Assembly: GCA_012026655.1 (NCBI GenBank)
Contig: JAAILG010000836.1
Location: 1-64,000 of the forward strand
DNA: 64,000 nt
Direction: 5' to 3'
Source of the DNA: Hydrolagus affinis
Taxonomy: Eukaryota
Positions 1-64,000 of this stretch are shown piece after piece. The translations under genes and the position numbers were made by a program. Under the pieces are notes generated by a model. The model saw only the letters and a program-made list of their open reading frames with translations, did no database searches and had not been told where the DNA came from. Within the stretch, counting starts at the first letter, position 1, and each line of letters starts with the position of its first letter.

Positions 1-469
1 GAATGAGGAACTTTTCCCATACGCTGGGTACTCTTACTGTGTGTTCACTGAAAATTAATTGCTTTGAGAGGCCATTTCTGGGTAACTTAGTTTTTACTTC
101 CTGTTTTAAGATGTAGAGGTCAAAATCTGCAGCTTTTTTCTCCCAATAACAAGCTCTTGTTAGCAGCTGCTGGCTTTTTAAATGGCTATAAAGCTGTCAG
201 TGTCTGAGTCTGTCTCAATGCAGAACATTCTGCGAATGGAAAAAAAAAATCAGTTGAAGTGGGTACTGAAGTGCCCCGTAAGTAAGAATTGCTTGTAAAT
301 ACATTTTGTGCTCTAACCAGGTAATACACATTCATAAAGCACTCCGGGACTCTACTCTGCTTGAGGGGTGCTATATAAATACAAGTTGTTGTTGTAGCTT
401 AGATGTTGCAGAGCACAAGCCAATTAAAAATATATGTCTCCAAATTCGCAACAAGGTTTTACTTCAGCC

Positions 470-572
470 CACAAAATATCACAGTATATCCTGTGAAGCA
501 CTTTAAGATGTCTCAATGACGTGATAAGGCACTATATCAAACGCAATTCAAATGCAAGGATCTATATTACTT
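470..572 (+). mobile_element. SINE 3' fragment (tRNA-head/L2-tail family)
   Basis: cagtatatcctgtgaagcacttt...atgtc...gacgtgataaggcactatatcaaa matches the tail of fuller copies at 9460, 43800 and 57038. Confidence 0.7.
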
Positions 573-2757
573 ATAGATATGTGAATAGACCTAACAGTAT
601 GCTATATTCCCATAATAAATGAGGAAAAATTAAAACAGAAGGCGATCATTTGTAGGATACCGAGTAACCTGGCTTCATGATTCCGGAATGATGGAGCACG
701 AATGGTTTATTTAGGTCGAGTCGTGAGTAGAATAATCGATGATCATGTTCGTGTTCCACTTCTACTCTGAGAGAAGCGCTTAACCCATTCATTCACACTT
801 TAGGATATTTCTACGCGGGCTCTTGTGTCAGGAGAGGCAAGAACAGCGCCCGATGAGGTATTGGGATAATTGCTATCGTGTCCCAGCGCTCCCAGAAGCT
901 CTCAGAGTGTAGGCTTTGCGTGTCACTCGTGCCTCAATAACCCTAGCTCAGATACAGGCCACTGGCAACGGTGGTCTTCAGCGGTGTTATTTAGTCATGT
1001 CCTGCGCCACAGACGTGGCATTAAACTGCTATTGACACCCTTTAGCGACCCCTGATGTTAACCAATAGAGAGGGTTTGAAGTTTAGTGTTTATTTGATTT
1101 GTTTCTCTTTCATCTGTGAAATACGAATGAACTGCTCTTTCAATGTGCACTTTATTCCCGAAGAAGCGAAATGTGTCATTTATCACTGGACAGAAACTAG
1201 CACCGAGTGCAGATTATCATCATCAACGATGTCCTTGGGGAATTCACTCAACCCTCTATATGTTGGTTTATTCCATGAATGGGTTCAAATGAATTTGGCT
1301 GAACTTGTTGAAGAAGCTTTCTAAATACAGTACCTTCCTCAAAAGTAGAAATTGTATGTGGTTAAATACTAAAAAAAAAAAGACTTCCTCGTGTTATACA
1401 CGTTTGTCATCTACATCAGTGGACGATGATGTGGTGGACTCAGCTGTTAGTGTTTACAACATGGCTTGTGTTATGTGAATAAGAAGAATTTCCATCGTTG
1501 AGGCAGTTGAAGGAATGGCTGCAGTAAGCAAGTGTGAACTGGAGCGCACTGTGAGTGAGCTCCATGTGCCCTTGGGGTAGCAGATTAAGCATACTGAAAG
1601 AGAGAGGTCAGGACTGGACTACGAAGCAATCTGTGGAATCCAGCCAGAGGTATAAGTAAGACTTTTTATTACCCGGCATCACAGGCGTGGCAGTTCTGCC
1701 GAGTTAGCTGAAATGAGGCTGACATCTGTAGGTCAGGCCTGATTAGTTGTTTTCCACCCTCTGCCGTTACTACAGCGACTAAAGAGGATTTAAGGCTGAG
1801 CATGTGGATGACAATGTTGCTGATTCAACAAAAGGGCATACCAGATGCGTCTTTTCCCTTCCGTGTGCAAGTCTGTGTGACAAGCCTAAAAGAGCCTGAA
1901 TAATTTCTCATGGTAACCTGTTGATTCTGTTGTTTTATCAGAATTACCTAGCAACGATTTCAGGAATTAAGAGCATGGATCCACCTAGCCCACCCTTCCC
2001 ATTAATGTTTTATTTTCAATTTTTCCTTCTGGGTGTAGCTGCAGACCTGGTGGGGGTGGGGTGGGGAGAATGGATAACAGGATCACCTGTTGATTATGTG
2101 GTATTGCCAAGAGACAACTGACATTTTGTTGGTGTGCTCACAAGCTCAGTGTGTGTTCAATGCGTCTTGAGTTTTTTATTGTATTAAGCAATACATTCTT
2201 TATTCAATATTATTTATTTATCCAACAACATTTTATACTTCCATATGATACTTTATATCTGGAGTCCTATTTTGCAGCTCATTTCATATGCTGATTGTCT
2301 CCAGCGTCCTGGGATGTTCTCCTGACATGAAAAGCATTATACAAGTGTAATTTTGTTGTTGAATTTTGAGGTTGTCTCACTTTGATTGGCATATTGCTAA
2401 AAAGGCCATTATTATTTTCAAATGCATTACACCAGTTCCTCACCCTCTAACTTTAATTAATAATTGCATCAATGACACGCCTGTTATATGAATTTCTGAT
2501 GAAGTTTATATTCTTGATCATGATCAAATACAATTACGATATTCAGCACTTCATCCCATTTGCAGCTAATGTTGTGTGTGCACAGTGGGAATCATGTGCG
2601 TAGTTTAGGGCAGCCTACTTCCAAATGACATTGCAGTGTTGCCGAGGGTTACACGGCTAATTCTGAACTTGTTGCTATGAAGAAAGGTTCCTCTCAGGAG
2701 AAAGAAAATGATTGAGTTGCCATGCGATCCTGATCTTTAAAATGATGGATGATAAAA

Positions 2758-3145
2758 ATAATAATCCTTGCCTTATCATATCGGAAGGACGTCCCAAAGC
2801 ACTTCACGGGATTTACTGTGAAATAGAGTGTCTGTATATTTGTAGGCAAATGAGGTAGCACAATTGCCCACTGCAGTGTCCCCAAATAGCCATGAAACCA
2901 ATGACCATTTTTTTTATTTGGGGGGGATTGTTGGCCAAGATGCCAGCAGAAACTCCTCTCTCTTTTCAAATAGTGCCATGGGTTCTGCAAAGTTCACCTG
3001 AACAGACAGGAGCTTGGTTTAACGTCTCATCCCAAGGACGATACCTTTGACAATGCAACAGAGACCCAGCATTGTACTAGACTAACATCTTAGACTTTGT
3101 GAGTCAAAGTCATGACGTAGGACTCAAACCCATAACCTTCGGATG
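2758..3145 (-). mobile_element. Deu-domain SINE
   Basis: Contains aactcc..ctcttttcaaatagtgccatggg...cacctgaacagacagg...ggtttaacgtctcatcc, the Deu core as recalled. L2-like tail at left, tRNA-like head at right. Confidence 0.7.
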
Positions 3146-5804
3146 TACAGATGATGAAGTTGTGAGCAGGCTATTTGACTTGAATGTTGAAAGTGCAGAG
3201 CTGTGTTTAAAAGATTTAAAATGAAAAAGCTTGAAGCGGTGCAAGAGACAGATAATATTTCTCCATAGAGGGAACGCATGTCTGGAACCAATTCCTAACC
3301 AAAAAGTGGGGACTGCATTAATTCACATGAAAACAAATTGGACTGCTTGTGAAAAGTATTAAAGGATTTAGGGATAGGTATAGGGCAAAATGAACAAATA
3401 ATCCACAATTCACTTATGCACTGAAGGATGGGGGTGGGGTGGTGGGGGGGGAAATATGACTTGTATGACTTTATAATCATAAATAATTTGCGTTGCATTT
3501 TAATTTTGAACAGTTCTGATCTTATGACAGCAAGTTGTAAAATTGCATCCTTGAAAAATAATATTTAATTCCTTCACCTGCGTGGACCTAAACGGGACTT
3601 GGAAAGAAGCAAGCACACTGGAGATGTTGGCTGACATGTAGTTATGAATGTTATTTGCAGAACTTATCACAATGTAGCTGATTGACTGAGAAAACACCCA
3701 GTAATTCTTCAGGAAAATGAATGAGTTAAATCTAAAGTGTAGTTCCTTTGAAATCCAGGGTGTGATAATCCTCTTGGGCAAGGATTTGCAGTGCTCTATC
3801 ACCATGGGATGTGTAGCTTACAAGGTTTGTGACACAGGAAGACAGGAGGACGTGAGCCATCATTATTAAAACAGTTGCAATCCGCCATGCTTTGTTTCTG
3901 TAACACACATCAATCCACCAAACCACAGTGCAGACCTACTTTATAAGATAAAACCTGTTGGCATGTCTGCAGGAGCGCAGCCAGAATTATTGCACTGAAA
4001 TCAGCCTAATGTTGGTGCTATCTCACACACTCCCACCCCCGCAGAGATGTGTTGTCTTCGGAATTTTAGCTGCAAAAGTATTGCTCTAGCTCAGTTGTAG
4101 TGGTAGCTGTTGCTGGGAAAGCTAAGGCCTTTTAATCGAAAACAGATTGAGTAAAACATCTGTTTCTCACTGTTGAGAATGTAAAATGATCAGTGCGGTT
4201 GTAGTAAGTTAGTTTTATTTGGTTATACCGTAGTGCTGAAAGGAGCTACTCCTGCATTATTTCATATTTCATTCAGTGTGGCAATTATAACAGCAAATGC
4301 ACAATGAACCGCCACATATTTCTCCCTGTTTTTCTCGGCAGCTGAGAATGGTAACCATTCTCTTGTCTAATATGAGACAAGAGAAAATATGAGATCAGCG
4401 TAAAGACTGTTTTTCTGATTTCAGGGGAAAACTGAACCATTATGGTTCAGATATTGCATCCCATTCTTTGGTATAAACATTACTCAGTGATGTAGGTCCA
4501 TCTGAAGGATTAGAACAACTTCCTACAGCATTATTTTTGTGGTACCACATATTGGCTTACAATGGTATTGTCAATATAGCAAAGAATTACTTTCGCATAA
4601 CTGGTTTAGGCTGCGGATCGGCCTCACTGTACAATCAGCACAAGATGAGCTCAGTCACTTTAGATGCGCGAAAGCTAGACATTTATTTGCTACAGGTTGA
4701 AAGAGCCCTGAAGTTCAGCCATTTTGAGGCGTGCAACTGCCAAGTGTTGAGTAAGTTATACAATTCATGTGTAATTCTCCATAATTTTGACACCACAAAT
4801 CACCCGCATGGTGTTTATTCTGACCGTGGGAAGGATTTAACACATGAAAAATATATATATTGATCTACAGTACAGTGTTGACCTGATTTAAATAGTACAG
4901 TTCACTTTACCTTTGCATCTTGTCCCCCCACGGGATCTCTATATCAATTCAGCAAATGTGAGTAATTGTTGAGATGTGACTCTTGTGTAAATTTAATGCT
5001 ATTTTCCTGTTAGTCCATCTTCAGCATTTATATCCAGCTGCAATTTAGCCAAAGGGTTGACAGGCAGACAGCATTGTCGAGTGGGGGGGATTTCCTGCTG
5101 CAGATGTTTTTTAATATCATATTAAAACGTTGCCTCTGGTTGTCTGTCAATGTAATTGTTTTAAAATGTGTTTTACTACAATAAAAATAACCTTCATGGT
5201 GTCCATCTCCAATAGTAATCAGGGCAGAGAACATCTCATGTGAGAGCAGTGTTTCGGCCAAAAAATAGTGACGAGCATGCCTATTCTCTTTGGAGTAGTT
5301 GGACCAATATAGATGCATGTGAACACTACATCACTGAACCTAGTGAGCAGAATGAAGTGTACTCCTGTAAGTTTCAATACAGAAGTCCTACTAAAAGTAT
5401 GCAAAAAATATATATATGAGATGCACTGCTATTGTGGTCCTCCTTTGGAGAAACATTTTGTTCTTAGTGAGACCAATGAGATTATAGTTCAATTGAATCA
5501 GGTGAATGTAATTAAAATTTGAAGGCCAGTAAAACCATTGAGTGCATGAATCTGAGGCAAAATTTGACAACAGAACCACAATGTTTCACATGAAATTACA
5601 AGAACCAGCCTGAATTTCAGAAGCAGTGAGAGACCACCTTAAATAGATGATCTCTACTGTGGCTTCACATCAGTTTTGGTACAACTCCAGCCACTGTGAA
5701 ACAAAATCTTTCAACATTAAAATTTTCTCGGGCTGCAAATGTTTTGATATTATTAATATCAGAGGCTATTTGCTGTTACTAAAATATACTAGCTGGTTAA
5801 ATGA

Positions 5805-5915
5805 TAAAAATAATAATCCTTGCATTGATATAGTGCCTTTGAGACACCTCTTCGAGATGCCTCAAAGCGCTTCACAGAATATGTAGTGAATGGACTGAAT
5901 GTTTTGTGGGGTGCA
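5805..5915 (-). mobile_element. SINE 3' fragment
   Basis: aataataatccttgcattgatatagtgcc...tcaaagcgcttcacagaatat family tail. Confidence 0.75.
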
Positions 5916-6327
5916 AAATGTCCAAAGAGAGCAGGGTACTGTAAATGTAACTAGGAGCAGACCAACAGTGACAGTGCAAGAGTTGAGCAGTGTCTTTGCG
6001 ATCGGGTTTCCAGCTCGATTTCTGGAATTTTTAGATGAACGCACTGCCCTGATACTCTTCGTAAGATCAGATCGTTTCTCTGCAGCTGTCCTTCAGGGAG
6101 TTTCAAGCACAGGTGCCCTGATTTGGAAAGGTGATAATGTAAATTCAGTATGGTTACAGAAATGCAAGGAAATCAGACAGCCTATCTACAAACATGCGTC
6201 TGCTTTGTTTAGTAACAATTCGATTAAATAAATTGAGAAGCGTAACAGGCAACACAACCATTTTGTTGACATCCTGAGGCGAGATGGACGAAATGGCCTG
6301 TGTCTGTGCTGCACATTGTATGTAATT

Positions 6328-6405
6328 CTAATAATAATAATCATAACAACAATCCTTGCATTTGATATAGCGCTTTTCACGCCTTATCGACATCTCAAAG
6401 CGTAA
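6328..6405 (-). mobile_element. SINE 3' fragment
   Basis: (taa)n then atccttgcatttgatatagcgcttttcacg...tctcaaagcg. Confidence 0.7.
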
Positions 6406-8917
6406 TCTACGTTGAATATCTAGACCCAGATAAATTTTTTCCCCTTTTTGTTCCGTCCGCACTGTGCGGGGAGGGAAAGATGTGATTGAAGTAAAGGAAA
6501 CATTTTAAAAGAAAATATGAATCTACTGCATTTGATGTGCAATACAAAAATTCTTCAAAATATAGTCCAGTAACAAAAGTGCAAAATATAGTAGATAAAG
6601 ACAACTTCAACAAAACAATACATTTAGTGAGATGAGATATAACCATTTTGTTTCTCATTTTTAGTCATGTTTTGGTAGAAATTTCCCAATTTCTTTAAGA
6701 ACGCATTCCTTTCATACCTGTAAGGCAGAATACAGCACATCCCAGGATTAGGTGTTCTTGTGTAAGGCCTGAAACAACCCCTCCTAACTATGTGTAACTG
6801 AGTTTATAACCTACATTCCCAGACATTCTAATTGTTTGTGGTCTATTTTAAAGGAGTTTTGGGCTCTGTTTGCTGTCAGTCGATGGGCTAATGTTGTAAT
6901 TCTAGCATTTACTCGACCAAAGAAATCGAGGGAGGAAATGTGCAAAGTTACACGACCCATTCCTTGCGACAATTATAGTATCACAATGAACAAACGCATT
7001 GTGAAACATTGCAAATTTCAGTCCATACATCAATTTAAAAACATATTTTGTTTTAATGAGAGGTACTCCTGCACTCCTACCGGTGGTGGTTCTTCATTAA
7101 CTAAGCAGACAACATAGCCTGTGTGTTAATTTCCATAGGCAGGCTGAGCCCATTTCCCACATGGTCTGCGTGCGGCTCAAGAGAATTCAGAAACAAAAAG
7201 GAAACAAGGTTGGTTTGGGGATTTTGAGGTGTGAGTTAAGAGGAGAGGCTGACAGAGCTGAGTAGAAAACGATTGAGGGGGGGAACATGCTTTAAAATCA
7301 TGAGTTAGGTTAGCCAGGACATACGACTAAAGGATCAATTCCCTAACGATTTAGTTACCCAGTACTGTATAGTTGTAATATATACATATCTGTTTTAACA
7401 AACCATGCCCTTTAAGCAATAAATTTCTAGTGGAACAGTTTAAATAAAGAGTGTAGTGTACAAGGAGTGTCACCTTCCTCCCATGTTCTGAATGCAGAAG
7501 CAAACTAGTCACCAGTAGCTGGAAGCAGCTGTGCCTGAACTATGGGTCTCTGTATTTCCCAGGTCAGGGATATGGACAGTGCCTCCCTGACATACTGGTA
7601 CTGTTTTGTTTCTACTCTCACAAGACTCATTCTGTGCAGCCTTTCATGTTAGGGCAAAGTCAGGAGAGGCGGACAGAAAGTCCAGCTGAAAGAGTCAAAA
7701 GTAAATAAATGGAACTGTGGCTGGGAGATAAACCCAGCTGCTATATGCAAAGTTTAATCGCATTGCCCTCTGTGTTCAGGCAAAACTTGTTTCTGTGATT
7801 GCCTTGAAGGTATTTTGTTTGGCCAACAAAGTACCTCGGGTTTTCAAACAAGATTATGAGCATCACATTCATTTATAAAAAAATTCCCTTACCTTAAGAT
7901 TGCACAATACTTTGAAGGTTAAGTATATATTACATGTTGTGAATTTATTACAGCAGATTTTTGCCTGAACCAAGAATCCTGAAACTTGTGCCTTGCTGCC
8001 ATGGTTCCAAATTTTAGTTCTTATTGTACCAGCAGTTATGGGTTTACTGATCAATGGAAAATTTGATCTTGATTCGAATAAATACAGCTGATCTCTCTTT
8101 ATCCTCCTCCCCAACTTCACTATATACTGTACCGCAGTTCAGGTTGGGTGTGCCAAAAACTTGATTCCCTGACTGACCTCGCTGTTTATATTCAGGGTTG
8201 AATCTGTATGGTGGGACACAGACTAGATTAGGAATACAGTCCTTTTTAAATGGGGTAATGTGTGGGTGTACAATAATGTGATTGTTGGTGTCATTTCATA
8301 TTTGCCTTGAAAATGTTTATGATGTGGTTTGCTGCTCCTTGATAATGCAGAAGAATGAACTAGCCATTCTGTATAATTCTGAGTCTTTGGCACATCAAGG
8401 AAGTTTCAAAATGATGATGGTGCTAAAGACCTAAATGATGGAAGTGTTTTTGAAGAATTGGGTTTTATCCTCTGAGGTTGCATAAAATATGTCAGGATCT
8501 GTACACATTTGACACTAGCTATAGCAAGCATTTAGCAGCTCTCTTCCCCCTCTGGTGGACCATTTTTGGCCATGTGTCTCTGGCAGCAGATGTGTAGAAA
8601 TGTATTTTACACGTGCTAACATTCATGCACATGTCAGAGCAAGTATCCTTTGTAACAGCCCATTTTGGCTCACAAAGATTATGCAGCAGAAATTCATCAA
8701 AATGTGTTTTGCCAATTAGAATGGAGCGGTGGGAGAAAGGGCTACGGAGTAAAACAGTAAAATATGGGTCACAAAAGTAAATGCAATCAGAAAAAAACAA
8801 ACAATGCGAGGAAGGAAGGGAAAATCGAGATAGAAAAATGAGGGAAGGTGCAATTCAGCACATTGTCCTCAGTAAACTGAGTAAATTCAGCTTCGATTAT
8901 TGGTCTGAAATTCTTTT

Positions 8918-9015
8918 CAATAATAATAATAATCCTTGCATTTGATATAGCGCCTGATCAAGTCTTCGAGGTGAAGATACTGTAAAGTGAATTGACTGTA
9001 TATTTTGTGGGCAGA
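8918..9015 (-). mobile_element. SINE 3' fragment
   Basis: (taa)n ccttgcatttgatatagcgcc...actgtaaagtgaattgactgtatattttgtggg. Confidence 0.75.
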
Positions 9016-9459
9016 ATGTTTGCAAAATGAGATTTCTCTTTTTATAAAATAAACTGCTTTCCTATTTATCTATGTGGAGCTGAGGTTCACACAAGGTCAG
9101 TAGGTACATGAGGACCTCACTACTGGACTGGATCCTGTGCATAAAAATTTTGAAGTAGCCTTGGGACTTGTTGATTACCATATGTTCTGTATAACTCTGC
9201 ATGGAGCTACTTGAGTAATGCAGCATCGACAGTAACTGCCAGCTGCAAGTAAGATCCATTTATCTTGTTGAACGATTGTCAGTTGAGACACTAATGTGGC
9301 TGAAATCCAACCTTTAGATGATGAGCAATATGAGGTGACATTTACAATCATCAACAACAACAACAACATGCATTTACACAGTGATGGTGTCTTGGATGAA
9401 TGCTGTATGAAAGTGCTAATGAATGTCTGCCAATGCCAACTCAGTGGTGTATGTATGAT

Positions 9460-9812
9460 ATAATAATAATTCTTGCATTTGATATAGCACTTTTCACGTC
9501 TTTTCAACCCCTCAAAGCGCTTCACAGAATATACTGAAAGTGAATTGACTGTATATATGTGGGCAACATGCGGCAACCAATTGTGCACAGCAGTGTCCCA
9601 CAAACAGTCTTGGATTGAAATGACCAATTTTTACTAAGCGCTCTGAGATGCCGTCCGGTGTGGAGGGTGCTATATGAATCCAAGTTGTTGTTGTTGTTAT
9701 TATTAGGCGTGTGGAGTAAGGAAACTTGCCCAAGGTTTCACCCTGCCAGAAATTGAACCCAGATCTCTCGCTTGTACAGCGAGTGCTCTAACCACTGAGC
9801 TTACAGGACTCC
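9460..9812 (-). mobile_element. Near full-length tRNA-derived SINE with a nested L2-type tail (9636-9698, + strand)
   Basis: The minus-strand head has an A box (gctcagtggttagagc) and a B box (ggttcaatttc); (tta)n tail; homologous to copies at 43800 and 57038. Confidence 0.85.
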
Positions 9813-11139
9813 ATTCATCACAGTGTTGCTGGCTACTGGTTCCTTGCCCTCGCTCCCTGCTGTCTCTTCCCCGTGCTACTGGTGGATTTTGAATCAAGAA
9901 TTTTTCTTCGTTACAGTTGAACAAAAGGCTGATTTAGCAAATGCATTGTTAGTCAAATAATCGAAGAAAAAACGAAAGTGCCTTTCAAGTCAGAAGGTCA
10001 TCTCAAAATAATTCACATGTTACACTGTATTGTGCAGAGACTGTGCATTATGTAGGTGAGACAGTAAGCAACTTGCGCACAGCAATGTTCCACAAACAGA
10101 CAAGAATTGAAAAAGAGTAGAATCTATTTCTGAAATGGAGAATTTTCATACATTCGAACACTGTTATAACATACTCTGTAAGAACGCAGATTTACGAAGA
10201 TGACAATTGGGTTGTGGATCCCAACATTTTCTTAACAAAATGACAAAAGCCCAACCTCATATCATTCAAATCTTTCGTAGCCAGTGGCTGATCTTGATTG
10301 CTGTTACAAAGCAGGCTGAAATTGTATTTACTCCCAAACTTATAACATATACTGCAACGTGTCGCAGAGATCTGCTGTATATTATACTGACTTTCCCTGT
10401 AACATTCACTAACTCACCACTACCTCTCATGCAATGTGCACTGGTTATGTAGTTCCAAATTCGCCTATAAATTGGTGCTCACTTTCACTATATCATGGTT
10501 ATGGAGCTGTATAGTTTAATTTTTTATTGAGATTGTTTCTAATCATGGCTGAGTGGAATAAAGAGTGGGTGAATCATCTTGCTCACCTCTCTGGGTGTCT
10601 TCCCCTCCCTCACACGCATCTGGTCTCTTCATATTGCCCCGCAGCTAATGTTTAATCTCCTGCTAATTTTTTTTCCAGACGTCACCGGTGATGACTTTCT
10701 CCAATAGCTTCTGCCCTCTTCTTGATGGTTCTTTGCCCTTCCCTTTCCATCACCCCTCAAATACAAATGGTGATGACGGCTGTGTTTGTAGTTTCCTGAT
10801 TTGGAGGCCTCAGCTACTAAATTGAAGACTGATATGTCTCTTTATTGATCACTCACTGACAGTTTTCAGCTATTGTGAAGGGGCAGTCAATAAAACTCAT
10901 TAAATACTAGGTTACAATTTGAGGGCGTTTGAGTACAAGTCAAAAAGTTCTAACCTTGAGCAGATCACTGATGGCGCTTCATTTGAAACACTAAAGACAT
11001 TTTATCACACATCTATTAATAAGCTGCCATCACCCACACCAAATTTATCAGACCAGGGAATCCATCCATGTTGACTTTTGGACACCTTACAAACATATTG
11101 CTTTGTGGAAGATTCAGAAAGGAGCACAAGGATTGTTGG

Positions 11140-11460
11140 ACTCAGTTCTCTATTAGGAATGATTTCAAAGCTGAATTTGCATTCACTGGAGAACAGACAA
11201 TTGAGGTGAGTATGGTTTAGGCTTTTAGGATGCTAAGAGGAATAATGATGCTGAGCTGCATGTTTCTTGCCATGAATATCGAAAGGGCAGCATAGGTTTA
11301 AGGTGAAGTAATGTCAAGTGAGATTAGAGATTCAAAGAAACTTATTTTTCCTCTCTGCAAAAATTAACGTTTATTTAAAACAGGACTGTCTGTACAAGCA
11401 GTTGATGCTATACAGATTAACTAATTCAAAAAAAGAACTGGATAATTTTCTGGTTGGGGC
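11140..11460 (+). mobile_element. Degenerate CR1 LINE 3' fragment
   Basis: ttcactggagaacagacaattgaggtga...ggtttaaggtg...gcagttgatgc...ttcaaaaaaagaactggataatttt, typical of the CR1 ORF2 end; similar to 55560-55830. Confidence 0.55.
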
Positions 11461-11632
11461 AGAACTGCATATTACATGGGCTGGTACAGCCTAAGAAGAG
11501 CAAGTGCTCCACATCGCATAGTGGTGTCTAAGCTGCTGAGAGTGAGAGAGTTGGGCTTGGATATTGGAGATGTGGAAGACTAGTAAGTATTCTAGAGATT
11601 TCAATTACTTGCCTTTGGGCATAATTTCACCC

Positions 11633-11763
11633 ATATATATATATATATATACACACATATATATATACATAGTCAATTCACTTCACAGTATATTCTGTGA
11701 AGCGCTTTGAGACGTCTAGAAGACGTGAAAAGCTCCAAATCAAATGCAAGTATTATTATTATC
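11633..11763 (+). mobile_element. (AT)n/(AC)n microsatellite plus SINE 3' half
   Basis: atatat... then agtcaattcacttcacagtatattctgtgaagcgctttgagacgtctagaagacgtgaaaag...(tta)n. Confidence 0.8.
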
Positions 11764-13777
11764 ATCTATGCAGAACTACCTTCAGGAAATTGAAGAACTG
11801 GAGTCGATAAAATGATGAGATGTATGTGGTTTGTGGTAGGAGTGGGTTTGATGGGTTAAATGCGCTGTTCTTTCTTGTTCCAGGCTTTAACCTGAAGTGT
11901 TTTTGAAACTTGCTGGATTTTGTTCAGCCATACTCCATCCACCCCTCCTGCATTTACATTCCTCACAGTTGTGTAGCTTTCTTGAGCTTTGCTACTCCTG
12001 AATTCCATTGCTGTGCTCGGTTACTGTGTCTGGCTAAGTTGATAATGGAAAGCCTAGAATTAAATATTGTGGTGTAATGTGATACAATTTGCATTTATAC
12101 AGCAACTTTGCATGTCGGGAGGATGCCTCAAAGTACTGATAATCTTCACCAGCAGTAATAATTCAATCACATCACATGCCACATTTTAAACCCCATAATC
12201 TCCAATCTCTTTGCCTTGCCAAGTCTCCTGGTGTTTTAAAGTAACGTCTTGTTAATTATGTTTTACTGTTAATCATATCAGATTATTATTAATAATAATT
12301 AATAAATTGTTATCTTTCATATTTCTGTAATCGAATATGAAGCCCTGAAACTACCATTTTTAACAGACACGTTGCTGAGTGTTCCTGCGTATACAAAAGC
12401 AGTCTTCACAAATCCTCTCCCCCATGCCTGAGGTTGCTGGGGAATTGTTGCTTGTCATCATGGGAATTTAAAAAAAAACACCTGCCCCATCCCCTGCTAA
12501 ATGTTCGCTTTATAGAAAATAATAATAAGCAAACGCAAACATTCTGCATTTTTTTTCTGTTTCATATTGAACAAACGTATCAGAGAATGGGGGAATCTGA
12601 GGAATACTCCACCTACTGCAGTCATTAGATGGATCTTTACAAGTCAGTGATGAATTACGAGGTCCTCCTCACTTGTGGAATAGCCTGGGAATTCCACTGT
12701 TTCCCTTTGTGTACAGTTGGCTGCAGCTCAGTTCCTTTACCGTATCACTGCACGGCAATCAGATCAGTCTGAAAATAATTCCCGTCAACGATGCTTGATT
12801 TTGGAATAGTTAGCACTCTTAGGTGTTACTGGAGTTACAATTCAATATGATTTAATTTTTTTTAACACCAAAATAATAATCTCATTCCCTGAAATAAATC
12901 TTTCTTGTATTCCAAGATGCATGGCTGTGAATATAAAGCTGCAGCGAATTACTGCGCTGTGTTCTCTTTCTCTGACTGGCTGGCATAGCACTAGCTGTCT
13001 GACAATTATTTATATGTCTACATAGCTCGACACAGCGTAATACTGTCTGTCTTGAATTTGATGCATCTTGTTAATTTTGAGCAGGAAGAAGACCTTTATT
13101 TTGCCTCTGTATTTTAATGCAGTATCCACTGCATTGTTTGCTTACCACACCCTGTTACATTTTACATCTCGAGACTGTCTGGCTGCACTCTGATCGTGGC
13201 ATACAGCCATAAACGGTTAGACATTTTATGGAACCGCACGGAGCAAACTCTTTTTTTTCCCCCAGGCTGCAGCTGATGTGATTCTGATGAGATTTAACCG
13301 TTTTAACGAGCGCGTACGGTTGTAAGGGAAGAGTGTGCCTTGCTGCTCAGGCAGATCTATTTACACCACAAAAACAGGGAGGATTTGAACCTTCCAGTGT
13401 ACTGTACATCTCCCTAATGCAGCAGAGCAGCCGCATCAAACTGAGGCATTTTCTGTGCAGTGGGCATAGCGATGAATGTCTGCCAGAGTGAATCAATATG
13501 AGACAATCCTTTTTATTGGGCAAGTGCCCAGGCTCTCACTGCAACTGTAATTCCAATTGGTTCTTCCCTTTACCATGCGCAGCTTCAGGAGGGGAAATGG
13601 CCCTTTTTTAATCTACAATGGCTGACTGCACTATGCTGCACTGTCAGTATCTGAACGTTTTGTGGGCATATTGCTAGAGTTGTGCAAATTTAACGTTGTA
13701 AAGGAAAGGTTTAATGTATGTCTTTGTGCCTGTTTTTTTCTCTCCCCTTCTCTTATATCTTGTTCTTTTTCCCACAG

Positions 13778-14436
13778 GTTGCTGAAAAGTGCCTTTCCTN
13801 NNNNNNNNNNNNNNNNNNNNNNNNNNNNNNNNNNNNNNNNNNNNNNNNNNNNNNNNNNNNNNNNNNNNNNNNNNNNNNNNNNNNNNNNNNNNNNNNNNNC
13901 CCCCCCCGCCCCCCCCCCCAAACTACATCTTCATCCTTGTTTTTCAAATCGCCTGTGAGCAGTTAATGCAGAGACCAGGGAATAGAAGAGAAATTTCGCT
14001 CGAGAGGAGTGAAGCTTTAACTGTAAACTGAAGCAGTGCCAGAAGCATACAGTTACGACAGAATAATCAAAACCAGTATCTGAAGAGCACGGAATTCCAC
14101 CGACAGGCTGCTGTTACCTACCAGTAACTTTGTCACTTGGCACAAAAGGCTCGAATTTTCTGCCAATGCACATCTAAAGGCTCTGCCCCATTAATGCCCG
14201 ATCCTTGCGTGATGAGTTTTTAATTTAAGATTGGCTTTAGGCTGTTGTCATGTTTCTGCAGAGCAATCTCACTAAATGAAACCTAAGTGCTGAAAATAAA
14301 TATATTTTTTACCAAAGGAACAAATTTATTTGTTAAGTTATAATTTTAACTTACTTTTATACACTTTTCTAAACTAGAACTGTTCGTAAAAAAAAAGAGG
14401 GATTCAGTTACCCACATATCCTTTCAGTTTTCTAAT
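13778..14436 (+). other. MBNL3: 5' UTR part of the large first coding exon
   Basis: A strong pyrimidine tract and acceptor (tcttatatcttgttctttttcccacag|GTTG, AG at 13776-13777) precede it. MBNL genes are known to have a large ATG-containing exon. Contains an assembly gap. Confidence 0.6.
13800..13899. other. Assembly gap (100 N)
   Basis: Run of N next to a poly-C tract. Confidence 1.
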
Positions 14437-14610
14437 ATGGCTGTGAATGTTTCTATGGTCCGTGACACAAAATGGCTGACGCTAGAAGTGTGTAGAGAAT
14501 ACCAGAGAGGGACTTGTTCTCGGTCTGATGCGGAATGCAAGTTTGCTCATCCTTCACGAAGTTGCCATGTTGAAAACGGTCGAGTTATTGCCTGCTTTGA
14601 TTCGCTGAAG
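14437..14610 (+). CDS. MBNL3: MBNL3 coding exon 1 (ZnF1 and start of ZnF2)
   Basis: [58 protein letters not shown], the canonical muscleblind N-terminus. Donor AAG|gtaaga at 14611; 174 nt, phase 0. Confidence 0.97.
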
Positions 14611-16324
14611 GTAAGAATTTTACTACCTGTCTTATTTAATCATTCTTTTGTTTCACGTCTCTCTCGTTGCTTTTTAAGACATATCGCGCACGAATGTTAT
14701 CAATTTGGCATGTTGCTGAATGAAAGTTGATTTAAGTTCGGTCCGTCACAGTGCAGTCAGTGGCTTGTCTCACAAAGTCAGTCTGCATTGTTATTTAAAT
14801 ACAAAGGAATGTTTAACTGGAAATGTTTCAAAATCCCAAAGTAAGTTTCCAAGATTTTGTTTCTCTCTCAGTAACTATGTTTACAGTTGTTGCAGTTTAT
14901 GCTGAGATTCTGTGACTTACATTTATTGGTGAACTGAGCAAATCAGATACTTTTTTTTTAAAAAAGGCATCATCTTTGTGACATGTATTTGCCAAATTTG
15001 TTCTGTTTCTTTAGAAATATATACAAAATGATGGAAACATGATGACAAACACCCTCATGTCACCTCAGCATAATATATTCATATGTTAAAAGATCCAATG
15101 GCTATTGTGACTTTGCCACTCCCTTACCCCTCTCAATGGAAAGGTTTACCACATTTTCACGAAGGCAGTGTCCCTTTAATCTTTTCTCAAGATTATACAT
15201 CAGCCAGTGGGTTACATTTCAGATCAGCTTCCAATTTGCTACCTATGTCATGTTGCATTAAGATATGGAGAAATAAAAGATTGATTGGAATGAACTGGGC
15301 AATGAATTGGATCTTGAAGCCATAAAGTCTTCACTTTAAAGTTCCATTGTATTCAAACCTTTCATCTTCAAATTAACATTTTTCGCTTTTCCTTTTAAAA
15401 GTTATCATTTGACCTGTTTGAAGAGTTTTGGTTCATAATTTTTAAGGACCACCATTTAGTTTTACTGTAAAGCATTTTTGTGGAATAGTCTTTATTTCTG
15501 CCTAACAGAAATGATGTGAAAATATTGAATGAAATGAAGATCTTAAGACTATTTTATCAAGAATTGGCTGTTTAAGATTGTTTTGTCCCATTCTATATCT
15601 GTAAGCTCTGTATATGTAGTTTAAGTATTAGATCTTAAATGTAAAATGAGTTTGGTTTCTATATACTGTATTGACTTGGAACGAGAATACGTTTGCTAAT
15701 ACATTGACCTAATGCACCCAGTGTTAACAGGTAAGTGATTCACTATTATGGTATAAACACGCACAGTGGGCTTTACTGCATTTTCTTCCAGCAATTTACA
15801 GACTGACCACAGCTCTCTCTGTAAAAGAGTTCCTGTTAGGGTATTACAGCATCACAAACTTTGGTGCAACTACACCATCTTGACCATAAAGCAGTGAGTT
15901 GCTCTCAGTCTGAGCAGCAGTAGGATTAGGAGAGGAACAGAACCGGCAAGGTTACCTCTCCTGAACGCTTAATAATAACCCTTGCACCCATGTTCACTTG
16001 CACATATAATGAGAACAGGATCGGGCTTAGCTGTGCTTTCTCTTCCCTCTTTCCCATCTCCCCTCCCCATAGTTGATCGTCTTCTGAAACGTTACTGTTA
16101 AGAGTCGCATGTAAAGAGTAGCCATTGATTGAAATGTCAATGCTTGTGGAGAGTGTCAATGCTTGTGGAGGTTGTATCTTGGCATGAATCAGAACCTTCT
16201 GGAGAGGACGGGGGAAAATGGGAGTGGGAGGAGAAACCAAACTACTGACTGCTATTAAATTATTGGAGGGCTTTGGCCAAGTAGACATTCTTTGCCTATG
16301 AGAGACTCCAGCAAGCATTGGCAG

Positions 16325-16510
16325 GTCATCCTGATCTCGTCCTCACCTGACCGGATAATAATCAAGATTCGAGATATTGTCTGAATATTCTCTCCCTAAA
16401 CAAAAGGGGCAGTGAGACCAATTATGGTGTACCCACTGTCAACCTGGCTGAGATCAGCTAATTCGACACAGACCTTGAATCAACCATTGGATCTTCCAAT
16501 TTGTATAGCT
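16325..16510 (-). mobile_element. Old degenerate SINE-like fragment, family not assigned
   Basis: ctggctgagatcagctaattcgacacagac...; a related motif lies on the + strand near 1695-1750. Confidence 0.35.
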
Positions 16511-17867
16511 GTTTCTCTCAAGGTAAATGGATTTACCAATTCAATTAGTCAACAAAAAAAGCTTGTATTTTTACTGTTGGAGGAGAAACAACCATAGCAT
16601 TTTGGGCTGCATCAGATGTCGCTGTGAATTAACTATTTAAATATTTATTTATTCAGCAGCAGCTGCCATTGTTTGGACTGTTCAACAAAATGAGTCACAG
16701 AGAATTCCTCCAGAGTACTGTTAGGTGTCATTTCACGATTGAAAAGTGGAAATGGGCTTTGCTGGTTAGGGATAAATGATATTCTAACTCTGATAGATGC
16801 CACTTTTTTGCCCATCCATTCATGCCCATTAAACTGGATTTGAATTTGAATGTACAGCCCGTGGGCAGGAGCCAATTTACCATATGGCCCCCAAACTGCC
16901 ATTAATATTTCCCAATACATTGTCATCTATTTTCTACAATCCTGCGCTTAGGGGCATTAATCATCGGCACCTCTAATTACATTCATCCCTCTCACAAGTG
17001 AAGGCTATTCAATCACATTTAATATTTCAGAACAAGGATGTAATAAATGTATGTTTTATTATTCTCCTATACCTCTTGCATTTACCCCTAGAATATACTT
17101 TTTTTTTTCCATTTAACCAGGAGGCCAAGGCTTTCTGGTGCATAGACCTGTGTAGCACTGCAAGCTTGGGGCACAGCTGCATCAGTGATTTCTAGATGTC
17201 TCCACTGCAGTATCAGTAGTGCAAAGGGCTTCTTCAGCCCCACTGCATGCGCCTTGCAAGGCTAATGCCAGCAATGCTCGACGAAGCTGTTGTTTGACTA
17301 TTAGGTATGATGGAACCTGGACGTTTGGGGATTGATGTTGATGCCTCTTCCCTCTGGGTTGTAAACTCTACCACTGAGGTGTTCCATTGACTGGAGCAAC
17401 ATTCTCAAAAGAAATGGAAATCTTTACCATGAGATTCTGAATATACCGCTTCTTGTTAACTATTTTCTAACTGGGATGAGTCCTCCCAAATATCTTCATT
17501 GCAACTAACAGAGACATAAGATTTTCATCCACCAATCTGGGATGTATGCATTCACAACCTGGTTAACACACTGTGCTATATATCCTCTGCCTCACATGGA
17601 ATTTTGCCCAACTATTCCTGTAAATGGAAATTTTATAACATTTTTCTACCACAACAGGTAGCCTGGCAGTTCCAGCATTCAAGCCCTGGACCTACATATA
17701 AAATACTCATCTTAAATGTTAATCTGACTCACAGTCAAACCAACTTTGCCAGGCCTTTGCCACTAGATAGAGATAGTAAAAGCAGAACTGCCCAATAAAG
17801 TCTTACGTGCACTATAGACATAGAACAAAGGCCATTGCTAATATTAATGAACTTTGCTTTTTTAATA

Positions 17868-18345
17868 GTAATCCTTTGAATTTAGTGTAGCACCTTTCAC
17901 ATTAATAGGACTCCCCTGGATTCACTGTGACACGAGTGGCTATGTATTTTGGAGGTGAATACGACAGCTGATTTGCACATAGTAATCTCCCACAAACAGC
18001 CATGAAGTGAATGGCCAAATCTTATTTTGGGGAGTTGTCAGGACACCAGGAAAAACTCCCTCAAAAACACAAAATACTGCAGATACTGGACATCTGAAAC
18101 AAAAAAACAGAAATTGCTGGCTCAGCAACACTCAGCAAGTCAGGAGGCATCTATAGAAAAAGGAAAGTGAGTCAACGTTTCAAGTCCACAACCCTTTGTC
18201 AGAACAACCCTTCATCTGTTCTGATGAGGAGAAACTCCCTTCTCTTTTCGAACGGTGCCATGGGATCTTTAATGTCCAGCTGAGCTGGCAGAAAGCATCT
18301 CAGTTTAACGTTTCATTCGAACGATGGGTGTTATTCCCCTATTGC
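17868..18345 (-). mobile_element. Deu-domain SINE interrupted by a Penelope-like terminal fragment (18062-18227)
   Basis: Deu core at 18230-18320 matches 2950-3035. The insert is flanked by GGAAAAACTCCCT (18049-18061) and GGAGAAACTCCCT (18228-18240). Confidence 0.65.
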
Positions 18346-21300
18346 AGAGTTTGGAAAGCCTAAATACTGCACTTAGAGCAAAGACTCTTAACAATATGAT
18401 CTTGTGCATCATTACCGTTTGCCGAAAAACAGCAGGAGCTGATTGGCAAAGTAATCTTACAAATCTACCTTGCTTCTATTGCTTACATATACATATCTTC
18501 AGAACATCTAGTCCTAGGTTTGTGCCATATTTATACTGTTTGAACTATGACTACATTTCATGCCATTTCTATTTGAGCAGTGTTCCCTTATTCCTTGCTA
18601 ATTATTAAATAGGAACCTACAAGACTGTTTTCTGAAAAAGCTGAATAACTGATGAAATGATTATCATATCAGAACTTCACAGTGTGCGTATAATGGTGGG
18701 TGCTTATCGTTCCACGTTATTAAGATAAGATTATTGTTTTCTTGCATCTGCTTTGCTTTGGGAGTCTGGAAAGAATTAGTCACTGGATTTTCATTGATTT
18801 CAAGCCACAGAGTGTATACATTTTTTGGATGATTAACATCTATGAGGCATTCTTAAACAAAGGACTGCTTCAACGCTATCAGAGGATAAAAAAAATCAAA
18901 ATGCCTGACCTTTTGCTGAATTTTAGATTTCATATGGTATCACATTGTGTCAAAAAACGCAGGGAAAAATTGTTTATTTATTTGCCAATGAGCAGCATTG
19001 CATTTACCATCAAGTAATTACCCTCAAAGCGTCAGATCCATAACTTAACCAATTGTGTGCGATCTTCATCGAGGGAAAGTATCTTTTAAAATTCTGAAAT
19101 AAACATCTACCATACCTCATACACAGCTTGTTCTGGAGTTCTTTGCTATGCAGTCCATGCACTATATGCTCATCTTTCCTACACAGCTGCTTGATATCAT
19201 CTTCATCTCTACCTACAGTCGCTAACATGTCATCAAGCTCCTCCACTGTTAAGCGCTCTGAGATATTACCCCGTATAAAGGGGTATGGTATAGATGCAAG
19301 TTGTTGTACTCTCATCTCCACCCACTCCCTCATGCTCGCCAGCTTTGGCATCTTGTGTCAGTGAATTGAACAAACAGTTTTCACTGGTACTTGGATAGCC
19401 CCAGGCAGATCCTAATGTGCTGCAAGATTGAGACTTGAGGGGAAGGAAAAGGTTGGATTGAGGTTTGAGACTGACACCAGACGGGGAGTGTGACTTTGGC
19501 ATATCCTTGGTACACATTGAAAATATTGTGAAACAGTGTGATGCTGAGGTGCAAAGATAAGGGATAGAGCGAGTTTTACAGGTACAGCGAGGCAATGGGG
19601 ACAAGCAAACAAGAAGTGGTGAGATCTCGGAGTTGAAAGAGGGGAGGGAATTCAAGTAGCATGAAGTGGTTGGAAAAGGGGAATAATGACATTCTTCTGC
19701 TGAGTGTACATCATTTCCAGAGTAGTGTATGATTTATATGTCTACTAAGTAAAACAATTACCCTTGAAAGAGTAATATCTCATTACAAAGATTACTTAAT
19801 GCCTGTAATCTTGTAATAAACCTCTCTACTCTCTGCCCTGAGTGCATGTGTGTGAGGAGAATAGATGTGCTGCAGGAATATACTACAATTTGGTGCACTG
19901 TCTTATTGAAGCATTCCTTCTGCTTTCTGCTCCAGAATACCGTATCTGTTTGAGAATGCTTCATGCTTGAAAGTTGTTCCCTTTTATCATCATAACAATC
20001 ACAAGAGATTTAATTCTATCTGACTGATACTTTAAAAAATATGCTTACATTTTGTTAAACGTCACATGTGCTTTCCCTGGCCCTGTGTATGATGACAGTA
20101 TATGCCTTTGTTGTTTCTGTTATTTTCTGTTATGTTTGTTAAACTCCTTTAGGATCTGTGCGCATGAATGTAAAACCGCTAGTCGGAAAAAATGTAGTAA
20201 AACGTGTACAATGTAGTAACAATCTAAACAATGACATTTACATAGAGGGTGGAATGTATCAGAAACATTGCAGGTTTTAGAGAAGGCGCAAGGTGTTGTA
20301 TTTTAAAATGCTAATCACTCTTTATACTATCCAATACTATCCAATACAAAATTAAATTTGTATGGAATGTTTCATGTCAGGAGGACATCCCAAGGCGCTG
20401 TGATACTGTATAAAATACATCTAGAATCAAACATTTGCAATAGATGTGGCCACAGTCTCCAATGTATTGTTTATTTTACCCTGAAAGATTACATAGCGAA
20501 CCCTATGACTGAAACAAGATGTCAGTTTATGTCAACAACAGAAAAAGACTAATGCAGAGGTTGGTGTTTTTTTTTATCACCCAACGTGTTGCTGAATGCG
20601 ATTACCGTATATTTATACATTGCCACTTATCTGCACTTCAATCAAGTGAAATGTACCTGTACTTTAACATATATATATATACATTATATATATATATTTT
20701 TTAAGCCAAGGAGTATTTTGTCCATTCTTATAAATGTGACAAGTTGGAAGTTGTTTCAAATAAAACACTTTCTTACAAAATCAAATCGACTTTTATTTCA
20801 TTGGAGTGAAATGCATCCCTCAGGGAAATTGGCGAGTGAAGGGATCAACACAACCATAACCATATTACAAGGTTGAGTTCCTCTGTGAAACTCAACAGTG
20901 AAGAGTTTCATGGCTTATGTTCATCAGATGGTAACAAACCAAATCTCAATTACTAGCGATCCAAATTGATCAAACGATAAACCTTTGCGTCAGGAAAGAA
21001 GTTACGTCCTGATCAAATGTAAAGTGGTTGATTTTTTTCCTTGCATGTACGTGTACGTCTATGGGGGTGAAAAAATTATCCTGCAAATGTCTAGAAGTCA
21101 ATTTAAAATAAACATTGAATTGGTCATTATGAAAATTGTTCATATTGAAAAACAGAAAAAGACTGCAAATGTACAGCAAGCCAAGTAGCACCTAATGGAG
21201 AAAGGCAGGTTAACATTTTGTGTGTTATGTTTTCTCAGAGCTCTTTGTGCTACATGGGCACCCAACTTGATGCTGCAGGGTAGAAATTATTACTTGCCTG

Positions 21301-24300
21301 AGCTGTAGGTTTGCACGGAGAATGCTTGGCATATAAAACTATATAAAGTCTTTTCTGCTGCATTCAGTTGCTACATCCTCCTGACATGAAAGGTTGCTCT
21401 ATAAATGTAATTTTGTTGTTGTAGTTTTTGAAACTATCCTGAAACCATGGTTGCAGGTGGGAGTATCCATCAGAGAATCAGTCAGGATGTAAATTTACGG
21501 AAGGAAAATGGGAACATTTGGGAGGATGCTTAAGGTTCTTATACATTGGGGATAATGAAGATAAAAAATGTTAACAATTTTTAAAAAAAAGTTTGATGGT
21601 ACCAGGAATTTAGCATCCAAAATATGCTCATGGATTAACGACTGGAAAATATCTGTGGTAGCAAAACATTTCAAAATACATTTACTGGAGCCCACCCATG
21701 TCAACGTTCACTGCAAAGGACCGTGCTGAATCAGAAGAAACAAATGTGATTGCACCAGTACTGACTGAAACAACAATGTAAATGTTAATCTATTTATCAG
21801 GTTACTATTTAGCATTCTCCCTAGTTTTAGTAAAAGCAGGATAGACCAGCCAAACCTATTTAGGTAGCGGAGGCTTGCTACCATTCCAGGGTTGACACAT
21901 ATCTGCCATGGAGTGAGAATGGCAAGACGGAATAAGGTTAGACAAGCATTCTACCTTTTTAAATTGTGCTTAAGGGCTGGGAGAAACTTAGCACAGTCTT
22001 TTGTTAAGAGATTAAACATGCCGGTGGATGATTATGGGAGGACTGAAAAAAGGAGAGCATTTAAAAAAAGTAAACCATCTATCCAATATTGACAAGTTAA
22101 TTCTCACTTATCTGTCAACAGGTATAAATAATTTGTAGTGAATGAAATTGCTTGCTTGATCAACATTGGGCTAACCCATTGCTGAAGAAGTTTGCACGTG
22201 CAATAAGTGATTTCCAGAGGCAACGTGTATCAAATACAAATAATGTGGACAGTCAGTCTCCCCAGTTACTTTACCCCACTGCGAATGTGCCCATGTGAGC
22301 TGGAGCTTGCTCATGTAAGAGTAAAGGGATCTTTCCTAGCCTTAACACATGTAAGCCTGCAGAGAAACCATTTCCTGAAATCAATATCCAGCTCATCGTT
22401 GTTTTTTGATGAGTCTATGAGACTTTGTTTCATCTGCTCATCATCTGAAAGTTAGGGCAGTGACAGGTTAATTGGAAACTTACCTGGGCACAGACCATTT
22501 CAACAAGCAGTTATCTTTCCTCCCTGCTGTTTCTATATTGGCAGAGGGTGCAGCAGTGTGTGAGTAGGCAGTCCCAAATTATATGCCCTACTCCTTAGTG
22601 AAGATGGAAAACTCCAAATATAGACAAATTCTAGCATTCTGCACATGCACACGGCACCTAAAACATCACACACAAAATACACACTGTCACAGTGCCTTAC
22701 AGTAAGTACAGTATATCCTGTGATTTGATGAATTTGATTTTAATTTGTATAATATTCAGTGCAAGCTGCCATCAAAAAAAATTGACCAAAAATAGCAACC
22801 CAAGATGGAATTGCTTTAATGACCGATTTCTTTAATAAGCACTGATTTTCTATGCTTAAGAACCAATTTCTATAACTATTGAAAGCCCACAACTGCTCTT
22901 TCAAGGATGTCTTTAGATTCACTAGTTCAGCTACCAATTTGGGCCATCTCCATCTTGACATGCAGATTGTGGGGGATTAACTACTGTGATTTCGTTTTAT
23001 TTTTCAAAAATTGCTTCAAGATTGGAGGAGAAACTGATCCCCTGCGGCGACCATTATTGCTCAATGTACAGGTGTGTTTGTTTGTACAGTAGTTTACTAA
23101 TAATGGATAACATTACCTGTACATAGAACAGTAATAGATAACTAATGTCAGGGAAACCTGACCCAGACCTCCCCTCATCAAGGCAGTCATCCGCTTGAAT
23201 CTTATTTTTCTGATGATTCAAAACTATATCTGATACTTCACACCGCTTAATAAATGGGTACTCTCACTAGAATTGGTTTGTGAATAGTGAATTGTGTTCC
23301 TTGGGAGTAATACCTAGAAATTATTTTGTGCTTTAAAGCGATGGCTTCCACACTGATGGCAAGAAGTATGGCCTGATAATCAGCAGTTTGATAAATGCAG
23401 CCATCTGAACTGAATTGGAACAAACAATAATGAGGAGACACTAATTTATTACTAAAATATTTTCAGGGAGTCGGAGCAATTTATGAAAAAAGTTAATATG
23501 TTTCACACATATCTACTGAGAGTATTAATGGATAAACACTACTCCATGCTAATATGAAGGTTTTTTTTCACAAAGTGGATAGCTCATTTAACCCTGAACC
23601 TGACAGAAAGTATTTGATGGTATTGCAAAAGAGATGAAATTGCAGAAAGGTGTCAGTGGTTAAATATATGTAAAGGACCTCGTGTACAGCCTTTTCAGCC
23701 TAAAACAGCTGCCTGGGTTTAAATGCAGCTGTAGGCGATCAGAAAGCTCTTGGTATGCAGAACTGGCAGCTCAAAACTGCAAGGTTACTGTGAGAGCTTA
23801 ACAAAACCAAATGTCAAACAAAATACGTGCCAGTTCTCTGTGGGTTCCTGGGGTTACAGGTGTGTGTTGGAATGCCATTTATGTGAATAGAATCATCATG
23901 TATTCTCTTTGACAATTGTTTTCATTGGGAATGTACTGATTCTGCCAAAGTCCCATTGTTCTTAATGTGTGGGGTTCACTATGAGAAATAGGAGCAATAT
24001 TTATAACCTGTTTGGTATCACAGGGACAGAATTTTTTCTTTACTGTTTTGGGCTTAATACTGAATGAATGCTTGTGGGTAGAACACCAGAATGGCTTCTC
24101 CAGCGATTTGTGTTAAGTTCTGAGGCAACATCTTGATTAAAACAAAGGGAAATTTCAGTTTTAAACTTGAGTGACTAGATTAGCGTTCAACTGACTTTTT
24201 TTTGTTCGTTCTTGATTTTTTCAATTTTCCAGTGCCCAAATTCTGAATTTCCAAATGGGAAGCTGTGCTTTTGTGACAACTATTGCCACCCTTGTTTACT

Positions 24301-26539
24301 ATTGACAGTGATTATCACATCAAATAGTTCTACTTCCTGCAAAGGTGTCTCCGTGCCCTTAAATAATTATAATATTATTATAATATAATTTATATTTATA
24401 CAGTGCCTTTTGTATTGGGAGGATATCTGAAAATGATTACATATTACAGAATTAGAGCAGATAGGACCAGCACACACACGGTGGGTCGAATGGCCTCCTT
24501 CTGTGCTGTAAACTGTGTAATTCCCAATTTAAAAAAAATTGTTTGTGTCTTGTTTTTTTACACTCCATGCCAAAAATATACTATTGTAATTATAGAGTGC
24601 TCTGACCTCCTTCCCCCATTTGAAGAACAGTTGAATTTTAATGAGTGGCTCAGATGAATTGTACATTGTACACTGAGGCGTACAGAGCGTAACATTGGAA
24701 TCCTTCTGTCAGGTTGTGACTTGACGATACATTGGCTCTCGCTTAAGTGCAACAACATTTTCAGTTTGTTATTTTGGTAGCTTTCGTGTCTTAAGGGACA
24801 TAAGTTTATAGCCCGCAGAATCCTACAGGTAAAATACAACATTCCAGAAAATCACAGTGTTATAGAACAATGTAGTGAATTGCAAGCAGCCTCAAAATAA
24901 CCACTGGCATTACTTGTTCTGTTCGTACTTGGGAGTGCTGAGCAGCTTGCACCATTATTTGTTGTGCTCACTCCTGGAATATTTTCCCTCCACTACATTG
25001 CATACCAGGAATTGGCAAAGCCAGAGAGAAAGACAAGATAAAGGGGAAAAAGCAGATCAGGGTAAATAGACAGGCACAAAACCAGGAAAAAAAAAAGGCA
25101 TGCGGTGAGTAAGGAGACAACTAGGAGGAAAAGAGGAAAAAAAGAGCCTGTAAGACAAAGGGCTGTAATGATGTAGTTCTATTCACAAGAATATACCTCG
25201 CAGAACAAGCATCAAATAGAGCATTAGAATGTAGAATGATCAGCTTCAACACTTGATATACTGAATGGAGAACACGAAAAATGGAAACTTAAAGGTGCTA
25301 ACCAAAGGCATGGTTGTAGAACCATATCATACTGTTAAGGGGGTTTGAAGATGGGATAGAAGGTCAAAAGCCAAAGAGATTTTGGAAGAGCATTCCAGTG
25401 GTCCTTTGAATGGTGACTGAAGGACATGTAATACGTTTATTATTCATTACTCCCATAAGATTATTTTCTGGTGAAGCAATTTGTGTCAGACCAGAATAAA
25501 TGATAGTTAGAAAGCTGTTCATTACTTGAACGATTCTTACGATATTGTAAACAGAATTACAAAGATAAGGGTTAAAAAAATTCATCTCCATTTTAGGATT
25601 AATTCCTCTTGAATAAGTGGATTCCAGTTTTCACAAAGTGTCCAGCAAGTCTTTAAAATTATTTTCTTAATAAATTAGAAAGTTTTCAATTCACATAAAA
25701 ACACCAGTGTGGCGTCGCTGTAAATGTTGCACACTGCAGAGGAAAGTTTGTAGCATTTCATAACATTCTGTCTAAGCCAGACTCCGAAGATTTTCCTGCT
25801 CCCACCTGCAGATTTGAAATTCTTAGCTCAGCTAGTAGGCATTTGTTTGCAAAAATACATGGCTACTTTACAGTGGATCATGTGAAGGGCCTTTGAGACA
25901 TCCTCTAAGAGACCTGTGTCATTCAGTGAATGATTTTGATTCTTATTGTAAAGCAGTAGCAAGCTGCCTCTGAACTGATAAAAAAAAATGTATTTTCCTT
26001 TGCTTGGCTTGAACAGCAATTGCAGATAAAAAAAAATGTCCAAACTTCTTGGCAAACATGTGGCGAAACAGCAGGGATGTTTTGGACTTGAAATCAGTCG
26101 ATTCTAATAACCTTCTGAAATGCTGCAGTATTGTAATGGATTGAATGTGATCTATTATGAAATGTCACAAATTTACCCTCAATAAGCTAAATGGTTGTGG
26201 AGAAAGCATAACATAGAACTGACTTCCCTCGATTCACAGATTGAGTTGAGGTGCAACTTTAGGTACTACATTTGACATGAATTGATTACGGATGAGTTCA
26301 AAAGGAAAGTACTGAACACTTCTATAATTTCTGTACATTTCTAGCATTCAAAAATCTTCCAATTAACACACAAGAAATACCGTACATTCCCACCAACCCA
26401 CATAGCGAAGTTTAGTCAGCTCTTCTCAACCAGTTTAATCTGCCTGGGGACCCCTCCGCTGCCTCCTACTCGAGCAACAGAATGCACTCCGTCATTTTTA
26501 AAAACGCTTTTATTCAAATAAATTGATAGCATTCAAAAC

Positions 26540-26995
26540 GAAATTGTAGCAACATTTAACATAATTGGATATCGACAGGGGTAGGATATTCAGTCAATTC
26601 AGCCTACTTCACCACTTTATTAGTCCATCACAGCTAGCTTCTTTTTGACATCTTTTTAATCCTATTTAAAGACCTGAACTTTGTCTTTTCGCAATCTCCT
26701 TTTCTCTGATTGGAACAGTTTCAGTGCTGTGAGCTTCTCTTTGTTAGAATTAGAATTCTCAATCCTCTGGCAGGAAAGCTCCTTGCTCTTTGTTGAATGC
26801 ATCAATATCACATTGAAGGTTGTGTGCCCACAACTATATAGATTAAAACCAAATGTGGCTTCGTCAATGATCTATGTAAAGTTTTAATAATTTGTTTCAT
26901 CTTGCTTGATATCCAGCCCATTAAATGATTAGCTTTGTTGATGATTGCTCCATATTGATGGCTAGGTACCTTCAGTGAATCCTCTGCAATTACAC
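26540..26995 (-). mobile_element. Degenerate CR1 LINE fragment
   Basis: Minus-strand translation ...INKANHLMGWIS...LHRSLTKPHL..., a CR1 ORF2 C-terminal signature. Confidence 0.55.
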
Positions 26996-27059
26996 TCAAT
27001 TTTGTTCCTATTCACCTTTGTCAATGGATGTTGCTATTTTCTGTTCCAATATGGATTAG

Positions 27060-27490
27060 GTATCAGTCTGATTCAATCAGTCGCACCAAGTCTGAAGGTT
27101 GTGGGTTCAAACCACATGTTGGAGTTGGGATTTTGAATTTACAAACTAGGTTGATGCTTCAATGAAGTGTTGAGGTTATCCTTCAGGGTCAGGGGGCACC
27201 GTTCTTCATATGAGTGGTTACACTGAGGTCACATTTACTTGTGTCAGGTGAACATACAGTATAAACTTCTATTGAAAATTTTGAAAAACAAGGGAGTTTT
27301 GCTCCCTTTTCCAAAAGTCCCCCAGATAAAATTGGTCATCCATTTCATGGCTGTTTGTGGGATATTACTGTGCATAACTTGTCTACTATGTACCCCTAGA
27401 AAATGCAGTCACTACACTTTTATAGAAGATCCTGTGAATTAGTTTGAGACATTGTCCCAACTTGAAAAGTACCATTGCAGATGCAAAGTT
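27060..27490 (+). mobile_element. Degenerate Deu-domain SINE
   Basis: tRNA-like head gtctgaaggttgtgggttcaaacc, body complementary to 2758-3145, and an L2-like tail. Confidence 0.55.
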
Positions 27491-27739
27491 TATTCCCATC
27501 CTTGTTTCGAAGCTGTGCAATCTGTGACTGCTGGCCTGCAATCTCACAATTCCAATTTTGATTTTATTTAAACATTAATTGGGTGATATGAAAAATCATA
27601 AATTATATAAATGTAATCATTTTGAGAATATTTTAATATGTTTTATTGTGGTTCATAAATATAATGTAATTGTTACCAATAGATACCAGGGATAAGTGTT
27701 TTGGACATACAGTAAATATGGAGATCCAGAGGAGACTCA

Positions 27740-28130
27740 AGGACCTTATTTTCAAGAGAAGGCTGAGGAGAGGACCTAATAGAGATATTTTAACATTATG
27801 AGGCATTTTGATAAGAGTCAATAAGGAGAAATTATGTCCACTAGTCAATGAGTCAGTGACTAAAGAACATCAATTTAAAATATTTAGCAAAAGAGAAACT
27901 TTTGAGTTTTTTTTACCAAATTGTTAGATATGGAATGTCCTGCTGTGTGCAGTGGTCAAGCAGAAGCCTTATTAACTTGAAGAGAGAGCAAGATAGATTA
28001 TCAAAAACGAGCAATATGCAGAGGTATAGAAGAAAGGCAGGTGAACAGGACTGAAAGGATTGTTCTTTCAAAGAACCAAACCAGGAATGATAGAACAAAT
28101 AACCGTCTTCTGGGCTGTAACATTCTATGT
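27740..28130 (+). mobile_element. Degenerate CR1 LINE 3' end
   Basis: gagaaggctgaggagaggacctaatagagatattt...ttttgataagagtcaataaggagaaattat...gtggtcaagcaga. Confidence 0.6.
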
Positions 28131-30654
28131 GTGAAATTATCCATATTTCATAATTTGCTTGATGTGAGGTTTGTCATATTATTAAACATTGTGAAATGCT
28201 GCTAATTTCAGTCTGTGATCCTTAAATATGTGTTAATTTTCATAAAGTGTACTATTTAATAATTTTGTAGTTCAGGTATTTAGGTTTGATTTCATTTCAA
28301 TGTGACTTGACATTATAAGCTTATTGAGAATTAATAACAGACTGCTTACTTTGCAAGACCATACTGAACAGATTAAAGTCACTGAGTAGGGTAAGCAGCC
28401 AGGCTTCAGAGAAGGTCAAAACCTGGGTGTTCTCCCAACTGAGTAGGAGGAAATTGAGCAGCATGGCATGGCCACTGTATTTCTGCAAGTTGGTTAGTGT
28501 AGTATTAAAACGGGGTGGAGTCACAGTAATAATATATTATATTAATATATATTAGTAAGTCATACATTATTTCAGGTGTGGATAAAACTAAATATAAAAT
28601 ATGAATGCAGAACAGTGGTGTTAAACAACAATTTTTATTTTAAAAAAGCAAAAATGATCAGAATTGTGTGCTGTACCTGGAGTGATGATGTAGCATTTCA
28701 TGCAATCTTAATTGACTGAATCCATACAGAAAGTTAGCTACTGAAATATACTTACTTATTTCATATCAAATGCCAACCAAAGTCTCATGTTGGGTAAGAG
28801 TTGCCTGACACTTTGAATGCATCTGCCATGCTGTACTAACATGCCATCTGGTTAATTGATTTACATTTAGTGTTACAATATTTTAAACAGCACATCCTTA
28901 CTTTCCATGAACAAAAGAATGTAGATGCAGGAATTTGTAGCATTTCAGAATTAGCATTTGAGACATTACTGTTTGCATCTCATATTGATAAATAATGAAA
29001 ACAACAATGCTTGTATTTGATACAGTGCCTTATTGCATCAACAAAGTCTCAAAAGTACTGCACAAGATTTGCTGCGAAGTGCAGTGACTGTGTATTTTGT
29101 AGCCAAAGTGCCCCTTTACTGCTGAAGCAAAAATTGTGCAACATTATACAGTAGTTTGATATAGTTGGAGCACTACTCTTATTGGTGTGCCATCCCATAA
29201 ACCAGCAGGTAACATACATTCATTTACCCTTCTCTTAAAGCATAAAGGTTTGATATCCAAATGTTCATAAAGTTGAATAGTGAAAGGTTGCAGGTCAGAA
29301 AAGACTATTTGCTTTTAGTCCAATAATTGTCATTTTCTCATAACCATCTATGTATTGGAGAAGACAGTTGGGGGGAAACAACCTATCATTATTAGAGTTA
29401 AAGTTTGTCTGTGGCATCAGACACTATTTGCAATTAGTGGAGAAGTACCAGTTCTGGTTTGCATACTTGAGTTCATTGAGCACAGGGACATGAATAGCAA
29501 TGAGCATGTAATGGATGGTGCCAAGCAGAAAAGGCATAACTGGCACTCCATAGGGCTCTTGAATTATCCTCTATTAACAAACTTAATTGTAGGGAATGTC
29601 TGGGAAACTCTTGAGATTGTGAAAGACAGCTTTACTACAGTGACCCACTCAAAGAAATGGAGCAAAATGGGATAAGTTCCAATTTTATGCCTAAAATTTT
29701 TTAAAAAAACTAACTTGACTTGTGAGTGTTTTGTCCTATCTCTATAGAGAGTTGTAATTTATAGTGTGCCTTCATTATGCTGGAAAGCTGATTAAATAGT
29801 ACGTCCACCACTCCATCGTAAACCACCCAAGAATATTAATTATAATCATTATCATTTTCATTCCATGCATTCTTTCACATTGATCATAACGTAATATCTA
29901 TTTGAAGACTGAAAGGACCAAGAGCTACAGGAAATGCCATAATTGGGATAGTTCAAAGGATTTACTCTGTCATGAGACTGTTCATGACAGTTAGACTGCT
30001 CTTCATACACAAATTAATTGTTCTGTTCTATTCTGTCCAATTCCTTCTGGTCTACACCATTCCGCCATTGACAGGGACTAAAGGAAGCTTCTGGCAGTGG
30101 CACTCCTTGTTGACTAGCTAAGAAGTTAGACTGGAGCAACCAGGGTGCAACATGTACTGATGTGTCCTCACTTGCATCTATTCTTAACTCATGGCTGAAA
30201 TCCAAATTGCATGTACTATATTTCATGTTCAATAGACATAGCACTGTACATTGGGGGAACCAAATAAACTGACCACAATTTACGCTGTGTTTAAAATTTG
30301 CTGCACTTATTTGTATTTCTAAGCAATAAAGTGGCTTAAGATTTTGAGACTTAGCACTAAATCTGGCCTGTCTTTACATTTTGTAAAATCTAAACTGGGT
30401 GCTAAATAGAACAACCTTTACGATGTGCATTGGATTTTGCTTTGTGTGTCTCCATCCAGTCAAAGGAGTGTCACCACCAGTTCATGAAAGTCACATTGAC
30501 ATTAAAATGTTTTGTTTTGCATTTTTGAAAGTGGAGCTTTTCTCATTTTGTTAACCGAACACAGAATTTTTTTTCTATATTTACATTGTTATTAGATCCA
30601 AGCATAGAACCCTCTATATTGATTATGCTAACTGGTGTACACTGTGGCAAACTG

Positions 30655-31085
30655 ACAAAATTACATTTATAGAGTGCCTTTCACATCGGGAGGACCTTCC
30701 AAGGCACTGGACAGTCAGTATTCCGTACCTGAACTGTGGTCGGGATCAGTGGGGAGGGAGGACGGGGTTGTGAAGGGGGGTAACCAGTTGCATGCTTAAA
30801 GAGAAGGGTCTTGAGGTGGGACTAGGAGGGTAGGGTAGGGGCAAAGCGGACAGATTGTGTGATGGAATTCCAGAAGGTTGCGGGCAGAATGGCTGAAAGC
30901 TCACCCGCTGATGGTGGGTGGGGGGATAGGAAGGTTCGGGGCACATGAAGTAGGCTGAGCCCGCTGAGCAAAGGGAACGGACAGGTTTGTAGGGAGTTAG
31001 GAGGGTTGCAGAGATAGGGTGGGGCAAGGCCACTGAAGGCCTTGAAGGTGAGGATCTTGAATTCAATCCTATGTTGCAGTGCAAT
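30655..31085 (-). mobile_element. L2 LINE 3' fragment (RT C-terminus and 3' tail)
   Basis: Minus-strand QHRIEFKILTFKAFSGLAPPYL...PVRSLCSA...FWNSI, with frameshifts. Confidence 0.85.
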
Positions 31086-34000
31086 ATAAACATTTGGATG
31101 TTTCATAAATAGTCATTTGTTGTAAGCGTGGGCAGCGTACATATTGGGAATCACAATAAATTATTCTTGTTTTAGAGTGGATACAATTAGAAATTTTTAA
31201 ACACTTTTTGTCACTGCTCATTCGATTATTTCAACCAAATACAAATAAACAATTATGTGGAACTATTTGCAGTGCTTCACTTTTTGTTTTGGCCCAGTGC
31301 TATTACTGGACAATTCCGAATTGTGGTGCTAGTCGTATTAGCAATATAGGGGTGAAAATTATATTTCATAACATGAAATAAATAAATCTGTTATGAAACA
31401 TAAACATTTTCACCCCATAGAGTGTTTTATTTGTGAAAACAGCTTTGTTTCTTATGAGGTTTCAATTAATAAGCAAATCCCATGTACTATTGAGAGCAAT
31501 ATTGTTTTTGCTTCAACATTTTTCCCTTTGCAATATTTAAATGATGAATCACTATACAGTATTATAATATAGCCCCAAGCATTTCAGAGTGGCTGTGTCT
31601 ATTGCAGTACAAAATGATTAAAAATATATGCAGCTTTTGCTGCAACAGGAGTATATCATGTACCAGTTTCTGAATTTGACATTCAACCGTACTGTCTGAG
31701 GACCAAAATACATTTAAGTATATGTGCTTCCAAAGGAGTGTTATAATGGCTAATTCCCAGGTTAACTATTTACAGTAACAATAGACCTTTGTTGAAATTC
31801 AAACTTGCCCCCCAAAAATCAGCCTTTGCAGTTTGTATATGAGGGTGGTGGATGGTGGGTGTTATTTCTGAACCACTTTTAGGAAGCTGGAGTCGCTACC
31901 AAATAAGCATTTTATTGATGGATCGATATTTGTTCCTATGGAAAAACGAAGGCCCTTACAATCTCCTTCCAGTAATTAATTCCTTGATCATCTCTAGTTT
32001 TTCCATTTAAAACCGCGTTGAGGATTGAGCTCAGATTGGCATGTCGCAATTTATAGAAAAGATAACTGAAAAATTAATTACTGCAATAAAACTCTAAAAG
32101 CATCTTCATGGTTCTCCAGGCATTGATCTCTGGATAAAATCTAATCTTTTTCCATCTGCAACTCCGGTGATAATCTTTATCAGTTTACAAAGGGGACTCT
32201 CATTTACAATTCTACCTCATTATCACAGAGGATTTCACAGTAGCAGATCCCGGGACCGAGCCAGGGGCAGGGGTAGGAAGGTGACCAAAGGCGCGATACG
32301 AGTGAGAAAGGAATATGAAGTTTAGCATCACCCCCTTCATGCTGTTACATTTCTGATAAATAATTCCTGGCTTCTCTGTCTGCATGACTTGTGTGGGATT
32401 GAACCCGCCTCTGCTTTGAATACAAATTGGTGGCTTAAGGTGGAACTGAATTAGTTTGGGTTAATTTTAATCAACTGATTGTAACCGGAAAACAGTGACA
32501 GTAACTACATTCATAATAAACTACTTACTCTTTTTTAATTGCAGTTTTTTAAATCGAATTTTGCAAATAAAATTGTAAACTAATCCTTGTCCTGGTTTAG
32601 AAAAGTCAAAATTGACCCATTGCAGTCTCAGATTTTGAGGATCTTTCACAGATCTGTACATTTGTACACTTAAAGATTTTTTATCTGTATAGTGGTATAT
32701 TTATCTTGTTAAATTGCCACGGTCTAGATAACTTAATTATTCATGAAGTTTTTATTAAGACTTTATATTGTGTACTGATCATTAGCTTGTGACTTTGAGG
32801 TAAATCATGATCCTTAGTATTGATTATTACTTTGAAGGATAGAAAGGTATTTTGTCAGTGTATGTTTCTTTTAATGTCATAAATTTCTGATGCTTTGTGA
32901 ACCATTACGTTCGTCATATAAACGTCTTGCTCTCTGACCCCATTTTGTACTCCCACGAGCCCCATTGTTCTTTTCTAAATCCAGTCTTTGGTTCTGTTAG
33001 ACACTCTCTCTGCATTAACTTACCGTCAGTTTCCACAGTAACTCAACTCTGTTCTATACCATCTATGCTCTTGACATCTGCATTTTCATGTGCCTCCCCT
33101 CCCCCCCAACACTAAATATGTGCCACTTTCTGAGCCCACACTCTTTACATTCTGCTGTATATGAAAGCAGTGGCCAAATACTCATATAAAACACTAACCC
33201 ATGTTAGCATACATCAATTTTAAAACTTAAATCCCTGTGTAAAGCCTTTGTTATGCGAACAATGTATGACTGGTTGTGAATAGATCTTTCTTCTAAGTTG
33301 CCTGAGGAAATTAAACAAGGAGAAAGAAGCGAAACACCAAGAGAAAAAAAATGATGGTTCATTGAACATTCTTGGACCATCCATTGAACTGCTTAAGACC
33401 TTTCAAAGGCCAAGGTTTTAATCAATAGCGGGGGAGAAGGCAGCATAAATTCCCCTGTTGTGTTTGCTCTGCACGACATGTGAAATAAATGACTCCTAAA
33501 ATAACATACTCCAGAGCAACACTGCAGTCCAAAATGACAAGAAAGAGTGAAATGAAGAAGTCCCTCTTGATCTCATTCTTTCAGAATACCAATCCAGTTG
33601 GCTTCCAATTACAGCATTAACTTGTCTTTTAATGAGCCCGGTCTCAAGCACACTACCAAATATCCAGCTTTTTGTTGATGACCTTTTCTTTAAAATATAT
33701 TGTTACATTATTACCATTTAAAAAAAAAGTCATAATCAAACCATTTATTGACTGAAAAGCTACCCAAAGAAACTCTAGATGTCTGGCATTGTTGCATTGC
33801 TGCACGCAATAAGAAAAGCTTTCAGCCGCTCTTTTACATCAACTCCTTATGACTCTTTTGAGTTTGTGAAATCGCTAGGTGAGAAAGTGCATTGCCCATC
33901 TTTTTACCAATTTAATGTCGAATAAATTAGTTTGCATTCTCAGGTGATGAGTTTGTTTGGTGAGGTTACATCAAAGGATTTATTCTTCATTTGTTGATAT

Positions 34001-34577
34001 ACTGTACAACTTGCACATATTTGAGGTTGAATGCATCTCTTAATTTCTATTTTTCTACATTACACTTCCTGTGCCACAAAAAAAATTCCTGGTGAATCTT
34101 GTGCAAGAAAAAAAACATTGTTGCAAGTATGTTTTATATGAATGATGTTAGAGGCATATATCACATGTTGGGGAACTGGAAGAAAAGAAATTGGCAAATC
34201 TGTGATCCAATGTTAAGTTTACAAAACTGTTTGGAATGTGAAAAAGACTATTTGTTAAATCTATTGTTTACAAATTTCACTTGCATGGAATTTGCTATTT
34301 AATTAATCTCCTAAAGCAAAGATCTCCATAAATGTTCCCTGATAACTAAACATAATCAAAGTGTCCCTCAGAATATTTCAGTTTTAACACCTCCCAGTAA
34401 CCAATTTTTGCTCCCTGCCAACTTGCTCTCTTTCTCTCTTGTTCCCAATGCAGACCAGGAGCACAGTCCTATGACATATTTGACCATCTCAATCTCTACA
34501 TCATATATAAATGTACAGTACAGATATCTCTGACTTGAGATCGTTAATCATAAATCGTACGTCAGCACAGAAGGTGA

Positions 34578-34677
34578 NNNNNNNNNNNNNNNNNNNNNNN
34601 NNNNNNNNNNNNNNNNNNNNNNNNNNNNNNNNNNNNNNNNNNNNNNNNNNNNNNNNNNNNNNNNNNNNNNNNNNNNN
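34578..34677. other. Assembly gap (100 N)
   Basis: Run of N at the start of a young L2 copy. Confidence 1.
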
Positions 34678-35002
34678 AGGACTCGGCCTGCTCCAAGCCC
34701 CCCGCCCGAACCGCCCCACCATCGGAGGCCGGGCCTTCAGTTTCTCCGCTCCCACCCTATGGAACTCTATCCCCCAATCCCTTCGTCTCGTTTCTTCCCT
34801 TTCCTCTTTCAAGGCCGGTTTGAAGACTTTCCTCTTCGACCATGCCTTCTGTTCCCCCCCGAATTTTTCAACCTCCCCTTCGTGTTTCACCCCCGCCCAA
34901 ACATTCCCCTCCCAGCTCGGGTCACACTCCCCCTGTGCAACGCCTTGGGACGTCCTCCCAACGTGAAAGGCGCTCTATAAATGTAATTTGTTGTTGTTGT
35001 TA
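34678..35002 (+). mobile_element. Young L2 LINE 3' end
   Basis: GLLQAPRPNRPTIGGRAFSFSAPTLWNSIPQSLRLVSSLSSFKAGLKTFLFDHAF; tail gcgctctataaatgtaattt(gtt)n; CpG-rich. Confidence 0.9.
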
Positions 35003-36739
35003 TTGGCCTACTGTGCCTGTGCGTATTCATTTGTAGAGATTTTTGATTTCAGGAATTTAATAGGTTTGGGGTTAATATTACGAGGGCTTTGTCAGCTGTA
35101 GTAAATGTTGGATTGTACTATAAGCACTGGAGCTGTGTCCCTCTTGGATGGTGAGCATTGCGGTTTCGTCTACCAGGAGGCATCACCTTGTGGGGTTGAG
35201 CCAAGATAATGGCTCCAGAGCTCAATTATAAATGAGGCACAGCAAGTCCTTTCCTTTCTTCATACCAGCCCAAGGTTGCTGTGTGGGTGTCATTTTGCAA
35301 ACCGTGGGAAGTGTTTTGAGAACAGATTCACTCCTGATGAGTATTTTATTCCCTTTGTACACCACCAATTGTGTTGTACAGTACCAGAAATGGAAAGTTT
35401 GAGGCAGATTGAATGCAGAACTCCACCAAGGTCGGATGACATTGGGCTTTCATGAAACTTGTAACCCAAAGTGTTTTTTTAAAAAAAGTTCTTCAAATAA
35501 ATTTGAGTTTGATGTTACAATTTATCCACAGTGAGCTCTAGTTTGCATAGTTCGGAGAAAATAAACAAACAATTGTAAATAGTGAATGCCAGATATGTTG
35601 TGGTCAACCTACTAAATCTCCACTCTGATATTGAGTCTGTGAAGTTGGTGTCCAAATGATGTTTCAGAGTATTGGTTGTCACACAATACACTGGAATTCA
35701 CTATTTACACATTATTTTGTGAACACTGCACATTAACAACAACAACTCGCATTTACAGTATATAGCGCCCTTCACGCCAAACGGCATCGCAGAAGAAAGG
35801 AAATGAGTGATGCTGCCATCATGCATACAGAGGATTTAATTTGCCAGTTGTGCTAACTATGTGTAAACATATATACAGGGGTTTTATAAGACCTTTTAAT
35901 TATGTACATAACAAAAACTGAAAAGGATTACAGTATCAGCTCTTAAACTATTCGCTGGTTGTTAATTTTTATAATTAACCTCAATTGTAATTCGATAAAA
36001 AATTTAAATATAAAAATAAGAGCACCTGTGATTTCCTCTTTGCACATGGTTAGCACACAATCACACCAGAGATTAGATCTCAACTAGCCTTGTGGTCATC
36101 TCTTTCCAGTGGTTGGTAAAAGTTATGGAAAGAGAATACAAAAGATTGTCTTAACAAAGCCATGAATTTGACTGAGGCTCATCCAATGAATCAGTGATCA
36201 CAAGCCAAACAGACAAACTATTTCAATCTATCCTGATGATTAAATTGTGATAGACTTTCACTCCATTCAAAATCTGCTTCTGGAGATCAGCTGTACATCA
36301 AAATCCACTATCCTCTAAGATGTTTAAGTGCTCCCAAATTATTAATAATGGAAAAGTATAGTTTTCTCAATAAATTACATATTGCATGTGTCTTACTTGT
36401 TCCTCTGAAATATATACTCTGTGTATCATAATTAGAGGAACAGCAGTTACGGACAAGAGAAGAGCATTGTTTGTGAGAAGAGAAAACTCACAACAGTAAA
36501 TAGTGAACTGTAGAAGTGGCTACACTCACAAGCAATAAGATTATGTAATGGTACTGTATAGTATGATTCAAATCACTACAGTCACCGTGCATTGGCACTC
36601 AGCAACAATTATTTCTTACTTGTTTCTGCAGAAATCAGTGCTGCTGTTTTTTGAGAATCATTGATTGAGAGTTGTGCATTGCTGTATTGACAGAGTGTGG
36701 CACTTTGATGTCTGATAGTTTCCCGTTGTTTGCTGATTA

Positions 36740-37112
36740 TGTCCTGGTCCTTACTTTCAAGACCCTCCACAGCCTTGCCCCCTCCTACCTCTCTGACCCC
36801 ATCAACCTGTCTACTCCCTCTCTTCAGCAGGCTCCAGCCTGCTTCATATCTCCCTCCCAACCCACCTTCCATCAGCGGCCGGGCTTCAGGCTCTCTGCCC
36901 CCATTCTTTGGAGCTCCATCCCACAATCCCTTTGCCTTGCTCTCTTCCTTGCCTCGACTCAAGGTCTTCATTTTTGACCATGCCTTCAACTGCCCTCCTA
37001 CGACTCTACCCTCCCTCATCCACCCCTGCCCCTTACGCTCAGGTCTTGATCCCGAATAGTGGAGTGCCTTGGGATGTCCTCCCGACCCGAAACGTAATTT
37101 TACTGTTGTTGT
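36740..37112 (+). mobile_element. L2 LINE 3' fragment
   Basis: VLTFKTLHSLAPSYLSD...ISGRA...LWSSIPQSL...LKVFIFDHAF across frameshifts. Confidence 0.85.
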
Positions 37113-40100
37113 ACGTGGTAACAGTAAAAAGTCTTACTTTCCTTGTGACAGATTTACCGTGACTTATATTTGCAGTGTTAGATGTTGCATAAATTTCCCA
37201 ATTTGTCTAGATGATTGTGAATAAGGTCACTTGTGCGCTTAAGGAAAATTGGTGAAAAGAACTTGGTGTATGGAATTTTCCCCATTTTCAACCAAACTTG
37301 AACAAAGTGCTCCATATTGCTCCATTTTGAGTCTACTCCAAAAATCCTGAACTTCAATCCATTCAAAACATGGATTGTAGTTGATGTTATTGCACTTGTT
37401 AGTTGATCTCTGCAATATTTTTCCAATCAAAACAATCCACTTTCTGGTGTGGTGCCAGAGTTGAGCTTGAGTCACAGCACCAAAGGCTGGTGACTCAGTA
37501 AACAGATAGCTAAATATGGTGATCTATTGGGAATCCAGAGCCTGGAGGTCTGATGAAAGTGATGGATTGTGTCTGAATCTTGACAGTCAGTGAAGATGTA
37601 TGTTCTAGTTTACTATTTGATGTCATAAATGTACCCTCCCACATACAGTGCAGTGCTTACATTATCGCATTATAGTGCTATTTTGTTGCAGCTGATGCAC
37701 AGTAACAACCCTTGGAGATCACTTTGTATTTTGGATGTTTCTTATAGTTCATGTACTTTTTTCCAGTAATCAATTGAGCGGATTGTTTCAAATAATAATT
37801 TATATATATATATAACATATGAATTATATTTATATTAATAAATATATTAACTAATTATTGATTGATGAGTTGCAAGATTTCTTAAGGGTCCCAAATGTTA
37901 ATTTTGATTGATTTTGTTATTATTGATGGATTCAGCTCTTTCAATGACTGAGTGAATAGCTGAGCCAAAAAGATGTATTCTATTCCCTTGTTTGTGCTGA
38001 ATTATTTAATCTAAAACAGAATAAAATCTTTTGTACTGATTATTATAGGACAGTTTTTTTTAATCAACCAGTGGCTAAATAAAGTAAATATTTTTGTCAT
38101 TTATATTCTCACTTTCAGATTTAATACTGAAATGCTGTTTGGGTCAATTATATACAATTAAGGGGTCATTCATCCAAAACAAGAATACCTTGAATATGTC
38201 AGAGGTTAGATGCCACATTGACTCCAACCAAGAGTGATTTGAAAAAACCTTCAGAAACATGAAAACAGATAAAGTTAGGATATGGAAACTACCACCAATC
38301 GGATTGCAATAAATGGGTGTGTGCAAGGTTATTGTGTGGTTGAATTAAGACCTAGCTTTACATAGGACAGATAACACCTTTGGCTTTATCCTTCAATTAT
38401 CAAAGCCATCCTTATGTTTGTAGAAGAGTACATCCATGAGTTCATTATTACTCTTAGAAGACATGAAAAGCGCAATATCAAGTGCAAATATTATTATTAC
38501 CTACAATCTGGCACCTTGAGAAGTGGGGATTGAATCCAACAGTCTGCAATGGATTCAATCAAACTAATTAAATTTTAACTGCTTTAATCAGGGTAAAATC
38601 CCTACAGCACTTCCATTCTAAATCTGATTTTTTAAATAGATAACAATAATAATCCTTGTATTTGATAATAGCACCTCATCACATTGGAAGGATGTTTTGA
38701 AATGCTCCAGAGGATTTACTATGAAATTCTTGGGCAAATTAGTTACAGGGCAGGTGTGTTCGGATGTGTAAAAATATACAGGGCCTCTTGTCTCACGTTT
38801 CATTTTAGTGTCAAAGGATTAAAATAGGCTGATGGCCGCATGAAAATCACCTCGATGCAAATATAATCTCCGAATGCTCAAAACACTGCAATTTTTACAG
38901 TCAGTAACAAGCTACATTTTTTTTCTGGTTATTAAAATTCCAGAGATGAGAAGCTCGCTATTTCTCTGACTAAACCAATGGTCATGGGTTATACAACACA
39001 TGCAAACACTTGTGAGCAATTTTTAAAATCTGTTTGATTTGTAAGGTTGTTTACTGCATCAATAGATATGCGGATTAGCTGGTTGCTACATTTTTTTTCC
39101 ATCTCCTGAAGGCAGTCACCCAATTGGCCATTCTTGAAGTGTGCATCTAACAGGGTGACTAGTTAAAGATAAAACAGTAGGGTTTGCTCTCACAATTGTC
39201 TCTTGCCTGTAAGAGGCACTCTTTTAAGATTGCTAACAAAAACTTCACAAAAGCATGAGATTGCAACAAAGCAGAAATTTGCCTCTTGTGAATCCACCTC
39301 CTCCATCTGCCTCTGGCTAAACTTTGAGACCCATGAAAACAGAAGTGGATTAAGCTTCATTGTTATAGATCCTCAAACAACTGTGTAATTGGAGACCTTG
39401 TGGCATTAAGTATTTTGCCTGGGTTGCACAGAGCAATTCAAAGTACAATTGACCTTTTGATCAGTCCATAAAATGACCAATAGGCCATTTCAGGGGTCAG
39501 CAAACAGATGTTTTTTGTTCTGCTGTGAAAAGTGTAAGCAGTAAAACAAATTGGACAAGTGTTCTCAATACAACAGGATTGAAAGAGTTTCAAGAACACA
39601 GCCCGTCCTTGTATTAGCAATGTTACTTCTCTTCGGGTGATTAAAATCAGTTGTGTCAAACAGATCGAAACAATATTTTAAAATCAGGTTTAGGATCTGT
39701 AAACAATGGTTGGGAATAGATTTATATGTTTCAACTTTTTAGTGCAATGTTTGATTTAATTAACATTAATGTGTAAAAAGGGGAAAACAAAGAAAAGAAA
39801 AATACAAATATTAAAATGTGGCACAAAGGATATTAACATCACACCATATAGTGTGGAACAAGAATAGTGCAACAATAACAAACCATTGAGGCAAGTATCT
39901 GAAGTAAGAGTTATCAATGTAGATAGCAAGGCTAGAATGATTGTGGTGAAGGTTTCTAAAGGGCTAAGCGGAGAAGAACTATAAGAGGTCTATTCAGGAC
40001 CTGTAGTGGCATAGTTGCTTGGGACAGAGAGAGAGAGAGTAAACCATGGAGGCCATTATCTTCCCAGCTCCTCACATCCTGAAATGACGAGCACTAACCC

Positions 40101-40461
40101 ACAAGTAGGAGGGCAAGCTGTGACCTGCTCTTAGACCTCTGTTTCTGCTGTTATGAGCCAACTGCTAGGAGGTCTATGAGAATGACCTTATACAATTCAT
40201 TTCCTTGTGGGAAATCTCTGAACAGTTCTTTACTTTGGTGCACAGCTGGGTTGTAACCTCCTTGAAGAAGGAATCAAACATGTGAACCATACTTTGTGTG
40301 TCTTCGCATTCTGTAGGTGCTAGAATAGGTTTTGATACATCTGCCAAATGCTTTATAGATCTTCCAAGTGATTCAGCATATTCTGAGACCTAACTTATTT
40401 AATGTATAATTTTTACATTGGGATACTTGGGAGCGTCTGAATTCTGCATTAACGGCTCTTA

Positions 40462-40632
40462 ATGTGGTCATCTCAATCCAGGACTGTTGGTGGTACACTG
40501 CTGTGCGCAATTGGGTGCCACGTTTCACCCACACAATATACAGTCAATTCACTTTACAGTATATTCTGTGAAGCGCTTTGAGACATCTAGAATACGTGAA
40601 AACCGCCATATCCAATGCAAGGATTATTATTC
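40462..40632 (+). mobile_element. SINE 3' half
   Basis: Homologous to 57150-57325. Confidence 0.8.
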
Positions 40633-40782
40633 TAATTGTGCTACCAGCATGCCGCGTGTCATTCATTCCTTGACACACATCTCTTTTCACTTTGGTAAGT
40701 TGCAAGGCATGTCGCAGCTATGCTCAGTGTGGCTCTACATTATCACTTTGAGCCACATTGTAATTGAACCCAGATGGAGTAA

Positions 40783-40940
40783 GCATAGAATCATAGAATT
40801 ATACGGCACAAAAGGAGGCCATTCGGCCCATCTAGTCTGTGCTGGCTCTTTGAACAAAGCAACTCAATCCCACCGCCCAGCTTTCTCCCCATAACCTAAC
40901 AGACCCGTTCTTCCTAAATAAAGATCTAGTTCCCTTTTAA
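40783..40940 (-). mobile_element. CR1-type 3' tail
   Basis: catagaatcatagaatt...ggaggccattcggcccatc is the reverse complement of the CR1 terminal hairpin and octamer repeat. Confidence 0.7.
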
Positions 40941-41131
40941 AAAAACATTATTGCATTATTGCGGCAAAGCGTCAAAAGAAAAACGCTGCATTCTGTGATA
41001 GAATTGTTTTCGGTGCAGGTGTAGCCAATGCTCTGTTGAGATCCATGTCGGGGCCCACATCTAGATATCACATACTCAGGTGTTTTAATACATAGAGCAT
41101 TGCATTTAGTCTCATTTGCCAAGGAATATGT

Positions 41132-41300
41132 TAATAATAATAATAATCCTTGCTTTGATGTAGCTCCTTATCACATCTTCGAGACTTCTCAAAGCCCTTC
41201 ACAGAATATACTGCAAAGTGTATTGACTGTATATTTTGTGGGACAAAATGCAGCAGCCAATTGCGCTCAGCAGTGTCCCACACACAGTCCTGGATTAAAT
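41132..41300 (-). mobile_element. SINE 3' half
   Basis: (taa)n ccttgctttgatgtagc...ttcacagaatatactg...gtgtcccacacacagtcctggatt. Confidence 0.8.
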
Positions 41301-42274
41301 GTTGGCATTTTATCGGTTACATTTCCTGTTTTCTCTGTATTACATTGTTCTACATTACAGTATTTCACATTTATTGCGCCGCTAACTAATATTTCTATTC
41401 ATACCATGAAACCCAACACCCCTGAAGGGCTAGACTCATGATTCATTAGCATATCTTGAACGTTTGTTGATAACTGAGGTGCACACTGCTCTCTGCATAT
41501 TCAGTGCAATCATAGCAAATGCATAATACAAAGGCCTGGAAATTTCCTTTCTCTTTTCTTCCTGTTCTACCCAGCTATAAAGCCTGGCAAAAATCAATGT
41601 GTCTGGATGCTTCCTCAGTGTAACATTTATTGATGGAGCCTAAAAGCTTATGAGCACACATTCCTAAATTATGAGCACATATGCCATAATTTTAGTGTAA
41701 GATCTCTGGCTACGTAATAGATTTTCTGAAAAGTGCAAAAATAGCTAAAAAAAATTACAGACTAGTAATCATAAACAGTGTTATATATTTCAAATTACTT
41801 TCTTTTTCGCCCGTGTGCCGGGAGGGTATAGGTGTATCTAATCCGTTTAATCTGCCAAGCATCCTGTAAGGTTAGCAGACATGATCACTTCTCAATTTGT
41901 GAATCTCATGGGCATCAATGCACTGACATTGTAGTAAGTGTCTGTTCTTTCCTCCTCTAATTATCATATTCACCAGACTGCAGACAGTGGAAGGTCAAGA
42001 GTTTCACTTTACTTCATGACCTTGGCTAGAATTCTATCATCCAATGAAAGTCAAGGAAGCAGATGATAATTGGAAAGGGAAAGCTGTAGATAGAATGCTA
42101 AGCTATCTGCGGCTTTCATATTCTGCATTTGAAATTGATGCAAGCCACCACCGTTTGAATTCAGGCAGTAGTTATAATGATCATTCCATGGTTGCAGGAC
42201 ATGATCGGCACTGCATATACAATGATTTGGGCAATGCAGCGGGAATTCAGGAGTAAATAAATAATTATAATGCT

Positions 42275-42480
42275 AATAATAATCCATTTGATATAGCGCT
42301 TTTCACATCTTATCAACATCTCAAAGCGCTTCACAGAATATACTGTAAAGTGAATTTGACTGTATATATTTGTGGGCGAAACGCGGCAGCCAATTGGTGT
42401 CCCATAAACAGTCGTGGATTGAAATTTTTATTGTGGTTTTTTTTGACGGATTATTATTAGGCGTGTGGAGTAAGGAAACA
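42275..42480 (-). mobile_element. SINE fragment lacking the tRNA head
   Basis: Homologous to 9460-9725. Confidence 0.8.
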
Positions 42481-43794
42481 AGTAATGGAGGAATGATTCA
42501 CAAATGTAATAAATGCATTATCAAGATGGCCTGTTTATTTATGTTTACTCACATTTTTACGTTTACTCTACAACCAATGCTGTTTTTTCTAAGCTGGGAT
42601 TCGAATGAATAAATCTAAGGAGAACTTCTCCGGTAACTGGAAATACATGGCATTGACTTGAAGGAACCCAGTGCGGGAAGTAGATTCATTTGACTCTGTG
42701 TACCCAAGTCAGCATGACATAATCCACATTTCCTAATAAAGAAATTCACCCTCATAGCTTTCTCTAACTGCTGCTACTTGTGTTTTTGGGCAGGATGGTC
42801 TGGCTAAGGTTCCACTCCTCACTTGACAAGGGATGTGTTTTAATCAGTACCTTCTTCAGTGGAGTATTCTGCAATCATGAAATGCTCCCACCTGTGACAT
42901 TGTCAGGAGCCAGTGAAGCTTGTATAGCAGGGAAGCCATTGAATAGTAGTTGGTGTATGGATTAGTACTCACCCTCTCAAAGAACTGTTATTCTAGTTTG
43001 TGAAATCAAGGGGATCTTGTGTTGTCTTATGCTTCCAAGACTCAGACAAGGAAAAGTTGGTTTCGGATAGATTGATTTATTGTAGCTGCTGGTGGTTTCT
43101 AATTTGCCAATGTTTGTCTTACATTCCTATCTCCACTGAAGCACCAGGTTAAGAGTGATAAAGAGCTTCCTTATCATACAGAAAGGTTGCCTCCTTCCCA
43201 AATGCTGCAGCTCTCACCTTAATCATTCGACTCGTGGGAGTTTGTTTGAAGCCAATGCAAAAAGTATCAAAGATTATATGATTTCTAAATTGGCATGGTG
43301 ATGTCACATGGAAGCATGCACTGCAGGGCATGGTCTCGTATTACTGAAAATGGTCCCTTTAAATACCCATATCACTTGACTCTCTCGTAGAGTTGATGGG
43401 AAGATGCATCTAAAAGAAGATCAAAGTCACAAGTCAGCTGTTGATGCGAGCTGACATTCTGCTCCTAAGTATCTGAGTGCTATTACTCACCCAAGTAATC
43501 TTAGTGAAATTAAGACTCTTTAGTACTCTCTTTTGGGAGATGGTTAGAATTCTTAGACAGGAAGTTGTAGGTGGAGAGTTAATGAATTACCGATTCTAGT
43601 GGCAAGTCATCTTTTTAAACTACAGAGATGTAGAGTTTTCTGGCCTCATTAAATAATGGTCACTCAGTTTCCTATGGCTCGAAGATTACAGTCCCAGTTC
43701 CCCCTAGTATTTCAAAGTCAGAGCTAGGACAGAGATTCACTTGATATGCTTAAGCCAGTTGGAAATACAAATAGTTATGTGCTTCTATATATGA

Positions 43795-44155
43795 TCCTTG
43801 TACAGTATTTGATATAGCGCTTTATTACATCTTTGAGACACCTCAAAGTGCTTCACAGAATATACTGTAAAGTGAATTGACTGTACTGTATTTTGTGGGC
43901 GAAACACAGCAGCCAATTGCACACAGCAGTTCTGCTCAAACAGTCGTGGATTGAGTGACCAAATTTGTTTTTAAGGAATTATAACCCCTGGAAAAGCGAT
44001 CTGCTAATCGACTAACACCCGGGTTCATGCTTAGTACTAGGAAACCAAAGGCATGTGGAATAAAAAAAACTTGCCCAACAATTCACCCTGCAGGGAATCA
44101 AACCCAGGTCTCTCACTTGCGAGGCGAATGCTCTAACCACTGAGCTACAGGTTTC
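43795..44155 (-). mobile_element. Near full-length tRNA-derived SINE
   Basis: The minus-strand head tagctcagtggttagagcattcgcctcgcaagtgagagacctgggtttgattccc has A and B boxes; family body and tail follow. Confidence 0.85.
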
Positions 44156-44451
44156 CACTTCTAATGGTTTACCCCCATTTCTAAACAAGGAGTATTTTGC
44201 AAATTGAACATGTCCTCTGCATGGTCTCTGTCAAGAGTTCAGTTTTCTACTGAGGATCTTTTGGCTGTTCATTTTCCTCACAATTCAGTAAAGGTTGTGT
44301 TTTAGCTTGCTATTAAAATGTGTCATAAGGTTGATCTGATGCTCACAATAGTCCCAGGTCTACAAAACATACTGCTGTGCTATATGGTTGAGGGAAACAC
44401 CACATGCCTTCACCTGAGGCAGTGTGTAAAGAACCAGTTACTCAACGCATA

Positions 44452-44605
44452 TCAACAACAACAACGTTGATTTATATAGCGCCTTCCATGCCAGACGGCG
44501 TCTCAGACCGCTTCACAATAACGGATCCTGGGCCCGAGCCGGGGTGGGGGGGGGGGGGGGGAAAGGTGACCGAAGGCGCGGTCAAAAAGAAAAGTCTTCA
44601 GCTGA
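44452..44605 (-). mobile_element. L2 LINE extreme 3' end (second subfamily)
   Basis: Minus-strand QLKTFLFDRAFG; (caa)n tail; same tail at 9636 and 56975. Confidence 0.8.
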
Positions 44606-44802
44606 GAAAATATCACCTCCATTGAGTGGGTTATTTTTGGGAATTGACAATATAAAGCGAAATGTGCAACAGGGATCTTTACTTTGATCAGCGTTCTCAC
44701 ATCTTGTTTGTGGAATAGGCAATAGACATGTACGGATAAATATTTGATGTTTCTCATTTTAATGAACCATGTTAATGGGGCTTTTTTTTGTTCGTTTGAT
44801 AG

Positions 44803-44967
44803 GGACGATGCACTCGAGAAAATTGCAAATATCTCCACCCACCCCCGCATTTGAAAACACAGCTAGAAATCAATGGGCGTAACAACCTAATCCAGCAAAA
44901 GACAGCAGCAGCTATGCTGGCACAGCAGATGCAATTTATGCTGCCAGGCACACAGCTGCAGCCAATG
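44803..44967 (+). CDS. MBNL3: MBNL3 coding exon 2 (end of ZnF2, linker)
   Basis: tttgatag|GGACGATGC...CCAATG|gtaagt; [55 protein letters not shown]; 165 nt. Confidence 0.97.
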
Positions 44968-46441
44968 GTAAGTTGAAGTTTAATTTATTGAATATGCGCA
45001 CCTGATCTGGTCAAAATCATTGTCCGAAAATGTCATGTCAGCTCTGACATCTGTCTGATCTCAAATATTCTCCCTCTTGGAGTCAGGACATAACATTCGT
45101 TTGTACGGTACTTGATAATCTATCTCTCACCTGCATTACAGCAATGGACGATGTGTTGTAATGCTGTGCGTTGGTTAAACATTTTACTGCTAAAGGTACA
45201 AGAAAGCAGAACATCTTAATAATAAAAAAAATGTTTGAACACATGTAATTTTAGACCACTCAATGGGCAGGCAGCCAAATATAAAATGTATAGCCATATC
45301 TCTTAGACACTACGCCCTTTGAACAATCGTAAACAGACTTTTTATGATTTAACATGCGTTAAAATTGCAAATATCACGTCAAATCGATTCACAGAGCTTT
45401 TGTGCAACCATAAAGAAATTTTCCCTCATTCTTTTCTATGAACTGTACATAGATACAGTAATTTTAAAGAAATGTTGCCTTGTGGCCATATTCACTATAA
45501 TCCCACTTGTTAGCATTCACTTGGAGATTTCCGACAGCAAATTAGTATTCATGAGCTATTCACAAAGATCAGTAAAACCACAAATAAGGCGACACATATC
45601 AGAAAATCAAATCACAGGAGACTTCAGTTGTTGTTAATTACTGACAGAAGAAAACAAGACATGGCTTTCCACTGTTCTTTATTCTTTCCACTGTTCTCTA
45701 TTTTCATAATACAGTATGGTTTTTTTTAATATTCTTATTCCATTTCTCTACCATGCCTCCCCCACCTTCCCCACCTACTCCTGATATGTTTTCCTGTGTT
45801 GGACCTGATTAAATAATTGGTGTATTTGGCTGGCCAATTTACAAGAATCTTGTTCCTCTCCCAAAGATTGTTATTTCTGCACTCAATATCAACAGCTATT
45901 AATTCTAATACTGAATCTTTGTTTAATCACCCTTACACTTTTCACATTTCAGTCACGTCCATTTTGTTTTTTCCTGTTTGAACGATCGTCAAGGTGGAAA
46001 ACTTTTCAAAACTACTGAATATCCAATAAGACGTTGGCACCTCTGGATATTTCCCACATTTATTTAAACCCAATTTTTGATGAAAGCACTGGGTTTCAGT
46101 AAGAATACTAACTGCTCCACAAGTCAATTTTGGTCTTAAACTGAAAGTCGTTCCACCACATTTCTATCCCTGCTTGATAGTGGAGCTACTGTTTCCCATT
46201 CTTATGTGCAAGATCATATATGTGACATTTAAACGCAGATAAATATGTTTTTGGAGGATTTTACATGACATGCTTTGAGAAGATTAGCGCTTAGCAAAAG
46301 GTATGTTGAAAACATTTGATTGTTGGCTTATTATGAAATGAAAAAGAGACACTCGACTGTCTGTTTGGATTGAAAATGTTGTGTAAACAGGGATTACATT
46401 CCAGTGTGCTATAAATGTGCTTTTCAAACTTTTATCCATAG

Positions 46442-46642
46442 ACCACATTTCCTGTAACTCCATCTTTAGCAACAAACCCCACAATGGCTTTTAGTCCCTA
46501 CTTGAGTCATATGGCACCTGGAATGGGTTTGATTCCTACAGAACTTCTACCAAACACACCTGTTCTGGTGTCAGGGAACCCTACTATTACAGTTCAAGGA
46601 AACACTGCTTCACAGAAGCTAATAAGAACAGATAAGTTGGAG
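46442..46642 (+). CDS. MBNL3: MBNL3 coding exon 3 (Pro-rich linker)
   Basis: tttatccatag|ACCACA...TTGGAG|gtatca; [67 protein letters not shown]; 201 nt. Confidence 0.95.
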
Positions 46643-48158
46643 GTATCAGTATGTATACTATATATATTCTCGCATTGTGTTACAACTTTCGCTTACTCTG
46701 CCTCATAATATTTCTCTTTTGGAAAGATGAATTGCCACTGTTCTGCAGTTAGTTCTGTAGGATATCTCCGTTTATAGTTTTTTTTAATATACCTTTGAAT
46801 TTGCGAAAAGGAAAAGCTGCATGATAAAACTGCGTGACCCAGGCACTCCCATGGCAAAATGTATTAGAGTACTTGTGCATTGAATCATAAAGTTTGTTAA
46901 AATATAGGTTTGTACCAGTGAGTACCCACATGTTAAGTTCCCAACCTCTTGAGGAAGATGCCAAGAAGAAGCATGCCATTTCAGAAGAGGAAGGGAAAAA
47001 GATTTAGCGAGTAGGTTAACCTGTAAAGTAGCGCTCTGAAATGCTACCTTGGGTGGAGTGCAACTTGTTGTTCTTGCTATTAAGGTTATTTGATATAACA
47101 TATTAAAAGAGTACATATCAAATGTATTGTTAAATGATCTCAATAACCTTTCTAATGTTTATGTTAATTGCATTGTTCTCAACTGTGTGATTCAGTAGAT
47201 TAAGGAGAATGTTGTCCTTTCATCACTGTCCCTGTGTGAATCCAAAGTGAATGAGAACCACTAATGGCCGTAGGTTCTTAAAACATACGCATCTGTGATT
47301 CCAACTACGTTCCCACTGGATCCTTGCCTTTGAATTTGATGTGCATACAGACCACATAGTGCTGATAATTTAGTATAAATTGTCAATCTCGACATTGATA
47401 AAGCTGAGATCTGGGTCTCTCCAGAATTCGATTTGTTGTTAGAATGTCCCACTCCAGACCTCTGGGACAGAAAGTACAGTATTAAGTCCCAAAGTATGCG
47501 CCAGCATACTGCACAACTCATGTTTTTGCAGCCTGCAGGTTCACAGTTTTGGATTAATAAGTTCCTTTGGTCCATTTGATCTTATCCCTACAGAACACCC
47601 ACCTTACTGTCTACCCATCACAACACCGAGCTGTTTTCTAAATAAGTCTTGGCTTCCAATTGCTGCCCCCCACCCCCACCCCTCCACCCCACCCCCACCC
47701 ACCACCATCACGGGAAAGGCATACTATTTTGAGTGCCTTTCATTCTGCAAATATTCTACTTTTACAGATGCAAGTGAATTTAGCTGTAAACTCTTCCTAT
47801 ATTGACCCTACTCATCTCAATTAACATTTTATTCCTCAGATCACAGAGAAAATCTGAAGAGTGCATAAACAAATTACAGACTACTGAAATTCACCCCCAC
47901 TCTGAGAATTTGAATGTCTTCAAAATTAATTGCATTAAAATCTTAAATATTATTAAGAGACTGATGGGTTTGCACCCCCCAGTTATTTAATAATTTAACA
48001 AGATAATTCTAATTTGATATTTCATTTTGGTACTTCAACTTTAGGGGAGAGAAGAAAAAACCTATCTTGAAAGCCAGTTTGTTGACCTTATATGTTCAGA
48101 TAAAAAGCAAATTATGCCTAACATTCTTCAAACAGTTGCTAACAACTGGTTTCATTAG

Positions 48159-48395
48159 GTTTGCAGGGAATTTCAGCGTGGAAATTGCACTCGGGGTGAA
48201 AATGATTGCCGCTACGCACATCCAGTAGACATTACAATGATAGATTCAAATGAAAACACTGTTACAGTTTGCATGGATTATATCAAGGGTCGCTGTTCAA
48301 GGGAGAAATGCAAATACTTTCACCCTCCTGCACACCTGCAAGCCAAAATAAAAGCAGCTCAACACCAGGTGAACCAGACTGCAGCTGCTGCTATG
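48159..48395 (+). CDS. MBNL3: MBNL3 coding exon 4 (ZnF3 and ZnF4)
   Basis: ttcattag|GTTTGC...GCTATG|gtaagt; [79 protein letters not shown]; 237 nt. Confidence 0.97.
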
Positions 48396-49619
48396 GTAAG
48401 TAACAATGTAAGGAGGCTTGTAAGAAGTGCCTTCATTTTTTTTTCTCTAATCTAGTGTAACGTGCTATTCATTTTAAAACATTGTTCAATATATGTTTTA
48501 ATACAGTGCCTCCTTTAGTATTCTGTGTTCCAATTACCCTTAAGTTATTATTTTATTCACAATATGTTTTCGATGTCCTGCCATGTTTTTGAACAATTGA
48601 ACAAAGCAATGAAAGATATTACCTGTATTAAGTTCAACTGCACTAAATTAACTGTAGAAGTTGATTTTATTAGAACATATTCTAGAAAAGGCTTATATTC
48701 CTTTGACAAGTATGAAATTGCGTTTTTTTTACTGTAACATTATTAATTTGGTTTTTGTTTTGCGATAATTTAGATTGCCAATGTTTAACCACTGTTCCTT
48801 GCTAGTTCAGTTTTATCATGAGCCTTGATGTACGGGTTTCCTGCAACTTACTCCGAAGTAAATAGCAATATCCTCAGAAGGTTTTTTTTTACATGCACAT
48901 TATATCTTTATAAAATGTAAACATATTACCTGCTTTACACCTTGTGACAGTCCTAGTCATTCTTGTTCTGCTTTGTGCTTGTCAGTGGCAATGCTAGATA
49001 GCTTCTGGTTTTGCTTTGACAATGGTGCCTCAAGCTTAAACTCTGATTATTCCCTGCAATAGGTGATTAAGGTGTTAAGTCCTGTTTCCAATATTTTAGT
49101 GTTCTGCAAACACCCACGTTTCTGCTGATTTTTTTTCCCACAAATGGATATTTTGGAATAGAATTCTTGCTGTTTGTGTAAAATTGGTGGCCACCGATGG
49201 GCCAATTTTTGCATAAACTGCCACTGTTTGGTGAGTGAAGACTTTGACAATGACCACAGTTGAATTAAAAGCCCGAGTAGGCCTGCCACTTTCTGTGTGT
49301 GTGTGAAGCAGGTGACTGCCATCAGTCCGGAGAGAGAGAGAAAAGGTGTGTTAGACGTTTCCATTCTAAACTCCCATTCTTAAAAGGGTCCCAACCGCAA
49401 CCAAAAAAAAACCAAGGTCCAATATCTTATTTTTTTTTGAAGTTTTCTGTATCGTTGCATTTTTAACCTTTTTTTGTTGTTGTTTCAAGTTTTATTTTGG
49501 AGTTTCTTTTGTTTGTGATTACAAACATTGACGTGACAATGGCTCGTGTGTTCCCCTGGGCGTCTGTTTGTAATTATTCAGCGTATGTAGCCTGTTAACA
49601 ATAACAGTAGAGAAACATC

Positions 49620-49925
49620 CTTTGTTCTGCATGCTTGGTCTTTTTTAATATGTTGTATAATGCATTCAGATTGTTTTTTTTTCTCTTCACCTGTCCACCA
49701 ATGCATTGCTGTCCCTATGACGCACCTCTGCTTGCTGTGTATGTTAATGCGCTTGAACCCCATTGGCCCATTGCCATCATGTGCTCGCTGCCTGCTAATT
49801 AAGACTCAGCCAGCTGTCAGATCACTGAAGCGACCCCTCGAGGCAACCTTTGACCTGGTACTTGGACCTTTCACCTTCTTGCTTTGCATGTAGCTTTCGT
49901 GAAATGTGTTGTAAAAGCATGATTG
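49620..49925 (+). promoter_or_regulatory. MBNL autoregulatory splicing element around the 54-nt exon
   Basis: No AG from 49670 to 49801; distal pyrimidine tract at 49671-49698; about 9 YGCY motifs; AAG acceptor; TGCATG at 49628 and 49885. Near-identical to the recalled human MBNL1 intron 4 3' end. Confidence 0.85.
49804..49857 (+). CDS. MBNL3: 54-nt alternative exon (KRP NLS-bearing, equivalent to MBNL1/2 exon 5)
   Basis: ctaattaag|ACTCAG...GACCTG|gtactt; TQPAVRSLKRPLEATFDL, versus MBNL1 TQSAVKSLKRPLEATFDL as recalled; frame-preserving. Confidence 0.92.
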
Positions 49926-51605
49926 CTTTCCATTTATTGGTACCATTATCAACCCTTAGGACAGTGCCGTTGTATTGTATGTCGATCTGTTTAGAAATGT
50001 GCTACCCAAGTGCGAACCTAGTACCATGCAATCTCCTAAGGGTTCATCATAGCAACAGAGATACATCCACAGTGAAACCTGTTTCTATAGCTTGATGAAC
50101 CCAAAACAACAAATGCATTGCCTGCACTAATAAAAAAAAACTCTATTGGAGGTACTGCCTTTACTTTTTGTCTAGCTTGTGCTTGTTTCCCTTGGAACAT
50201 AACCTAAAACAGAACACAATCTTATCAATCACAAATAAACTCATTAATCTCCAATTTAAAGAGGCAACGTACAGTCCAGAAAATAGTGAATTAACACCGC
50301 ACCTAAAACAGGTTTGACTGTTAATTATGTGATTTTGGCAAAAAGTGGATCCCTGATCGTTTTATTTAATATAATAAATCTAAACTCCTTGTCATTTCCA
50401 AATTACATCTTGGTGAAACTTTAATAACAGCATGAGGTATTAAAAGAGCTTTCTAAAAAAAGAACTATGTTAAGAAAACATACCACTCCCCGAAACGATA
50501 AGAAAACCTGGAAATATCAGCAAACTGCACAAAACATGTGAATTGTAACATGCACCACACAGTATATGATGACTAAAATAACAGTCACCAGTGACTGCAA
50601 CATGAGCTCAGATCACCTTTATAAATCTGAACGCTTCAACTGAAACTTACTTGCAGGAATCCATTATCCTACACTTTACGAGACAACTTTATATCTAGAT
50701 GGGTTGACATCAGCTGCCACATTGCCATAATCACTGTGTTATTTTGCAAAACAGCTACAATTACTTTAGTGTCTGATTACTGCTGCTTAGAACAAGCATT
50801 TTGTTGTTATTGTTGCTATAGACGCTTCTTTATGCTTGTAGTTTTGTGCAGGGTTCCCATTAATGTAAAATTTCAGCCTCTTTTCTTTAACTGCAATGCC
50901 CCCTACACTGAGAGTGGTGTTATGCTTTGAAGGCTGTCAATTGTGCATCATAAGATGAAATAGAAAATCAACTTAAAACTGTATTTATACTTCTTATGTA
51001 TCATTTTGGAACTCACTTAAACTAGACTAAAATGTACTTTTTAATTTCCTAGCTTTTTTTTTGCAGGAAAACAAAAGTTAAAACTGTTTATTTTAAGTCT
51101 GTTTTGAAATGGCTTACATATTTTATGAAATGGGACCTGGCTGTTTAGACTCGCATTATGTCCCAAATGTCAATTTAATAATACTCTAGCGAGAACCCAG
51201 CGAAGTTCTGTGATCTTTATTGATTAATTTGCATATATTTTAGATTTTCATAGTATTTAGTTGCTCAGCTGCAAATGCATTATTTTTCCTTTCATCTCAT
51301 TGCTCTCAATCACCACCCAGCCCAACCTTTTCTCACTTGAAGCTTGGTAAATCACGTCCTGTGTTTTAATGTCAAAGTGAAGATGGTTAAGCATTCACTT
51401 CCACTTGTGATTCTCACAGCTTTATCCTGCCTTTCATGCTTCCCTCACTTGTATTCTCTCACAATGCCTTGCAGCTATAGTCTGCTTCTGCTGCTGTCTT
51501 GCTTAGCTATACAGTTGCAGGAGAATGGCAGGCCAAGTTTTTGGTGTGTTTTTTTGTGCATGCTTAATTTTTTTCTACTTGTCTTAATCAATTGCTCATC
51601 CACAG

Positions 51606-51756
51606 GCCCTCCCGCCTGGTGCACTTCAACCTTTACCAAAGAGGCCAGCACTTGAAAAAACCAATGGTGCCACCACAGTCTTTAACCCCAGTGTTTTCCA
51701 CTACCAACAGGCTCTAGCTAATATGCAGCTGCAGCAACCAACATTCATCCCAACAG
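51606..51756 (+). CDS. MBNL3: MBNL3 coding exon 6 (KRPALEK motif)
   Basis: catccacag|GCCCTC...CCAACAG|gttagt; [50 protein letters not shown]; 151 nt, ends in phase 1. Confidence 0.95.
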
Positions 51757-53225
51757 GTTAGTTCCTAACCATATACGTAACTTTATTATTTGTATAAGGT
51801 GACTTTACAAGATTTTGCTATTGGTCGCTTTGACCCACTAAGTGAAGAACTGGTTGTCAAATGACATTTAAATTTAATTATCATTCGGTTGAATATTTAC
51901 TGTTAGTATCTCTGTTTCTGCATTTAAAGGAGCTACAGTTTTCCATTGTGTAGATATAAGTACCGCATGCATTATGGTCTCTGATTACTCTCATTTTACA
52001 TTGCTTTCTTTAAAACTGGAATTGCAACCCCCCCGCCACACAAAGTGAGCGTTTTATAATGTGCTGTACACTGTCATGAGCCTGGAGCTTTGATCTCGGT
52101 AATGGACATTATCAGGGCAATGGGTCGAGTCCTGAGGGGTGATACACACCTTGAACTGGAATGGACACATTCTAAGACAGGGTTATATGGCTAAAGGGTT
52201 GCAGTTATGCCATTTTAATTTAAAGGGTGAGGGTTCTTTACTTAAGTAATTTCAACAATCGGGAGTGAAGAAATGCTGATCTATATTAGTGATTCTGAGC
52301 TACATTTTCAGATCCACTGGGACTCCACGTTGCTATTTGCAGCACCATTCTGTCACAAAGCCACCTTGCAGATAACATTATATTTTTAAATCCCTTGAAG
52401 ATATTCGACAAATTTCTTATAGCTAGTTAATTGCTCCAAATAAGAAATGTTTTAGAGTTTTTTCTGATCTTCCAAATGCTTGGCTTCCATCAAAACATTT
52501 CCTAACAATTACCTTGGCATTGCGTAATGGTCCAAATCCCAGTGTGGATCACGCAACCAATGTTCTTGGGTGACATGGATTATTCATATTATTAACTCAC
52601 TAAACATATTGATATATAAGCAAATCAGAGATGTTTCTCTCCAGCGGAGAGACATCCGGTAAAGATATGATTCATATTTTAACACTCTGGCAAAAGTAAT
52701 GGTGTAGCTCCTTTAAAACAATCACTAATTGACTTATTTAAACTCTTATATGAAGTTTTGTGCGGATTTAATAAATGCATTGGCTTTTGTGATGGAAAAA
52801 AGAACTGCTGTCGTATTTCGACCATATTAGACACTCTTTTGCCTGGTTCAGTATTATTCAGTATGTTCCCCTTTGTGAGTCAGCATGACTCTTATGGTTT
52901 TCAATTTATAAAGTACGGATAAAATACAAACACTGGAGAACTGATGCTTCTCAAAATGAATCGTGCACCTTCTGTCTGCAAACAACGCAATGTATTATCA
53001 CAGGCAGTTGAATCATGCCATTAGTTGTTGCTCTATAATTTTAGAATAAATTGTAGTTTTAGTTCCATTAAAACTAAATTCTCACCTTGCATGTGCTGAA
53101 GTAATGAATATTGTGGCTCTATTGGCCAAAACCTGTTACAATTACAATGAGTGTGAACACTAATGGTTCTCTAACCAATGTTCCTTTTTTATTTATCCTT
53201 CCACGCTTCACTGCATGATCTGCAG

Positions 53226-53261
53226 GGTCAGTGTTGTGCATGACTCCCACTGCAAATGTTG
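53226..53261 (+). CDS. MBNL3: 36-nt alternative exon (equivalent to MBNL exon 7)
   Basis: atctgcag|GGTCAGTGTTGTGCATGACTCCCACTGCAAATGTTG|gtaggt; GSVLCMTPTANV, like MBNL GS(I/V)LCMTPATS; phase 1-1. Confidence 0.92.
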
Positions 53262-54825
53262 GTAGGTTTCAGCTTTCTCTCTCTAATTTTTTTTCTCTCT
53301 TTCTTTAACCTCTTCTCCCCTCCCCTACAGTTTCAAAATGCACTGTATGTTTGTGCTAATTGCTTAATTATTGTTACTTTCAGTCAGTATTTCAGTTCAG
53401 ATAATTTTTCTTGTGTAAAATGCAAAAGCATCAATGATTAATGCAAACATTGGAGACTTAATTTGCTATGTACATACTTTAGGTCTTTAGCACCTAGACA
53501 CAGAGTTTGGAGAAGGTTTATAGGCTCACTAAATGGGGATCAGTGCTAAAGAAAAGGATTATCCATGGTTTAGATCAAAGGTTAGAACTAGTCTCGTCAG
53601 TTGCGTTTCTGGTTTCTGAAATAGGTTTTCTCTGAATAATTGACCAAATCCCTCTAGTGTTTAACTTCCATTAGTGACACTCCAACACTCTCAGACTCCT
53701 AATAAAGTCTGTTGTTATGGCTAGATTACTTAATGGAACAATTGATCACCTACACTGACATGACCAAAGAAATACAGGAGAGAGATATTTCTTGTTTATA
53801 TGCACAGTAGGAATTTGCATTGCTTGTCGGAGGTTTTGAAATCACAGTTTGTTGATAACATGTTTATACATTTAAAAAGCCAACCTCCTTAAAGTTGCTG
53901 TGCTATTTATTTTCTGAAGTAAGACATTTTAGTCGTCTGATTTGGGGAAAAAACTAAATGGACACTTGGCTATGAACTGTGAAACGAGCAGAAAAGTGAC
54001 AAGGGGTTTGAGAATAGTGGCAGAAGAAGATTAAGGATAAATCCTTGCAGACATTGCAAAACAATCTTAAGAGGAATTAAATCAGGCAAATGTTGAACAA
54101 TAACACTTACATTATAAACCCTTAAAATAAGCACATTTTGTCGAAGTCTATTAGGAATAACGGCGGGCACTTTTGTTCCAAAGCTGATGAAGGTACCTAA
54201 ATAAATTAATTTACTGATTAATCGTGTAGAGGAACGTGAAGATTGTTAATGTTGATTGCTAACTATCTTCTCCAGAGTTGTGTGAGCTTAACATTGTAGT
54301 CTTTCAAATCACATAGCAAAATGTAGACTTGTAATTGTTCGCGATTGGAGCCGTCTTGAGAGCATCCTTCAAACGGTTTTCGTGGTGAACTGAAAAACTG
54401 TCGCTCCTGCTGTAGTCCTCAAGGGGTTAACGTCGGCTACCTCCTGCCTCGCAAATCGCTTCTCACCAGCTTCCACTTACTCTTAGCTGTGTCATGCAGA
54501 AATGCATGCAGGTTTGTGCCCACGCTATTCTCAGTGCAGGACAATTGGTGACATAACAAGGGAATATTTGATGGCGATCTATTACCAAGAACAGTATTTC
54601 TATATACAGTACATACTGTATTTGGAATAGATCTGATGTGTTGTTATAGAATGGAAGTACAAGATGTGTTTATTTAAACCAAATGGACACGAGTTTTAAT
54701 TTTTTTCCCCAAAAATTGATTTTAATAAAAAGGTAACAATACTCCTGATCAGCTCTTATGAAAGCTGTGTATAGTCTGGTCTGCCCGTATGCAGTAGGCA
54801 TGAATTTTAAAAGAAGTGAGACCAC

Positions 54826-55500
54826 AAAAACATCAACAAAATTGCACTTATATAGCGCCTTTCACGTCGGGAGGACGTCCCAAAGCGCTGAACAGTCTGG
54901 TCAGGACCCGAGCGGGGTGGGAGGGGGTGGGGGGTCAAAGTAGAGGGAAGGAGAGTGGAAGAATTAGTGGGGCAGCCAAAGGATTGGTCAAAGAGGAAGG
55001 TCTTGAGACCGGCCTCGAAGGAGGAAAGGAAGGAAGCAAGGCGGAGGAGCTGTGGGATGGAGTTGAATACTGAATATTGAAGAGAGCAGAGAGGCTGAAG
55101 GCCCGGCCGCCGATGGTTGGGTGGTTAGGGCGGTGGACACGGAGCAGGCCTGAGTCTGCTGAACGGAGAGTGTAGGCAGGCTGATAGGGAGACAGTAGGT
55201 CAGAGAGATAGGCGGAGGCAAGGCCGTGAATGGCCTTGAAAGTGAGGACAATCTTGAATTCGATCCTCTGGTTGATGGGGAGCCAGTGGAGACAGGCGAG
55301 GGTGGGAGTGATGTGATCGCAAAGCCTGGTACAGGAGAGTACACGAGCTGCAGAGTTCTGAATGATCTGCAGTCTGTGAAGGGAGGAACTGGGGAGGTCG
55401 GTGAGAAGAGAGTTCCCATAGTCGAGCCTGGAAGTGATAAAGGCGTGGATGAAAATTTCGGCGGCGTGGGCAGTGAAGTAGTGGCACAAAAATCCTCGCA
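54826..55500 (-). mobile_element. L2 LINE fragment, RT/C-terminal ORF2 region
   Basis: AAEIFIHAFITSRLDYGNSLLTDLP...RLQIIQNSAARVL...HITPTLACLHWLPINQRIEFK...IGGRAFS, the L2 clade signature. Confidence 0.93.
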
Positions 55501-55559
55501 AGATAGTCAGGGTGTTTAGTGCCTTTTTATTCCCTAGAAATGAGCTGTGTGTAATGCTG

Positions 55560-55832
55560 CCATTAAAATTAGAGCTAGACGATTTAGGAGTGAAATTAGG
55601 AGGATGTTTTTCACCCAAAGGGTAGTGGAAATGTGGGACTCTCTTCCCCCAAAAGACTGTGGATGCTGAATCCGTTCACATCTTCAAGACTGAGGTGGAT
55701 AGCTATTTGTTAGGTCAGGATATTAAGGGATATGGGGCAAGGGCAAGTAATTGGACAAGGTACAGATCAACCATGATCTTACACAATGGTGGAACAGGCT
55801 CAAGGGACTGAATGGCCTACTCCTGTTTCGAT
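55560..55832 (+). mobile_element. CR1 LINE 3' end
   Basis: ttttcacccaaagggtagtggaaatgtggga...ttcaagactgaggtggatag...gaatggcctactcctgtt. Confidence 0.8.
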
Positions 55833-56974
55833 GCTACTATCCGTCACAAAAGCTGAGTCAGAACACGTAGCCATTATTCCACAGTTCTATTTTAATCTCT
55901 TATCTCTTCAACACCCTTGAGGTCATTCACAAATGATCTATAAAGAATTAGAGGAGATTCTGTGATATGTTGTCCTTGGGTACATTTTCTATCCAATTTT
56001 AACAATTTTACATATACATAGGCCTATGTTGCTGTGATATCCAGTGGAAGCTAATTGGGGCATCTCCTTTTGTACCTCAGCCTGTGGTGTGCTGGTTCTT
56101 TAGCTTTATTTGTCTCTTTATACACAGTACTGCAATTTCCCTGATGGGCTATTTTATCACAGCCCACAGTATGAACAATGACCAGATTAAACTTGCATCA
56201 AGGTTAGCAGCAGTTCCAGTTTTCCCCTTTTGAACATTGCCAGAAAGTGTTGCTAACACGAACCCCTGGTATTTATTAGCATAAGGCTAAGACTGAACTG
56301 ATAGCGTTAATATTATTTGAGTACAAGCAGCGGAATGGACTTTGGTGAGGAAGAGTAGATTTTTCTCACAGTTGCTACCAGAAACATATCTAGATTTCCC
56401 ATCTGAGTGAAAATTCCATCATAGAAATCATAAATGTAGCACATTGGTACTAATAAAACACAGCCTTTTGATGATAGATGGCATTTCAGGTGTATGTGAA
56501 CAAAGCTGCATAGTATAGCTCAGAATACATGAATTAAAGAGTATATACGTGAAGTATGAGACCACATACTGTTCTTTAACTACATTTAGCCTACATAAAA
56601 GTAGGCGTATGGTCTAAGGTGAAAGTACATTGCATTCACTAATAAATCATCCCTGAATGATTGTCTGATTTATTTTATCATTACCTTTTGGTGGAAAATT
56701 ATTAAACTATACTTTAAAGTGTAGCAGGATTGCACAAAAGCCTCCCTTATTAGTATAATATTGAGTTTCTGGGACCAGTGGCTAATTCACAGAAATAATA
56801 TTGTAAATGATCTCTTATTAAAATGGATAATTCAACACAGTGAAACTAACAGAAAAAGCTTTTAGACTTAATTTTACAAGATCCATGGCTAAAACAATTC
56901 TGAGTGTGAGAGGTATGTAGATTTCCATTCTATAGCATTGGCCCAATCAAAGCAACAGTTGAGTGAGTTTATAT

Positions 56975-57328
56975 GTGAAGCACTCTGAAATGCCGTCCGG
57001 CGTGGAGGGCGCTATATAAATCGAAGTTGTTGTTGTTGAGTGGTTAGAGCAGTGGCTGTTCAAGCAAGAGACCTGAGTTTGATTCCCAGTAGGACAAAAT
57101 CTTGGGCACGTTTCTTTACTATACACGCCTGATAATAATTCTTCAAAAAATTGGTCAGTTCAATCCACGCCTGTTTGTGGGACACTGCTGTGCACAATTG
57201 GTTGAGCGTTTCAGCCACATGTATACAGTCAATTCACTTTCCAGTATATTCTGTGAAGCGTTTTGAGATGTCTAGAAGACATGAAAAGTACTACAAGTAT
57301 ATCAAATACAAGGATTATTATTATTTAT
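56975..57328 (+). mobile_element. L2-type tail (56975-57038) joined to a near full-length tRNA SINE (57038-57328)
   Basis: (gtt)n runs directly into agtggttagagc...gagacctgagtttgattccc; family body; (tta)n tail. Confidence 0.85.
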
Positions 57329-57649
57329 TTGATTGATAGTATGTGCATCATTACAGGAAACCAATAGACGACTGCCATATTATGCAGATCCCATTATTCA
57401 CAATTTGGTTGGCATAAAAATAGTTTGGGAGTGTTTTTAGTGATTTTTTTTACTGTGAATCAGTCAAGCATAGCTGGGTAGTTAGGTGGTACTTCTATAA
57501 TTCCGAATGGATTTTTTTTAATTTAAAGTACCTGTTAATCGCTTCAAAGTCTGTGTTATTCTAATTGCCCAATACACCATTATGTGCCCGGAAATGTGTT
57601 AAGTCTGTAGAATGTTTTGAGTTGTTAAGTATTATTAGTTGTTAATAAG

Positions 57650-57854
57650 CTCTTCCCCTTTTCTCTTCGTTTTTTTTTCAATGCTGTCTTGCTTTGCACT
57701 ATGATTGCATGCCGCGCCCCGGCGTAACCTACATCGTGATGTGACCTGGCTTGTTGCTGTGATACCTGCCGCACCCAAAACCCACCACATACTGCCATGA
57801 TTTCCATAATGCTCTGCCCTCCTGTTTGTCGCTTCCATGGTTCCTTACTGAAAG
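57650..57854 (+). promoter_or_regulatory. AG-exclusion zone and YGCY cluster upstream of the 95-nt exon
   Basis: No AG from 57650 to 57852; pyrimidine tract at 57651-57679; about 10 YGCY motifs; TGCATG at 57706; AAG acceptor. Confidence 0.75.
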
Positions 57855-57949
57855 TGCCCATGATGCACGGTGCTACACCCACCACTGTGTCTGCAGCAAC
57901 AACACCCGCTACAAGCGTCTCCTTCGCTGCAACAGCTACAGCCAATCAG
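57855..57949 (+). CDS. MBNL3: 95-nt alternative, frame-shifting exon (equivalent to MBNL exon 8)
   Basis: ttactgaaag|TGCCCATG...AATCAG|gtttgg; (V)[31 protein letters not shown]; phase 1-0. Confidence 0.93.
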
Positions 57950-58418
57950 GTTTGGCTCTTTAAATAGCTTTGTTTGACATTTGTTACTCCAAATAAGTAT
58001 TGCGTTGATCAGAGCCAATTTTAGTGTGCGTCAGGGGTCTCGTTTGATTAACGTTCAGGCACGAAATGCAGATTGGTATTGTTTTAAAGAAAATCGAATG
58101 ATTGTTGCATATTTACTCGAACTGGACTTACAGAGTGACCAAGAAGTTGTGATACCATTGCAAGGTTTACTAAGTCTTAAAGAAATTATGATGCTTTTGT
58201 GTGTGTTTTTTATTAAATAACAAGGGTAGATATCACGACTTTTTGGTCACCCAACAGTTGTACATAATTCAATGATCATATTTCCCTTTAAAATTTTCAA
58301 TTCTGTCAATCCGTTCAGTACACTCAAATGTTTTAATTTTAAATGATAATTTATGGGAATGTTAAATGTAAGTATTATTTAAAAATCCACCTTTAATATG
58401 AAATCTTTTCTATTATAG

Positions 58419-58475
58419 ATGCCCATGTTATCTGTAGATGAACTGAGTAGCAGCATGTTTGTTACACAGATGTAG
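58419..58475 (+). CDS. MBNL3: Stop-containing alternative exon (full exon 58419-58492)
   Basis: ttttctattatag|ATGCCC...; MPMLSVDELSSSMFVTQM* (TAG 58473-58475); donor AA|gtaagt at 58493. The alternative frame gives DAHVICR* (TGA 58439-58441). Confidence 0.9.
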   Translation: MPMLSVDELSSSMFVTQM

Positions 58476-59014
58476 GCGTTACGAATAGAAAAGTAAGTTT
58501 CTTTTACATACTCTACAAACTGACTAGGATCGTCCCATAATGTAATGGATGTTTTTTGTTCTTGAAAAAATTTTTATTTCAGAAAAGTAATTATGTTCCG
58601 AATGCTCGTGTTAAGTGCATTCAAAGAAAGAAAGAGTGGCTTTTGCAGGACTAGTTTTCAACATTAATGCTAGCATGGATTTATTTTGGACATATTAAAA
58701 TTGTAAAAATAAATCAATGCACAATTTTATTTTTTATGTCTTATTTGCTGCATTTCTGTAGACCATTACTCAAAAGTATATTACACGTAATGTGATTTTC
58801 ACTATTATGAATTGAATCAATGTAATTGCTGTACTTGTGTTTTAGATATACCAGTATTAAACTACCTTCATGTATATTTCACCCCTAACTAACAGAAATT
58901 AGTTAAGACACTTGGAACTAGAGTAGTACAGTCATAATAGAAAAGATTACGATTTTAATATTAAAAAGCTTATACTTTTATCATTGCGAAAACTGTATTT
59001 GAGTTACGCAGAAA

Positions 59015-59182
59015 ACCATGAAGTGAATGACCAATATTTCTGGAGGCTTGTTGGTCAGGATATGAGAAGAAACTCCCTTTCCTTTTCATTAGTATCACGG
59101 GACCATTAACATCCACCTGAGCAACTTTGTACAGTTCATGTGATAAGGCGCTGTATCAAATGCAAGGATTATTATTATTATG
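59015..59182. mobile_element. Deu-SINE fragment (-) abutting a SINE tail (+)
   Basis: gaaactccctttccttttca..agtatcacgggacc..taacatccacctgagc, then gtgataaggcgctgtatcaaatgcaaggattattattatt. Confidence 0.55.
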
Positions 59183-60641
59183 CGCACTACCCATTGCTTC
59201 AAAGTTCTGTTGCTGCTCAATACTCTCGTCTTCTGTGTGTTTCCTTCTCCACCTCCTTTTTTGATGAAATCCTAGTTCCTCGTGTTCCTAAACTATGTTC
59301 CTTATTGGATTTTGCCTTTTTTTTAAGTGGGGTGTTGATTAGATAAGACATTCGAAAGTCAGCTAAACAGTTGCCTTGGCAATGCATCATTCTACCATTC
59401 TTTCTATCATTGTTTTCTCAGAGAAGGCGAATATCTTAGTTTGTTAGAACACCATTAAATTACTGTATTAATAATTTAAAGTTATGCAGTGGATTTGCAA
59501 GGCAATGCCAGGGAAAGTGAGGTGCCGTATGCGCCACCAGAAAGGGTGGCGGAAACACAATGGTGAGAAACTGGGCACTTCAATGTCTGCTTAAAAACGC
59601 TTTTTTATTCTTTAAAAAAAAGTGGTTTAACAGAATATCACACAGCTTAAAATGCACAGCAGCATGCAGTGAAGGAGTGAGTGAGCCGTACTTTCTAAGT
59701 GAGTGCCTTCCAACCTTTTAACAGTCAGCAGAATGTAATGTTAACCTTAGAAAAGTAGTTGCTGGCCTCCAGGTTTCACTAGAGCTGTTAAACGATCAGC
59801 CATAAGTGCAGATTTCATGGAGCTCATCCATCTGTGGTTAACCGTTCAGATATCCAGTCATTTGTAAAAATGTATACAGATGTAATGTTCCTGCTGTGAC
59901 AAGCTCATACAGCCCCAGTCCAAAGCTCCATGAAAATGGAAAGTGACAGTCTTATACAGTTAGGTTTTGTAAAACAGATTAAACAATATCCACCCATGCA
60001 CACCAATGTGGACACACAAACAGGTTTTGGGAAAACTTCTTGCTGCCCGACAGCAATAGTGATTGTCAACTATAAATAAACAATTTAAGAAGGTCTCTTT
60101 AGAAACAAATCCTGCTTCATAAAACGAATTGACCGATGCTGTACGAGCTAAACAGTCCATCTTATGTAGGCATTTCCTCTTTGTCTTCAGGGCATGCCTC
60201 AAGCTACCTGTCTTGCATATCACAGATACCCATCAGAGACATCTTTGCATCTGCTGGGAATCCTAGGCCTTCACCCAAAAGACTCCTGACTGTCCATAAT
60301 TATTCATAAAGAGACACAAACTTATTCCAATGCTGTATTTTAGGACCTAACCACAGGGAGAAAGAGCACTGGATTATAGAGGACCTTTTTTGTTGCAATT
60401 AATTGGTAAATTATATCAGACTAACAATATTCTTACAATATTCACCTACATTAGGTTGTAACATATCAAATGTGTTTTAATATTTAGTAAAGAATGTAAA
60501 ATAAGTGCGCTATGTATTGAATAGGGTTGTCTAGCTAAAATGCCTGGCTAAAGTATTTTAAACTCATTGTTTCTTTTCTTCCACACCAATCCCACCCCCA
60601 CCCCCCCCCCCCCACCTTCACTTTTTCCCATGTTGTAGCAG

Positions 60642-60781
60642 TTCATGCTGAGATAATGAACAGCAAACTGATGGAGTACCAAGACATCTCCGTGGGGAGC
60701 TGCACACGGCCTTTCTGTAAATACTCCCATCATCCCCTTCCTACCACCTCCGCAGTAAGCCTACCACAGCCTACATGCTAA
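60642..60781 (+). CDS. MBNL3: Dual-frame coding part of terminal exon: frame 0 FMLR* (to 60656); frame +1 (V)HAEIMNSKLMEYQDISVGSCTRPFCKYSHHPLPTTSAVSLPQPTC*
   Basis: Long C/T tract followed by tandem acceptor tgtAG|cAG|TTC. Both frames resemble the two recalled MBNL2 terminal-exon tails (IILK* and DNSEIISRNGMECQE...IELPQTAC*). Confidence 0.78.
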
Positions 60782-63700
60782 CCAAAACCAAACTGATGGG
60801 AATGTCAAGAAACAAAAAGCACTATAAAAAGTCAAGTAAATTTACATACTCCTGTTAGACACTGCATATGTGTAGGAATTAAATGAGGTATATCCCTTTT
60901 TATATCTCATTACTGTAATACATTTAACCAATTTATGGGTAACACAATGATGATAAAATGCATTTTTGAAGTATGAGGACTGTTGGTTTACTGTATATTA
61001 TCAATAGAAATTGTTTATCAGTCTCAATTTTTATGTATGAGTGCTATCTTAACTGAATGTTAAGTTTACAACGGAGTAAATTGATTTGTTTTTAAGAAAA
61101 TGTCTTGTCATGGTCCAGGTTTTCCCTAATCACTTTCTGTTTCACCATTTATATTTCTTATGTTAATTATTTGCTCCTTATTGAAATGAATGTTAATGAG
61201 AAACAGGACAAAAATAATATGAATAGAAAGCAACACTCCACATTAATTTGCATCACAATCTGCAGGCTTTATAATGTAACTTATTCCCAACAGCTAAATC
61301 TTCTTTGTATAACCTGTTTGCCATGAAGTTTTACACACGTGAAGAATACAAATTTAGCATAAATTTACATGTTTTGTGTAGCAATACTTTCAATGTAAAT
61401 ATTAATGCATGTATTCACATTTACACCTGCAATGAGAAACTAATATTAGGTAGTTGTTTAGGATCAGGAATTTCTTGATGAGTTGTGCAGTACTTAAATG
61501 TGTAATCTTGTCTATAATCACTTCATCATTAGCAGTTCTAAATTGTTACAAACAATATTTAGATATCACTATCAATCTTCGTAAAACTAAAAGTGTGTCA
61601 CTTAAACGATTCTACATTTAACTAATTGATATAAATGACAGGTAATCACCAAAGTAAATTCCGTAGAGCCGTTTATAATGACTAGGTGATTTATCTGCCC
61701 ATCAACAGTGTGCTTCCTATTACAGATATTTTACTCCTGTTTTTCCTTCAGTAGTATTATGATGAAATGGAACTGATTGTTAGGGATAGCCTGCCATGTT
61801 TTTGTGTTATCTCATTATATTGCTGGTCAAAACTATTTCCTGCTCACTGTGTACCAGTGCCTCAAAGAAAGGAGAGGTGGATATAACTAAGCCAGAATGA
61901 ATGTTGTGTATTGGCGGTATTAAAGGGCTTGGTTCATTGAAGCTAAAATACTTTCTAAATAGTATATTCCTGCATTGTTGTGAATATGTGAGGTGGATCC
62001 CTCCTGGGAAGCTTCCAAACTAAAAGCTTGGAGGTTGTCTGTAATTTTAGGTAACATCAGCCAGGAATACACAACTTCACAGTACAGTCTGGCAATCTGT
62101 TACATCAACAACTCCGTGACAATATTTCATCTATTACAGATACTTAATTATTCATTCCTGTTTCAAATATCAGTTCACAACTTTACGTTTAAGCGGTTTT
62201 GATTATGAGTTGTGAATAGGAGTGAAAATATCCATGCCTATCAGCAGCATGGACAGACATTCAGTTTTCAAACAAGTAGAACAATATTTGGATTAACTGC
62301 ATCCAGTTAAAGAATCAATTAATATTGTTATTTAAATGATGTTGTGAAGCAGCGTGTTTCCTGTCTGTCAAGTCCTTCATGCTGTTTAAGGATTTGGTTA
62401 ACTGGGCTTCACTTTGAGAAAAAAAAAGTTGCTTCTCCTTCTTTTGGAATAAATGACTAATATATATATATATATATTATATAACATATATATTCACTGC
62501 CATTATCTAGGTGTGTAGCTCTGGTGATGCTATCAAAATTTTGCACATTCAGAATCAATTTCAGAACTGGGGAAGTGAGCATGATCTAACAGAATATCAT
62601 CAGATATGTAAACTAACTGTTTGCTCAGTGCATGGTTAATACGGTAGAGCATACATATTGTCTCTGGATAGTAAGATGCACAGCTCTGGAACAAGCTTCA
62701 ATGGAACAATCCTTTGAACTGATTCAGTACTATCATACTTCACTGTAGACAAACCCATACTTTAGCCTCCATGGACCCAGCATCCACCCCATATCCGGTA
62801 CGGATTACTTGCAGTGTGAACAGAATGTAAATCTGGAACTTAAAACAATTTCCCATGAAAGGTCAGTGCACTGAAAGGGTACGTGTTTGGTTATTAAAGG
62901 TTTATTGCTTTATTATGAAGCAGACTTCTTTTAATGTGGATGTTCAGGGTAGTTGAATGAGGCACCGGACATTTTTCAGTGTCGCCGGGAGGTTAAGACT
63001 GATGTTTTTTTTTGTAAAAAAAAGTTAAGGAAAGAAAGCTTGAAGCACTAGTGTCTTCACCAAATGAAATCAACGCAGGCAAAGCTGCCACTTCTGAAGT
63101 AGCACTAAGAAGAAGAAGAATATAGTTGTGCAATGACTTTACTCCAATGATTTGTTTAATTAAAATAAAGTCGTCAAGACTATAAATATCATTAGCTTAA
63201 GTGAGCATTCTTCATTATAGTCACGCCGTCAGAAGGTGACTCTAAACAAAATCCTCTCTGCACCACAGGATCATTTGTTTAAATGCCATGAAAATGTGAT
63301 TATATATACGGCAATTGGACTGTTGGACTCTAGCGCTGGTTCGTACCAGGGAAGATTTCAGCAGTTCTGCTTCACTTCATGGCCATGTAATCATGTATGT
63401 TTATTTTTACTTCATCCAAAGTTATTTCTCTTTGTTTAGTTTTCTCAGCCTTATGCAAATGATATGCAAGAATACTGAATCTTGGATAAAACGGGTCATA
63501 CTGAGGGAAAGTGGAAGATGAGATAGAGGACGAAAACAGGGATTTTTCTATTTGGGCTGGACAAATTTAATATTAATGTTACGTTTTCCATCACAAAAGT
63601 GCAACACAAACTGCATTAACTATCATAATCACACCAGTGCTTTTATGCTACCTAAATTATTTTAGGGCAAAGTTATTGCACTGTTACCAGCCATATGTTT

Positions 63701-64000
63701 CATTAAGTACATGAGAGTTTTAGTTCTGTTATAGTTTACAACCTCTGTTACTGTAGCTGACAGGAATAAAGAGTTCTAAATTTCTCCAACCTTGTATATT
63801 TCACAGTACTGTATGCTGAGAAAGAGAAATCTATGAGGAAAATTTTCCATTCCTCTTGAATGGATTTAGCAAGATATTGACCTGATTTTACTGTGTGCCT
63901 GTTAAAGGCCTTAGATGCTATAATGGTTTAAAACTATATAATCTATAGAGGTTTTTGCCAATAGCCTAATCCAAATGTAAGTACACAACAGCACACTACA
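60782..64000 (+). other. MBNL3: Probable long AT-rich 3' UTR; end not determined
   Basis: Follows the terminal coding segment and is poor in recognisable TE fragments. AATAAA at 62448-62453, 63164-63169 and 63765-63770. Confidence 0.55.
62458..62492. repeat. (AT)n microsatellite
   Basis: atatatatatatatatattatataacatatata. Confidence 0.8.

Follow-up and report, generated by a model that had tools for sequence, protein, structure and literature searches.

An MBNL3 gene of a cartilaginous fish has exon 5 and a likely autoregulatory intron element in common with its paralogs MBNL1 and MBNL2

The 64,000-nt stretch of Hydrolagus affinis DNA analysed here (the window) contains a muscleblind gene, assigned below to MBNL3, with a 54-nt exon that resembles the autoregulated exon 5 of MBNL1. 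This raises the question of whether MBNL3 once possessed the same splicing element as its paralogs and, if so, how old that element is. The MBNL1 intron 4/exon 5 autoregulatory element was reportedly described by Gates in 2011, and work by Terenzi and Ladd in 2010 and by Kino in 2015 may have a bearing on MBNL3. For MBNL1 exon 5, the accessible portions of the published reports describe a branch point mapped at -141 in mammals (PMC7901844), a weak AAG acceptor and MBNL binding within 90 nt upstream of that acceptor, followed by skipping of the exon and loss of half of the bipartite NLS (PMC7901844; PMC5786016). Mutation of the central TGCGCT motif blunts the MBNL1 dose response (PMC5082313), an MBNL1 exon-5 minigene is repressed by invertebrate homologs (PMC5041496), and in zebrafish exon 5 of both mbnl1 and mbnl2 responds in vivo to Mbnl loss (PMC8246264), again according to the available text. 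Mammalian MBNL3 is described there as being without exon 5 (PMC5786016; PMC5137450; PMC9943662). For positions 49620-49925 of the window, the first-pass annotation had proposed an MBNL3-type gene that retains both the exon and an ultraconserved, MBNL1-like intron element predating the vertebrate paralog split and later lost from mammalian MBNL3, and it had named gene conversion as an alternative.

The anatomy of the element agrees with this description. On the + strand, a 54-nt exon 5 lies at 49804-49857, in frame with exons 4 and 6 and in phase 0 on both sides; its acceptor is AAG and its donor GT. Its translation, TQPAVRSLKRPLEATFDL, includes the KR-containing half of the NLS. Because the nearest upstream AG is found at 49668-49669, the AG-free zone extends over 49670-49801 and thus measures exactly the 132 nt that had been estimated; AG-to-AG gaps of at least 132 nt make up 3 of the 2607 in the gene. 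The distant polypyrimidine tract, a run of T and C at about 49671-49699, is separated from the exon 5 acceptor by more than 100 nt, also as proposed, and a likely distant branch-point region is predicted just in front of it at 49640-49670, with candidate A residues at -144, -140, -136 and -134. The AG-free zone holds nine YGCY motifs, the number expected from the first reading, and is the maximum of YGCY density in the gene, since only one of 4359 100-nt windows (step 10) reaches nine, against a mean of 1.1. Nine motifs were reached in 0 of 2000 mononucleotide shuffles but in 235 of 1000 dinucleotide-preserving shuffles, so that the local dinucleotide composition is enough to yield such a count. 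TGCGCT, the same motif as the central one critical in MBNL1, is intact at 49748-49753. Further upstream, alignment places a TGCATG common to all three paralogs at 49628-49633, which we take to be a putative RBFOX-type motif, and on the other side the exon 5 donor is followed by conserved intron sequence (49858-49895) with a (T)GCATG at 49885-49890.

A comparison of the 306-nt region with the whole genome returned three matches, at 100%, 84% and 81%. The exon, the AAG acceptor and nine YGCY motifs are present in all three paralog copies, as are (T)GCATG motifs on both flanks, and the AG-free zone measures 132 nt in MBNL3, 169 nt in MBNL1 and 140 nt in MBNL2. The paralog comparison was anchored on the exons; in unmasked blastn between the three contigs interspersed repeats swamp the signal. 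Across the three paralog pairs the 130 nt upstream of exon 5 are 85%, 87% and 80% identical, while the corresponding values at six other acceptors range from 46 to 68%, the highest being that of exon 8 between MBNL3 and MBNL2. MBNL3 and the genome's own MBNL1 share 85% of these 130 nt and 94% of the exon, exon 5 nucleotide identity between paralogs being 89-94% overall, and the 40 nt downstream of exon 5 are 78-85% identical between paralogs compared with 40-68% elsewhere. Fourfold sites were also compared, with one codon missing from the end-to-end sequence of MBNL2 exon 4. Between MBNL3 and MBNL1 all 11 of 11 such sites in exon 5 are identical compared with 26 of 84 in the constitutive exons (p=1e-5), where they are near saturation; between MBNL1 and MBNL2 the figures are 10 of 11 and 26 of 82 (p=2e-4), and between MBNL3 and MBNL2 they are 9 of 10 and 51 of 86, a difference that is not significant (p=0.08). 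Conservation of the element, in the intron as well as at synonymous sites, is far above that of other introns and of the background. The word "ultraconserved" does not apply in its strict sense of 100% identity over at least 200 nt between orthologs, as the paralogs share 80-87% in the intron and 89-94% in the exon. Since copies are present in all three paralogs of the genome, the element is likely older than the paralog split, as the first reading had proposed.

We consider it highly probable that this MBNL3 gene contains a 54-nt cassette with an upstream element in common with MBNL1 and MBNL2, which likely descends from a single pre-duplication gene and likely serves as an MBNL autoregulatory splicing silencer. 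The mechanism is modelled on mammalian MBNL1 and on zebrafish mbnl1 and mbnl2. By analogy with MBNL1, the branch point used for exon 5 would lie about 135-145 nt upstream, and splicing would have to reach the weak AAG acceptor across the AG-free zone, where MBNL proteins bound to the YGCY cluster would cause the exon to be skipped. As skipping removes half of the bipartite NLS, the protein would be expected to shift to the cytoplasm and nuclear MBNL activity to fall, closing a negative feedback loop that would be common to all three paralogs; according to published work, exon 5 was later lost from eutherian MBNL3.

The MBNL3 copy could also have been kept for an RNA structure, for RBFOX or other factors or for a DNA-level enhancer, with an exon that is not under MBNL control. 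Such a cause would fit the retention of (T)GCATG on both sides in all three paralogs and the extension of conservation past the YGCY cluster into the synonymous sites of the exon, and exon 5 is reported, in the available part of the study, to be structured in cells (PMC7901844). Folding of the three paralog RNAs, however, gave structures that differ, with compensatory change in 0 of 25 pairs, so that structure is without covariation support. Moreover, the distant-branch architecture is preserved in full, as is the YGCY array with its MBNL1-critical motif. RNA structure, RBFOX and similar inputs could add to MBNL control instead of replacing it. A purely non-MBNL cause appears improbable to us.

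An MBNL silencer inherited from the pre-duplication gene has also to be weighed against the possibility that gene conversion between the paralogs homogenised the element, in which case the high identity would be recent and not ancestral. The synonymous sites of exon 5, almost unchanged while those of the constitutive exons are near saturation, could be read in this way, as could the MBNL1-like exon 5 of holocephalan MBNL2 (17 of 18 residues), which is unlike that of bony-vertebrate MBNL2. Annotated proteins allow the two histories to be compared, the exon-5 peptide being found in 28 of 172 MBNL3, 28 of 59 MBNL2 and 36 of 120 MBNL1 rows. Predicted MBNL3 isoforms with and without exon 5 are annotated in Callorhinchus (P0289 versus P0002/P0291), rays, birds, frogs and holosteans. 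The exon-5 peptide of the window is identical to that of Callorhinchus, a stingray and birds, and it differs from MBNL1 at two residues, positions 3 and 6, which the window gene has in common with Callorhinchus, rays and birds. Of the 36 MBNL1 rows carrying an exon-5 peptide, 33 have the one encoded by MBNL1 of this genome. Because the MBNL3-specific residues are common from Callorhinchus to birds, old selection is favoured over recent conversion, and because the diagnostic sites track the paralog and not the species, conversion since cartilaginous and bony fishes diverged is argued against. This reasoning applies to the codons of positions 3 and 6 since the shark/bony-fish split, and conversion could have taken place earlier. 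Substitutions and indels private to each paralog are present, and the conserved sequence breaks up gradually into short motif blocks without the edge of a conversion tract. In the MBNL2 exon of this genome (C11307:14839-14892) 1 of 18 residues is unlike MBNL1, compared with about 5 in bony vertebrates, which places the likely divergence of the MBNL2 exon in the stem of the bony fishes. Gene conversion, which the first-pass annotation had left as an alternative, is therefore disfavoured in its recent form, and as an explanation of the element we regard it as unlikely to be correct.

Among teleost MBNL3 rows (within P0102-P0120 and P0338-P0351) the exon-5 pattern was seen in 0 of 30, counted by name, and gar and bowfin have a diverged version. 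This suggests a possible independent loss of exon 5 in teleosts, absence from annotations being weak evidence.

The assignment of the gene to MBNL3 rests on its coding exons, which are complete within the window on the + strand. The first coding exon, with start codon and zinc finger 1, is located at 14437-14610 (Pfam CCCH fingers), exon 2 with zinc finger 2 at 44803-44967 (AG/GT boundaries and translation), exon 3, a paralog-diagnostic linker, at 46442-46642 and exon 4, with zinc fingers 3-4 and a phase-0 donor, at 48159-48395 (boundaries and Pfam); two tandem CCCH zinc-finger pairs are present. Exon 5 is followed by exon 6 at 51606-51756, which likely encodes the second KR half of the NLS and has an internal in-frame acceptor at 51711, by the 36-nt exon 7 at 53226-53261, by the 95-nt exon 8 at 57855-57949 and by the C-terminal coding exon with the stop codon at 58419-58475. 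An alternative last coding exon is found at 60644-60778, where 45 residues are 67% identical to the variant C-terminus of an MBNL3 isoform from a caecilian. A second YGCY-dense patch lies at 51410-51520 (7 per 100 nt), about 100-200 nt upstream of exon 6.

A protein search with exon 3, supported by its splice boundaries, gave 135 matches; among the 120 matches listed, most are MBNL3 by name, and the best of those listed is Callorhinchus milii MBNL3 at 98%. Two further MBNL loci exist in the genome, whose exon 3 matches MBNL2 (C11307) and MBNL1 (C795) at 97% each. A tree was built from exons 2, 3, 4 and 6 of 37 rows labelled by their database names, without an outgroup, with exon 6 truncated in the C795 and C11307 rows and with two references, a bat and a Chanos protein, missing from the 36 selected. 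It contains an MBNL1 clade and an MBNL2 clade, both at 100/100, which include C795 and C11307, respectively; in this unrooted tree each of the two loci pairs with its ortholog from Callorhinchus, with support of 100/98 and 99/91. The window gene stands outside both clades, nearest to annotated MBNL3, and is 99% identical to Callorhinchus MBNL3. The MBNL3 rows lie on one side of a branch in just 40% of bootstrap trees and form no starred clade. Judged by its sequence, the window gene is the MBNL3 ortholog of a holocephalan-like cartilaginous fish. That it is MBNL1 or MBNL2 instead, which would make its exon a textbook one, could appeal to the want of a strongly supported MBNL3 clade, but this identity is largely refuted by the existence of separate MBNL1 and MBNL2 loci, each with its own Callorhinchus ortholog, and by the match of exon 3 and the C-terminal exon to annotated MBNL3, and its probability is negligible.

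Downstream of the gene, on the same contig and strand, lies a RAP2-family gene (C836:76583-77131); the contig does not reach the upstream neighbour. MBNL3 is syntenic with RAP2C and HS6ST2, and the downstream neighbour is putatively RAP2C. The downstream gene is not the best RAP2A match of the genome, as another copy fits the PDB RAP2A better, and an exact look-up of the genome's three RAP2 proteins gave no match. The RAP2-family neighbour is consistent with MBNL3-RAP2C linkage but is no proof of it. In all three RAP2 paralogs (C836:76583-77131, C95460 and C44331) the coding sequence is uninterrupted; mammalian RAP2A and RAP2C contain an intron.

Exon 5 may not have been the only regulated exon of the ancestral gene. 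Exon 8 (region 57650-57949) has an AAG acceptor preceded by a 203-nt AG-free zone, the longest in the gene, with up to 6 YGCY per 100 nt. Over the 130 nt before this exon, identity is 68% to MBNL2 but only 54% to MBNL1, and both paralogs have long AG-free zones at this position. Exon 8, which is constitutive in human MBNL3 according to the available text of one report (PMC9943662), is put forward as a candidate second ancestral switch. Use of the internal acceptor of exon 6 removes the first 35 residues, including the KR motif, and is predicted in 24 of 172 MBNL3 rows (cartilaginous fishes and birds), 3 of 59 MBNL2 rows and 6 of 120 MBNL1 rows. In marsupial MBNL3, 12 of 15 rows from nine species by name (P0057, P0058, P0061, P0062, P0065, P0067-P0070, P0072, P0075 and P0079) have a near-invariant, Arg-rich insert of 53 residues at the exon 4/6 junction, and the 18-residue exon 5 is absent from all 15. 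The insert has no match on the contig of the window, and may be either a genuine marsupial exon or an error of annotation. A wider scheme, which we offer tentatively and hold to be possible but not the likelier outcome, would place the ancestral vertebrate MBNL3 on an equal footing with its two paralogs in a feedback network of three genes. Its exon-5 silencer would have been complete and would have stayed fixed, even at synonymous sites, from the genome duplications onward. The gene would also have had a second cassette with a distant branch point (the 95-nt exon with the 203-nt, AG-free and YGCY-rich zone shared with MBNL2) and an exon-6 acceptor whose use removes the remaining half of the NLS. 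In eutherian MBNL3 this layered control would have been taken apart, and the Arg-rich 53-residue exon of marsupials would possibly be a replacement where exon 5 decayed.

Part of this history is already in print. According to the available text of Spruce et al. 2022 (PMC9084524), the 54-bp exon is found in all Mbnl1 and Mbnl2 and in most non-eutherian Mbnl3 genes and was lost in eutherians, while the opossum Mbnl3 copy of exon 5 has an in-frame stop codon. The first-pass claim that the exon was lost from mammalian MBNL3 thus stands as to the loss but is too wide as to the lineage, the loss being eutherian and a copy remaining in the opossum. An element shared by MBNL1 and MBNL2 has likewise been published, as MBNL2 too contains the ultraconserved element in the accessible part of Bubenik et al. 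2021 (PMC7901844), and the two genes are among the pairs with one paralogous conserved non-coding sequence, possibly another element, in a further report of which the available portion was used (PMC3595034). As the central evolutionary point is published, the gain is incremental. No description of an intronic silencer in an MBNL3 gene was found in the full-text literature, subscription papers and supplementary figures lying outside its coverage, and a full-text search with a short motif from the window found no paper printing that sequence. Retention of the full silencer at the nucleotide level, in MBNL3 and across all three paralogs of one genome, may be new, as may the leads on exon 8, exon 6 and the marsupials. 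The three copies form a natural series of the MBNL exon-5 silencer, a splicing event among the best-studied of those mis-spliced in myotonic dystrophy, in which the positions retained in all three indicate the bases that matter. The statement that MBNL3 has no exon-5 loop would hold for placental mammals and not for the ancestral gene.

Among known systems, the closest is the MBNL1 intron 4/exon 5 element, with which the MBNL3 element has in common the 54-nt exon, the AAG acceptor, a far-distal branch region (predicted in MBNL3) and the YGCY cluster between branch point and acceptor with its central TGCGCT. It differs in its location in MBNL3, in two amino acids and in an AG-free zone of 132 nt compared with 169 nt in the genome's own MBNL1; a like regulation by MBNL is presumed. 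The exon is the same as the coding exon 5 of non-eutherian Mbnl3 in Spruce et al. 2022, a study that, in its available text, treats the exon alone and not the intronic silencer or nucleotide conservation (PMC9084524). The exon 5 element of MBNL2 is again the same element retained in a paralog (PMC7901844), and MBNL-dependent skipping is reported for it in the accessible portions of these studies (PMC7901844; in zebrafish, PMC8246264), whereas in MBNL3 skipping of this kind would follow by analogy. The reports on MBNL1 and MBNL2, in the parts available, cover two paralogs (PMC7901844; PMC8246264; PMC3595034), while here the element is found in three paralogs of one genome.
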